Part shown: positions 1 through 64,000 of the stretch, one piece after another | Numbering within the stretch: the first letter of the stretch is position 1 | Layout: the number at the start of each line of letters is the position of its first letter | DNA from: Macrostomum lignano | Taxonomy: Eukaryota | Length of the DNA: 64,000 nucleotides | Reading direction: 5' to 3' | Assembly (NCBI GenBank): GCA_002269645.1 | Contig: NIVC01002233.1 | Location: 17,306-81,305, forward strand | Program-made: the position numbers and the translations under genes | The notes under the pieces: generated by a model | Databases searched by the model: none | What the model was told of the DNA's origin: nothing | Seen by the model: only the letters and a program-made list of their open reading frames with translations

Positions 1-339
1 GCTATTAGATCTAAATCAAAGGCTTGTTTATTGAGATTTTTGTGGCCGAGAACAAATATCGAGACTCGCCTCTTTTTAATCAGTTGGAAAATATAATTAT
101 TAGGCTGCATTGATCACGCACCTGCTAACCTGCAATTGTAGAGTTTTGCTTGTCGGCATGCCATTAAACAGGCACAATAAGCTCAACGGTGCCACCTCGG
201 TTCCATTCCGCGCACTCGCTTGTCCACTTTAATTTGAGGTTAATGACAATAGTTAATAGCTTATGGTCATAAGAGGCCAACACACCTGTATATAATAATA
301 ATAATTGCAGGAGGCTTGTAGGCACCTGACGCAATGCTC

Positions 340-982
340 TCAGTGACCTCGTGACTGCGCCCGGCAGCTCAACCTCCTGGCCAGTAGCAATACTGTCTAG
401 TAGAAGTGGATCCCAGGGCACGCAGGGTTTCCGGGGAACGAGCTGGCAGACACCCTCGCCAAGAGGGGCGGCTCTGGCTCTTTCTCTGGCCCTGCTCCCC
501 TGGTCCCTATCCCTTCTATGGTCATCAATCGTCAGATTGATGACTGGGCTGATTCTCTTCACAGGGACAGATGGGCGGGCACCCAAAACTGCCGACAATC
601 ACGTGCTGCAGTTCCGTGCCCCTCTCGCAGGCTCAGAAACGTCCTTCTGAACCAAAATCAGAAGGATATTCGAGCCCTTGTCATGGCCTTTACCGGTCAT
701 GGCTACCTCGCCAGACACTGCTTCCTCCGAGGTGACCTCGAGAGTGAACTTTGCCCTTTTTGCGAGTACGACAATGAAGACGCTCAGCACTTTGTTTGTC
801 ACTGCCCTTTCTTTACCAGAGACCGGCTACACTACCTCGGGTCGAACCCGTCCATTGACGAGGTCTGCCAGCCCGACAGCATCCCACGGCTCATCCAGTT
901 CCTCCGGGCGACAAGACGAGCCACTTTCTTCCCTACGGAAGATCACGCTGCAGGACGGACCGGCAGACCACCCTGCAGCTAA
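340..982 (+). mobile_element. 5'-truncated, degenerate non-LTR retrotransposon 3' end (RNase H plus C-terminal CCHC; LOA/R1/I-group-like)
   Basis: One frame reads DCARQLNLLASSNTV**KWIPGHAGFPGNELADTLAKRG (RNase H C-terminal motif, 353-480, two in-frame stops). It continues to MAFTGHGYLARH...CPFCEYDNEDAQHFVCHC, the typical LINE C-terminal zinc knuckle. Confidence 0.8.
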
Positions 983-1507
983 GTCAAGTTAAGTCAAGAC
1001 ATCCCGCATGTACGGGGTGGGGTGTACAGCGGCCCTGACTTTCTATTCCTCAGGCATGTACACTCTCTGTGCCTTGGGGGTTGGCCCTCATGGCTGAGAA
1101 TCGCACGACAACTCAAGGCGTAAATTTTCCTGCACAAGATCCAAATAAGTGCACGTAGTCACGCACAGAACCAAACCAGCGGACGTGACGACGAATTACG
1201 AGTATGCCGTAGCTCCCGAGAAAAGAAATGTTTCATCTCGTATTCAACAATTTTTCGGGATAATAATAATTGTTACCATAGACAACTCACAGACGTCTGG
1301 GGCGATAAACATCTGGGACGAACATTGTCGGATGATTCATCGTGCAGGAATGCACAAAACCGTGCAGGAATGCATTTCTAACGCTTAACGCTTAACGCCT
1401 AACGCTTTTTCAGTGAGATTTTACCATAGTCATCCATTCCTGCACGCAAAAGAGTGCAAGAATGGCATTCTTGCATGGAAAATCAGCGTTGGCGGGCAAC
1501 AGGGGTA

Positions 1508-1785
1508 TATAGCTTTTTGCGATTGAATTCGGCCAAACTGCAAAACCTTTCAGCCAATGGAGATTTTGCCTTCACTTCGGCGGCTTCTACCATAGACTAT
1601 TTAGGACACATCGGCTAGCTGTGTGAGAAAATCACTGACTCAAAGTCTTGGCTGAAAGGCTGAAAGGCTGAAAGCTAGCCGGTGTGTCCTAAATAGTCTA
1701 TGGTAGAAGCCGCCGAAGTGAAGGCAAAATCTCCATTGGCTGAAAGGTTTTGCAGTTTGGCTGAATTCAATCGCAAAAAGCTATA
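1508..1785. mobile_element. Foldback MITE with ~113-bp terminal inverted repeats, probable TA target site
   Basis: 1508-1620 is a near-perfect reverse complement of 1673-1785 (TATAGCTTTTTGCGATTGAATTC...GAATTCAATCGCAAAAAGCTATA), with a ~50-bp spacer. Confidence 0.8.
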
Positions 1786-2343
1786 CTTGGACAACCAGTT
1801 TCTAGCTCGTATGGTTCATGCAATCTTTAACGTCATTTTTAGTACGAGTATATGGACGTTTACTATGCGAAACCATCCAAATTCTATTCAACATGCTTTT
1901 ATCTTTTATCTTTGCGGCTTCGCAGACTTTAACCGAAGCCACTAACTAACAAGCGTAATCTAGCTAGTACAGCTGGGAAGAAGCAAAATAAGTTGTTACA
2001 ACAAGGAACGACAAGAGTCGAATAAATGGAATCTAGCGCGCAGTTGATAAGCAAGCCGAATGATATATTTTTTGTACGGACGGAGAGACAAGTCAAAATG
2101 GTAAAACTAAAACAATTATCCAAGAACTGCGTCTGCTCTAGCTCTTTGTTTAAAACGCATCTGTGTTTGTGATTAGTTATTAAACGGACCGTAGAGGAAA
2201 ACCAAATTAATGTCCTCGTATAAGGTAGGCGACAATGCGAAATACAATGCCGCCCACTGCGGGGCAATTTCCACAACTGGGGTGGGGGTTGGCAAAAATA
2301 AGGCTAAAAATAAATCCGTTATTTATTTTGCACCTGCCCCGTG

Positions 2344-5300
2344 TCACGAGAGCAAGTCGGCGTCCTGAGATGACTGAATGAAATGCGTGTCAGTGGAGCC
2401 CTCCGGCTCCGAGTTGATCTCCTCGGGTGCTGCTGCCTCACCGGCGGCTGCGGGACTGGCTGCCACGTGCCAGGGATTCGAGGCGCGCAGCAGTTGGTTG
2501 CCTAGGTAACGCTTAATCAGCTCGCGACCGGCGATTGTGCATGCCGACGTGGCCGACGCTGCGTAGGACAGATCTGCCAGCTGCTCCGTGGCGCCGTCTG
2601 CGGTCGGGTTGAACTTCTCGACGGTGGATAAAATGCCAACCGTGGGCTGATCGGACCAGCCGCCCATCACCATGATGCCGCCCTCGAGCACCGCTGTGGA
2701 CAGGTTGCTCTTCTGGCGCCGAAGCTGAGATGTTTATTGGCAGGTAGGTAGGTAGGCAGGTAGGTAGGTTAGGTAGATAAGTAGGTAGATACATGTACGT
2801 AGACAGCAAAATTAGGTGGGTAGGTAGTAGGTAGGCAGGTAGGTGGGTAGGTAGGTAAGGTCTAGGTAGGTAGGTAGGTGGGTAGGTAGATAGGTTAGGT
2901 AGGTAAGTAGGTATGTAGACAGAAAAGATAAGTGGGTATGTAGTAGGTAGGTAGGTAGGCAGGTTAGGTAGGAGGGTAGAAGAGAATACAGGTAGGTAGA
3001 CACTGTATAGTTGGGTTAATTGGACAAAAAATCGGATAAAGAACCAATCATGGTAGCTGTTGGAGAGCGCGTGAGATGAGGACAAAAAAGTAGCGACTTT
3101 TCAATTTTGTTTGTCGCTTCAAACAATAACAGTTAATAACTTGTACACCAATTTTAATAATTTTTGCAATTTTCAAATGCTTCTTGTTGGTATTGAGCAT
3201 TGAAATTGACTGTACCTGAGGTTTGGGGACTAAGCATTCAATTAAAAATTCGGCAGTCAGTATTTATAGTTTATAGCCCTAACAGTTCTGTATCGTATTT
3301 TGCGTAGAATTTTATTGAAAATATAGAGAAGAGTTCATGCATGAAACCTAGTCTTAAAAGCAACCTTTGAATTTCGAAATTATTTGGATTTCAATGCAGG
3401 CATCCGTAGGGCCGAATTTTTTGGTTATAATTGGCTACATGGGTAAAAATTAACTAACAAAGAAGGCACTCACCCTTCCCGAGAACACCCAGCCTTCGCT
3501 CTCGTGCTGATAAGCTTCAACCACTGCCAATCGACTTTGGCCGTCGTTGCCGCCGATGGCGTACAGCGTGTTGCCCATAGCAACTAGAGATACGCCGCCA
3601 CGACAGAAGTTCATCCGACTGATGAAGCTCCACTGATCGGTAGCCGGATCGTACACTTCGGCGGTGTCGTGGTACTGCTGGCCGTTGAAACCGCCGGCAA
3701 CGTAGATTCGTCCGTTAAGCGCAGCGGCCCCAGCGTCACTTCGCACCGTCCGCATGCTGGACACGGGCAGCCAGCTGTTGTCGTCGACGCTGGTCTTCTC
3801 CACCGAGTCCAGTCGGCCGCCGCATCTGTCCTGCGTTTCGCCGCTGTGGCCGCCAATTGCGAACATTTGGCTGCCGATGGAGGCGCAGCAGACGTAGTAC
3901 CGCTTGTAGATCATGCAGGAGCCCTCGTACCAGCCGGCTTGAGTCTTCAAGTTGTAGCAGGACACCGTATTCAGAGCTCTCTCGCCGTCGAAACCGCCAA
4001 TTAGATGAAGAACATCGTTAACTACAAGGCAGCCTGAGTAGACTCGTCGCTCCACTTGGCCAATGTCGTTCGAAGGTCTGGACGCATTCGGTGACCACAT
4101 TGTCCAGGTGTTGGCGCGCGGATTGAACACCTGGCAGGCGGCCCTCGGCCCGAACTCTTGGCACCAACCGCCGAACAGCATGACGGCCTCGTGCGGCTCC
4201 CGGGGCGTGGATGCGAATGCAAGATTGTCCGAGTTTCGACGATAGACGTCGAGTAGGTTAGGCGGCACGTTGGGAAACGATTTCAGAAGCGCCAGCAGAC
4301 TAGGAAATCGGCTGAGCATCTCGTGCTGCATCAGGACGCCGAGTTCTCTCGTATTCATTAGACCAAGACGAACGCAGGACAGCAGAGACTCGCCGTGAGC
4401 TGACCGCTTTGGCCAATCGACGTCAAGCCAACGCAAAGCAGCGTCCAGAACAGCCAGCTCTGAGCTGCAGTTGATGCCCGGATGGCTCAGCAACCGGTGC
4501 ACCATATCGAATTCCAGTTGCGGCCATAGCGACTCCTGAATTGCGCGAGGAAAACTGCGTATTATCTGGTCGAACGCCAGACCGTTGAGCTCTGGCAGGT
4601 AGTACACCTCTGAGAAGGCCCAGATATCGAGGGCGAGGCTCAGGTTTCTGGTGCACTGCTCCTTGATATAATCAAGCGTTTTAACGCGCAAATCCTGGTA
4701 GAGCAGGTAATCGGCGGCTTGGTAAAGATCGACGCAGTTGTCCTCACGAACGGCAATGGCGTCCTCTCCGTTGATCATCGCGTTCAAAATTTCATTAATT
4801 TCTTGCTTGAGAAAGCCGCATTCGCCGTACGGAAGCTGAAGGTTACTATAAAAGTGCGATTGAAGCGGTGCTTTTCGTATTGTAATTGCACTTACAACTC
4901 GTGACGTCGCAGACTGCGAGTAAACGTTAAAATTTCTTTCTTCTAATTGCAAACCGTAAAATAAAAGAGTATTTTCATCCATATACATTTGCAGCTCTCA
5001 TCAGATCTATTAGGGGCCGAAACAAGTATGCTTTATTCTACCTGAATGTTATACTTTCAAAGTAGTAAGACAACACAAGTGACCATTCGATAGACAGGAT
5101 GTCAAACGAAAGTACTATTTGATGCACTTTAAATATCCTTAGTCAAATTAGGATTCAAATGAGAATTGCGCATTCTTACCTGTTTCTCGAATACTTAATT
5201 AGCGCATCAAAAAACGAGCTACTCTCAGCCATGAGCAGACTGTGCACCGGACAAACTGAGCCCACGGTCGAGGGCGGTAATTGCTGAGCTCCTTCGCCTG

Positions 5301-5610
5301 AAAAAGCAGGCACTTGAACTGCGTGACCGCACAGCGTCTTCAACTGCCTCGCCCCCGTAACATACGACAGATCGGTAGTCGATGCAAACTCTAGAAAGCC
5401 TCGCTTGACATCTGAAGTCAGCAAACCCGAATCGACGGCCTCGAACATTCTAGACAGGGTTTGTCGTCGCAAATTGTTTCTAACTATCGAGTTCTGTGCA
5501 GCATCGCACATCGGGTTGTTTGCGCTGGCAATCAGAGCTGGTGTCAGTACGATGCTTCTACGCTGCTTCTTTACACTGACAAGCATCTTGCCGGAGCTCG
5601 AATAGTCCAT
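2344..5610 (-). CDS. Kelch-like protein (BTB-BACK-Kelch), KLHL10-like, ~727 aa; exons 5610-5180, 4845-3474, 2724-2344
   Basis: BTB-type VHSLLMAESSSFFDAL, BACK region, and Kelch repeats (GGFDGERALNTV, GGFNGQQYHDTAEVYDP, GGNDGQSRLAVVE, GGWSD). The GT-AG junctions are phase-compatible (phase 2, then phase 0). Confidence 0.9.
2741..3000. repeat. (GTAG)n-like microsatellite in Kelch intron 2
   Basis: Degenerate GGTA/GTAG tandem repeat, read directly from the sequence. Confidence 0.9.
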
Positions 5611-6310
5611 GCTTCCTTAGCTTGCAGGAGGGGATTCACCTCTCTTATTTAATCACCCGATAGTATTAACAAGCAGCTAAGCTCTATGAATGTCCAAGGC
5701 ATTCCAGTTTAGTCTATGGTCAAGTAAACCTGAGAAAAACGGCTACTTCCGTTACTCGTGACTAAAATGCACGTAGCCGTGTAGTTAAAATTAAAAAGTC
5801 AACAAAGTTTATAGATAAAAACAAAAAGTTAAATAATCGGATGACTGCTACTGTGAGTAGAAAAATTAGGACAAGCTTTAAAGTTAAAAACGTCGCGCGT
5901 AGATATCAGGTTGTTGTACGCCGCAACCCCCTCCCTCAGCGAGACGAGAATTAGTGTGTGTACAGTTTGTTGGACTGTTATCACAACGTACATCCTCTCT
6001 TTAACCTCTCTCTCTCTCTCTCTCTCTCCTTTTTTAATGTACGCTCTGCAACCTCTCCTGTACAGTGAAGAGCTAAGGTCTTAGGAAATTAATTTGAAGC
6101 CAGTTAGTTGAACATTCTGCGTCGCCTGTTTTCTATACAGTAGTTGCCTCTTTCCTCCTAAATTAGGAAAACACACAGTTGAAAATTTCAAGGCCGCTAG
6201 TGTTAAAGATAGAACTATAAAATCACGAGATTATACAGTTTTAAAAAACAGGTTTAGTTAACAAGTTAATTTTCCTTAAGTCGTTTTCAAACCATACGAA
6301 GCTCAGGGCC

Positions 6311-7236
6311 ATGGACCTTGTACTCGACTTTGCTGATAATTGGCTATTGACGCCTTACGTTTATCCTTCTAGCATTGAGTCGACAAATCCCTACAGGCAA
6401 TTGTTCAGCCTGTTTGTCATCACTACAGCCGGCGGCTACTTTCTGTATCTGGCCACGGCCTGGCTTGGCTATGTACTTTTATTTGACAAGCGACTGTTGC
6501 AGCATCCGCTGATTCTGAAGGATCAGATAAGACGCGAGATTACCTATGCGTCTAAGTCCATACCTATTATGGGCGTGCTCACCACTGCTGTGTTCTTCTT
6601 CGAGGTGCGGGGCCACGCCAAGCTCTACGACTCGTACGGGGACACTCGACTGGGTGAGCCCTTGGTTAGCATAACTTCACTAGCTGCAACTATGCTCGTA
6701 ATGTACTATATTGGCGTCACCGATCTCCCTCATCAGGCTACATGACCCTGCCCATCACCGTGATCAGCTTCATCTTGTTCACGGACTGCCTGATCTATTG
6801 GATTCACCGGTTCCTGCACCACAAACTGGTGTACAAGCACATCCACAAGGGCCATCACATCTGGAAGGTGCCGACACCGTTCGCTAGCCACGCTTTTCAC
6901 CCGCTGGACGGATTTGTGCAGAGCCTGCCGTATCACGTCTTCCCGTTTTTGTTTCCGCTGCACAAGCTCACCTACTTGGGCTTGTTCGTGTTTGTCAACG
7001 TGTGGACAGTGTCAATTCACGACGGTTATTACCGGGTGCCAACTCTGCTCAAGCCTTTCATCAATGGTAGCGCGCACCACACCGATCACCACCTGTTCTA
7101 CAACTACAATTATGGCCAGTTCTTCACACTCTGGGATCGTCTGGGCAGCTCGTTTCGAGAGCCGTCCGCATTCACCGGTCAGGGACCGTTGCAGGCTGTT
7201 GTTGCTGGAAAACAATCGAACGGAAAAGACCACTAA
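6311..7236 (+). CDS. SC5D: Lathosterol oxidase / sterol C5-desaturase, 280 aa; exons 6311-6653, 6737-7236
   Basis: Three histidine boxes (HRFLHH, HKGHH, HHTDHH), [14 protein letters not shown] and [11 protein letters not shown] motifs. An 83-nt GTGAGC...CATCAG intron in phase 1 joins the two ORFs. Confidence 0.93.
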
Positions 7237-8616
7237 CTGGACTGGACAGTTGCATACATGCATGGATTTTAGCATTCGTAATAGGCGCACACACGCATCG
7301 ACTTCTTGCTTCCTAGTGCAGATTTGTAAAAGGCTACTAGCTACGCTCGTAGCTATAATACGACCGTATGCTCAGCAATAATTACCTCCCTCTAAACAGA
7401 AGTTAACAAGCAATGCCATTCGGTGATTCAGCTGTCTCCATGCGGAGTTCCAGAGTTTATCAAACTCTTTGGCGAGCAGCAGACTGGCAAAATATGCAGT
7501 ACATGTATGTGTTACAGTATAACAAGTGAAAGACCTTCAGGCTACGCCTCTGATGTCAAAGACGAGTGACGGAACGGGTCTTTTTGCATTCTTGCGGTTC
7601 TGTAACACGTTATTGAGTTAATGCAACCTGCCAGACATCGCCAGCTGTACATGTAACCAACAATCACAATTACATGTAAGCAAGAACACATACGCTCAGC
7701 AAAATTGGTAAAGTTTCCATGCACCCCGAAACCATGCTTACAAGCGTATATTTCAAAAGCTCAATTTCGCTTCATTCGTACTTTCTGCCATTCGATTGAT
7801 TGTAAAGCGCCTAAATAAAAAAACTGACTTTCTGAGTCTGAGTACTGCTTATTTTTTTCAAATATAGAAGACTTACTAGACCTAATCATATTAATTTCGA
7901 CCTTTGCTACACAATCAAAACAGCTCTGCCAGCTCACACTGACACACGCTGCAACAGCGTAAAAAATTGAAAACACTTCTCTATACAATAAATGCAAAGT
8001 TTCTGGGGCCTTTAGCAACAATCTTTTCGTTAACTTATCAGCTGACAGAGAGGCCCGAATGTACACTTTTCCATGTATGCACTCGTTTGAATTTTCTTTC
8101 TCTCTGGCCTAAGTTCCAGCTCTTTGCGCACAAAACGAGCGAGTGTGACTGACTGCTAAGAGAAGTGAGTAAGTGGTTGGGGTTTTATCACTCAGACACC
8201 TGGATGCCAGCCAGTTCAGGGTCAATCATTTCAATGATAAGCTACTGCAGCTTTCGGACTGCAGTACACTCGTCGCTCACTGTACAGAAATTGCCCCAAA
8301 TTCCTGCCCGTTGTGAAAAGATTGGATTTTCGACTGACCCAACGTGTTTCGCCAGATACTCTAGAAAATTATATACGAAGATTTTCAAGCTAAATTTGAC
8401 TAAGAGCTAGGTAAACCTACTCAATTACACTGCAGTGCATGGCAGTTTCAGCTATACACTGGTAAGTTACATTTAGTTTGCAATTGAATTAACTATAGCT
8501 TATACTACACATAACTTAATGCTTATAAACAGAATTGCTTTTTAATACATAGACGGATTTGATCTTTTTAATTCAGATTCGAACTCGTGATCAAACAGAT
8601 TAGAATACGAATACGC

Positions 8617-11362
8617 ATGGACCTGCAAACCTGGAAGAAGTTCGCCGTGCTGCAATGGGTGCTGACCTTCCTGCTGGTAGGTCCCGGCTGCGCAGCCATC
8701 ATGTTGATTCTGTTTCGCACCAGCTGGTGGTCCGCAGTCCTGCTCTACGGAGTCTGGTACTACTACGACCGGGACACGCCACGTCGGGGTGGTCGCCGAG
8801 TCAACTGGGTGCGCCGCTGGGGCCTCTGGCGTCGGATGGCCGAGTACTTCCCGGTGAAACTGCACCCTACCTGCGAACTGGATCCCAAGGAGAACTACGT
8901 GCTTGGCTACCATCCGCACGGCGTCCTGAGCACGGGCGCTTTTCTCAACTTCGCCACCGAAGCTACCGAGTTCAGTAGGAAATTTCCAGGAATAACTCCG
9001 TACCTGAGCGTGCTTGACGGCCATTTCGACTTCCCGTTGTACCGGGAGTACTTCATGTGCTCCGGTGAGCAATGAACTCTGTTCTGCTCTTCCCCTAATT
9101 TCATCTGTATCTGAAAAGCGCATCTTACTCTTTTCCAGTCTTTTTTTACATATCTACTTTCCTCCCTGCTTCCCATCTGCACCTTTTGCACCACGCATCC
9201 TCGGAACCAGTAAAAGTACAAAAGAATATTGTTGAGCAGCTGCAATGCGAAACTAATCGGAAAATAAAACACACATTGTACTTTAACCCCCCCCCCCATG
9301 CAGGCGTGATCTCCGTGCGCAAAGAGAGCCTGCAGAACGTTCTCCATCAGCGTCGCAAGACTGCCGGTGGTCAGTTGGTCTGCGTCATTCCGGGCGGAGC
9401 AGTGGAAGCTCTGGACTCGCATCCGGGAACCGTGTACAGGGTGCACCTGCGCAACAAGCTGGGCTTTGTGCGGCTGGCCATGCAGACTGGGTCAGGAGTT
9501 CGATTCTGCGCCTCTCACCTCCATCTCAGCCCGTCTGTCTCAGATTCTCTCCCTTCATCTCAGCCCGTCTGTCTCAGATTCTCCCCCTTCATCTCAGCCC
9601 GTCTGTCTAAGTTTCTCTCCCTTCATCTCAGCCTGTCTGCCTCAGATTCTCCCCCTTCATCTCAGCCCGTCTGTCTAAGTTTCTCTCCCTTCATCTCAGC
9701 CCGTCTGCCTCAGATTCTCCCCCTTCATCTCAGCCCGTCTGCCTCAGATTCTCTCCCTTCATCTCAGCCCGTCTGCCTCAGTTTCTCTCCCTTCATCTCA
9801 GCCCGTCTGCCTCAGATTCTCCCCCTTCATCTCAGCCCGTCTGCCTCAGTTTCTCTCCCTTCATCTCAGCCCGTCTGCCTCAGTTTCTCCCCCTTCATCT
9901 CAGCCCGTCTGCCTCAGATTCTCTCCCTTCATCTCAGCCCGTCTGCCTCAGTTTCTCTCCCTTCATCTCAGCCCGTCTGCCTCAGATTCTCCCCCTTCAT
10001 CTCAGCCCGTCTGCCTCAGTTTCTCTCCCTTCATCTCAGCCCGTCTGCCTCAGTTTCTCTCCCTTCATCTCAGCCCGTCTGTCTCAACTTCTCTCCCTTC
10101 ATCTCAGCCCGTCTGCCTCAGTTTCTCTCCCTTCATCTCAGCCCGTCTGCCTTAGATTCTCTCCCTTCATCTCAGCCCGTCTACCTCAGTTTCTCTCCCT
10201 TCATCTCAGCCCGTCTGTCTCACCTTTTCTCCTTTCATTTCAGCCTTTCTCACTCCATCTTTTTCTGTCTTCATCATTTTTAATTTACCACAAAAGACAT
10301 TTCAATAAGACAATTGATTGAAAATTAAACTCCCAACAAAACTGACTTCCAGATCCAGCCTGGTGCCGTGTTTTTCCTTCGGCGAAATCGACCTGTTCAA
10401 CCAGGTGAACAACCGAGCCGGCAGCCCGCTGCGGGCGGTGCAGAATTTCCTGGTGAAAATTTTCGGCTTCTCAATGCCAATCTTCAGTGGACACGGCTTG
10501 CTGCCATTCGCTAAGCCTATCAACACCGTTGGTGAGCGTTTGGGCGACTTAATCGCTACTTTATCTGATTTGAGGTTTAATTAATTAAATTAGTGAGAAT
10601 TTTATCTGTGGTATTACGCTACTTTTAGTAGTTACAATCTCTCCTCAGAGGACAATAAGCGAAAGCTTTCACATCATCGAAGTTTCAAATCGTAAAAAAA
10701 TAGTTCATCATCAACTTGAATCCCCATTATCCAGGTAATAAACTTCAGCTGAAGAGATTCCATTACTTAGGTGGTAATATTAAGTAAGAGAATTACTACG
10801 TGATTGATTTCGACAATGTGAAATTTCGTCAAATTTTAACAACAGAAAAGCAGGTGCGACCTTGGGAGTCGCCCGGCAGTTTCTATTAATAGCACCACAC
10901 ACAGTACGAGCAATCACGTGACATACTTTGGTCGCGCCGGTTGCCAGTACAAACGGCGAGGAGATTCTCATGGTCACTAGTCGGCCTTGGGTCAGACCCG
11001 CTTTTTGAGCTAAAAATAGACTGGCGACGCAAATGTACATACATACTCGTAGTCACGTGACTTAAAGTTTAATGCAGACAATTGTTTTTATTCCTCAGAA
11101 ATCTAGCTTTTACGTAACGCTTCCTATTTTTATTATTAGAAAACGTAAAAAATAATTCTAATTATATAGATACGAACTTAATTATCTCTTTTTCTTTTTT
11201 TACCTTGCAGTTGGGGCACCAATTAAGGTGGAGAAAAATTACGAACCAACTGATGAACAAGCTCGCGATCTGCTCAATCGCTACATAAGCGATTTGGAAT
11301 TGTTGTTCTGCGCCAATAAAGCAAAGTACATCGGGACCGATGCTCGACTCGAGATAGTGTGA
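8617..11362 (+). CDS. DGAT2/MOGAT-family acyltransferase, ~321 aa; exons 8617-9064, 9304-9490, 10353-10531, 11211-11362
   Basis: YHPHG motif, GGAVEAL, GFVRLAMQTG/SSLVPCFSFGE, PINTV/VGAPI. All junctions are GT-AG with matching phases (1, 2, 1). Confidence 0.92.
9503..10225. repeat. ~34-bp pyrimidine-rich minisatellite (CTCTCCCTTCATCTCAGCCCGTCTGCCTCAGATT) in acyltransferase intron 2
   Basis: About 20 tandem units. The array accounts for the spurious SSQPVCLSFSP extension in the ORF track. Confidence 0.95.
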
Positions 11363-11654
11363 ACTGCTCACAAAACTAGCGGCTTGAAACTTTTACTAAA
11401 GGAACCAAGTAACTGAATTATTGATTTATTTATTTGTTAGCTTGTTTTGAAAACATTAATTTTTTAGCAAACGATAATATAGGAAATATAGTATAGAATA
11501 AATGAATAAAATCGATTATTTTGACTTTTTTAACTGACCTGATTTAAAATCTGTAGCTGGAATTAAAACTTTGTTTTCTCCTTTGTCAACCCTGACAGTT
11601 TGTTAATTCAACTCACTTCAAGAGTAGCTACAAGTGCATGCAATGATAGTAATG

Positions 11655-13492
11655 ATGAGTGCTCAATTGAATGATGGAGTGTCTGATTGGATGCTAGGGT
11701 GAGTGCTCGATTAAATAATGGAGCGCTCAATTGAATGATAGAGTGCTCAATTGAATGATAGAGTGCTCAATTGCATGATAGAGTGCTCAATTGAATAACG
11801 GAGTGCTCAATTGCATAATGGAGTGCTCAATTGAATGATAGAGTGCTCAATTGAATGATAGGGTGCTCAATTGAGTAATGGAGTGCTCAATTGAATTATA
11901 GAGTGCTCAATTGCATAATGGAGTGCTCAATTGAATGATAGAGTGCTCAATTGAATGATAGAGTGCTCAATTGCATAATGGAGTGCTCAATTGAATTATA
12001 GAGTGCTCAATTGAATGATAGGGTGCTCAATTGAGTAATGGAGTGCTCAATTGAATTATAGAGTGCTCAATTGCATAATGGAGTGCTCAATTGCATAATG
12101 GAGTGCTCAATTGAATGATAGAGTGCTCAATTGAATGATAGAGTGCTCAATTGCATAATGGAGTGCTCAATTGAATGATAGAGTGCTCAATTGAATGATA
12201 GGGTGCTCAATTGAGTAATGGAGTGCTCAATTGAATTATAGAGTGCTCAATTGCATAATGGAGTGCTCAATTGAATGATAGAGTGCTCAATTGAATGATA
12301 GAGTGCTCAATTGCATAATGGAGTGCTCAATTGAATGATAGAGTGCTCAATTGAATGATAAGGTGCTCAATTGAGTAATGGAGTGCTCAATTGAATGATA
12401 GAGTGCTCAATTGCATAATGGAGTGCTCAATTGAATGATAGAGTGCTCAATTGAATGATAGAGTGCTCAATTGCATAATGGAGTGCTCAATTGAATGATA
12501 GAGTGCTCAATTGAATGATAGGGTGCTCAATTGAGTAATGGAGTGCTCAATTGAATGATAGAGTGCTCAATTGCATAATGGAGTGCTCAATTGAATGATA
12601 GGGTGCTCAATTGAATGATAGAGTGCTCAATTGAATGATAGGGTGCTCAATTGAGTAATGGAATTTTCAATTGAATGATAGGGTGCTCAATTGAGTAATG
12701 GAATGTTCAATTGAATGATAGGGTGCTCAATTGAGTAATGGAATGTTCAATTGAATGATAGAGTGCTCAATTGAATGATAGAGTGCTCAATTGAATGATA
12801 GGGTGCTCAATTGAGTAATGGAGTGCTCAATTGAATGATAGAGTGCTCAATTGAATGATAGGGTGCTCAATTGAGTAATGGAGTGCTCAATTGAATGATA
12901 GAGTGCTCAATTGAATGATAGAGTGCTCAATTGAATGATAGGGTGCTCAATTGAGTAATGGAGTGCTCAATTGAATGATAGAGTGCTCAATTGAATGATA
13001 GAGTGCTCAATTGAATGATAGGGTGCTCAATTGAGTAATGGAGTGCTCAATTGAATGATAGAGTGCTCAATTGAATGATAGAGTGCTCAATTGAATGATA
13101 GAGTGCTCAATTGAATGATAGGGTGCTCAATTGAGTAATGGAGTGCTCAATTGAATGATAGAGTGCTCAATTGAATGATAGGGTGCTCAATTGAGTAATG
13201 GAGTGCTCAATTGAATGATAGAGTGCTCAATTGAATGATAGAGTGCTCAATTGAATGATAGGGTGCTCAATTGAGTAATGGAGTGCTCAATTGAATGATA
13301 GAGTGCTCAATTGAATGATAGAGTGCTCAATTGCATAATGAAGTGCTCAATTGAATGATAGAGTGCTCAATTGAATGATAGGGTGCTCAATTGAGTAATG
13401 GAGTGCTCAATTGAATGATAGGGTGCTCAATTGAGTAATGGAGTGCTCAATTGAATGATAGGGTGCTCAATTGAGTAATGGAGTACTCAATC
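11655..13492. repeat. 20-bp minisatellite (GAGTGCTCAATTGAATGATA)n
   Basis: About 90 tandem units with a few recurring variants. Confidence 0.97.
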
Positions 13493-14382
13493 GGTGCAGA
13501 AAATTTAGTTTCGAAAAATGCTATCCTGATTGAAAAAGAACCTATATACTCTACTCGATAGTTAGGCAGCAAGTAGCATAAAAAGATAACATCTCACTTT
13601 CGTGATCGTTCTCTGAGAATCACGTCACTGCTTGATGCACTTTAAAAATCTTACAATATAGCTTTTAACGCTCGCAGTATCGCAATTTTCATGCATGGAC
13701 GAATTCAATTTGGTACAAAAGCCGTCCCTGATCTTATGTGGAAAATTTTAAGTACCTGTCTCGTTAATGTAATTTTCTAAAAAAAGCATTGAGTTGCTCA
13801 GCCAAGCCCCACCCAGACGCAAGCTGGCTCATATCTTTATTGCATTGTACCGCGCCACCAGACTTGATCAAGAAGCTTCTAAGGCCATTCATTCTACAGC
13901 GGTGCACACAGATACGAGTATGCTCCAAAGCCATGGTCTCATACAATATACACTCATAATTTATCACTCCCTGCCAATGTAAGGCTATAGCATCTATTAA
14001 TCATTTAGGGAATGGGAGACAGCACGAGTGCTATAAGAGATTGTGTGCAGGAAAATTTGTCAGACTTGTGCATTAGTAAGGCCAGGCGTGCTTGGTGCAC
14101 AAGTACTTGAACGAGTGCACTTACTCTGTGCACCCTAGCTGTACTTTTTGTCCAACTAAATCCTGACCAGCATTGCAGGCAAACTAAAGAGCTACAATGC
14201 TATCAGATTCAGTGCGCGGGAAAGTGCGCTTCTTTGCGGCCAAAAAAGAGAACGGCAATCAAAATATCCTGATTTCTCATGCACTTTTTCTGAGACACAG
14301 CACTATAACGCGTCATCTGTATTCGCTCCGCCAGCGCATGAAAGCGTGCTATAAGCTGCTAAACAAGCCTACGCAGTTGCAG

Positions 14383-15708
14383 TCTGGGGCGATGCTTACT
14401 GCAGTCTGGGGCGATTCTTACTACAGTCTGAAGCGATTATTACTATAGTCTGAGGCGATTCTTACTGCAATCTGGGGCGATTCTTACTGCAGTCTGGGGT
14501 GATTCTTACTGCAGTCTGGGGCGATTCTTACTGCAGTCTGGGGCGATTCTTACTGCAGTCTGGGGCGATTCTTACTGCAGTCTGGGGCGATTCTTACTGC
14601 AGTCTGAGGCGATTATTACTATAGTCTGGGGCGATTCTTACTGCAGTCTGGGGTGATTCTTGCTATAGTCTGGGGCGATTCTTACTGCAGTCTGGGGCGA
14701 TTCTTACTGCAGTCTGAGGCGATTATTACTATAGTCTGGGGCGATTCTTACTGCAGTCTGGGGCGATTCTTACTGCAGTCTGGGGCGATTCTTACTGCAG
14801 TCTGGGGCGATTCTTACTGCAGTCTGGGGCGATTCTTACTGCAGTCTGGGGCGATTCTTACTGCAGTCTGAGGCGATTATTACTATAGTCTGAGGCGATT
14901 CTACTGCAGTCTGGGGCGATTCTTACTGCAGTCTTAGGCGATTATTACTATAGTCTGAGGCGATTCTTACTGCAGTCTGGGGCGATTCTTACTGCAGTCT
15001 GAGGCGATTCTTACTGCAGTCTGGGGCGATTCTTACTGCAGTCTGAGGCGATTCTTACTGCAGTCTGGGGCGATTCTTACTGCAGTCTGAGGCGATTATT
15101 ACTATAGTCTGAGGCGATTCTACTGCAGTCTGGGGCGATTCTTACTGCAGTCTGGGGCGATTATTACTGTAGTCAGTGGGGATTCTTACTGCAATCTGGG
15201 GCGATTCTTACTGCAGTCTGGGGCGATTCTTACTGCAGTCTGGGGCGATTCTTACTGCAGTCTGGGGCGATTATTACTGCAGTCTGGGGCGATTATTACT
15301 GCAATCTGGGGCGATTCTTACTGCAGTCTGGGGTGATTCTTACTGCAGTCTGGGGCGATTCTTACTGCAGTCTGGGGCGATTCTTACTGCAGTCTGGGGC
15401 GATTCTTACTGCAGTCTGAGGCGATTATTACTATAGTCTGAGGCGATTCTACTGCAGTCTGTGGCGATTCTTACTATAGTCAGTGGCGATTCTTGCTGCA
15501 GTCTGGGGCGATTCTTACTGCAGTCTGGGGCGATTCTTACTGCAGTCTTAGGCAATTCTTACTGCAGTCTTAGGCAATTCTTACTGCAGTCTGGGGCGAT
15601 TCTTACTGCAGTCTGGGGCGATTCTTACTGCAGTCTGGGGCGATTATTACTATAGTCTGAGGCGATTCTACTGCAGTCTGGGGCGATTCTTACTGCAGTC
15701 TGGGGCGA
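14383..15708. repeat. 22-bp minisatellite (GCAGTCTGGGGCGATTCTTACT)n
   Basis: Direct tandem array. Confidence 0.97.
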
Positions 15709-16592
15709 TATTGAGCGACAAACAACAAAATAAAATCATAAAATTCAATGTAAATCTTATTAAGCGGTAAAGGCCTTACAAAGGATTTAATTCGATTTGA
15801 TTTTCAACACTATATAATAATATAAATATCTGCTAAATGAAAAAGCTTTTTTGTACTCTAATAGCCTCAAGTATAATTAAAACAATAAGAAACTGATTAT
15901 CAATGTAACGTGTGAGTGTCAGGCTGTCAGCATAAGGCGCGGTTAGGGTTCTTCACATACCATATAGTCATGAGCTGCTTTGTTAAAGTTTTCTTTTTAA
16001 ATTAACAACAGATAAAGCCCAGGAACTCGACAAAAAAGGCGATCAGAACTAAGATTCGATGAATAGGGCTATAATTATAATAATAATATTATTAATAATA
16101 ATGATAATAAAAGAATAGTAATAATAATAATAGTCCTCTATAATTCCAATTTCGTATCGCAGGTGTGAAGGACAGAGAATGAAGACACAGAAGGACAAAG
16201 ATGGGATTGAGTTTGGTTTAAACTTCCGAATAAATACAGGACTCACTTCTTAGATAGAAATTTCAACGACTAAACCCCCTAACATAAGGGAAATTGTGTC
16301 TCTTTGACCAATAATCAAGCAGCTCTGCAGGGGGCAAAGCACACAAGAGCCGCTTGAAAGCGGATTAAAGACGCTCGCGGTTGCCTCTTTGGGCCAGCTG
16401 AGGCTGAGGCGCTTAAAGGATGTCGTCTTCATCAATGCGAAATCCTAGGGGAAATCAACAATCCTAGAGGAGCGTTTCCGACTCACGTTTTTTAACCTTT
16501 GCAACACAAATTGCCAGGTAGCAACGCCAGAGCCTTGTGCGGGTTCTAAGCCCGATGCTAAGCTAGTGCGCAGTTTTGTGTTGTGCTGAGAT

Positions 16593-18210
16593 GAGCAGTC
16601 ACACATCTCAACCTGAGCAGTCACACATCTCAACCTGAGCAGTCACACATCTCAACCTGAGCAGTCACACATTTCAACCTCAGCAGTCACCCATTTCAAT
16701 CTGAGCATTCACACATCTCAACCTATTTCAACACATTTCAGACACACAGACACAGAGCAGACACACATTTCAACCTGGGCAGTCACACATCTCAATCTGA
16801 GCAGTCACACATCTCAACCTGAGCAGTCACACATCTCAATCTGAGCAGTCACACATCTCAACCTGAGCAGTCACACATCTCAACCTGAGCAGTCACACAT
16901 CTCAACCTGAGCAGTCACGCATCTCAACCTGAGCAGTCACACATCTCAACCTGATCGATCACGCATCTCAATCTGAGCAGTCACACATCTCAATCTGAGC
17001 AGTCACACATCTCAATCTGAGCAGTCACACATCTCAATCTGAGCAGTCACACATCTCAATCTGATCGATCACGCATCTCAATCTGAGCAGTCACACATTT
17101 CAACCTGATCGATCACGCATCTCAATCTGAGCAGTCACACATTTCAACCTGATCGATCACGCATCTCAATCTGAGCAGTCACACATTTCAACCTGATCGA
17201 TCACGCATCTCAATCTGAGCAGTCACACATCTCAACCTGAGCAGTCACACATCTCAATCTGAGCAGTCACACAACTCAATCTGATCGATCACGCATCTCA
17301 ATCTGAGCAGTCAAACATTTCAACCTGATCGATCACGCATCTCAATCTGAGCAGTCACACATCTCAACCTGAGCAGTCACACATCTCAACCTGAGCAGTC
17401 ACACATCTCAACCTGGGCATTCACACATCTCAATCTGAGCAGTCACACATTTCAACCTGAGCAGTCACACATCTCAACCTGAGCTGTTACACATCTCAAC
17501 CTGAGCTGTCACACATCTCAATCAGTCACACATCTCAATCAGTCACACATCTCAATCAGTCACACATCTCAATCAGTCACACATCTCAATCAGTCACACA
17601 TCTCAATATGATCAGTCACACATCTCAATCAGTCACACATCTCAATCAGTCACACATCTCAATCAGTCACACATCTCAATCAGTCACACATCTCAATATG
17701 ATCAGTCACACATCTCAATCAGTCACACATCTCAATCAGTCACACATCTCAATCAGTCACACATCTCAATATGATCAGTCACACATCTCAATCAGTCACA
17801 CATCTCAATATGATCAGTCACACATCTCAATCAGTCACACATCTCAATCAGTCACACATCTCAATCAGTCACACATCTCAATCAGTCACACATCTCAATC
17901 AGTCACACATCTCAATCAGTCACACATCTCAATCAGTCACACATCTCAATATGATCAGTCACACATCTCAATCAGTCACACATCTCAATCAGTCACACAT
18001 CTCAATCAGTCACACATCTCAATCAGTCACACATCTCAATCAGTCACACATCTCAATCAGTCACACATCTCAATCAGTCACACATCTCAATCAGTCACAC
18101 ATCTCAATCAGTCACACATCTCAATCAGTCACACATCTCAATCAGTCACACATCTCAATCAGTCACACATCTCAATCAGTCACACATCTCAATCAGTCAC
18201 ACATCTCAAT
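16593..18210. repeat. Compound minisatellite: 22-bp GAGCAGTCACACATCTCAACCT grading into 17-bp CAGTCACACATCTCAAT
   Basis: The unit switches near 17510. Both units share the CAGTCACACATCTCAA core. Confidence 0.95.
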
Positions 18211-18616
18211 CTTATAGCTCATGTAATAGAGCCTCCTTAAAAATTAAACAAAAGATAAAAAAATGAAGGTTACTTTCAATAGACTGAATGCCTAAAAGCC
18301 GAGCACATATAGCATCAAAAATGTCGTGTTTAGCCAGTCTCTAGAGTTAGAAAATATCTCTAAAGTTAGCGGAAAAAAACAATTATAAAAATACTATTCA
18401 CGCGCTTAAAAAAACTATTAACACACAGCAAAGAAAGAGAAAAACAAAGGTAAAAAGGAAAATAGGTAAGAAGCAGACAGTGAAGTGTTTAGCAACTCAA
18501 AATAACACAGAAACAGCTGTTGTTGACGGCAAAAAGCGACTGATTCAGCAATTATCATTTAATAGTACATGTATATGGAATATTTCATAAATAATTGCTG
18601 GAATAAGTATGAAAGA

Positions 18617-18885
18617 GGCGATTGTCTAGGTGATGGCGGATAGGCGATTCTCTAAATTAGGGAGGGGGCGGAAGGGCGATTCTCTAAATTAGGGGAGAGG
18701 GGCGGAAGGGCGATTCTCTAAATTAGGGGAGAGGGGCGGAAGGGCGATTCTCTAAATTAGGGGAGAGGGGCGGAAGGGCGATTCTCTAAATTAGGGGAGA
18801 GGGGCGGAAGGGCGATTCTCTAAATTAGGGAGGGGGCGGAAGGGCGATTCTCTTAATTAGAGGGGGGGGGCGGAAGGGCGTTTCT
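18617..18885. repeat. ~34-bp G-rich minisatellite (GGGCGATTCTCTAAATTAGGGGAGAGGGGCGGAA)n
   Basis: About 7 tandem units. Confidence 0.9.
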
Positions 18886-19025
18886 TTGAATCATCTTTAG
18901 TTGGTAAAAAAAACAGTATGTCTTTGGTAGACTGGCACTGGGCACCTCGGCTATATTGAGAAGATGTTCAAATATCTGTTGGATTATCAAACCTATGAGT
19001 CAGTTTCAATCACACTAATAAATCA

Positions 19026-19739
19026 TTAATCTCCGGGAAACAGCCTCAGCAGAGTCTGCCACACAGAATTAGCCGGCCTGCTGGCATCGATTCGCTTTAA
19101 CAAGCCCAGCCGCTCGTAGCGCTGCAGCACAGGCGCACTGGACTCGAAATGACTGGCCAGCCTCCGCTGCATCACGTCCGGAAAGTCGTCCGGCCGCATA
19201 GCCAGCGGTTCGCCAGTCTCGTTGTCGTGTCCGGGACGCTTGGGCGGACTGAACCGGTGATGATAGACCCGGCCGCTGGGCAGGTGGTACAGCCGGCCGG
19301 TCACTCGCTCGGCCGCCAGCTCGGGGCTCAGGTCCAGCTGCACCACAGCGTCCAACTGGCGACTCCGCTCGGCCAGCATCGAGTCCAGTCGTTCGGCTTG
19401 GCCAATTGTCCGAGGAAATCCGTCCAGTACGAAACCGGCCGAGCACTGAGGCCGGTCCAGGTCTCTGCTGACCAGATCGGACACGAGTTTGTCGTCAACT
19501 AGGCGACCCTGTTCAGTCTGCAGTTTCACGCTGCCATTGTTGGACATACCGCGCAAAACGGCTCCAATGTCCACGTGGCAGAGGCCGAATCGTTCCGCTA
19601 GCCGGCGGGATTGAGCTCCTTTCCCGGAGCCGGGCGGCCCGATCAGGGCTACGCCGATGTGCTGCCGCGGCTTTGAAGGTGTCGACTGTTCAGCCTGAGG
19701 CTGCGGCGGCTGGTTAACATCGGCGCCTTCAACTGTCAT
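19026..19739 (-). CDS. AK2: Adenylate kinase, long-LID type (AK2-like), 237 aa, single coding exon
   Basis: P-loop GPPGSGKGAQ, GFVLDGFPRT, and LID domain RVTGRLYHLPSGRVYH...ETGEPLAMRPDD. Confidence 0.85.
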   Translation of the reverse strand: MTVEGADVNQPPQPQAEQSTPSKPRQHIGVALIGPPGSGKGAQSRRLAERFGLCHVDIGAVLRGMSNNGSVKLQTEQGRLVDDKLVSDLVSRDLDRPQCSAGFVLDGFPRTIGQAERLDSMLAERSRQLDAVVQLDLSPELAAERVTGRLYHLPSGRVYHHRFSPPKRPGHDNETGEPLAMRPDDFPDVMQRRLASHFESSAPVLQRYERLGLLKRIDASRPANSVWQTLLRLFPGD

Positions 19740-19844
19740 GTCTGGCTGAAATTTATTGCATATAAGACCGTTGAAGGTCTGTCAACTCATTAATGATTCA
19801 TTTGCGTCTGCACAAGTAGCGATTCATAAGGATGAATGAGTGAG

Positions 19845-20472
19845 GCGATTCTCTGAGTTAAAGGCGATTCTCTGAGTGAAAGGCGATTCTCTGAGTGAAT
19901 GGCGATTCTCTGAGTGAAAGGAGATTCTCTGAGTGAATGGCGATTCTCTGAGTGAAAGGCGATTCTCTGAGTGAAAGGAGATTCTCTGAGTGAATGGCGA
20001 TTCTCTGAGTGAAAGGCGATTCTCTGAGTTAAAGGCGATTCTCTGAGTGAAAGGCGATTCTCTGAGTGAAAGGCGATTCTCTGAGTGAAAGGAGATTCTC
20101 TGAGTGAATGGCGATTCTCTGAGTTAAAGGCGATTCTCTGAGTGAAAGGAGATTCTCTGAGTGAAAGGCGATTCTCTGAGTGAATGGCGATTCTCTGAGT
20201 GAATGGCGATTCTCTGAGTGAAAGGAGATTCTCTGAGTGAAAGGCGATTCTCTGAGTTAAAGGCGATTCTCTGAGTGAAAGGCGATTCTCTGAGTGAAAG
20301 GAGATTCTCTGAGTGAAAGGCGATTCTCTAAGTGAAAGGAGATTCTCTGAGTGAAAGGCGATTCTCTGAGTGAAAGGCAATTCTCTGAGTGAAAGGCGAT
20401 TCGCTGAGTGAAAGGCGATTCTCTAAGTGAAAGGCGATTCGCTGAGTGAAAGGCGATTCGCTGAGTGAAAGG
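19845..20472. repeat. 19-bp minisatellite (GGCGATTCTCTGAGTGAAA)n
   Basis: About 32 tandem units. Confidence 0.95.
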
Positions 20473-20589
20473 CGATTCGCTGAGTGAAAGGAGACATTCA
20501 TTAAAGTGCGATTAAAGTTAGAATCTTAGATATAGTTGAGACTGATATTTAAAGATAAGCACAGCAGACGATTGTTATATAATTTTTTT

Positions 20590-21034
20590 CACGACAATTG
20601 ACTGTCACAATTCAACTACCGAACCCAAACCTTAAACCTAAACTCTAACACACTAAATCATAAACCTAAACCCCAAACCTAAACCAAAACTCTAAACCTT
20701 ATACGTAAATCTTAACATAAACCCTAACCTTAAACGGCAACCCCAAACCCTAAATCCTGAACCGTAATCCAAAAACCCTAACCTAAATTTAGCCCTAAAT
20801 GATGGCAGACCCTAGCCTAAATCCTAACCTAAACCTTAAACTTAAACCTTTAACATAAATCTTAAATCTAAAACCTAAACCATAACCCTCAACGGCAAAC
20901 CCAACTCTAAATCCTGAACCGTAATCCAAAAACCCTAACCTAAATTTAACCCTAAACGATAGCAGACCCTAGTCTAAACCCTAACCTAAAGCCCAACGCT
21001 AACGTAAATCTTAAGGCGGTAGGAAATTGTCGCG
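20590..21034. mobile_element. Putative MITE with internal degenerate telomere-like (AACCCT-type) repeats
   Basis: Short inverted ends CACGACAATT (20590) and AATTGTCGCG (21025-21034) enclose degenerate CCTAAA/CCCTAA repeats that include an internal ~180-bp duplication. Confidence 0.5.
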
Positions 21035-21714
21035 TCTCCTGTTAGAGAACAATCGCCAGACGCGCGTTATCTTAACTAGAATGAGAAAGAAGGTTAGAAA
21101 AATTTCCGCAAGTCTGTCTGGGACCCTGGGCCTGTAAAATTCAGTGGGGTTTTTCCCAAGCCGGCTGAGTCGCGAAGATAAAGCGAATATGATCCTGTTT
21201 TTTCTAGGAATCTTAAAGTACGATGCATATCTAACTCAAGCGGGTTTGAGTCAACCAAGGACGGCCCCGAAATAGGAAGGCAGAGAGTCAAAAGAATAGC
21301 TAGCCCAATTAAAATGCCGGTCAGTTTTACCTATCAGAGGCCGAGTTAATTTTGACTTGGCAATAAAGTTACCGCCTTTAGTCGCGGCTAATAATTTCTA
21401 GTTAAAGTGCACGTCAAAGATTTATAGGTATAAATAACTTCCCAAAGAGATCAAATCACGTTTAATTAACGTTGACTAGCCCTAGCTTTGCTTATTTAGG
21501 TGGCTAATTCATGTGATTTGAATTTGACAAACCTTCAGCCATGCGTTGAGAATGTTTCTAGGTAATGCTCTTGCGTACGTAGAATGCGCCTGCCTTCAAG
21601 AGATCTTTAAAGGGATTTCTTCCGTGAATTATTAAGGAGTTCAACGTCAAAAGGAAGAAATATTCCATTCCGCTAGTCCGATAATTTAAAAGCAAGGTAA
21701 ACTAAAATGAGATG

Positions 21715-21895
21715 ATGGACGGAGACTGAAGACACGGGATTAAGGAATATCTCGAGCTGCCGGAGAGCAGTTTGCCAGTGCGAATACACCGAACCAAGAA
21801 ATGCTTGGACATTTCTATAGCGACTTTACTTATCTTTAAAGAGGCGAGCCATGGCTCTCTCTCAGAGAACATGATTAACCAGAACTACTATTAGC
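21715..21895 (+). mobile_element. Possible Penelope-like GIY-YIG endonuclease relic
   Basis: With one frameshift the segment reads GRRLKTRIKEYLELPESSLPVRIH..., which resembles the GRxLxxRxKEH motif of Penelope endonucleases. It is short and degenerate. Confidence 0.35.
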
Positions 21896-22104
21896 CCTCC
21901 ATTTGGAATAGGCAGCAGATGAAGTAAAGGAATAAAAATTCTCTAAAAAATTCACAAGTAAAAAGCCCTTTACGCTCGAACAGTCACTACTGTTAGATTC
22001 TTAGTTATTATGATTAAATATAACACCTGATATCGTGCTTGCTATTTGGGGAGATGCTTTCGATATAGGGGGAATGCCTGTTATGTTTGTGAGGGTTTAA
22101 TTAT

Positions 22105-22695
22105 TTCCTGCTATCTGGGGGATGCTTGCTAACTGGGGGATGCTTGCTATCTGGGGGATGCTTGCTATCTGGGGGATGCTTGCGGTCTGGGGGATGCTTG
22201 CTATCTGGGGGATGCTTGCTATCTGGGGGATACTTGCTGTCTGGGGGATGCTTGCTATCTGGGGGATGCTTGCTAATCTGGGGGATGCTTGCTACCTGGG
22301 GGATGCTTGCTATCTGGGGGATGCTTGCGGTCTGGGGGATGCTTGCTATCTGGGGGATGCTTGCTATCTGGGGGATGCTTGCGGTCTGGGGGATGCTTGC
22401 TATCTGGGGGATGCTTGCTATCTGGGGGATGCTTGCGGTCTGGGGGATGCTTGCTATCTGGGGGATGCTTGCTACCTGGGGGATGCTTGCTATCGGGGGA
22501 AGCTTGCTATCGGGGGATGCTTGCGGTCCGGGGGATGCTTGCTATCTGGGGGAAGCTTGCTATCGGGGGATGCTTGCTACCTGGGGGATGCTTGCTATCT
22601 GGGGGAAGCTTGCTATCGGGGGATGCTTGCTACCTGGGGGATGCTTGCTATCTGGGGGAAGCTTGCTATCGGGGGATGCTTGCGGTCTGGGGATG
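22105..22695. repeat. 18/19-bp minisatellite (TGGGGGATGCTTGCTATC)n
   Basis: Direct tandem array. It is the source of several spurious ORFs. Confidence 0.95.
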
Positions 22696-23286
22696 CTTTC
22701 GATTTAGGGGAAATGCCTGTTATCTTTTGTGAGGGCTTTATTTTCTTGTGTTCGTTTGTTACTTTTAGAAGCAAGAGATTCATAGCAAGCATCTTTGTCG
22801 ATAACAATTTTACTCGAATAAGATGATTCATAAAACTAAAGAAGGAATTAATTGGTTGTTAAGAAAATGTGCTTTTTTAATGGATTTGCATGAATTATTT
22901 TTGCTCCTTGCATATTGGCACCCCGAAGGGGGCACTAAAAAATTGCTACTTTACACCTGATATCAAGCTTTCAAGTGACATACTGATATTCTTATAAACG
23001 CCAATATTTTCAAACATTTTGGAGGCTAGTTGACACCGCCACGAACTGAGTACATCAAATTAGACGACTGATGTAAAAAAAGTTATTTTCTATTAATAGT
23101 TTCCACATTGTCTTTCACAAAATCCTTTTTATTTGATTGAAAATTGGGATCTCGTCTATTTTTGCCCGTAGAGCAATTAAAAGGTACTCAGTCAAGCGGA
23201 TCAGAAAATAGAGCACTAGTCGTAGTCCGCGCAAGGTCGATAATAAGCCTTTGAGACGAAAATACGGACTTGGTTAAGCATGACTA

Positions 23287-23586
23287 CCTGAGCTACTCAG
23301 AAACTGGCTGAGCTACTCAGAAACTGGCTGAGCTACTCAGAAACTGGCTGAGCTACCCAGAAACTGGCTGAGCTACTCAGAAACCGGCTGAGCTACTCAG
23401 AAACTGGCTGAGCTACCCAGAAACTGGCTGAGCTACTCAGAAACTGGCTGAGCTACTCAGAAACTGGCTGAGCTACCCAGAAACTGGCTGAGCTACCCAG
23501 AAACTGGCTGAGCTACTCAGAAACTGGCTGAGCTACTCAGAAACTGGCTGAGCTACTCAGAAACTGGCTGAGCTACTCAGAAACCG
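23287..23586. repeat. 20-bp minisatellite (CTGAGCTACTCAGAAACTGG)n
   Basis: About 15 units. Confidence 0.95.
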
Positions 23587-24770
23587 GGTATCGGGTAGAT
23601 TGGGTAGGGTTCGGGTAGATTGGGTAGGTATCGGGTAGATTGGGTAGGGTTCGGGTAGATTGGGTAGGGTTCAGGTAGATTGGGTAGGTATCGGGTAGAT
23701 TGGGTAGGGTTCAGGTAGATTGGGTAGGTATCGGGTAGATTGGGTAGGGTTCGGGTAGATTGGGTAGGTATCGGGTAGATTGGGTAGGGTTCGGGTAGAT
23801 TGGGTAGGGTTCGGGTAGATTGGGTAGGTATCGGGTAGATTGGGTAGGGTTCAGGTAGATTGGGTAGGTATCGGGTAGATTGGGTAGGTATCGGGTAGAT
23901 TGGGTAGGGTTCAGGTAGATTGGGTAGGGTTCAGGTAGATTGGGTAGGGTTCAGGTAGATTGGGTAGGGTTCAGGTAGATTGGGTAGGGTTCAGGTAGAT
24001 TGGGTAGGTATCGGGTAGATTGGGTAGGTATCGGGTAGATTGGGTAGGGTTCAGGTAGATTGGGTAGGGTTCAGGTAGATTGGGTAGGGTTCAGGTAAAT
24101 TGGGTAGGTATCGGGTAGATTGGGTAGGGTTCAGGTAAATGGGTAGGTATCGGGTAGATTGGGTAGGGTTCAGGTAGATTGGGTAGGGTTCAGGTAGATT
24201 GGGTAGGGTTCAGGTAGATTGGGTAGGGATCGGATAGATCGAGTAGGGTTCAGGTAGATTGGGTAGGTATCGGGTAGATTGGGTAGGGTTCAGGTAAATG
24301 GGTAGGTATCGGGTAGATTGTGTAGGGTTCAGGTAGATTGGGTAGGGTTCAGGTAGATTGGGTAGGGTTCAGGTAGATTGGGTAGGGATCGGATAGATCG
24401 AGTAGGGTTCAGGTAGATTGGGTAGGTATCGGGTAGATTGGGTAGGGTTCAGGTAGATTGGGTAGGGATCGGATAGATCGAGTAGGGTTCAGGTAGATTG
24501 GGTAGGTATCGGGTAGATTGGGTAGGGTTCAGGTAGATTGGGTAGGGTTCAGGTAGATTGGGTAGGGTTCAGGTAGATTGGGTAGGGTTCAGGTAGATTG
24601 GGTAGGGATCGGATAGATCGAGTAGGGTTCAGGTAGATTGGGTAGGGATCGGATAGATCGAGTAGGGTTCAGGTAGATTGGGTAGGTATCGGGTAGATTG
24701 GGTAGGGTTCAGGTAGATTGGGTAGGGCTCGGATAGATCGTGTAGGGATCGGGTAAATTGGGTGGGTGGA
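23587..24770. repeat. 20-bp G-rich minisatellite (GGTAGATTGGGTAGGGTTCA and variants)n
   Basis: About 59 units, directly abutting the previous array. Confidence 0.95.
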
Positions 24771-24959
24771 GCAGATTGCGTTGGAATTTAGAATCTTGCT
24801 TGGATAGGTAATACTCAGGAGATACATATTGCACAGCTATGAATATATTAAAAAGGCCATATAACTGAATTCCAGCAGTAATTATTAGCAGCAGAATCTG
24901 AGCTTCGGAAGCGCCAATGAGGATAGGGTTGGATAAAAATGCGATTTATTATTAGTAAG

Positions 24960-25350
24960 GTACATGTACAATGTAGGGCGAGTGCGGGCGCACTTCCCGC
25001 CTGGGGTGGGGCAGTCCTTATTCAGGGACTTCTGTATCGACCTGGACTCTGGAGGCTGAATACGATTTACGCAGGGAAAGTTTTTAATATTTTTAAAAGC
25101 ATTGTACTCTACGTTTAAGGACTATGGGGTCGTACTATAAAGCTGTCGTAGAATAGAATAGCCGTTTATAGAACGGGCTCTATATATCCTTCTTCATTTC
25201 GTCATCCATGCTGCTTTCAAGGGCTCTGTTTTGATGTAGATTTAACAAGTCAACATGTCTGCTTGTTGCGGTCAGCCTACTCTGTGGAATGTCTATGGTG
25301 GAGACTGTCTATGGGAAATCCTCACCTAACATGCTATTTGGTAACTGTAA
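24960..25350 (-). mobile_element. Possible degenerate CR1/L2-type LINE 3' end
   Basis: The minus strand reads FYKRLFYSTTAL*YDP...CF*K, which resembles the FFxRTxxLWNxLP...FK C-terminal motif. A short (TAA)n-like tail follows. Confidence 0.3.
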
Positions 25351-25440
25351 CGCAAAATTTTTAGATAAGGTTGGTCGCTTCAGTTCAAGCATACGTATCT
25401 AAACGTAACGTTAAGAATATAAAATAATGCATAGACTATT

Positions 25441-25633
25441 GAGGGGTTAGCCTAGTGGTTGGAGCGTCGGACTCACGACTCGAAGGTCGGGGGTTCGATT
25501 CTCGACCCAATCGGAACAATTTGTGTCCTTGAGCAAAGCATTTAACTCTGCATTGCTTCAGTTCACCCAGCTGTAAAATGGGTGCCAGCATTAGCTGGGG
25601 TAATTGAGGGTGTGTGGCGATCCTCTACCCCCC
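25441..25633 (+). mobile_element. tRNA-derived SINE with CORE-like domain
   Basis: A-box TAGCCTAGTGG and B-box GGTTCGATTC, followed by TGTGTCCTTGAGCAAAGCATTTAAC...CTTCAGTTCACCCAGCTGTAAAATGGG (CORE-like). A second copy lies at 48692-48965. Confidence 0.8.
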
Positions 25634-27034
25634 AGATTGTTTAAAATTTCGATTCACAAATCAGCAATCAGAAACGGATGGCTTAGCTTAGCTTCCAATT
25701 CAAGTTACTAGTTTAACTGGTTTTCTGGATTAGAAGTCCCTGGCCGATGTGAGGGCAAAAGTGCAAACCCTAGTAGGAGCAGTGACGTGTTGAGTTTAAT
25801 GAATCCAAGTTCACCCAGACTCACTCACTCACTCAACACACCCCCAAGCAACGAACTGGATCCGACATCTTAGTGCAGAGCGTATAGGGAAGGGAAATTC
25901 CGTTCCTTCTCTCCCCTGAATGCTCTAACCGGAGAGACCCTGAGCACTAGAGTGCGCCGATAAGCATAGAGACAAAACAGTGCACCAGACAATATTAAGA
26001 TAAAATTTCGCTAGCTAAGTTAATACCGAAAAGAAACTAGGAAAAACAGTGGATAATTAGACATTTGATAAAGCAGCCCATCACATCCCTAAACTGTGGA
26101 CCCTCATTTGGGTACCGGGTTGTTGGAGCCGCTACCTCCTTCATCTTCTCTCGATAGCTCCCTCTCTCTCCCACTACCTCTGCCACTCTTCCTCTCTCCC
26201 ATTTTATCTGTCTCTCCTCCTCTCTCTGCCCTTCGCATTCTACTCTCCCCCATTTCCTTTAGCCTCTCTTACTCTCTCCCTCTCACATTTTTCTCTTTCT
26301 CCCTCCCGCTCCCTCTGCCAATCTTCCTCCCTTTCCCTCTCGCCCGCCACACCCTCTTTCCCTCCGCTTTCTTCACGACCTTCCATAACCTTTATGCTCT
26401 TTTATGACCTCATATGTCTCTCGCACTGTCTTTCCCTTTCAAAGCCTGTTTGCGCACTGCACACGAGTCACCTCCTTTATTCCTGCCTGCCTTTTACTTA
26501 CCCATAGAGACAGCTGAGGTCAAGTTAAACGAGAAATAAAGAAACATTTAAACAAAATTCTGACGCAATACAATACTGGTAAATTGATTAGTTTATTTCC
26601 AACTGGTATTTATAATTGTAAGTAGTCCATGGCCCAATATTGAAATTTTGTATACAATAGATCTATAGATACGGAATGTCCCTAAACTGGGATAGCACGA
26701 CATTAGATATTAGTGTTTTGCTTAAAACTTCGACTAGTATTCTCCACAAAACAGTGCTATCCTTAATTTGCCCCGGAAAAGCTCAATTTTAAGGCTTCAA
26801 ATGTCAAAATGATAAAAAGATCATTAATGGAAGTGCAAACTGTTAAACTATGCAACTGCAACCATTAAAGCATGGGAAAGAGAGGGTATTAAACGCCTAC
26901 AGAATGCGTGGGGGCTTCTACAATACAGCCACAAAAAGTGCAACAAAAGCAGGCACTGGCAGTTGCACGCGCGAGAGGCACGCATTTCTAGTTTCAACTC
27001 AAAAATTGCCGCACAAGTACCCAACTGGCGCAAT

Positions 27035-28226
27035 AAGCCACTGAGGGGTTGCTATGATCTCCAACTCAAGAAGCCACTGAGGGGATTATTATCGGGATCT
27101 CCAACTCTGAGGGGATTATTATCGGGATCTCCAACTCAATAAGCCACCAAGGGGATTATTATCGGGATCTCCAACTCAATAAGCCACTGAGGGGATTATT
27201 ATCGGGATCTCCAACTCAATAAGCCACCAAGGGGATTATTATCGGGATCTCCAACTCAATAAGCCACTGAGGGGATTATTATCGGGATCTCCAACTCAAT
27301 AAGCCACCGAGGGGATTATTATCGGGATCTCCAACTCAATAAGCCACCGAGGGGATTATTATCGGGATCTCCAACTCAATAAGCCACTGAGGGGATTATT
27401 ATCGGGATCTCCAACTCAAGAAGCCACTGAGGGGATTATTATCGGGATCTCCAACTCAAGAAGCCACTGAGGGGATTATTATCGGGATTTCCAACTCAAG
27501 AAGCCACTGAGGGGATTATTATCGGGATCTCCAACTCAAGAAGCCACTGAGGGGATTATTATCGGGATCTCCAACTCAATAAGTCACCGAGGGGATTATT
27601 ATCGGGATCCCAACTCAAGAAGCCACTGAGGGGATTATTATCGGGATCTCCAACTCAATAAGCCACTGAGGGGATTATTATCGGGATCTCCAACTCAATA
27701 AGCCACTGAGGGGATTATTATCGGGATTTCCAACTCAAGAAGCCACTGAGGGGATTATTATCGGGATCTCCAACTCAAGAAGCCACTGAGGGGATTATTA
27801 TCGGGATCTCCAACTCAAGAAGCCACTGAGGGGATTATTATCGGGATCTCCAACTCAAGAAGCCACTGAGGGGATTATTATCGGGATCTCCAACTCAATA
27901 AGTCACCGAGGGGATTATTATCGGGATCCCAACTCAAGAAGCCACTGAGGGGATTATTATCGGGATCTCCAACTCAAGAAGCCACTGAGGGGATTATTAT
28001 CGGGATCTCCAACTCAATAAGCCACTGAGGGGATTATTATCGGGATTTCCAACTCAAGAAGCCACTGAGGGGATTATTATCGGGATCTCCAACTCAATAA
28101 GCCACTGAGGGGATTATTATCGGGATCTCCAACTCAATAAGCCACTGAGGGGATTATTATCGGGATCTCCAACTCAATAAGCCACTGAGGGGATTATTAT
28201 CGGGATCTCCAACTCAATAAGCCACT
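27035..28226. repeat. 40-bp minisatellite (GAGGGGATTATTATCGGGATCTCCAACTCAATAAGCCACT)n
   Basis: About 29 head-to-tail units with no unique spacers. The array starts ~30 nt after the NAT9 stop codon. Confidence 0.97.
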
Positions 28227-28254
28227 GTATGACAAGAAAATTGAGCATTTCTAG

Positions 28255-30518
<2,264 letters not shown>

Positions 30519-30614
30519 GCGGAATTATGCGGCACCGCCTGACTGCTAGCGAGCTGTCACTGAGTCAGCTGGTCTGTCAGGCAGCAATTGGCCAGGTTGG
30601 GCAGCTGCTAATGA

Positions 30615-31390
<776 letters not shown>

Positions 31391-31751
31391 AATTCATTTA
31401 ATTTCTCTAATTTCTGCCGCAGCTTTTAAGTTGATTAATTTTGAGCAAGCACGCCTAAAACTATTGTTAGAAAATTAATTGTCAGCTCGATCGATTTGAG
31501 TCAGCATAATGTACTCTAAGTTGCCTTAATACCGGAGATGAGGCACTAAACCTTAATAATGTTTATACAAGAAAAAAATCATCAAAAGACACTGAAGCAG
31601 CACATTATGAAACAAATTCTAAAAAAGCGAGTGCTCTTTATTTAGGCTAAAACTGACAAGCACAGAAAAATATAGAAGCAATGTGAATTTACTATTACAT
31701 GTGTATAATCACAGTTTTACTGGCAATTTATAGCAGCTGCCTTTCTGCACT

Positions 31752-33140
31752 CAGTCCGCGAGAATCTGCCTCTCTGCTCCCTCAGTCCGTGAGAATCTGC
31801 CTCCTCGCTCCCTTAGTCCGTGAGAATCTGTCTCTCCGCTCCCTCAGTCCGTGAGAATCTGCCTCTCCGCTCCCTCAGTCCCTGAGAATCTGCCTCTCCA
31901 GTCTCCCTCAGTCCCTGAGAATCTGCCTCCTCGCTCCCCCTCAGTCCCTGAGAATCTGCCTCTCCGCTCCCTCAGTCCGTGAGAATCTGCCTCTCCGCTC
32001 CCTCAGTCCCTGAGAATCTGCCTCTCCAGTCTCCCTCAGTCCCTGAGAATCTGCCTCCTCGTTCCCCCTCAGTCCCTGAGAATCTGCCTCTCCGCCCTCC
32101 TTCCCTCAGTCCATGCGAATCTGCCTCTCCGCCCCCCGCCCCTCAGTCCCTGAGAATCTGCCTCTCCGCCCCCCCCTCAGTCCCTGAGAATCTGCCTCCT
32201 CGTTCCCCTCTCAGTCCCTGAGAATCTGCCTCCTCGTTCCCCCCTCAGTCCCTGAGAATCTGCCTCCTCGTTCCCCTCTCAGTCCCTGAGAATCTGCCTC
32301 CTCGTTCCCCCCCTCAGTCCCTGAGAATCTGCCTCCTCGTTCCCCTCTCAGTCCCTGAGAATCTGCCTCCTCGTTCCCCCCCCTCAGTCCCTGAGAATCT
32401 GCCTCCTCGTTCCCCCCTCAGTCCCTGAGAATCTGCCTCCTCGTTCCCCCCTCAGTCCCTGAGAATCTGCCTCCTCGTTCCCCCTCTCAGTCCCTGAGAA
32501 TCTGCCTCCTCGTTCCCCCCTCAGTCCCTGAGAATCTGCCTCCTCGTTCCCCCCTCAGTCCCTGAGAATCTGCCTCCTCGTTCCCCTCTCAGTCCCTGAG
32601 AATCTGCCTCCTCGTTCCCCTCTCAGTCCCTGAGAATCTGCCTCCTCGTTCCCCCCTCAGTCCCTGAGAATCTGCCTCCTCGTTCCCCTCTCAGTCCCTG
32701 AGAATCTGCCTCCTCGTTCCCCCCCTCAGTCCCTGAGAATCTGCCTCCTCGTTCCCCCCTCAGTCCCTGAGAATCTGCCTCCTCGTTCCCCCCTCAGTCC
32801 CTGAGAATCTGCCTCCTCGTTCCCCCCTCTCAGTCCCTGAGAATCTGCCTCCTCGTTCCCCCCTCAGTCCCTGAGAATCTGCCTCCTCGTTCCCCCCTCA
32901 GTCCCTGAGAATCTGCCTCCTCGTTCCCCCCTCAGTCCCTGAGAATCTGCCTCCTCGTTCCCCCCTCAGTCCCTGAGAATCTGCCTCCTCGTTCCCCCCC
33001 TCAGTCCCTGAGAATCTGCCTCCTCGTTCCCCCCTCAGTCCCTGAGAATCTGCCTCCTCGTTCCCCCCTCAGTCCCTGAGAATCTGCCTCTCCGCTCTTC
33101 CTCAGTCCCTGAGAATCTGCCTCTCCGCTCTCCCTCAGCC
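31752..33140. repeat. ~31-37-bp minisatellite (CAGTCCCTGAGAATCTGCCTCCTCGTTCCCCCCT)n
   Basis: About 40 units with variable C-run length. Confidence 0.95.
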
Positions 33141-33906
33141 CTTGAATACGTTTTATAAACATCATAAACTTTGAGTGAAGAACTTAAACAATTTAAATTA
33201 TTCATCAGAAACCCCTACTGATCAAGTTTGATAACGGCGTCTATTATATAGGCAAGGAACGACTTGTACATTGTATACGTCAGCAAACAACAAATACAGT
33301 TTATAACCAGGAGAATGCAGAAAACACAATGAAAAATATTCAACAGTTTCAAAAAACAAATATTTTTTATGAATCAAAATATCTCGAAAATAGTTTATAG
33401 TTTACAACAAACGGTGCCTCCGATATTTGAAATTTTCAGGAAAAAACAGACAGTACAAAGCAATAAAATCTAATAAAACACCAAAAATTTGAGTATGGAT
33501 AGATTTACAAAAGATTCACAAAGATTAAGAAAGAAATCGATAATACGGTTCAGTATGCATGTGCAATTCTGTTGAAATAATTGTGCAACAACTCCTACAG
33601 CAAAAACAAAGTATATGGGCATTGCAATAAAATTAATTATTACATTTTGACTGATTGATAAATTAAACACAGCTAAGAGACAGGAAGGTAATATTTAGAA
33701 AGTGCTCAGATTCACTAAAATAAAAGGTAATATAGACAATGAAATTGATAAACCATCAGTAAAGCAAATAAATTCGTGTTACATGATAGAAACTTTAAAA
33801 GAAAAACTGGTCCTAAATAAAAACTATGGTGACTCTAAATTGAATGTCAAATCCTTGGAAATTTGCTAAACTTCAAAATCCTCCAAGATTCGTAAGCTCC
33901 GCTATT

Positions 33907-35487
33907 CTACTTAGAAGACACCGGAGTATCTCTCGCTGGGGCGGACCCGGCAGTCAGCGGGCAGTACTGAATGAAACTGTGCAGTGTGCGATCAAAGCCC
34001 AGCGACCATTTGAACAGGCGGCAGCAGGCCTCCAGTTTCTGGTCAAACTCGAACGGATAATGATAATAGAGCGAATCCACCAGGTGCTGATGGTAGCGCA
34101 GGCCTAAACGATTGCAGGCGTCAATCATTCGGCTATCGGTGATGTCGCAGTCCCGAAGCGGCAGGTACAGCAGCTTGGCAGCGCAGAACAATGCGATGAG
34201 TTCCGGCCGCATGTCCGTGACTTCTTGCAGCAGGCTGATGTAGGTTTCGCATTCGACCAGAGGCGTGTAGTCAACCAGGTGGCTGCTGGTGCTGCGCACC
34301 TGCGTTTTATCGGGTGAGGGATAGATATTAACGATTGCAGGCTTAGGGGCGATTCTATAGGGTAGCTGATGGGCCGATTCTATAGGGTAGCTAATGGGCC
34401 GATTCTATAGGGTAGATAATGGGCCGATTCTATAGGGTAGATAATGGGCCGATTCTATAGGGTAGCTATGGGCCGATTCTATAGGGTAGATAATGGGCCG
34501 ATTCTATAGGGTAGCTATGGGCCGATTCTATAGGGTAGATAATGGGCCGATTCTATAGGGTAGCTATGGGCCGATTCTATAGGGTAGATAATGGGCCGAT
34601 TCTATAGGGTAGCTATGGGCCGATTCTATAGGGTAGATAATGGGCCGATTCTATAGGGTAGCTATGGGCCGATTCTATAGGGTAGATAATGGGCCGATTC
34701 TATAGGGTAGCTAATGGGCCGATTCTATAGGGTTGCTCATGGGCCGATTCTATAGGGTAGCTATTGGGGCGATTTTATAGTATAGGGTAGCTAATGGGCC
34801 GATTCTATAGCTAGATAAAAGAGGGGTTATATAGGGTAGATAATGGAGTAATTCTAGCAAATAGCAAATAGCTAGATTCTATAGTATAGGGTAGCTAATA
34901 GGGCGATTCTATAGCATAAAGTAGCAAATAGGGTCACTAGTTCTATAGCTAGGGTAGCTAACAGGCGATAGTTAAGGACCAATGTTGCTCACAAAAACTA
35001 CTTACCAGATCGATAAAGAGCTGAATGGGGTGGCAGCTGATCTTACTGCCCCGGATGGTGAAGTAGAACTGCCTATCATCCTGGCAGTAGCCAGCGCAGG
35101 ACAGCGGGAACAGCACAGAATGCAGGCGGCACCTGAGCAGAGCCAGAAAATGCGGTTTCTCCAGCTGGTCTACCTGACGCAGACCCGCTATAAACCTGGC
35201 AACCTGATGAACGAAGGCTTCTAGCATGGCTACGCCAGTGTCATTAGCCGTTTGAATATCGCACAGCATCGTATCCGCAACCAGTTTTCTCAGTTCGACA
35301 AAGAAGTCAACTAAAAGTACATTGGCATAGCGATGATCCTCCGCGCCAGAAGCTTCGTTACAATTCGGCTCAGTGAATGAAGACGGCGGCAGTTTCGGTT
35401 CAGGCGACTGCAGGCGATGCCAGAGTCGAAGCAGGTGCTCGCTTTGGTCCGAGTCTCTGGCTGCGTCAGGTAGACGGGCCGGCTGAA

Positions 35488-35519
<32 letters not shown>

Positions 35520-35998
35520 AGCGGCGTCGGCCTGCGAATCGCCGAGGCGAATGATGAAACAGACGACGAAGACGAGCCCACAGACATCATCGTCGGCAGC
35601 GGTACTGAGGCTGAAGACGACGGCGATTTAGCAGACGGTTGGTACACCTGATCCGCCTTCTGGATGAGGTCGGCCTGCATGCCAACGGCGAAGCACTTGG
35701 CCAGCCGGCAGCCGGGGCACTTCTTCCTCGTAGCCAGACTGACCTCGCAGCCGCCTCGCCGAAAACTGCAGGCGAATCCAGCCTCGCCAAGTGTCTGCTT
35801 GTGCGCGTTACGACGAAAGAACGCTTTGCAAGACTCGCAGCTGATAACGCCAAAGTTATAATTCTCAGCCTTGCAGCCGCACACTAGGCAATAGCGTCGC
35901 ATTAGATCCGCCGGCGTTTTCGGGTGGCGACATTTTTTGCGATGAACAACGCCAGATTTAGTGATGTGCATTGGCCGCCTGTCTGGCAGCATAGCCAT
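33907..35998 (-). CDS. Nuclear hormone receptor, HR96/NR1J (DAF-12/NHR-8-like) group, ~461 aa; exons 35998-35006, 34299-33907
   Basis: C4 DNA-binding domain CLVCGCKAENYNFGVISCESCKAFFRRNA...CEVSLATRKKCPGCRLAKCFAVGM with P-box CESCKA. One phase-0 GT-AG intron. The ligand-binding domain is divergent. Confidence 0.88.
34345..34930. repeat. 24/25-bp alternating minisatellite (GGGCCGATTCTATAGGGTAG-ATAAT/CTAT) in the receptor intron
   Basis: Direct tandem array with a 49-bp higher-order dimer. Confidence 0.93.
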
Positions 35999-37054
35999 TA
36001 GTTGCTTTGGAGTTGTTGATTACAGCTGCAAAGATGACGAAATTCGCCTTTCTAAATTGAGGAATTTCACAATAGGGTTTCGCGGTAGCACGCTTGGTAA
36101 CTCAGAACTGACCTTTGATTATTTGCGCACTGCAAGTTGGTTCTGGACCTTGAAAAGCTTTTCTGCCACGGCTAACCCCAATTTATACAGAAACTGACTA
36201 GTGGTAGGGTTCGTCGCTGACACTCACGCTTCTCCTTTCTAGGCCGGTGGAAAAAAATTTCTGCCCTTCTCTTTATTGCAGAGCGGCGCAAACGCACACC
36301 CCCTATGTCCCCGGGTACTTTTGTACCCAGCCATGCCCAACTTGATTGGTCAGAATCATCCACCGCGTCTATTTGCGAGTGTGGGGGGAAGGGCCAGACA
36401 CAGGGTGCAAGTGTACAGCGTACTGCTTGAAGACCTTTCATGTAACTTTTTCTCTGTCTGCCCTCTCTATACATTATCACGCGATCGTGCCGCCATTGGC
36501 TGCGACAGCTGGGTACAAGTGCGAGACAGTTCTCTCCGCTCCCCTATACTCCCTCTGTCCCTTCCTCGGAACAACTCGCTCCATCCTTAGAGGACACACA
36601 AGGGTATCAAAAAGCCATAGTTTTTGGATTGGAAGGTGGCTGAAAATGTAACGAACACATAATAACAGAAATCTTTCCACTTGATGGGGCAGAGAACGAA
36701 CAAGACGAAACTCTAAACGCAATTGCAATTTTCAACTGACTGAAGTATCAAAGATTGCATAGCCAATTGCCGATTGAAAAAGTAGGTTAAAGTGCATAAT
36801 AGAGGACAGTGACTAGACGAGACGAGACGCAAATATTCAGACACTTCCCAAAACTAGTGGAGGAATTTTCCAGGATTAAGATTTGCACTTGCTCGAGTGC
36901 ATAACAATGCTTTGTATACGAATTGTAATTTCGAATGCGAGCCCGAGCATTTATTAAAAATCAATCAATGTGATAAAATTGGCTTTTATTGTATTGTATC
37001 TTTTTTTCAAAGCCTTCTTTTCACTGCATCATTTCTAACTCTCTCACCATCTCT

Positions 37055-37056
<2 letters not shown>

Positions 37057-37122
<66 letters not shown>
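37057..37122. repeat. (CT)n microsatellite
   Basis: Read directly from the sequence. Confidence 0.95.
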
Positions 37123-37124
<2 letters not shown>

Positions 37125-40100
37125 CCACTCTCGCCTGCATCTATTCCCCTCTAATTCGCATCTTTCTTCGTCCCCTCTCTTCTTGTTCTCTACCTAAAAC
37201 TTGAATGACTTTCACATGTATTTGCATTACAACGGAATGCCCTTCAGTTCAGTGTCATTGGAAGTTCTCAACAAGCCCATTTCACAAACACCACACGATA
37301 ACACTTATCAAATCGCGCCTTGTAAGAACTCTTAGATTTCATTATATGGAAAATAAAGCGCTTTGCCAAAGCTGGAGTTCGCTTAGCCCCACGCAACACT
37401 GGTCTGATAAGAGTTCGGGCGTGTTTGTTAGATTCGTTAAAGGCAGAGGGGTGGATTCTGGTGCACTTTAAGCGATATTTACAACCGGGCTCCGTCCGGC
37501 AAGAGGCATTGCTGGCAGCTGCCCATTCCACCGACCCTCCTGAGCAGGCACACAAGCGCGCGGATGCGTACGCAGTCATACGCACAGGTGCACACTCACA
37601 CAGGAGTGCACAACGGCCCCTAACGTTCATCGTTCATCCCTAACTTCACTGCGCCTTGGACGGTTGGCCCTCAAAAGGCGTTAATTGCACGAGCAGAGCC
37701 AAGCCGAGATTCCGATTTAGCCCAAAAATTAATGTGACTGCACTTGGAATCGAGCCTGGGCCATTGGAATCAGAGCGCCACGCTTAACTCGAGTAGTAAT
37801 TAAATGTATCAATGATCTAAACTTTAACAATTAGTCAGCTGTTGCTTTTACTAGCGGACCGCACAATCAGCCAGCCCGACACGCAAAGGCTGTGTTTATT
37901 CTCTGACACACCAAAGCTCGCGGTTGATTTAGTGACAATCCACATTTCATATATTTACTAACCCTATTAAGCAGCATTCTTTCTGTAGCCTAAAGAAAGA
38001 CTCGAGCTTTGTTGGTGAGATGGCCAATTTAATCGAGTAGATAGATATAGCAAACAGCTAGCAACCCCCCTCTCACACACACACATCTCACAAATGAGGG
38101 TATCCCATTTTTCAAAAGCAGCTAATAACAGGGGGCTTAATGGTAGGGTTAGGAAGGAAGTAAAGACAACAGCCCAAAAACATGGAGTTCAAAAGTATAG
38201 AATTTGGATAGAATATAGTTCGGGGTCTATTTTCCATAATCAGATATTTAAGATATTAAAACTCCATGGTCTTTTCTATAGAGACGCTCGAATATACATT
38301 CGAAACAATATGAGACAGAAGCTGGGGCATTCAAACAGCAAGACTGTAGTGGTAATAGTTCGCAATAAGAGTCTGGAAAGGAATTTCAAACAAAAAATAT
38401 ATGAATATATTCGAAAAGCAAAGACATAACGAGCGTACGATGACGTCAGCAAATTGCACAAACTGCGAGAGAGAGATAGAGAGGGGAGAGAGAAGTGGAC
38501 TCAAGTGAATCTGTAAGCGCACTTGTTTCATAGTTGCTACAACCACAAAACACCGACCTTTAAAGAACAAAAACAGCTAGGGGAAAAACAAAAATATTCT
38601 GTTTTCAAATTTCGCACACAGAATAACAACATAGCACTAAAGAATTCTGACTGGACTTTTCTCTCTCTCTCTAAAATTATACCGACGAACTGTTGGCAGT
38701 GATGAGTTATTAAAGCTGTTTACACCAGCACTACCTTGGCATTATAAAATAGATATTGAGACAAAAAACTTAGCAACACGCTTGACAACTACTCGTAGTT
38801 CAAGGATTTTTGTTGTTTATGCATGAAACAAAATATGCTTAGAGTTTTTAGGCAAGCACAACTTCAAAGTGCAAAATACTTAACGCCAACACTAACCTGC
38901 CCCACAGCGCCTGTGAGAACTGCCTCACCATTTCCTCTGTGAAACTGTCATCATCATTTCTGTGAACCTTTCATATCGCTGCCTGTGAACCCGTCTGACT
39001 GTATTTTCATTGAATGTGCCTCTTTTTATATATATCTGCCTCTCGAAATAAATCTGAATCTCCCTTGATTTACTTGTGTACTGTATGAATCTGTCCACAA
39101 TGCTGATTACATGTTTGTATATAGAAAATTTTTATGCTATGCTATGCTATGTTATGCTAACTATGCTATGTTATGCTATGTTGTTATTCTGTGTGCGAAA
39201 TTTGAAAACAGAATATTTTTATATTTTTCGTTAAAAAAGCCTTTCTTTTTCCTGCTCTTTCAACTCTCCAGTAATGGTAAAAAAAGTATATCGGATTGTC
39301 GACCTAATTTCTTCAAATTCTGCTCCTAAAAATTACAACCAGTATTGCATACACAATTTAATTTAGTGCACTGGCACTAGCCAAAAAAACTGTTGAACTT
39401 TTTAATGAAACACAATTTCCAATTGGCTAGATCATAAATGGTACAGTACACGCAGTCTAACTACTCAAAGTAGTAAGAATTGAGTAGAAGGGACACTAGC
39501 TTAATTAAAGGAAAAAGCACAGATAATATACTGTATTTGCACTCTGAATATCAACTCATGAAGAGTTAAGCTTTAGACTGAGATTAGATTGGCATTCGAG
39601 AATGATTTTCATGTTATTGCAGCAATAATAGATAGTGGCTTTGAGCCAGTGCTTGCTAGCTCTAGTGTACTCTAGCATAGGCCTACCTTGTGGTTTTCTC
39701 ACAAGGCACTAGTCATCAGAGCCTGTGAAGAATGACAAGACCAAACGATAAAATTGCTAGATTACAAGTTTTTTTAGTGATGAATTTGTGAATCATCTGG
39801 CCTAGGCATCGCAGGCAGCGAAATCTTTGCACCTGAAAAGACTAAATATCTACTGCCTTACAGAATACTGCCATTACCAGTTTATTAGATAAAAATGAAA
39901 CACAGTTGGAAGCAAAATAAATTGTCAATGTTTGAAATAAGCAGAAGGGGATAGGTGGCAAAGACAATTCAATTATTTAGATTCATGCTAGCACTAATCC
40001 AGAGAGTTGCACATTAAATCTGGGTCTGAGTTTCTTTTTGTACTTTAATGCTTCAAAATTAGACATAGAACACCAAGGTGTGCAGGCTAGTCAATGATCT

Positions 40101-40602
40101 CAAAGTTTTCAAGTACATCTTTCTTGACACAGTTGTCATATACAATGCTTACAAATTTTAATTTTTTAAGCCTTGCCTAGGCCTAGTCCAGTAAGTCTCA
40201 ATGACTAAAGTATTGATAGTAAAATATAGATATTAATAGATATGATACTATTCCAAACCCTGATCTGTCTACAAGACATCTCAATAGAAGCTCTAGTCTA
40301 TTGGTGCACACTGTGTATCCTTGATCTGACCTCTTGCAGGCTACATACATGGCAAAAAATCTGTGTATGCATGGTATATACTTAGGACTATAAGGTCATA
40401 ATTGTGTACTATATTGCCTTGGAATATCAAAATTAGAAAGGTATATATAGTTAAGATGGCAATTGACAATGATTTTATCTACTATGTTTTATCTGCTCCT
40501 TTGTGTCTACTAATATTCATTGAAAGTAATTTTGTACAATATTTCAATTTGGTCATTTTGTCTGCCATGCAAATTTTTAGACCTACAAGATATATAATAT
40601 GT

Positions 40603-41360
40603 TGCAGGCTCATTCCATATAAGATGGACATATTTGGAAAATAGAAAAAAGTCAATATTTTTGCTTGCCATTGCCTAATTAGCCTATTTTTTTACCAAAT
40701 GTTTATATTGTGCAATATATACAATCTAAGAATAAAGGAATGATAAAATGTTGGATTAGTATGTTATCAATTGGCAAAAAGTCATTTTTGTAAAAATTTG
40801 GACATTTTTCGAAGCAAAAGACATCATTAAGATTTTGTACCTTTTAAAAACAAATAGAAAGCTTTTGAAGGTTGAAACAAACTATAGATAAAAGTATAGT
40901 ACTTTCATCATCAGATAAAAGCATTGGTGACCAAATAATCTATTATATTTTTAATGTATTAGTACCTCAAAGTTACTGAATTGACAGAAAAAAATATGTT
41001 ACGACCATAATGTTACGACCATAAGGCTGCCTTTTCTTTTGTATCTTTGTTGCCTTTTGAGTTTATATATTCTAATAAAAGAGTATGCAAAATATCAAAA
41101 AATGAAAAATGTTATAAGACTTTTACCTTTTAGTTTCTAAATATATGTCAAAAATCCTGTCGTTACAACCATAAGTGTCATTTAAGGTTTAATAGCATCT
41201 ATACTAATGATGATATCTATATGAAACTCTATAAATATATTCTAGACAAAATAATCTTTCATTTAAAATATTGGTTTAGTATATTCTATTATTAGATTTC
41301 ATTTTATAAGTAAAAATAACCTGTCATGTTACGACCATGCTTATATGGAATGAGCCTGCA
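40603..41360. mobile_element. Non-autonomous DNA transposon relic (~750 bp) with terminal inverted repeats
   Basis: TGCAGGCTCATTCCATATAAG (40603-40623) is the inverse of CTTATATGGAATGAGCCTGCA (41340-41360). The motif TTACGACCAT is repeated internally. Confidence 0.7.
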
Positions 41361-42309
41361 GCACTTCAAGCTTTAAATAAAGAGTTATAGTCTTCATGGG
41401 AGCCTTTCCAATGATTCTTAGTTATCCTCAAATGTTGAAAACTAAAAAATGCATAATCAAGTATGTGAAAAAAATATATATGCACATATAGGATTGTATT
41501 TAATTCAGCAGATTCTCAAGTATTGTGCTTTGGATTGTATAGAAACATATTACTGATTGTGTTCTATCTATACATAAAATATAAGAGTATTGCAAAGATA
41601 TAGCATGCCTTTCATACAAATTCTATTAAAAAAGTTAATTACACGTAATTAGGCTTGTTTTAATAGTAGAACTACTAAAGGGAAAGAGAGATTCCCACCC
41701 TAACAATTTTTGCTGCACTAGAATAGAGCAACATAGGCACAAGAAATTTAGGAACATAGGCTAACTTTTGGCTGTGTACCTTCTCAAACAAGAATCAGTC
41801 TCCAAATTTCCAAATGTGCTTCTGAATATAAAGAAATCAAAAAACCAAAGCAAAATTATGCAAACATAAAAGAAATACAACTTTTGAAAAGAGAAAGTAA
41901 ATTTAAAAAATGAAAACTCAAAATTTAATGTCATATTGTTCATTTTTATAATTGTTTGCTTTTGTAGTAACATATATTTTTCAAGTGTTTTTAAGTAAAG
42001 TTACTTAACTTTGGGACCTTTGAGGCATTTAACCTAAAGTTTCAGAAACATTTTAGGTAATCATTGTTTAAGTATAATCATTACTTTGTTTTTTTTTCAA
42101 AATGCAAATGCAATGGACTTTACATGCACTATACATAGTAATGTAATCAAATTGCACAAACATAATGTCAGTTAGTATTAGTAATTGGAATTAGTTAGAT
42201 TAGATATATAAGAATTAAGTTCAATTCAATTCAGATACTAGATAGATTAGTATAAGCCCAAGCTAGATTGAATCTTGTCAGTAAATTATTGTACAGCACT
42301 ACTACAGTT

Positions 42310-42372
42310 ACTAATTAGATGACAAAACATTTTTGTCACTAAAAGGTGTCATAGTTACTCCCGCCGTTTACC
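42310..42372 (-). other. 28S rRNA-like fragment (probably an eroded copy of the same MITE family)
   Basis: The reverse complement reads GGTAAACGGCGGGAGTAACTATGAC (25/25 to the recalled 28S sequence) followed by ...GTCATCTAATTAGT. Confidence 0.75.
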
Positions 42373-43675
42373 TTTTACTTTTTTTACATTTAGAAACACA
42401 TTTGGATATTCGGATTTGGAATTTTTTGTACATTCGGATTTGGTTTTGGAAACTTGCAAGAATCTACATTTGGTCCATCACTAATAGAATGCTTGAGAGA
42501 CTAGCTGATGATGCTAATGAAGAAGTTAGAACTGATGTAGATGCATGTGGTTGACAAGCTGAATAAATTTAGAGGCTTGGCAAGGCTGCACTGAGATGCA
42601 ATACTGATTGATGCACAGGGGTACACTGAATACACTAGCAATCAAAGAAAAAAACTAACATTCTAACAGAATTGTTGAATATCTTGATAGTCTGCAAGGC
42701 TGATGACTTGATATTGATTATTGTTGAAGAAAATATAGAACCAAAAGTTAGCTTGTGTTTCTGAATTTCATATGCTTGCATTTATTACATTGCTCCATTT
42801 CAGTGTTGCAAAAAATGTCAGGTAGAGAGAGGGAGAAGACCCACTCTTGGTGGTTCAATAGTCAGAAAAATGGCTTGGTATTCCTTATATTAATTCATAC
42901 AAGTCTGTTTTGCAGGCTTAGGACTATAGAACTTAGACTTGCATCCCATTTATTGGCTAGAAAATGTTGTTTTGTTTGCTAGCAAAAAGGAAGCAGACAA
43001 AATCATAGCATACAAATATGGCTAAAACATCAAATCTTTCTATTTATTACATCATTATTAGTACTATCTTTGCTTACATACATTAATTTCTAATTTACTA
43101 GCTATTCTTATGCTATTAATAGATTTGAAACCAATTATCAATAATATATTCTCTATCTTTTGAGATGTTTGCTTTGGTAGATAGGGCAATTGCTCATTTT
43201 GTCTCCTATTGTAGCCAAGGTCTGAATTGCACCAGGTGCCCCCCTTTCTTGCAGCAATGCAACAGTGACATATGTAGGATTTTCTATGGATTTTCCATAG
43301 TTAAAACAATAAAAGATCTTTTTAAGTGGGTTGCTTTTCTCTTTCTTTGTAAGCTTGCAGAACTGCAATTTAAAAATTTACATTACATGCAGAAAATATA
43401 ATATAATGAATAGTATGTAAACCTAGAAATTTAAGTAAATGTTCAAAAACTTTAAACTTTAAGTCTCAAACAACAACTACATTTTTTTGCAAGTTTGTAC
43501 ATTCACTGCAACATGCAATACTGCTCTGCTCTTCAACCCCACCATATGATACAACACTACCTGCCTTTCTTAAATTTGTGATCACAATGCAATACTGGAA
43601 AATATTGAATGTGTGGTGGACAGCTATTTATGATTTGTTAACTTATTCCAAAATAGGTCATTTGCTATACTGAGA

Positions 43676-43974
43676 CATACATGCGCAACAGTCAGCCAAG
43701 TCGGCCGATCTGGCTGACTGATTTGGCGACCAACCAAGGAAGTCGCAAAAATGCCCACTCAAAAAAACACCCAAGTAGTAGTACTAAGTAGCTGATGAGG
43801 CATTTTGGCTTAATAAGAGAGTCATAGTTACTCCTGCCGTTTACCTAAAGTTGCGTTAATTTTGCTTAACAGTTTTTTTTACATGCAAGTCACATTTTTG
43901 GCCAAAAACTACGTCGCATTTTTGTTAAAACTAAGTCACATGGCCGACCGAATTTTGGAGGTTGCGCATGTATG
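43676..43974. mobile_element. hAT-type MITE (14-bp TIR, 8-bp TSD) containing a 28S rRNA-like fragment
   Basis: TIRs CATACATGCGCAAC and GTTGCGCATGTATG. The TSD TACTGAGA is present on both sides (43668-43675 and 43975-43982). Internal 43794-43845 matches the reverse complement of 28S rRNA. Confidence 0.85.
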
Positions 43975-45083
43975 TACTGAGACCTTCCTCTTCACCTCCA
44001 TCTCTATGTGTGCCACTGCCCTTTGCCCTACACCATTGACATGTGCCATGACATTGCTATATATTACACACTATACCACTGCCAAGGCCAACCTACATTA
44101 GACACTGTTTGCAATGCCAATAATTACCATTAGCTACAATAGGGGTTTTGTCTTTAAACCCTTTTGGCCATAGTTTTTTTGCCCTTAGACTATTTTGTCC
44201 ATAGATTATTTTGCCCCTAAGCCAATTTGGTTATAAACTAGGGCTTAGGCCTAGGCATTCTTTGTTAGACTTACAAAAAGTTGAACTCTATTCTATCTAT
44301 TTATTTTGCAATTTTACTTTCAGTAACAATTAAGTATTATTGCTTTGAAAAAAGACAAAATATAATCTTACAAAGGCAATCAAGTGTTTCTTTTATTTTC
44401 TAACTTAATTTGCAGTTGTTTAAGTACTAGGTTATCTTCTTGATTCAAAATATTTTGTTTTCTAGACTTTTTGTTAAAACTACGGCTATGGGAACTATGG
44501 GAATATGGTAATATTAGGGTCCCTATGGCTACAGAATATGGAGAATTGGAATAAGCCATAGTTTTGCTTACGGCTATGGCTACGGTACATGGACCCTCCT
44601 TATGGCGGAACACTAACCTAAATAGTAAAAATTTCATTTTTATTCATTTCTATTCTGATCTCTATTCATTTTTTGCTTAAAATAAACCTGAAGATGTATA
44701 CTAATAGCATAATAGATTTTGCATAATAGAAATGTCACTTGTGCAAAATGCATCAAGTAAATTAATGTTGATTTTCATTTTTTCTTTATCAATTGAAATT
44801 ATTGAAATTATTGATAATTGAATTATCAATAATTGCCAAGTGAGCAACTTTATCTAAATTATCTACCTAATCTTCAATAAGACCTCCATGCTCCTATTGA
44901 AGTTTATGTATGTAAAATCAATCCATGAAGATTCTCTCTATTCTAAACTCTATAGTTAGGAAGGTGCCCTATATGCCAGAATTTTTTTGCATGCATTAGG
45001 CCTAGGCCTAGCCTTGGATAGCTTATTGCCATGCATATTTGGCATGTTTGAATCTTAAAGGTCACATAATTTTGACATTTTGG

Positions 45084-45576
45084 CCAGGATGGAATTCTTG
45101 CACGAAAATTGCAACGCATTTTTGCGTTCAGGGAAAAAATTTGCGAAAAATTGTGCAACGCAAAAAAACATTGCGCACTTGTACGGGCTGCAAAAAATGC
45201 GACAAAAATTACAAATTATTTTGCAACTGTTTGCACAGTTTAAATTTATAAATAATTACTGACTTTACTATGTTAAATCTAGAATTACTACAAAAACGTA
45301 ACATTTATAGTTCATTATTTATGAACTGTTTAAATTTAAAATTCTCTACTTAAAAAAACAAAGATAATCAGTTTAATATTTATTGTAACGAGTCGTCAAA
45401 AAATGCAAGTATAAGACTATTGCAAAACATTATTTTGACAATTGGTAATGCTAAAAATTGCACCACTAAATTTTGTTTAAGATTGTAAAATTGTATTGGG
45501 TTCAATATGGAATTGCGCACCAAAAAAAAGTCGCAATTTTCCATTTTATATGCCAGATGCAAGAATTCCATGCTGG
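45084..45576. mobile_element. hAT-type MITE with 8-bp TSD
   Basis: TIRs CCAGGATGGAATTCTTGCA and TGCAAGAATTCCATGCTGG. The TSD CATTTTGG is present on both sides. Confidence 0.8.
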
Positions 45577-48500
45577 CATTTTGGCATTCATGACAAAGTC
45601 ACGTTTCCAATTTTTATATACTTGGAATAGGCCTACACCTAAAATTTTGCTATAAAATTCTGGCATTCACTGGACACCTTCCTGACAGTGGCATAAACCC
45701 CCTATAGCCATATTCTCTATGCCCTAGTTGTTAGACCCCAAGTGCTTGCAGCTTGTTGGCCCCCCCCCTTCCCCAAGACCTGCTCCCTTGCCCTGAGACC
45801 CCCTCCTGAGAGCCACCTACCCTCAGTCTTGGAATTTATCTACCTAGGCCTAATCTTCAATCAACTCCCATGCCTCTATTGAAGTTTAGGTAGGCTTACA
45901 ATTACATAATATCAATCCCCATGAAGATTCTCCTCATCCTAAAACCCTTATTCCCTTGCCCCAGTGGTTTGCTTTAAGCTACAAAAAACGAAACTAAAAT
46001 TTGAAACTAGCATCATAAAAAACTTCTACAGAGACAAAATTATGATCACTATCAAAACTGCAACTATTTTATTTACCTAAAGTTCAAGAGATGTGGCTTT
46101 TTTGGTCATGCACCACTAAAAATCATCCAAAAAGAAACTTTAAAACATTAGATTGCTTCATGCTATAGGCGTATAGCTATACTTACAGCCTATGCTGATG
46201 TTGATTATGCTATTGCTCACTAGTGTCCCTATATTATTTTAAGACAAAAATACAAATACAAAAAATACTGAAAAAATACAAGCAAACTGCTAAGGATTCA
46301 AGGAATAATGATTAGATATGTTATGATATATAGTGCATTAGGATCGATAGGTATTTATGTTACTAGGCCCTAACATAGTAAATAATCAATATAATAATTA
46401 CGAGATAAGCTTTCAGGACTCGTATAACCTCATTTTGTTCGTAGACAGTGAGTTATTGACATAGTATGAGTTTTCATGGAAACAAACGTTCAGTCTTAAA
46501 TTTAAATAAGCTGCAGCAATTTAACAAAAACGCGATTGTATTAGACTTTTAAAGTAAAACAGCATGTCCTTAAGTAATTCTATATTTTTTTGAAAATTTT
46601 ATTGATTACGTACATAATAGTTAGGAAAAATATTGCGTTGATTTAATTGCGCATCCGACAGTACATAATTCTTTCTTTTAAATTGTCGTAGACTTGAGGC
46701 CAACACTTTTGCTATTTCTCAATTTTCGCCTTTTTCTGCATGTCGTATTTTTATCCCTTTCAAGGACCGAGAGGACACCAAAAGGACCCCGGCCCAGATG
46801 ACTCAATATTTCGGATCCCTGCAAGTGAACCCCCTCTTCGAGCTTCGCGGTTTCTGCATATATGTTACTGTCATTTTTATTTTCTCCATTTTTGATAGGC
46901 ACGTGTTCGCCTATCGAAGGAACTGCATGTTCCACGCCTTGGAACCCATTTGCGTGAACGTGTGTTATTTAAATCCCGCTCTCTTAATTAACTTGCTCTT
47001 ACATGTACGGCCTACTCCCTCTCGTTAACGTACTGCTGTTTAAAATTATTTAACCTAGATAACCCCCACCGTGGCTCTGACGTTTCTTTCGTTCGTTTTT
47101 AGCTCTAACGTTGAACAATTCATTTACGTGTAGCCTTAACATCTACCATTGTATTTAACCAATAGACCAATCAAACTCCCTCCGTTGATCAATAAGCCAT
47201 ATATTAGCACTATCTTGAAACACATGTACTTTTCCCACGGGGCGCGGGCGTAGAACTTCAAATTAACTCTTTACTCGAAATACATGTAGCTCTGAGAACT
47301 AACGGGTCCCGTATACGTTATATAATTACGGTGGTGGCAGCGATGTGTATATACACTATACTCTTCTAGCAACACACTTCGTCGCGGCAACGTCGCGAAT
47401 TGGTCGCGGTAGGTCGCGAAAGTCGCAGCCTTTATTGGTGAAACTTTGACGTCGCGAAAACGTCGCAAAAACGTCGGACATTAAAGTATCAAAAAAAGTT
47501 GGAATTTAACTAAATCAGCCTGTTATACCTTTGATCAGACAGTGTATTACTGCAATATGTACTGCCTCTGAATTTAAAAGATGGAATTAGAAAATGGCAT
47601 AGCCATATAATCATGTCCAGCTACATGTACATGTATGTAGATGTGGAACAGAATTTTAGGTTCCAAAATAATGTATTGGTATTCATAGCAATTAGGGGCG
47701 TTAATCAATTATTCCATCTCCTCGAAAATCACAGTGTGATTTTCAAAGTGTGATTTTCAACCTTTACAAAGACTAGTTAGGTCGGAGCGCAAGCATAGAC
47801 AATTAATTACGGGTCTAAAGAATCAAACCTTTTCTTCAAGTTTGTTGGCTCTGTTGTTTTGTTTGCCCGCTCTCGGTAGTCAGAGTAAATTAAGAAGGCA
47901 ATCTGTTGTGGGGACGACTTAATCTGCAGCCTTCGCCGTGGGTTCTCGTACATGTACGTGTTAAAACGCAATCAGTAGATGACGTCATAGACAAAAAGAA
48001 AATAAGATTTAAGTTTTAACGTAGGTGGATAAGTTCATATACAAGCTATTGAATAAAGTAAATATATTACATCCATGATCACAGGGTTTAAGAGCTTGCG
48101 GGCCACACCTGCATAGAGTTTTTGCTTGTACACAGTGCCGTAAGCGATGGAAAATATATATACATTAACAATACATATAGCTATAGTAAATTGTACCTTG
48201 GACACACATGTATTTAGCTATAGATACTGTACACCAACATGTGTGTTACTGTATGCTAAAGTACTGTATATGCTAAAACTGCACTTGGAAATCGTCAAAA
48301 TAATTTATAATTTTTTGTCCTATTTTACTCGTAGACATTTGATAATGTTTTAGCATTATCAGCTGTAAGGCCGTAGTTCAGGTAGCTCAGGCAGCTGTAG
48401 TTCAGGTAGTTAAATTTAAGCTACGAGAGCAAGGCAGCTAGCAAGTTCAGCTAGCAAAATCCTCGCTAGCAAAATTCCTGCTAGCAAACTTCGGTTAGCA

Positions 48501-48691
48501 GATTTCGTCTAGCAGATTTCGGCTAGCAGATTTCGGCTAGCAGATTTCGGCTAGCAAACTTCGGCTAGCAGATTTCCTGCTAGCAAATTTCATAGACCCT
48601 AATTTATATTGGACGCCTCATTTTGTTTTAGTAAAAATTAATAATTATAATAATTATTATTATTAATAATACAAATAGTAATAATAATAAT

Positions 48692-48965
48692 GGATTACGC
48701 CTGCCCCAGGTGGGCCAGATGTGCAGCCGACAGCTCAGCCGCATCTGAAGGCTCTGAAGGCTGTTCAGTCCGAGGACTGGGGGGGGGGTCGCCACACACA
48801 GCCTCAATTACCCCAGCTAATGCTGGCACCCATTTTACATCTGGGTGAACTGAAGCAATGCATAGTTAAGTTTCTTGCTCAAAGGACACAGATTGTTCCA
48901 GTGGGATCGGGAATCGAACCCCTGACGTGATTCCGACGCTTTGACCACTTAATGCTACAACCCCC
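48692..48965 (-). mobile_element. Full-length tRNA/CORE-like SINE with (ATT)n tail
   Basis: Reverse-complement homologue of 25441-25633 with A/B boxes, the CORE-like segment, a 3' body and an ATT-rich tail at ~48640-48691. Confidence 0.82.
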
Positions 48966-49078
48966 TTAAAATTATACACTGTCACGGTGAAATTATTTAT
49001 TTGTTTAATTCATTTGTCTAAACCTGTTTAAAAGACGATATCAACTATCAGTGAAGCAGTATTTTATGGCTTTTACAA

Positions 49079-49116
<38 letters not shown>

Positions 49117-49175
49117 GCAGAAACAGCAACAGCAACAACAACATCAACAACAACAACAGCAACAACAACAACAGC

Positions 49176-49206
<31 letters not shown>

Positions 49207-49208
49207 GC

Positions 49209-49242
<34 letters not shown>

Positions 49243-49307
49243 GCAACAACAACAACAACAACAGCAACAACAACAGCAACAACAGCAACAACAACAGCAA
49301 CAACAGC

Positions 49308-49341
<34 letters not shown>

Positions 49342-49416
49342 GCAACAACAACAACAACAACAGCAACAACAACAGCAACAACAGCAACAACAACAGCAAC
49401 AACAACAGCAACAACA
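49079..49416 (+). repeat. (CAA/CAG)n tract, ~110 units; possibly polyQ-coding remnant of the zinc-finger gene
   Basis: Interruptions are almost all CAA/CAG, plus one AAA and one CAT. Confidence 0.9.
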
Positions 49417-49785
49417 AAAATTCCTGCTAGCAAACTTCGGTTAGCAGATTTCGTCTAGCAGATTTCGGCTAGCAGATTTCGGCTAGCAGATTTCGGCTAG
49501 CAAACTTCGGCTAGCAGATTTCCTGCTAGCAAATTTCATAGACCCTAATTTATATTGGACGCCTCATTTTGTTTTAGTAAAAATTAATAATTATAATAAT
49601 TATTATTATTAATAATACAAATAGTAATAATAATAATAGATTACGCCTGCCCCAGGTGGGCCAGATGTGCAGCCGACAGCTCAGCCGCATCTGAAGGCTC
49701 TGAAGGCTGTTCAGTCCGAGGACTGGGGGGGGGGGGGTCGCCACACACAGCCTCAATTACCCCAGCTAATGCTGGCACCCATTTT
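49417..49785 (+). repeat. ~369-bp direct duplication of 48471-48836 (14-bp repeats, AT-rich segment, SINE 3' half)
   Basis: Near-identical, differing mainly in G-run length and a few bases. Confidence 0.93.
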
Positions 49786-49837
49786 GCAGCAGCTTGAAAC
49801 AGCAGCACAGCAGCAACAAAGTTGCAATGCAACAACA

Positions 49838-49915
49838 CCCACTCTATTGTCCAGTGGCCTCTTCGTGGCGAGTGGGAGCCGGCCCCTCTGGGGACGGAGA
49901 CTCGAACAACTGGAC
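49838..49915 (+). ncRNA. HDV-like self-cleaving ribozyme at the retrotransposon 5' end
   Basis: P1 CCCACTC/GAGTGGG; P2 GTCCAGT(G)/(CA)ACTGGAC; P3 GCC/GGC; L3 TCTTCGT; P1.1 CT/AG; P4 CCG-G-CCCC-TCT-GGGG-A-CGG; J4/2 CGAA with the catalytic C at 49903. Confidence 0.85.
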
Positions 49916-49985
49916 GAACTCGGAACACCTTCGTTGGAGAGGAGAGGCGGTGGAGGAAATACCAAACCGCGAGATAGATGAGCGT

Positions 49986-52900
49986 ATGGGATGGAGAGCG
50001 ACTGAAATAGTACCGATTGCCATGGACGTCGAAAGGAACCCCGGACCCTGTGGTCGTTGCAGTAAAGTGATAACGTCGGGCCACAGGCCTATCAAATGCC
50101 AAGAATGCAACAAGGACTTTCATGGCGCGTGCACTGGACTCACCCGATCAGCGCAGGAGAGAGCCAGACAGCAACCCCACTGGCGTTGTTCAAACTGCCA
50201 GCTAGACGGCCAATGGAAAGAAGAAAGCGATGCCGAGGAGCGCGCCCGCTGGGAAAGAGACGCTGAAGCCATTCGAAACGGCGACTCATGCTCTGCTAAA
50301 GGATGCAAGACTAAGCTGAAAATCACTAAGGTCATCGTGCGCTGTAAGGAGTGCCACGGGCTGTTCCACAACAAATGTTCGGGCGCTAGCAGAGCATCCA
50401 TCGAGGGCGAAGTTAGGCGCGGAAAGTGGTCCTGCACGGACTGTCTGAACCGTATCCGGCTTACCTCGGAGGAGGCCTCCGCCACGGATGATCAGAACAC
50501 CCGCACGGGCGAAGCGAGTGCCGGATGGGCTGTTGATCGCAAGAGTACTCTACGCATACTGCAGTGGAATGCGGATGGCGTTAACAACAAAAGGGCGGAA
50601 CTGGAAGAGTTTCTACACAATCTAGACGTCGACGTTGCTGTCCTCCAGGAGTCGAAACTTTCGGAGGCGAGTGAGACCCCCCGTTTTAGAGGGTACACGA
50701 CGGTCCGTAAAGACCGCAGAGAGATCCGCCGCAGTGAGAGAGCTAGAGGGGGCGGCCTCATTACTCTGATTAAGCACAATATCCCGTTTAAACGTCTAAC
50801 TGCTTGGAAAGGCAATATCACCGAAGGGCTCAGGACGATAGTTGACATCAGCAAAAAAGAGCGCATTGTGATCACCAACGTCTACCGCCCCCCGATTAGG
50901 ACGGTGGAAGGGGAAGATGACAGAGACAGAGACAGCGTGTGGGACTGGATGAGCCCCGATCGCCGGGAAATTATCCTGGGTGACTTCAATTTGCACTCGG
51001 CAGAATGGGGTGCCACGGCCGAGCAAAGCCATCAAGATCAGCGCGAGGCGCAGGAGCTCCTTGATTGGTCCACGGAGTTCCAGTACCAGATCCTTAACGA
51101 CGGAACGGCCACCCGCACGGACTGGCGCACTGGCGCGCAAAGTTCCCCGGATGTTTCGCTGGCTGCACCTGACATCTGTATGAGATGCAAATGGTCCTGC
51201 TCACGAGGACTCAGCTCCGACCACCACCCGATCATTATCGACATCACCGCAGAAAGGGAAGTCAGAAAAATCAGAAAACGGTTGGCGTGGTCCTGGAAAA
51301 AGGCCGACTGGACCGAGTACCAGCGACGCTGTGAAGAGGCGGTGACTGCGGTCCCTAGGGGGCCCATAGCCCAAGAAACGAGAGCCCTCAGCGAAGCTAT
51401 GGTCCAGGCCGCTGTTAAGTGTATCCCCAAGAAAAGGGTGGGAAACCGCTATATGCCATTCTGGGATGAACAACTTGCGGAGGCCCAGGCATTACGTGAT
51501 AAGGAAAGTAGAGAAAACTCTGATAGTAGAGCGCGGTGGCACAGCGCTAACGAAACCCTTAGCAATCTCATCAAAGAGAAACGTTCCGCCTTCTGGAGAG
51601 AGCACGTGAGTAAGCTGCAAGAAGGAGATGACGGCAAAAGCACATGGAGGCTGATCAAGACCCTGCACGCGGTTAAGGAGGACTGTGTCCCTAACGAGAT
51701 CGTGGTCAACGAAGGACGAGAAGCTAGAACCGACAAGGAAAAAGCGGCGGTCTTCATTAATTTGTATGCATCAAACAGCAAAGTCCAGCTGGGTAAAGAA
51801 GAGCGGGCGTTAAGAGCTGAGGTCGCCAAGAAACTAAGGACGTACAACGAGGGCGCTGAATTCAGCACCCCGTTCACCCGCGAAGAACTCAAAGACGCAC
51901 TTGACCAGATGGCTGCAGACAAAAAAGGTGGCGTCGACGGTATTGAGGTACGGTTCCTTAAGAACTTGCCCGAACAGTGCTTAGATCGCTGGCTCGACAT
52001 CTTCAACCGCAGTTGGGCGGAGCACTCGTGCCCCGGGATCTGGAAGAAAGCCGAGATCATACCACTGCTCAAAGCCGGCAAAGATCCGAAGCAGCGTGAG
52101 TCGTATCGCCCTATCAGCCTCACCCCGGTGTGTGCGAAGCTGATGGAGCGGATGGTCACTAATCGGCTGTACTTTTGGATGGAAGACAACAAGATCATCA
52201 AAAGTTGGCAGGCGGGCTTCCAAAGAGGCCGCAGCACTGAAGAGCAAGTGATCCGGTTAGTGCAATCCATCCAGGATGGCTGGGAGGAGCGCCGCCCGCT
52301 CAAGACCGTTGCCGTCACCCTGGACTGCTCCAAAGCATACGAGAGAGTGTGGCGGGTCAAATTGATGGATAGAATGCTGGAAGAAAAAGTCCCAGCGCAC
52401 CTCGTTAAGTGGTTCGCCAGCTTCCTGGAGGACCGCAAAGGCAGAGTGCGCGTGGGCGATGAGACCAGCAAATTCAGACGCTTCCAGGAGGGACTGCCGC
52501 AAGGAGCGGTGAGCTCCCCAGCGTTATTCCTCCTTTACGCTAACGGCTGGAACGGCCTCACCGAGCAGGGCGTGGAATATGGCGGCTTCGCCGACGACCT
52601 CGCCATCTGGGCCTCTGGTACCGTGTACTCGGAGGTCAGAGATACCATCCAGAGAGCGCTGATTAAGATCGAGAGGTGGGCCAAAGTGCTGAAGATAGAG
52701 CTAAATCCAACCAAATGCGAATGTTGTATTTTTAGTAGATCTCCTAAGGACAAGTCTGCTGTCACGGGACTCACGATCGCCGGCCGCACTATCGCCACTG
52801 TGAGGAAACTTAAATACCTGGGTATCACCATCGATGGCGGCTTAACGTTCGCGGCTCATACGGAGGCCGTGCTAAACAAAATGAAACGCAGAGTTAGAGC

Positions 52901-54245
52901 TATCCGTGTCCTGGCTAATACCAGCTGGGGCTGGAGGACCGAGGAACTCCTGTTGATCTACAAAAGTATTGTTGAGAGTTGTATCTGGTACTGCGCCCCA
53001 GCGTGGCTCCCCTGGCTGTCCAGCACTAGCTTTGAAAAACTCGAACGTGCTCAGAGAGAATGTCTCCGTCTAGCTGCGGGACTGGTGCGTTCCACCCCCA
53101 TTGAAGCGGTGTACGTGGAGACTAATATCGAGCCGATCCGTTATCAAGCGCGCAAAAGGGCGATGCTGGCCTGGGAAAAGGCCACCAGAGCCCCAGAGGG
53201 AGACCCGCTCAGGGAGTGTAGTGAAAGAACCGGAAACCGCAGACTTCAGGCGAACAAAGGGTGGAGGGATCAGGCCAGAGAGGAATGCCTGAGGAGGTCG
53301 ACCCACCCCAGAGAGGGCTTCACCAGAAAGAGACACCCGCCGTGGAGACGGCTACATATGGACGGCGTCGTGATCGCTACGGAGCTTATTCGCGGAGGAA
53401 AGAAGGGTGACAGCAACCTCGCCACAGAGACGATCGACACCATTAACGCCTGGGGCAAATTCGATTTGTCAATCTACACGGATGGGTCTGTTGGAGAAGG
53501 GCAGCGTAAGGGTGGTGCAGCTTGTGTCGTGTACTTTGACACGGAGAGACGCGTCAAGAAAGCGGCGGCCGGGGAGTGGTGCAGCTCCCTGGTTGCGGAG
53601 GAGCGAGCCCTGGAGCTGGCACTGGATACCATTGCGGAGGCCAAGCCGCGAAATGCCATCATCCTGACGGACTGTAAATCGGCCCTCCTCAAGCTCAGCA
53701 GCGAGAAAGCTACCCAGGATACCACGTCGTACCGCCTGATCAGTAGACTCCGTGAGATTAGCCAAGTTACCAGAGTGGTGCTGCAGTGGGTACCCGGTCA
53801 TGTTGGTGTCGCGGGCAACGAGGATGTCGACCAGGAGGCTAAGGAAGCAGCGGCTCTACCGCAGGACGACGTCCCCGTCATGTGGAACTGTGTAAAGGCG
53901 GCCATCAGGAAGGAGCCGGCGCCCCCGCCCTCTGATGAGCGTCTCCGTAGGGTCTACAAGCACAAAATTAACAAATGCGCTGAAAATCGTAGCACGGAGA
54001 CCACACTCGCCCAACTCAGATGTGGTCAATGCAAGAAGACGGCCTACTGGCGACAAAAAATCGGTGCTGAGGCAAAGGCGAGTTGTCAGGACTGCGGTGA
54101 GGAAGAGGACAAGGACCACTGGGTGTGGTGCGACAGGTGGCATAAGGAGAGGGCGCGTTTTGGTATTCAAGGTCTGGAGGATCTGGGAGATGAAGCGAAG
54201 GTGCTAGGGTTCCTGAAGTGCACGCACCCTGAGTGGGTGCAATGA
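49986..54245 (+). CDS. Retrotransposon polyprotein: 2A motif, two PHD fingers, AP endonuclease, reverse transcriptase, RNase H, C-terminal zinc knuckle (the frame is open from 49794; the true start is uncertain)
   Basis: DVERNPGP; two Cys/His PHD-type clusters; APE (LQWNADG, LQES, VYRPP, GDFN, SDHHPI); RT (YRPISL, QAGFQRGRST, GLPQGAVSSP, FADD, KYLG); RNase H (YTDGS, AEERA, TDC, QWVPGHVGVAGNE). Confidence 0.93.
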   Translation: MGWRATEIVPIAMDVERNPGPCGRCSKVITSGHRPIKCQECNKDFHGACTGLTRSAQERARQQPHWRCSNCQLDGQWKEESDAEERARWERDAEAIRNGDSCSAKGCKTKLKITKVIVRCKECHGLFHNKCSGASRASIEGEVRRGKWSCTDCLNRIRLTSEEASATDDQNTRTGEASAGWAVDRKSTLRILQWNADGVNNKRAELEEFLHNLDVDVAVLQESKLSEASETPRFRGYTTVRKDRREIRRSERARGGGLITLIKHNIPFKRLTAWKGNITEGLRTIVDISKKERIVITNVYRPPIRTVEGEDDRDRDSVWDWMSPDRREIILGDFNLHSAEWGATAEQSHQDQREAQELLDWSTEFQYQILNDGTATRTDWRTGAQSSPDVSLAAPDICMRCKWSCSRGLSSDHHPIIIDITAEREVRKIRKRLAWSWKKADWTEYQRRCEEAVTAVPRGPIAQETRALSEAMVQAAVKCIPKKRVGNRYMPFWDEQLAEAQALRDKESRENSDSRARWHSANETLSNLIKEKRSAFWREHVSKLQEGDDGKSTWRLIKTLHAVKEDCVPNEIVVNEGREARTDKEKAAVFINLYASNSKVQLGKEERALRAEVAKKLRTYNEGAEFSTPFTREELKDALDQMAADKKGGVDGIEVRFLKNLPEQCLDRWLDIFNRSWAEHSCPGIWKKAEIIPLLKAGKDPKQRESYRPISLTPVCAKLMERMVTNRLYFWMEDNKIIKSWQAGFQRGRSTEEQVIRLVQSIQDGWEERRPLKTVAVTLDCSKAYERVWRVKLMDRMLEEKVPAHLVKWFASFLEDRKGRVRVGDETSKFRRFQEGLPQGAVSSPALFLLYANGWNGLTEQGVEYGGFADDLAIWASGTVYSEVRDTIQRALIKIERWAKVLKIELNPTKCECCIFSRSPKDKSAVTGLTIAGRTIATVRKLKYLGITIDGGLTFAAHTEAVLNKMKRRVRAIRVLANTSWGWRTEELLLIYKSIVESCIWYCAPAWLPWLSSTSFEKLERAQRECLRLAAGLVRSTPIEAVYVETNIEPIRYQARKRAMLAWEKATRAPEGDPLRECSERTGNRRLQANKGWRDQAREECLRRSTHPREGFTRKRHPPWRRLHMDGVVIATELIRGGKKGDSNLATETIDTINAWGKFDLSIYTDGSVGEGQRKGGAACVVYFDTERRVKKAAAGEWCSSLVAEERALELALDTIAEAKPRNAIILTDCKSALLKLSSEKATQDTTSYRLISRLREISQVTRVVLQWVPGHVGVAGNEDVDQEAKEAAALPQDDVPVMWNCVKAAIRKEPAPPPSDERLRRVYKHKINKCAENRSTETTLAQLRCGQCKKTAYWRQKIGAEAKASCQDCGEEEDKDHWVWCDRWHKERARFGIQGLEDLGDEAKVLGFLKCTHPEWVQ

Positions 54246-55672
54246 GGGAACCCGCCCAGCCGAAGACACACACACACACACAACAACAACAACAACAACA
54301 ACAACAACAGCACCAACACCAACAGTCGCAGCAGCAGCCTCAGCCTCCAGTCCAGGCGGCTGTCCCCAGTAGCGCAGCGGATTCGCCGCTAGACCTGACA
54401 ATTCCAAAGCTGCCGTCGCGTCGCTAGCCAAGGCGAACGGACCGGCGACTTTGTCGGCGTCCGTCTGCGGCCCGGTGCCACTGGATTTGTCCTACAATTC
54501 TGGCAGGTCGACTGGCGCATCGAGGATCGATCGGTCGCGTAAGCAGCGTCGCTCTTTGCCGCCCTCGATGCTGACGGCTCCACAGCAGCAGCGACAGCAG
54601 GGGGTGCCGATACTCAGCCCGCTGCTCTTCCCCAGCCCGACTCTGCCAACAACGACGTCAACGTCTGCAGCAGCTCCGGCCTCGTCCAGCTCAGTCGGCG
54701 TCCATCATCAGCTGGCCGATCATCTGCCCGTGTGGACGCCTCGCCGGAGCCTCCAGGCGTCCCGGGCTGCTCAGATTCGCAGCATTCGGCGCCAGGAGCC
54801 GTCGACGATCCTAGCGGCGGCCGCGGCGGCCGCCAGCCGGTGACCACCTGCCACCAGTGCGGCCGCGGCTTCGTCTGCCAGGGCGACATGAACGCCCACT
54901 TCGAGCTGGAGCACCTGGCCGCGCTAATGGGCGAATTCGACCATGGCAAGTCTTGGAAATCCTCCGCCGTGGAGAACAAGGAGCTCAACGTTGAGGCGAC
55001 CATGGTGCGGCTGGAGAACGGCGACACGATCGGGTTCAAGTGCCCCGAGTGCGACTACTTTGCCAAGTGGCCCACCGAGCTGCAGAAGCACATCATGGTG
55101 CACTCCAGCGCCAGGCCGCACGTGTGCGTCGTCTGCGGCTGCACCTACAAGTGGAAGTGGGACCTCGGCAGACACTTCGACCGATCGCACGAGTCGGCCG
55201 CAATGCCCAATCCGTATAAGAAGAACTCAGCCAGGCCGTCCAGCGGCGGCGGCGGCGGCTACCCGAGCAGCGCATCAGCGGCTGCGACCTCCTCGACAGG
55301 CCGGTCAACTCCAAGGGCGCCGCGTCAAAGTGGCGGCAGCGGCAGTAGCCGTCTGGCTTCTCCATCGGCTGGCGGCTCAACGACGGCCGAGCTGCTGGCG
55401 TACTATTCCACTCCAGCCCGGTCCGCTGCCATGGCTGCCGCTGCTGCGTCTGCCGCTGCCGCCGCCGCCGCAGCTGCCGTCGGTGAGGCCGCTGTGTCCG
55501 CCGCGGCGTCGCCGTCTGAGCCCGAGAATTGTCGCCTCCGCCTCCGCGGCTGGTGCTGAAGTCCGAGGATGAAGACGGCGTCAATGATGACTCACAGCTG
55601 CAGCAGCAGCTCGCCTGTCCTATCTGTGGCGCACAGGTGAGTACCACTCATTTGGGGGGGGCGGGGTGAAAT

Positions 55673-56062
55673 CCTAAACTTCACAATCCCCAAACTTCAC
55701 AATCCCCCAAACTTCACAATCCCCCAAACTTTACAATCCCCAAACTTCACAATCCCCCAAACTTTACAATCCCCAAACTTTACAATCCCCAAACTTCACA
55801 ATCCCCAAACTTCACAATCCCCCAAACTTTACAATCCCCAAACTTCACAATCCCCAAACTTTACAATCCCCAAACTTCACAATCCCCAAACTTCACAATC
55901 CCCAAACTTCACAATCCCCAAACTTTACAATCCCAAACTTCACAATCCCCCAAACTTTACAATCCCCCAAACTTTACAATCCCCAAACTTCACAATCCCC
56001 CAAACTTCACAATCCTCCAAACTTCACAATCTCCAGAACTTCACAATTTCCCAAACTTCACC
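55673..56062. repeat. 16/17-bp minisatellite (CCCCAAACTTCACAAT)n in a zinc-finger intron
   Basis: Direct tandem array. Confidence 0.95.
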
Positions 56063-56532
56063 ATTAGCTCGAATATACAATTTATTACGTTATCAAATTT
56101 GCAGACTCGCTGGCCGGACGAGCTGAAGACTCACGTTGTCGGGCACAGCGAGTTCCGGCCCTACCGCTGCAGCGGCTGCCCCTTCGCCAGTCGCGAGCGC
56201 TCCGAAGTTGTCGCTCACATCGAAGCCTCCTGCTGCGAACCCGCTGGCGCCGGGCACCACCCAGCCGACTCGACGGTGCTGTGCGAGCCGCCGCCGCTCC
56301 TCGTCGGGGTGTTCGCCGACGGCGCCGAGGTGGCCGACTACGCAGAGAGGGCCGCTAGGCGTCAGCGGTTGCAGCAGTTCGATGGCGATGACGAAGAGGA
56401 CGAAGCAGCAACGGCCGGAGAGGCAGAAGAGGCGAATGACGACTCGAGAGATGAAGATGCCAAGGTGAGACTTGGTGAGCCTGTGCACTGTTGCTTCCCT
56501 TTATAGCCTTATATCTTCATAAGTGGTTTGAT

Positions 56533-56772
56533 TTCTGCTCATGAAGCTCTTCTAGTTTAGGTTCATTTCTGCTCATAGAGCTGTTCTAGTTTAGATCCAT
56601 TTCTGCTCATAGAGCTGTTCTAGTTTAGGTTCATTTCTGCTCATAGAGCTGTTCTAGTTTAGGTTCATTTCTGCTCATAGAGCTGTTCTAGTTTAGGTTC
56701 ATTTCTGCTCATAGAGCTGTTCTAGTTTAGGTTCATTTCTGCTCATAGAGCTGTTCTGTTCATTTCTGCTCA
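56533..56772. repeat. 34-bp minisatellite (TTCATTTCTGCTCATAGAGCTGTTCTAGTTTAGG)n in a zinc-finger intron
   Basis: About 7 units. Confidence 0.93.
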
Positions 56773-58839
56773 TTTAAATATTCTACAGTTCCATAGCTAA
56801 AAATCGAAGGCTAACATCAAGTTCCGTCACCTTTACCAGGCCACTTCGCTGCTCAAATCAGAGCCCGGCTCGCCAGCAGAAGCTCCATCTTCCTCGGTCA
56901 GGGAGCCGCCTGAGATGCCCGAGTTGGCAGTCCAACCGTTGCCAAGCGGCTTGACGCGCCGCGGTCTTGTGACAGCAGCAGCAGCAACAGCGGCAGCGGC
57001 GGCTCTAAAGAGCTTGCAAATCAATTTTAACTAGCAAGGCTGCTTGAACAGACAAAAAGACACTGTATGTCCGATTCTTTGTTATCTTTTCCCACGGCTT
57101 AATATTATTATTTTTGCCCTCAGAAACATTGAAAACTTGTTCTTGCGAATCCTGTCGTTCTTCCCGTCTTGGTTTGCGCTCTTTGTGCGGCACATACAAC
57201 CTGTACATACAGGCATGTAATTTTTGTTTCCGAGCAGACTAATTAATTGCTGTATGCTGTAAAAGATGAAAACTGTAAAACAAATTTTACCGGCGAAATC
57301 TGACACGACGTATGCTCACTGTTAACGTCTTGGCTTCCTTTCCTCCCTCCGATCCTGTTGCTGGCTGCAGCCGCATTCTAGGACGCCCCCCCCGATACAC
57401 CAGAGAACTGTTCCCATTCCCCATCTTTGTTTACATGTGCCTTTTTGCATGTTTACATCTATCAATAGACGCGTGCGCAGCCTCTGTTTAGCATTGAAAC
57501 AATTCCGCGAACGTCCGCAACTAGGAAGTTTTTGGTGCTTGCGAAAATATTAAATCATTTCTATTCTCTCTTTTTTGTCCTTCATGCACGTACATGTTAT
57601 GCAGCCACCCGCTACTGTAGCAATGTGTTTTGCACCTGTGTGTATCCAAAAATACAGTGAAATTGCTTTGCGTTCAACAGTTTACATGGAAACCATAGAT
57701 ACATATGCAGGCTTAAACATATATTGATAGTGTTTTTCTCAATTAAATTCATAATAGGTAATCAAAGCACTGATTATGATTGCTGCAACACTCATACAAG
57801 GTCCAGAGGGGGAAAATAGGAATTGAAAAGGGAGGCCCATTGAAAACGTTACCGTGACAAGAATTGCTAGAGTCATTGCAAACAACAATCTATACTAGCG
57901 ACTCTTGTGACTCAAACGATTGTGTAATGCGACTGTTGGTCGACACGAGCGCATCACGCGAGTTGGAGAATCGTAAGAGTGGCGAAAAGGTCATCAAAAA
58001 TCGTTGTATTAGCGCTTAACTTTCTACTAACTCGAGTAGACTAAATAGAGCTGTTATAAATTCAAAATGCGATTCTAATTTATGATCTGACGCAGATGCG
58101 CTTAGCGTATTTGCGACGCCACGCAACTCAGCGATTCCACAGCGACTCTGGCCCCAGGGTCGTGGGGCGTCGCCCCGGAGTCATTCTGCATCAAGTTTGC
58201 TGCATCAATTCAATTGGTTTAAATTGCAGATTAAACGACTTGAAGGCAACAAGTTTCTTAGAATCAATCACGCACTTTCTCCCAAAGCCGGAACTGCCGG
58301 ACTCTGCGCGGCGGTGCTGCCGAGGCTAGCGGGGATCCCTTCAACATCAGTTTTTATTGTTTGTTGAAAAAAGAGAACCAAACACAAACGAACAAGTAAA
58401 CGGTAGGACAAATATGACAGAACACAATAAAAAACATTTAGTAAGCAGAAGCACACAGAACAGTTGAGAAAAGTCTTACAGACAAGCAATTGCTGCTTTT
58501 AAAAAGAGAGAATAGAGAACGCACACACTAGTCAAAGCAAAGTGTTAAATAATTAAAGTTTTTTTGTCAAAATTACATGGAGGTTTTGCACGGGGAGACA
58601 AACTGAACAAAACAAACTAGAAGCAGAAATCGGAAAAATAAAAACAAATATTTATTTTGAAAAAACTGAAACAAAACGCGGTTCTGTACATGCAGGGGGA
58701 TTAATAGATAAGAGCCGGCCCGCGAAGTCTCTCTATGCGGCCCTCAGGTTCTTTGAAACTGCCCAATAGCAATCCGGGTTTTTTCTTCTCATCTCTCCTC
58801 TCTCCTCTCTCCCCTCTTCTCTCTTTTATCTGCCCTTAT

Positions 58840-59195
58840 TGGGGATAGCAGCCAGGGTAAAAACCTTAGAGGGTAGCGACCAGGGTAGAACACCTTAGAC
58901 AGAGGATAGCGGCCTGGGTAGAACACCTTAGACAGAGAATAGCGGCCTGGGTAGAACACCTTAGACAGAGAATAGAGGCATGGGTAGAACACCTTAGACA
59001 GAGGCTAGCGGCCTGGGTAGAACACCTTAGACAGAGGCTAGCGGCCTGGGTAGAACACCTTAGACAGAGGCTAGCGGCCTGGGTAGAACACCTTAGACAG
59101 AGGCTAGCGGCCTGGGTAGAACACCTTAGACAGAGGCTAGCGGCCTGGGTAGAACACCTTAGACAGAGGCTAGGGTGGAAAACCAGACAGGGTAG
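58840..59195. repeat. 33-bp minisatellite (GGGTAGAACACCTTAGACAGAGGCTAGCGGCCT)n
   Basis: About 10 units. Confidence 0.93.
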
Positions 59196-59617
59196 CGACT
59201 TTAATAGACTCATAATTACATTTTTAAATACATTGAGCGAGAAGCGAACGGCGATAAAAAAGTATTATATAATTGCAAACTTGATACTTTATTAATTAAA
59301 GTAGATTATGTAATTGTAAAAACAGAGCAGCCATATACCGGAAACCAACAATGACCATGGGCGCGTGCACACAAAGCGAGAATTTAAAGCATAGTAAAAA
59401 ATTAAATTTCATACATCAATGTTGGCGAATGATTGGGTATTAATGGGGAGTTTATCATTTTTGCTAATCAACTAATACTTAGATAAATTTTGGGAATAAA
59501 CACACTGCACACACATATACAAATATATATATTTCACAAATCCACGTACAGATAAGATTACACAACAGAAATCCATAGCTTAGAAAATCTGAATAAGAAA
59601 ATATAGATTTATTAGTT

Positions 59618-59619
<2 letters not shown>

Positions 59620-59682
<63 letters not shown>
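59620..59682. repeat. (CA)n microsatellite
   Basis: Read directly from the sequence. Confidence 0.95.
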
Positions 59683-59684
<2 letters not shown>

Positions 59685-60452
59685 TCAGACATACACGGTG
59701 TCAACGGTGGGAAAAAGCGATAGCGTAAAAAATATTGTAATACGAAAAAGAAGAAACAGGCGCAAAACTGCTAGCAGTAGTAGTAGTAGCAGCGCGTCAA
59801 CTAAAATTGGGTAGAAAAACAGAAAAAAAAACAAAAAATGGTTTTTTTGATCAGAAGCAAAAGATTTTTAATTTTCAGTTTTACACAGAGACGCGCGATT
59901 ATGTGTAGATCATATTTATAAGGGTAATGCAGCATTGGCCCAAATCAATTGGGGCGCATGCGGACCCGCTGGGCTGAGAGTGTCCAACTTATCTAATTTC
60001 CGCTACGTTATGTTACTAACAGTAGTCTGTTGAGAAGTAACATAAATTTGTATAGATTGAAGGCGTTCTGCATGCGGCAATCTTTATTCTGCTCCCACCA
60101 GGCCCAATATGCATATGAAAACAAATTAATGAGTGAAAAAAATAATAAGACAAACTATACGAACAACTTCTGATGAAAAAATCAAAATATAACACAAAAG
60201 TACAGTTATATGAAGAGAAGAGTTCAACAATCAACAAATAGTTAATATAACTGGCATTACAAAATCACACACGCACACACCTAGAGCTCAAAATAGGGAC
60301 TGCACACTGCCAAATATTTGGTTTTAAACATTTTAGCAAAGAAGAAACCAATGTAAAGATTAACTTCCATAGTATCCTTACTGATAGTAAGCAGTGCATT
60401 CAAATTAAAGATGATATTTAACAAAACTAGTACTAGTTCAAATTCAACATAA

Positions 60453-61919
60453 TTAAGAGGGCGAGTTGCCTTCCAGTTCGCGTTTCTCATAGTGACTAAA
60501 GTCGTCAAAGATGCTGGTACTGTGCCTATAGGACCTGATGATGCCGAGCACCTGGCGGCCCTGCTCAATAGGCACGTTTGTGCAGTCGCGAGAATTAGTC
60601 ACCGGCTTGTTCTCGTTAGTTGCCACCCGGACGTGGCGCAATTGACTATTTGGCACGTCCTTAACGTAAATCCATTTGATTTTGAACTCGCCAAGCCATT
60701 TATCCTGGCACCAGACGCCAGCATTTTTATTAACGTCAACCTGCGTTATCATCTGGGCTACGCCGCAGAAATGGCCGGACCCGTTCACTGAGAACAGCAG
60801 ATAGACTCGGCCGCCACGATTCGCTGTCCGACTGAAAGCGCCGTTGAGCACTTCGTTGCCGCGCTTTGTACTGCACCAAATCGAATATTTAATAGCTCGA
60901 TGAATATCGTCTTCGCTGTAGCTTTTAATAACGTAGAACTCTGAGTTGTCTGGCACGTCGTGCTTAGCCGGATTAATGTCCTGCTCAAGCTGGCGCAGCT
61001 GCTCCTCCGATGCAGCCGGCACGGGCTCCAGCGATTGCAACTGGCCACGATTGCCAGATGCTGGCTGCTGCTGCTGGTATTGCGGCACGTAGCCCTGACC
61101 TGGAGCCATGGAAGCCGCATTGCCGCGAGCCGGCTGCTGCTGCTGTTTCCCAGCGGCGTGACCTACAGCCAGGCCGCCAGTGCCTTTGCCTAGCGCCTTC
61201 GGATTGCCAGCCTTGTTGCCAATAGCAACCGGCACGGCCACTGGCTCGCCGGGCGCCGAGCCGCCAGACGCCGGTTTTTGAGCACCGCCGCTGGGTCCGA
61301 CAGGCGCCTGAGAGGCGGCAATTTTGGCCCAAGTTTTTGGAGCGGCGGCGCCGGCTGTCGACGTGCTCAAGGCTGGGAAGTCGACAGCTGAACTGTCGGA
61401 TTGCTGCTGCTGCTGCTGCTGCTGTTGAACGCTAAGACCGGCGATGCCCTGCTCAAGGATCGCCATCGAGTCTGCCGTGCCGTTGTTAGCGGACTGCGCG
61501 CCGGCTACAGCGGAGGCGGCTGTAGCAGCGGGCTGGTGCGGCATCGGCGCGTAGCCAGCAGGAGCCGGCGGCGGCGGCGGCGGCGGATGCGCGTAGCCGG
61601 GCCACACAGTCAAGTCGCCACTCTCGAAGCTGTTAGCAGCCGCGGCGGCTGCGGCAGCTGCAACGGGATTCCACATGCCGCCACCGTATCCGGTCTGATG
61701 CGGCGAGGCCTGCATATAGCCTGGGTAGCCGTACGAGTTGCCCTGATAGTAGCCCTCGGGGCTGTACTGCTGCTGCTGGGCGTAGTCGGCCGCCGGAGCG
61801 CCGGTTGACCAAACGGATCCAACGTCGACGCCGATTTGGCCGCCAGAGTAAGCAAAATTCTGCATCAGATAGGGCGCCTGGTGTTGACTGTAGTCTCCCA
61901 TGGCCTGGTTGTTTAGCAT
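60453..61919 (-). CDS. YTHDF: YTH-domain family m6A reader, ~488 aa (start probably ATG 61919 or 61901)
   Basis: P/Q/A-rich low-complexity N-terminus and a C-terminal YTH domain: [24 protein letters not shown]...[17 protein letters not shown]...GVWCQDKW...VKDVPN...NKPVTNSRD...[14 protein letters not shown] splice-acceptor-like TTCATGCAG lies upstream of the ATG. Confidence 0.93.
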
Positions 61920-62365
61920 CCGTTCTGTTAGGTTCAAGTCTGCATGAATTTCATAAAAAGAGTTGCTTAGATGAGACAAACCTTTGAAGCTTGACGGGAT
62001 GGATGGAAGTCGGCTATGGTCTCCATTCGAACACCGCATAATCAAGGACTACTAAATTCTACAGCAGCAAAATCTTATTGCTTATCTCACTCAGACAAAC
62101 TTTGCTGGGAAAGTTTGCTATCAAAAAACAGCAATTATACATAGTCACTATCCTATTCTATAAAATTAGATTATTTATAATTGATGCTGTCTCTTGCTAA
62201 TAATGTTTTTTATATAACTAATTGCAAAGATGAATTTTTGTGAATAGTAGTATATAAGTAGGTGTATAATATACATAGATATGACCAATATACAAATTAG
62301 TATAAATAATTTATTGTCCATTGAAAACTATACAGTGTATATAGTAAATGCTATATGTAGGTCTA

Positions 62366-62608
62366 TACATGTGCAATAGCCAGCTGGCTGAGAGGCCAAG
62401 CCAAGGTAAATCACAAAAAATGCCTACCCAAAAATATAGATGTAACACTAGTTAGATGACAAGGCATCTAGCCTTAAGTCAAAGTTACTCCTATTGTTTA
62501 CCCAAAATTATACTAATTTTTGCTTAGGTTCTTTTATAGGTAAGTCACATTTTTGGTCAAAGAGTAAGTTGCACTGCCAGTATAAATCAGGGGGGTTGCA
62601 CATGTATG
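62366..62608. mobile_element. Second, older copy of the 28S-fragment-carrying hAT-type MITE
   Basis: Ends TACATGTGCAA and GTTGCACATGTATG; flanks TAGGTCTA and TTGGTCTA (7/8). The interior is homologous to 43676-43974, and a 28S-like segment lies at 62446-62503. Confidence 0.7.
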
Positions 62609-64000
62609 TTGGTCTAGACCCAAAACTCTTACCCTATGCCTATGTGAACAATAAACCTAAAAATGTTGCTCTTTTAGAGTTAAGACCTAGGTCTTTTTAG
62701 TCAGTGATACTTGGGGCACGGAATGGCATATTTAAAAAACTAATTTAAATATTTAACAAAAAGCCAAGCACATGAATAAGATATAATCATTTATCACTTC
62801 TATTACTAGACATTAAAGGTAGTGAGAAACTAAAAATTGCCAATAATTTTTGGAATGTTTGGAAATCAAATCTTAATAATTGAATATAGTATAGTTGAAT
62901 TAATTTGATATGTTTATTCTTTCTGTAATAAGGGCATAGGCCTCAATTTTTACTTCTTAGAGAGTTGCATTTTAAAAGATTACTATTGTTATATTACACA
63001 AATATTAAAAACATTTCTTATATTCAATATATTTTATATACTATATATCATTGTTTGTTTTAAAAAGTAATAGAAAAACTTTACTATAAAAGGAAGCCAG
63101 TTGAAAGCCAAGAAAAATAAACTTGTTTTCTTTTCCTTTCTTGTTTAGTTTTTCAAAGCTTTTTTACTTTGTATACTCTACTAGGTATTCTATTTGGAGA
63201 CAAAAGTCAAATCAGCTTCAGGGCTTATAATTGCTCTCATGTTACTTATTTTGAGTAGTAGATAGCGACTTAAGAATAGCCCCAAGATTGGGAGAATTAA
63301 ATCCATTCTCAAAGAATGAGATACCTAGATTTAGAATCTAAGAAATTGCTTTTAAAAGGCAGAAATCCTACCATAGGATAGAATAGTCTAGTATCAAGTC
63401 TAAGAAACCTACCTCAAGGCAGAAAACCTAGTAAGTAAACTGTGAACCTCTGATCCTAGGAATGCCTAGGACTAAGAGAATAAAAATCCTTAGAGGAGTA
63501 TAGGGATAGAGTAGACAGTGCCATAAGACTACTTAGGCTAGAAGTATAGTACATATACATATGCTACCACATACATACCCAATACCCATTTGACCCATCC
63601 AAACTAGACAGGTGAAATGGCCACTGGCCAAGTAAGTTGCAAAATCAAAAATGCAAAAAAATGAAAAATTAGGGGAAGAAAGAAAGGAGATGAAGAGAAA
63701 GGAGAATAAAGGAAAGAGACAAGAGAGAGGAAAAGAGGAGAGAGAAAGAGAAAGAGAGAAGAAAAGAGAAAAAGGCAAGAAAAGTCATATACAAAATGAA
63801 AATTAAGTCACAATCGGGGAACTAAATTACAATTGAGAGGAACTAAGTCATAAATCTGGATAAAACTAAGTCGCACTGGATGGATAAAATTTTGAGGTTA
63901 GGCATGTATGTGCTACCAATAGATAAATTCATGCGCTACCAATAAAAGTATATAACTAACAGCAGTAAGATCATTTCAAAGGATAGAAATTAGCCCTATT

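What the first reader, a model, noticed from the sequence alone, without database searches (positions are those of the whole stretch)
49838..49915. Complete HDV-like ribozyme defining the retrotransposon 5' end
Seen: all elements of the nested double pseudoknot are present in order within 78 nt: P1 (7 bp), P2 (7 bp plus 1), P3, an L3 loop TCTTCGT with conserved U20/G25, P4 and J4/2 CGAA. P1.1 carries a compensatory change (T22-A38 in place of C22-G38), and position +1 is a C-G pair. Established: trypanosome L1Tc/ingi elements start with a 77-nt HDV-like ribozyme with C at +1, and R2 elements also use one. Inference: the ribozyme cuts this element out of host-driven transcripts exactly at 49837/49838, where the flanking CAACAACA ends.
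Basis: partly seen in the sequence, partly recalled or inferred. Interest (0 to 1): 0.82.

Follow-up and report, generated by a model that had tools for sequence, protein, structure and literature searches.

The report
HDV-like ribozyme heading a flatworm LINE
The first 78 bases of an intact, recently active jumping gene (a LINE retrotransposon) in the flatworm Macrostomum lignano fold into a hepatitis-delta-type self-cutting RNA, which most likely trims the element's RNA out of host gene transcripts; this is a new example of a known trick.

Summary
Window 49838-49915 (+) contains every element of an HDV-like nested double pseudoknot, in the right order. It is the exact 5' end of a 4.47-kb non-LTR retrotransposon of Macrostomum lignano. 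The element has one ORF: leader, 2A (DVERNPGP), PHD, APE, RT and RNase H, followed by an (AC)n(AAC)n tail.

The helices alone are only about a 0.1-per-window event by chance, and no Rfam family reaches its threshold. The case rests on three other results:
- A covariance model built only from homologous elements in other organisms finds one hit in the 64 kb, at exactly 49838-49915.
- Across six instances from five lineages, 96% of base-pair cells pair and 22 of 27 pairs show compensatory changes. All seven P2 pseudoknot pairs are among them.
- A second M. lignano copy is 100% identical over 4444 nt, has unrelated flanks, and begins at the same CCCACTC next to a target-site duplication.

Both copies lie in sense orientation in (CAA/CAG)n tracts. 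At least one is inside a host coding exon and in frame.

Cleavage itself is untested. The closest known case is L1TcRz plus 2A of trypanosome L1Tc/ingi elements. Verdict: a new member of a known kind, of moderate interest.

The parts
49830..49837 (+). Upstream flank CAACAACA: (CAR)n target sequence and probable target-site duplication, not part of the element
   Evidence: In the second copy (L088) the corresponding flank is CAACAGCAACAGCA, and it is repeated after the 3' tail.
49838..49915 (+). HDV-like ribozyme (nested double pseudoknot). Predicted cleavage is 5' of C49838.
49838..49844 (+). P1 5' strand CCCACUC. It pairs with 49870-49876 (GAGUGGG).
   Evidence: Six of seven P1 pairs show changes on both sides among homologs.
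49849..49855 (+). P2 5' strand GUCCAGU. It pairs with 49909-49915 (ACUGGAC), and U49848-G49916 can extend the helix.
   Evidence: All seven P2 pairs covary and 100% of cells are paired.
49857..49869 (+). P3 (GCC/GGC) closing L3 UCUUCGU. L3 U49860 and G49865 correspond to HDV U20 and G25. C49861 and U49862 pair with G49878 and A49877 to form P1.1.
   Evidence: The L3 U, C and G columns are invariant in six sequences. P1.1 pair counts are.
49879..49897 (+). P4 hairpin (CCGGCCCC UCU GGGGACGG, with one G-A mismatch)
   Evidence: Seven of eight P4 pairs covary.
49898..49908 (+). J4/2 AGACUCGAACA. The CGAA motif is invariant, and the candidate catalytic cytosine is C49903.
   Evidence: C86, G87, A88 and A89 are invariant columns.
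49839..50024 (+). Leader reading frame, open from the cleavage site through the ribozyme to the 2A. It needs no AUG.
   Evidence: The same frame openness is seen in 6 instances, in different phases relative to the ribozyme.
50025..50048 (+). 2A-type ribosome-skipping motif DVERNPGP
   Evidence: The motif definition is from PMC3708506.
50049..50198 (+). PHD-type zinc finger. A second Cys/His-rich finger follows.
   Evidence: Pfam PF00628, E = 1.5e-4, just below the gathering score.
50559..51224 (+). APE-type endonuclease domain
   Evidence: Pfam PF03372 and PF14529.
52086..52832 (+). Reverse transcriptase domain
   Evidence: Pfam PF00078, E = 2.8e-34.
53466..53852 (+). RNase H domain
   Evidence: Pfam PF00075, E = 2.6e-14.
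54243..54245 (+). Stop codon of the single long ORF
54246..54309 (+). Short 3' UTR with a CCGCCCA motif, then (AC)8 at 54266-54281 and (AAC)9A at 54282-54309. The last repeats may be target-derived or the target-site duplication.
   Evidence: The L088 copy has (AC)n followed directly by the duplication. The CCGCCC motif also occurs in the 3' UTRs of L001 and L003.

Best explanation
Window 49838-54309 is a full-length, intact, recently transposed non-LTR (LINE) retrotransposon of Macrostomum lignano. It has a single ORF: leader, 2A, PHD, APE endonuclease, RT and RNase H.

Its first 78 nt fold as an HDV-like self-cleaving ribozyme. The element shows no sign of a promoter of its own. It inserts in sense orientation into (CAA/CAG)n tracts, including polyglutamine-coding exons, so it is transcribed as part of host pre-mRNAs.

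Proposed mechanism:
- The ribozyme folds co-transcriptionally.
- C49903 in J4/2 acts as the general acid/base.
- The RNA is cut immediately 5' of C49838.
- This releases an element RNA with a 5'-OH that still carries the ribozyme, so every full-length daughter copy inherits it.

The reading frame stays open from +1 through the ribozyme to the 2A. The element's protein can therefore be made in two ways. One is from uncleaved host-element fusion mRNA, with 2A skipping off the host/leader part. The other is AUG-independent initiation on the cleaved RNA.

Shown here: the fold, its conservation and covariation, the coincidence of the DNA 5' end with the predicted cut site, the domain content, and the insertion context. 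Inferred: catalysis, host-driven transcription, and the translation route.
For: Structure. All helices, L3 and J4/2 are in the sequence at the stated coordinates. Rfam RF02682 (an HDV-type model) aligns P1, P3, L3, P4 and J4/2 starting exactly at 49838.

Independent model. Model R1 was built only from the ribozymes of L001, L003 (two copies) and L008. It finds one hit in the window on both strands, at 49838-49915 (23.6 bits, E about 1e-4).

Covariation. In the six-sequence, five-lineage alignment A6:
- 96% of cells are paired, against 42-52% when partners are slid.
- 22 of 27 pairs have changes on both sides.
- P2 covaries at 7 of 7 pairs, P1 at 6 of 7 and P4 at 7 of 8.
- The L3 U, C and G and the J4/2 CGAA are invariant.

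The 5' boundary:
- The second genomic copy, L088 (NIVC01000221.1), is 100% identical over 4444 nt with unrelated flanks.
- It begins at CCCACTC after CAGCAACAGCA, which is repeated after its (AC)n tail as a target-site duplication.
- A more distant relative exists as two copies, L005 and L006. These also lose homology exactly at the +1 of an HDV-like fold.

Element identity:
- APE, RT and RNase H are found by Pfam.
- A 2A motif lies downstream of the ribozyme in all relatives.
- The 2A frame is open from +1 in 6 instances, but in different phases across the ribozyme. The RNA is therefore the conserved object, not a peptide.

Host context:
- L088 sits in frame inside a COMPASS-Shg1 gene exon.
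- The window copy lies upstream of a same-strand C2H2 zinc-finger ORF.

Precedent. L1TcRz is 77 nt, sits at +1 of L1Tc, starts CCC and has a one-base-pair P1.1. HDV-like ribozymes release R2, RTE and baggins elements from co-transcripts. HDV-like ribozymes need a J1/2 spacer, and 3-7 nt restores activity. The spacer here is 3-4 nt.
Against: - There is no biochemical or RNA-end evidence.
- No Rfam family reaches its gathering score in the window. Rfam does not detect the homologous ribozymes at all.
- The helices alone occur by chance about 0.1 times per window.
- The covariation alignment was made by hand to fit the structure, and it has only six sequences.
- R1's E-values are rough. R1 gave one evident false positive at 17.8 bits (L088:16786-16918, minus strand).
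- Position +1 is C-G, not the canonical G-U wobble.
- J4/2 has 5 nt (AGACU) between P4 and the catalytic C, where relatives have 1-2 nt.
- The nested minimum-free-energy fold prefers an alternative GAGU/ACUC pairing that sequesters the P1 3' strand and the catalytic C. Its energy is no better than shuffled sequence (z = -0.01).
- The DNA boundary is ambiguous by 2 nt, because CA precedes +1 in both copies.
- Some relatives have no detectable ribozyme (L002, L009, L012, Diplonema and an ENA eukaryote).
Confidence: 0.8

Rival explanations
1. The conserved 5' structure is real but does not define the 5' end by self-cleavage. It would act mainly as something else: an internal promoter at the DNA level (as Pr77 does in L1Tc), an IRES-like translation element, or a binding site for the element's protein. 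The uniform 5' end would then come from precise transcription initiation.
For: In L1Tc the same 77 nt are both an internal promoter and a ribozyme. HDV-like ribozymes of R2 and L1Tc are proposed to act as IRESes and as protein-binding sites. The ORF is open from +1 with no need for an AUG. The long J4/2 and the alternative fold in the M. lignano copy could lower cleavage.
Against: The invariant positions are exactly the HDV catalytic core: the L3 U, C and G and the J4/2 CGAA. Covariation maintains both pseudoknots, P2 and P1.1, which a promoter would not need. Both M. lignano copies sit in sense orientation inside host transcription units, where a promoter is unnecessary. These roles do not exclude cleavage.
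Confidence: 0.12
2. The match is a chance resemblance. A GC-rich 5' UTR happens to be drawable as an HDV-like fold.
For: The topology-only descriptor gives 2 hits per 1.07 Mb in reversed-sequence controls, and looser versions give about as many null hits as real ones. Rfam scores are sub-threshold. The minimum-free-energy z-score is about 0.
Against: A model built from other organisms' elements picks out this site alone in 128 kb of searched sequence. The same architecture recurs at the same place, upstream of the 2A, in five lineages, with 22 of 27 pairs covarying. The element's DNA 5' end coincides with the predicted cleavage site in two independent insertions.
Confidence: 0.03
3. Conservation reflects a coding constraint on an N-terminal leader peptide that is translated through this region, not an RNA structure.
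For: The 2A reading frame is open through the ribozyme in six instances.
Against: The frame crosses the ribozyme in all three phases among the elements. It differs even between the two near-identical L003 ribozymes. The encoded peptides are unrelated. The substitutions are paired compensatory changes across helices.
Confidence: 0.02

Closest known systems
L1TcRz / Pr77 of Trypanosoma cruzi L1Tc (L1Tc/ingi clade non-LTR retrotransposons)
   Same: - An HDV-like ribozyme of about 77-78 nt occupies the very first nucleotides of the element, with cleavage 5' of +1.
- The element starts with CCC, so +1 is C.
- There is a single ORF with APE, RT and RNase H and no ORF1.
- A 2A-like motif lies at the N-terminus, downstream of the ribozyme.
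- The ribozyme releases the element from host co-transcripts.
- Copies form tandem arrays, as seen here in L001, L003, L004 and L089.
   Different: - I found no detectable sequence similarity. I did not have the L1Tc sequence for a direct alignment, and no Rfam family links the two.
- P1.1 here is 2 bp (C-G and U-A), against a single pair in L1TcRz.
- PHD fingers lie between the 2A and APE.
- The host is a metazoan flatworm.
- The element has an (AC)n/(AAC)n or (CAA)n tail and inserts into (CAR)n tracts.
- Promoter activity is unknown.
R2 element HDV-like ribozyme (Drosophila and other animals)
   Same: - The 5'-terminal ribozyme cuts the element out of a host co-transcript.
- The element has no promoter of its own and is site-specific.
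- The ORF is open at the 5' end, with proposed cap-independent initiation.
- In some species P1 is formed with upstream target sequence. This compares with L089, where the P1 5' strand lies in the (AGC)n repeat.
   Different: - R2 has a restriction-like endonuclease, no APE or RNase H, and no 2A.
- It targets 28S rDNA.
- Its ribozyme is about 184 nt with a large J1/2 insertion.
HDV-like ribozymes of RTE and baggins LINEs and other drz-type ribozymes (Webb 2009; Ruminski 2011, as summarised in PMC6765202)
   Same: These are promoter-less LINEs sitting in introns or host transcripts, and the ribozyme marks the 5' end.
   Different: They belong to different LINE clades and carry no 2A. The primary paper (PMC3308841) is not held in the library, so I could not compare sequences.
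Rfam RF02682 (HDV ribozyme from Faecalibacterium prausnitzii), and the genomic HDV and CPEB3 ribozymes
   Same: The core is the same: a 7-bp P1, a 3-bp P3 closing a 7-8 nt L3 (CCUCUUCGUGG here, CCUCUaCGUGG in the model), a P4 hairpin and a J4/2 of C-N-A-A type.
   Different: The score is 23.4 bits against a gathering score of 44. Position +1 is C-G rather than a G-U wobble. The biological context differs (bacterial, viral or intronic).
2A-bearing single-ORF non-LTR retrotransposons of metazoans (Odon et al. 2013, PMC3708506)
   Same: The N-terminal D(V/I)ExNPGP motif is present, there is no ORF1, and in some elements a PHD domain lies between the 2A and APE.
   Different: That study does not mention ribozymes (0 occurrences of the word). 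Most of its clades (CR1, L2, Rex1, Crack) lack RNase H, and only Ingi has it.

Membership tests
HDV-like self-cleaving ribozymes | Nested double-pseudoknot topology, in the order P1 - J1/2 - P2 - P3 - L3 - P3' - P1' - P1.1 - P4 - J4/2 - P2' | tested here: met
   All elements are present in order at 49838-49915. The definition is from PMC4908430. The topology is maintained in five lineages, with 96% of cells paired.
HDV-like self-cleaving ribozymes | Cytosine in J4/2 (the HDV C75 equivalent), in a C-N-A-A context just before the P2 3' strand | tested here: met
   C49903 lies in CGAA. The CGAA columns are invariant in 6 of 6 sequences.
HDV-like self-cleaving ribozymes | An L3 of 7-8 nt with the conserved U (HDV U20) and G (HDV G25), and two L3 residues forming P1.1 with the two nucleotides 3' of P1 | tested here: met
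   L3 is UCUUCGU. The U and G columns are invariant. P1.1 here is C49861-G49878 plus U49862-A49877. The inner pair is kept as C-G or U-A in 6 of 6 sequences and the outer pair in 3 of 6. One- or two-base-pair P1.1 helices are known.
HDV-like self-cleaving ribozymes | G-U wobble at the cleavage site (the first pair of P1) | tested here: not met
   Position +1 is C49838 paired with G49876. This feature is not universal: L1TcRz is active and starts with C. The distant relative L005/L006 does have G-U at +1.
HDV-like self-cleaving ribozymes | A J1/2 spacer long enough to allow the core to form (no activity with 0 nt; activity recovered with 3-7 nt) | tested here: met
   J1/2 here is UAU(U), 3-4 nt. 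The requirement is from PMC4908430.
HDV-like self-cleaving ribozymes | Mg2+-dependent self-scission 5' of the first P1 nucleotide, giving 5'-OH and 2',3'-cyclic phosphate ends | not testable with these tools
   Only indirect evidence is available. The DNA 5' ends of two independent insertions coincide with the predicted site, to within 2 nt.
HDV-like self-cleaving ribozymes | A match to a curated Rfam HDV-type family at its gathering score | tested here: not met
   There are no gathering-level hits. The best hit is RF02682 at 23.4 bits against 44. The homologs are not detected. Rfam's HDV-type families are narrow, so this lowers family assignment, not the structural claim.
Ribozyme-terminated non-LTR retrotransposons (R2 / L1Tc type 5' processing) | The ribozyme's +1 is the first nucleotide of full-length genomic copies, with variable upstream flanks | tested here: met
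   The window and L088 copies are 100% identical from 49838 onward, their flanks are unrelated, and a target-site duplication abuts +1. The L005/L006 pair behaves the same way.
Ingi (L1Tc/ingi) clade of non-LTR retrotransposons | A single ORF with APE, RT and RNase H, no ORF1, and an N-terminal 2A | tested here: met
   Pfam domains, the 2A motif, and the clade description.
Ingi (L1Tc/ingi) clade of non-LTR retrotransposons | Placement of the RT domain within the Ingi clade by phylogeny (RTclass1-type analysis) | not tested
   No reference LINE RT set was available. The nearest named hit is only a Diplonema 'X-element'-like protein at 26% identity. Clade assignment therefore remains a lead.
2A / StopGo recoding peptides | A D(V/I)ExNPGP motif with a suitable upstream context | tested here: inconclusive
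   DVERNPGP is present. However, the upstream context here is PIAM, not the L-L-x-x-G-D seen in all relatives. Activity cannot be tested with these tools.

The most novel reading that the evidence does not exclude
This is a LINE lineage that specialises in (CAA/CAG)n tracts, including polyglutamine-coding exons. It inserts in sense orientation and in phase, so that the host's promoter, start codon and reading frame run straight into the element.

It would then free itself twice. At the RNA level, the HDV-like ribozyme produces the transposition template. At the protein level, 2A skipping releases the enzyme from the host-leader fusion.

The ribozyme-plus-2A module would be homologous to that of trypanosomatid L1Tc/ingi. 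That implies an ancient 5' module shared by protist and metazoan Ingi-type elements. It also implies that polyQ tracts in host genes are recurrent landing pads, and possibly partly products, of such elements.
Probability: 0.3. Interest if true: 0.65.

Novelty: new member of a known kind. Interest (0 to 1): 0.45.

Why it matters
- It adds a flatworm, and a set of uncultured relatives, to the organisms whose LINEs use an HDV-like ribozyme for 5' processing. It shows that the ribozyme-plus-2A pairing, known from trypanosome L1Tc/ingi, also occurs in a metazoan.
- The M. lignano element is intact and has two 100% identical copies. It is therefore a tractable, probably active model in a laboratory flatworm.
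- Its insertions into polyQ-coding (CAR)n exons create host-element fusion gene models such as PAA87688.1. Annotators should recognise these.
- Current Rfam models miss this ribozyme group. The alignment here could seed a new family.

Tried and rejected
- Rfam gathering scan of the window: nothing.
- Rfam permissive scans of the homolog ribozymes and of distant relatives: no HDV-type hits.
- Nested minimum-free-energy folding: uninformative for a pseudoknot (z = -0.01). It shows a competing GAGU/ACUC helix.
- MAFFT alignment of the ribozymes put the 3' halves out of register. I therefore used a hand-registered, N-padded alignment, which biases pair counts toward the structure.
- Loose home-made descriptors were non-specific: about 400 hits per strand, then 50 real against 52 null.
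- Other copies inside the window: none.
- Related loci in viral contigs and in bacterial/archaeal genome contigs: none.
- A second protein search with a profile added no close relatives.
- Models R1 and R2 found no further ribozymes in about 90 loci.
- L002, L009 and L012 have a 2A but no recognisable ribozyme.
- L007 has P2, P3, L3 (UUCACGU) and P4 but no convincing P1 5' strand.
- The Diplonema and ENA distant relatives have no ribozyme.
- The R1 hit at L088:16786-16918 (minus strand) was rejected as a false positive: its L3 would be about 33 nt and it has no P2.
- For L003 I chose the register starting at CAGGTCC rather than one base upstream, because the -1 base differs between the two copies. 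The cut site there is uncertain by 1 nt.
- The Ruminski 2011 paper could not be read.

Full report
**What is at the coordinates**

I read window 49838-49915 directly. It contains, in order:
- P1: CCCACUC / GAGUGGG, 7 Watson-Crick pairs (49838-44 with 49870-76).
- J1/2: UAUU.
- P2: GUCCAGU / ACUGGAC, 7 bp (49849-55 with 49909-15), extendable by the U49848-G49916 wobble.
- P3: GCC / GGC, closing L3 UCUUCGU.
- P1.1: C49861-G49878 and U49862-A49877.
- P4: a hairpin at 49879-97 with 7 bp and one G-A mismatch.
- J4/2: AGACUCGAACA, with the CGAA motif and the candidate catalytic C at 49903.

This is the nested double-pseudoknot order that defines HDV-like ribozymes, in which the cleavage site is the first nucleotide of P1 (PMC4908430).

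**Is it more than chance?**

On its own, only weakly.
- Rfam gives no gathering-level hit anywhere in the window.
- In a 351-nt search, the HDV-type model RF02682 aligns from model position 1 at exactly 49838. It scores only 23.4 bits against a gathering score of 44, with E = 0.024.
- Nested folding is uninformative (z = -0.01). It shows a competing GAGU/ACUC helix.
- My loose descriptors were non-specific.
- A strict topology-only descriptor found three sites in 1.07 Mb, all true members. It also found two in reversed-sequence controls. The helices alone would therefore turn up roughly 0.1 times per 64-kb window.

The case rests on context and comparison.

**The surrounding element**

An ORF runs from the ribozyme to 54245. 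It encodes:
- a 2A motif, DVERNPGP, at 50025-50048;
- a PHD-type finger;
- an APE endonuclease;
- a reverse transcriptase;
- RNase H (Pfam).

A roughly 20-nt 3' UTR follows, then (AC)8(AAC)9A, ending at 54309.

The protein is 100% identical to the retrotransposon part of Macrostomum lignano PAA87688.1. The window is therefore from this flatworm.

**A second genomic copy**

PAA87688.1 is encoded at a different locus, L088 (NIVC01000221.1).
- The two loci share only the element. Window 49838-54281 and L088 10965 onward are 100% identical over 4444 nt, and the flanks are unrelated.
- In L088 the element begins ...CAGCAACAGCA|CCCACTC. After its (AC)n tail, the sequence CAGCAACAGCA recurs. This is a target-site duplication abutting the predicted +1.
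- The only caveat is that both flanks end in CA, so the DNA evidence fixes the boundary to within 2 nt.

Two identical intact copies at different sites also indicate very recent transposition.

**Relatives in other organisms**

Protein searches and contig retrieval gave related elements in metagenome contigs at about 31-46% protein identity. Each has a 2A upstream of PHD/APE. HDV-like folds sit about 100-170 nt upstream of the 2A in:
- L001 (31-99);
- L003, two tandem elements (9075-9149 and 13869-13940);
- L008 (342-428);
- L089 (983-1046).

Their P1, P2 and P4 sequences differ from the window's, but they pair.

Covariance model tests:
- Model R1 was built only from the L001, L003 and L008 ribozymes. 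It finds a single hit in the whole window on both strands, at 49838-49915 (23.6 bits, E about 1e-4).
- R1's E-values are rough. It also gave one evident false positive in L088, with an L3 of about 33 nt and no P2.
- That false positive disappears with model R2, built from six sequences. R2 recovers only the seven known sites in 535 kb.

Pair counts on the six-sequence alignment:
- 96.0% of cells are paired, against 42-52% when the 3' partners are slid.
- 22 of 27 pairs have changes on both sides: P2 7 of 7, P1 6 of 7, P4 7 of 8.
- The L3 U, C and G and the J4/2 CGAA are invariant.

Caveat: MAFFT mis-registered the 3' halves. The alignment was therefore hand-registered to the structure and has few sequences, so the counts lean toward the structure.

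A more distant relative exists as two 98.9%-identical copies with unrelated flanks, L005 and L006. Their homology starts at CA|GCCUCCU. This is the +1 of another HDV-like fold with G-U at +1, an 8-bp P2 and a two-hairpin P4.

Several relatives show no ribozyme: L002, L009, L012, Diplonema and an ENA eukaryote. L007 has one without a convincing P1.

**Not a peptide constraint**

The 2A frame is open from +1 through the ribozyme in six instances, over about 190-256 nt. It crosses the ribozyme in different phases, even between the two L003 copies, and the encoded peptides are unrelated. This has two consequences. The RNA fold is the conserved object. The openness itself looks selected, which makes sense only if ribosomes arrive from upstream of, or within, the ribozyme. 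That in turn explains the presence of a 2A.

**Insertion context**

Eight of nine 5' junctions examined follow (CAA/CAG)n. In the tandem metagenome cases, this repeat is the 3' tail of an upstream copy.

In M. lignano both copies lie in the same orientation as host coding sequence:
- L088 is inside the polyQ stretch of a COMPASS-Shg1-domain gene, in frame. The public annotation therefore fuses host and element into one 1623-aa protein.
- The window copy sits in a Q-codon-rich stretch upstream of a same-strand C2H2 zinc-finger ORF. Whether that stretch is an exon is not established.

**Mechanism (inferred)**

1. The element is transcribed from the host promoter.
2. The ribozyme cleaves co-transcriptionally 5' of C49838. 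This gives a 5'-OH RNA that retains the ribozyme.
3. This RNA is the template for target-primed reverse transcription into (CAR)n sites.
4. The protein is made either from uncleaved fusion mRNA, with 2A skipping, or by cap- and AUG-independent initiation. The second route has been proposed for R2 and L1Tc.

**Comparison with known systems**

- The closest is L1TcRz/Pr77 of T. cruzi L1Tc. It is 77 nt, sits at +1 of the element, starts CCC, has a single-pair P1.1 and cleaves co-transcriptionally. Its ORF has APE, RT and RNase H and carries a 2A.
- R2, RTE and baggins elements use HDV-like ribozymes in the same way.
- The 2A-bearing metazoan LINE study does not mention ribozymes.
- A full-text search for Macrostomum plus ribozyme found nothing relevant.
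- In the flatworm Schistosoma mansoni, non-LTR elements were linked to twister ribozymes, not HDV-like ones (PMC8501958 abstract).

This is therefore a new member of a known kind. Ingi-clade membership is plausible from the domain order plus the 2A, but I did not test it phylogenetically.

**Verdict**

- Catalysis is untested.
- My confidence that this is a functional 5'-processing HDV-like ribozyme is about 0.8.
- Interest is moderate (0.45). The more interesting open angle is the sense, in-frame targeting of polyQ-coding repeats combined with the two release routes: the ribozyme for the RNA and 2A for the protein.

Noticed in passing
L088:10001-15372 (NCBI PAA87688.1, BOX15_Mlig033504g5): The public gene model is a chimera. 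A host COMPASS-Shg1-domain N-terminus (154 aa) is read in frame through the polyQ tract, the ribozyme and the 2A into the whole LINE ORF. UniProt A0A1I8J2C8 (1636 aa) is in the same 90% cluster.
   Followed up: partly
window 54732-55559 and 56099-56506 (+): ORFs with C2H2 zinc fingers (Pfam zf-H2C2_5, E = 1.8e-11) lie just downstream of the element on the same strand. Together with the Q-codon-rich flanks (49790-49837 and 54310-54430), this suggests the element sits inside a Q-rich zinc-finger gene. Exon structure is not established.
   Followed up: partly
window 49041-49458: A long imperfect trinucleotide microsatellite (ACC/ACN-type; it reads as poly-Thr, poly-Val or poly-Leu in different frames) lies about 400 nt upstream of the element. 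An AT-rich (ATT/ATA)n stretch follows at about 49590-49640.
   Followed up: no
window 11780-12640 and 34400-34800 (+): Two tandem-repeat arrays. One is built around TCAATTGA-containing units. The other has a unit of about 49 bp (…TCTATAGGGTAGCTATGGGCCGAT…). Both produce spurious hits with pseudoknot descriptors.
   Followed up: no
window 43675-43974; L088:2250-2545 and 6119-6416: A roughly 300-bp dispersed repeat (about 91% identity) is present once in the window and twice in L088, in opposite orientations about 3.6 kb apart. It may be the terminal repeats of another mobile element.
   Followed up: no
L004 (NCBI GCA_038533115.1, JBCAZM010000112.1): A contig filed in a 'Pseudomonadota bacterium' MAG is a eukaryotic LINE of this family, at 46% protein identity. 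It is a 5'-truncated copy directly after another copy's (CAA)n tail. This looks like eukaryotic contamination of the MAG.
   Followed up: partly
L005:111-210 and L006:134-233: A more divergent relative (31% protein identity) has an HDV-like fold with a canonical G-U at +1, an 8-bp P2, L3 UUCAAGG, a two-hairpin P4 domain and no CGAA. No 2A was found. The two copies lose homology exactly at its +1.
   Followed up: partly
L007:91-148: A partial HDV-like core is present: P2 GGGAGC/GCUCCC, P3 CCCC/GGGG, L3 UUCACGU (identical to the CPEB3 L3 as I recall it) and a P4 hairpin, all upstream of a 2A. No convincing P1 5' strand lies within the contig.
   Followed up: partly
L089:940-1046: In this relative the P1 5' strand (GCAGCAC) lies within the (AAC)7(AGC)5 repeat that forms the upstream copy's tail. 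The ribozyme may therefore use repeat or target sequence for P1, as some R2 ribozymes use 28S sequence.
   Followed up: partly
P0008 (UniProt A0A1I8I854, M. lignano): A second, diverged M. lignano family member (43% identity) has a canonical LLLRAGDIELNPGP 2A. Further along the same gene model a Q9-H-LLHRLW... stretch looks like another polyQ-to-element junction. No DNA was available to check for a ribozyme.
   Followed up: no
L003:4098-7280 (-) and L007:4250-5221 (+): Unrelated mobile-element ORFs lie next to the family members: a different APE/RT LINE in L003 and an rve integrase ORF in L007.
   Followed up: no

Follow-up and report, generated by a model that had tools for sequence, protein, structure and literature searches.

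In the flatworm Macrostomum lignano we found LINEs whose single open reading frame (ORF) is open from the first base of the element, agrees in phase with a polyQ translation of the CAG/CAA repeat into which the element inserted, crosses a predicted HDV-like ribozyme and reaches a conserved 2A (StopGo) motif before the first PHD finger. The chances are about even, in our judgement, that ribosomes enter this ORF on host RNA and that the 2A motif frees a Pro-initiated enzyme. The wider picture of a LINE radiation parasitising host start codons, with CAG/CAA targeting, a polyQ-phased translated ribozyme, an AUG from a host exon or a spliced leader and release by 2A plus ribozyme, falls slightly short of an even chance. 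The starting point was a family-A copy in the window, by which we mean the whole analysed stretch of 64,000 nucleotides (contig NIVC01002233.1).

The window element and its 2A motif

The family-A copy of the window carries an exact match to the 2A core D(V/I)ExNPG/P, in which the slash marks the predicted skip (Table 1). The pattern D[VI]ExNPGP occurs only once in the six frames of the window, and the number expected from composition was 1.8e-4. Motif and ATG 49986 lie in a 1491-codon stop-to-stop frame (49770-54245), and the first PHD finger (Pfam PF00628, E 1.8e-4, below the curated cut-off) begins one residue past the final Pro of the motif. The positions that an earlier note on this DNA had given for the ATG, the D codon and the G/P bond (50045/50046), and its placement of the motif directly before the first PHD finger, were all recovered in frame. 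A second in-frame ATG at 50022, which the earlier note had overlooked, abuts the D codon; its surroundings (GCC ATG G, 50019-50025) form a strong Kozak context by consensus. ATG 49827 shares the frame but precedes the first base of the element (49838).

The ORF of the window copy is intact, and a public M. lignano protein is identical to it. Its architecture (single ORF with PHD, APE, RT and RNase H, no ORF1, N-terminal 2A motif) is that of the Ingi clade; "Ingi-like" is our working label from this architecture, and our RT tree contains only the families of this genome and no named Ingi or L1Tc element. The 5′ boundary is common to five copies (5/5), which follow different CAA/CAG-rich flanks. 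At least 12 near-identical family-A 3′ ends, mostly of 5′-truncated copies, were found in the genome, and these numbers suggest that the family was recently mobile.

The 5′ flank of the window copy is less straightforward. The stretch 49786-49837 is similar to the polyQ stretch of the 3′-flanking zinc-finger exon and may be a degenerate copy of it, 49640-49785 is a dispersed repeat, the two flanks do not derive from one empty site, and the allelic 5′ flank (L125) diverges from the window at 49785. It is likely that the sequence was rearranged or misassembled at about 49785, some 50 bases before the element begins. Because of this doubtful flank ATG 49827, which the earlier note had listed as a possible start and which belongs to the flank of the window copy only, should not be relied on.

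Table 1. Features of the window element, its flanks and other genes of the window
Feature	Position	Strand	Remarks
BACK-Kelch gene	3453-4997	-	ordinary host gene
Diacylglycerol acyltransferase gene	9099-10280	+	ordinary host gene
Nuclear-receptor C4 zinc finger gene	34961-36019	-	ordinary host gene
CAG/CAA-rich target-side flank	49786..49837	+	ends in CA; includes in-frame ATG 49827
HDV-like ribozyme fold (predicted)	49838..49915	+	5′ boundary common to 5/5 copies; pairing kept across families
Ribozyme P1	49838-49844/49870-49876	+	
Stop-free leader	49839..50024	+	62 codons; from polyQ phase of target through ribozyme to 2A core
Ribozyme P2	49849-49856/49907-49915	+	
Ribozyme P3	49857-49859/49867-49869	+	
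Ribozyme L3	49860-49866	+	
Ribozyme P1.1	49877-49878	+	
Ribozyme P4	49879-49897	+	
Predicted catalytic C	49903	+	in J4/2
2A/StopGo-like peptide	49986..50048	+	core octamer DVERNPG/P at 50025-50048; D codon 50025, G 50043-50045, P 50046-50048; predicted skip between 50045 and 50046
Element protein	50046..54245	+	PHD fingers, APE, RT, RNase H, Cys/His-rich C-terminus (Pfam)
APE endonuclease domain	about 50559-51224	+	Pfam
Reverse transcriptase domain	about 52086-52832	+	Pfam
RNase H domain	about 53466-53852	+	Pfam
Short 3′ UTR and (CA)n(CAA)n tail	54246..54310	+	
Host C2H2 zinc-finger exon	54268..55560	+	Pfam zf-H2C2_5, E 3e-11
YTH domain gene	60456-62048	-	ordinary host gene

Conservation and sequence context of the 2A motif

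Conservation across element copies had been named in the earlier note as a check of the motif. Here, we found that three intact family-A copies retain it, and that a decayed pair (L008/L009) reads NPG-R and has lost ATG 49986 (ATA). The 2A core is conserved across the 26 families that we tabulated. When families A and B were compared, all eight core residues were identical (8/8) with six of the eight codons changed synonymously and none non-synonymously. The two families are 64% identical over the N-terminal region, and their similarity starts about 20 residues before the final Pro, which corresponds to the length of a 2A. The codon comparison supports a genuine motif that is constrained at the level of the protein.

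A protein search of the genome yielded 141 matches, and the motif or a one-residue variant preceded the first PHD finger in 67 of the 85 stretches examined. The 18 stretches without the motif were, on inspection, mostly 5′-truncated, frameshifted or rearranged; two loci with leader and PHD but no motif (L118, L177) are both decayed. Three motif-blind searches with the PHD finger only gave 18 further loci, 14 of which carry the motif or a near variant. Among database homologues the motif was present near the N-terminus in 38 of 91, and many of the others start at a later Met or are distant LINEs.

The upstream context had been called atypical in the earlier note, and this proved correct. Gly precedes the D of the core in 24 of the 26 families, and only families A and B lack it. 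Family A has Met at this place and Trp at position 19, and its upstream hexapeptide fits none of the four named groups (LLLxG, DLTxDG, DLTxE, PAPRLV; PMC12846837). D-type viral 2As strongly prefer Gly before D and their upstream residues are essential (PMC12846837), and class B 2As carry Trp at about 16 (PMC12338488). None of the supportive features (Gly before D, a named group, a class B Trp near 16) is present in family A. However, 28% of the viral 2A contexts are unclassified (PMC12846837), so this lack lowers the probability of activity in family A but does not exclude it. Skipping or stalling in family A is fairly probable, and its odds rest on the synonymous codon pattern.

These peculiarities would also fit a weak or vestigial family-A 2A, where the element's own AUG (49986 or 50022) gives a nearly identical N-terminus without skipping. 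In LINEs the motif alone often confers no activity (PMC3708506), and those supplementary tables of PMC12338488 and PMC13405545 that were searched do not list the window peptide. Family B, however, lacks the Gly and has no Met there, yet it has kept the octamer with synonymous changes only; this codon pattern, the start of the A/B similarity and the share of unclassified viral contexts make such a degenerate 2A very unlikely.

A putative ribozyme at the element's 5′ end

The 5′ ribozyme that the earlier note had put forward was borne out as a predicted HDV-like fold. All elements of the nested double pseudoknot (P1, P1.1, P2, P3, P4 and a C in J4/2) can be formed by the window copy. P1 comprises 7 bp in 23 of the 26 family representatives, and compensatory changes were seen in P1 and P3. 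The Rfam model RF02682 matched 49838-49907, starting at the first base of the element, with 23.4 bits (E 0.015), which is below the gathering score of 44; at the gathering score no Rfam match was obtained anywhere in the window.

Variants of the fold were observed in other families. In 12 families of three RT lineages (5′ ends of L054, L095, L053, L120, L073, L117, L121, L083, L105, L077, L158 and L102) the 5′ strand of P1 is predicted to be split by two adjacent hairpins (insert of 34-49 nt), with pairing maintained despite sequence change; in three other families this place is taken by a single bulged base. An automated search for such split P1 helices gave wrong 5′ strands, and the first bases were set by hand and checked against the target duplications. 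The inserts described in PMC4908430 lie in J1/2, not in P1. At the 5′ ends of L080, L111, L076, L091 and L093 the 5′ strand of P1 is itself CAG-repeat-like, and the target duplication of L091 shows that this strand is element-encoded. In L044 (family B) loop L3 carries a 21-nt insertion, a multiple of three that preserves the frame.

The leader is open and phased to the target repeat

The leader of the window copy contains no stop codon in the ORF frame and two in each of the other frames. Among the 26 family representatives, which were hand-picked with a preference for copies with open leaders, it is stop-free in the ORF frame in 24 and in the other frames in 2 and 5. Leader lengths take 21 different values (136-272 nt) over these families. 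The junction has a repeat in 24 families, and 20 of these are in polyQ phase with the CAG/CAA target (binomial p 7e-7, calculated for families that are not independent). When all intact independent copies were counted without choice of representatives, the leader was stop-free in 18/18, and for the 17 copies with a repeat the polyQ phase was found in 14, distributed over 8/9 families, and 3 were out of phase. In the larger set (60 independent insertions among 70 copies) 50 of the 54 insertions with a repeat were in phase, but this count assumes the phase of each family, so the 14/17 of the intact copies is the cleaner number.

In the RT tree, from which families T, Z, D2 and M (short RT matches) as well as U2 and Z3 were left out, five deep lineages share the phase. 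Outside the clade of the window element their RT sequences are 33-54% identical to its RT, and the number of independent cases is closer to five than to twenty. Leader length changed many times within lineages, and each change had to preserve the phase.

Three element-borne features that might anchor the frame were compared between the families. The phase of loop L3 (0, 1 or 2) differs from family to family and is offset by length changes at other places. In 21 of the 26 families the first base occupies codon position 3, mostly at a CA/ junction. In the H clade, however, it is at position 2 (C/ or T/ junction), and at unique sites the target duplications stop one base sooner, so that the target-site cut and the first base have both shifted; according to the RT tree this was a single evolutionary event. 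An in-frame Met before the 2A is absent in 6/26 families and its position differs in every family that has one. The leader of family H, for which 6 intact independent copies were available, contains no ATG in any frame. Thus, neither the ribozyme core nor an AUG of the element anchors the frame, the first base at the cut site does not do so strictly, and the most constant feature of the frame is the phase to the target triplet. This constancy suggests that the ribosomes arrive from upstream.

For the starts considered in the earlier note these data have different consequences. ATG 49986 is not conserved, as it reads ATA in the decayed pair and has no counterpart at a fixed position elsewhere, and the three core phases contradict a start tied to the ribozyme core. 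In contrast, the proposal that the 2A would standardise the N-terminus whatever start is used fits the sequence data.

One could also imagine an AUG-less start at or near the first base of the ribozyme-cut RNA, with an ancestral phase that matches polyQ by a one-in-three chance. The predominance of codon position 3 at the first base fits such a start, and a cap-independent IRES-like route after ribozyme cleavage has been proposed for L1Tc (PMC3383444). The segment from the first base to P1.1 is itself poor in stop codons (1 vs 14 vs 5), but this equally fits entry from upstream. The H clade, in which the target cut moved along with the first base, speaks against such a start, the phases of L3 contradict its core-anchored version, and an uncut spliced chimera appears to exist (see below). 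We regard it as unlikely.

Host fusions and landing sites

A sister copy (L006) shows no difference from the window copy over the 463 bases that were searched. It is inserted in frame into the polyQ tract of a spliced BOD1-like exon and has a 12-bp duplication. The public protein P0001 (1623 aa), an automated gene model, joins a COMPASS-Shg1/BOD1 domain (E 8e-9) to polyQ, leader, 2A motif and an ORF identical to that of the window. Position L006:5326 is a CAG splice acceptor of phase 0, and contigs of three runs from three studies, guessed to be RNA, leave the genome there. In one of these runs (X1) a single 2081-nt contig joins spliced host exons to the L006 element; being a de Bruijn contig, it is no proof of a single transcript. 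An unlabelled run (X15) reads through the acceptor, and X2 and X15 contain the empty allele.

Other insertions gave a mixed picture. L077 lies in frame inside an HSP20 gene (E 4e-9), and L089 lies out of frame in a fatty-acid desaturase gene; Pfam thereby supported a host domain in 1/19 stretches in phase and in 1/33 stretches out of phase. The 3′ end of the window element lies in the polyQ tract of the zinc-finger exon on the sense strand, and three empty alleles (L041-L043) read this tract as polyQ in the zinc-finger frame. Upstream open frames of the polyQ phase did not exceed those of the other phases in length (at least 60 residues in 16, 13 and 10 of 60 insertions). Both flanks were available for 38 sites, and at 10 of them one frame was clearly longer than the others (5 Q, 3 N/S, 2 T/A); of the coding-like landing sites, about half do not match the host frame. 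For CAR tracts away from the elements a clear long frame was found in 5/18, all Q but from only 3 loci.

Several families are stacked in each other's CAA tails or in a shared host repeat (L107/L103, L083/L076/L163, L175, L056/L184). In L175 the stop codon of one element is followed by an in-frame CAA run and then by the leader of the next element.

The out-of-frame sites bring in a second possible source of the AUG, namely spliced-leader trans-splicing onto CAG/ within the repeat. The polyQ phase would then result anywhere and the 2A would remove a junk peptide. The 35-nt spliced leader of M. lignano ends in ATG, its acceptor is YTNCAG and 30% of the genes are trans-spliced (PMC8629364). In parasitic flatworms partial leaders beside LTR/LINE elements have been read as trans-spliced retrotransposon RNAs (PMC12582326). 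The 3′ 17-mer of the leader occurs 79 times in the genome (G000; control 0), and 48 of the 60 independent insertions have an in-phase CAG or TAG within 15 codons of the junction. Such trans-splicing would explain that out-of-frame and non-coding landings keep the phase rule; a polyQ-phase boundary lies at each CAG/ of the repeat, and a spliced-leader AUG would fit the non-Q sites. However, the full YTNYAG acceptor was found in only 6/60 insertions, and 12/60, mostly pure CAA sites, lack an in-phase CAG/TAG. None of the 30 leader-bearing loci inspected (of 79) continues into these elements, a blank that is expected if the ribozyme removes the leader, and no leader-element junction was seen in the contigs of the runs examined. 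Taken together, trans-splicing as the general source of the AUG is rather unlikely. Of the 30 inspected loci (L186-L215), 8 continue as the gene of the leader RNA, and the others have the appearance of partial matches or of retrocopies of trans-spliced RNAs.

Discussion

The explanation that we prefer, host-supplied initiation with release by the 2A, can be laid out as a sequence of steps. The elements insert into CAG/CAA repeats with a fixed junction phase, as observed for most insertions with a repeat. An uncut, spliced, in-frame co-transcript of host and element would follow, to which the gene model and the RNA-guessed contig of L006 point. Initiation would take place at a host-supplied AUG, either that of the host gene or that of an AUG-ending spliced leader. 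Skipping at G/P, perhaps only partial in family A, would then free the PHD-APE-RT-RNase H protein, and the N-terminus removed in this way would be coded by host plus ribozyme. Later cleavage by the ribozyme would trim the host part, so that the new copy starts at the first base of the element. Family A itself counts against this scheme, as it lacks the Gly and has AUGs of its own, one of them directly before the D. The scheme is further weakened by the upstream open frames, which show no excess length in the polyQ phase, by the non-Q landing sites including the desaturase gene, by the single origin of the H-clade shift and by the 3 intact copies that are out of phase.

A different role of the motif would be that of a stall which lowers enzyme output rather than that of a separator. 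This has been proposed for L1Tc and other LINEs (PMC3708506, PMC3894237), and 59% of the tested ORF2p-associated 2A-like peptides lowered protein abundance (bioRxiv 10.64898/2026.06.17.732966). As the main function it appears most improbable, since it leaves the phase lock and the AUG-less leaders unexplained, but stalling can coexist with host-supplied initiation.

2A-bearing LINEs of the APE type are known, among them L1Tc, Ingi, Ingi-1_AC, Rex1, L2, CR1 and Crack (Odon et al. 2013, PMC3708506). The Macrostomum elements share with them the single ORF, the 2A in the N-terminal region and, in some, a PHD finger between 2A and APE. In the known LINEs, the 2A follows the N-terminus of the ORF by 40-80 residues and has been read as a down-regulator or an ORF1 substitute (PMC3708506). 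In contrast, many Macrostomum families have no AUG before the 2A, and their frame crosses the ribozyme into the repeat. L1Tc/ingi Pr77 likewise has an HDV-like fold in the first ~80 nt, a predicted cut 5′ of +1 and a downstream 2A (PMC3383444). L1Tc, however, is site-unspecific and has an internal promoter and a proposed IRES (PMC3383444), whereas the Macrostomum elements show CAG/CAA preference and a frame phase. Predicted class A 2As of Macrostomum were published before (Rao et al. 2025, PMC12338488), and at least two of them are identical to the contexts found in families E and K; supplementary file 3 of that paper lists them as peptides only, with activity N/A, and the window peptide is not in its table. 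The window element differs from the known 2A LINEs in that it has no Gly before the D.

R2 elements employ a restriction-like endonuclease. With the Macrostomum elements they have in common a site preference, co-transcription with the host locus and a 5′ HDV-like ribozyme that releases the element RNA, but they reside in non-coding rRNA, where there is no host reading frame to join (PMC3774820).

The 2A motif alone is ordinary. An N-terminal 2A in single-ORF APE LINEs (PMC3708506) and its pairing with an HDV-like ribozyme in L1Tc (PMC3383444) are already known. What appears to be new is that the ORF of this and of most of some two dozen related families is phased to the polyQ reading of its target. 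In the literature searched, the coverage of which was limited, we found no report of frame-locked insertion or of start-codon borrowing by a LINE.

How translation of ribozyme-headed single-ORF LINEs begins and what purpose the 2As of LINEs serve are open questions (PMC3894237, PMC3383444). The M. lignano elements display a predicted ribozyme that doubles as coding sequence, in-frame fusions of LINE and host proteins and about 25 natural 2A contexts, and transgenesis has been reported in this flatworm (PMC5730564). The phase lock offers a testable answer to both questions: the start would be supplied from outside, and the 2A would remove it.
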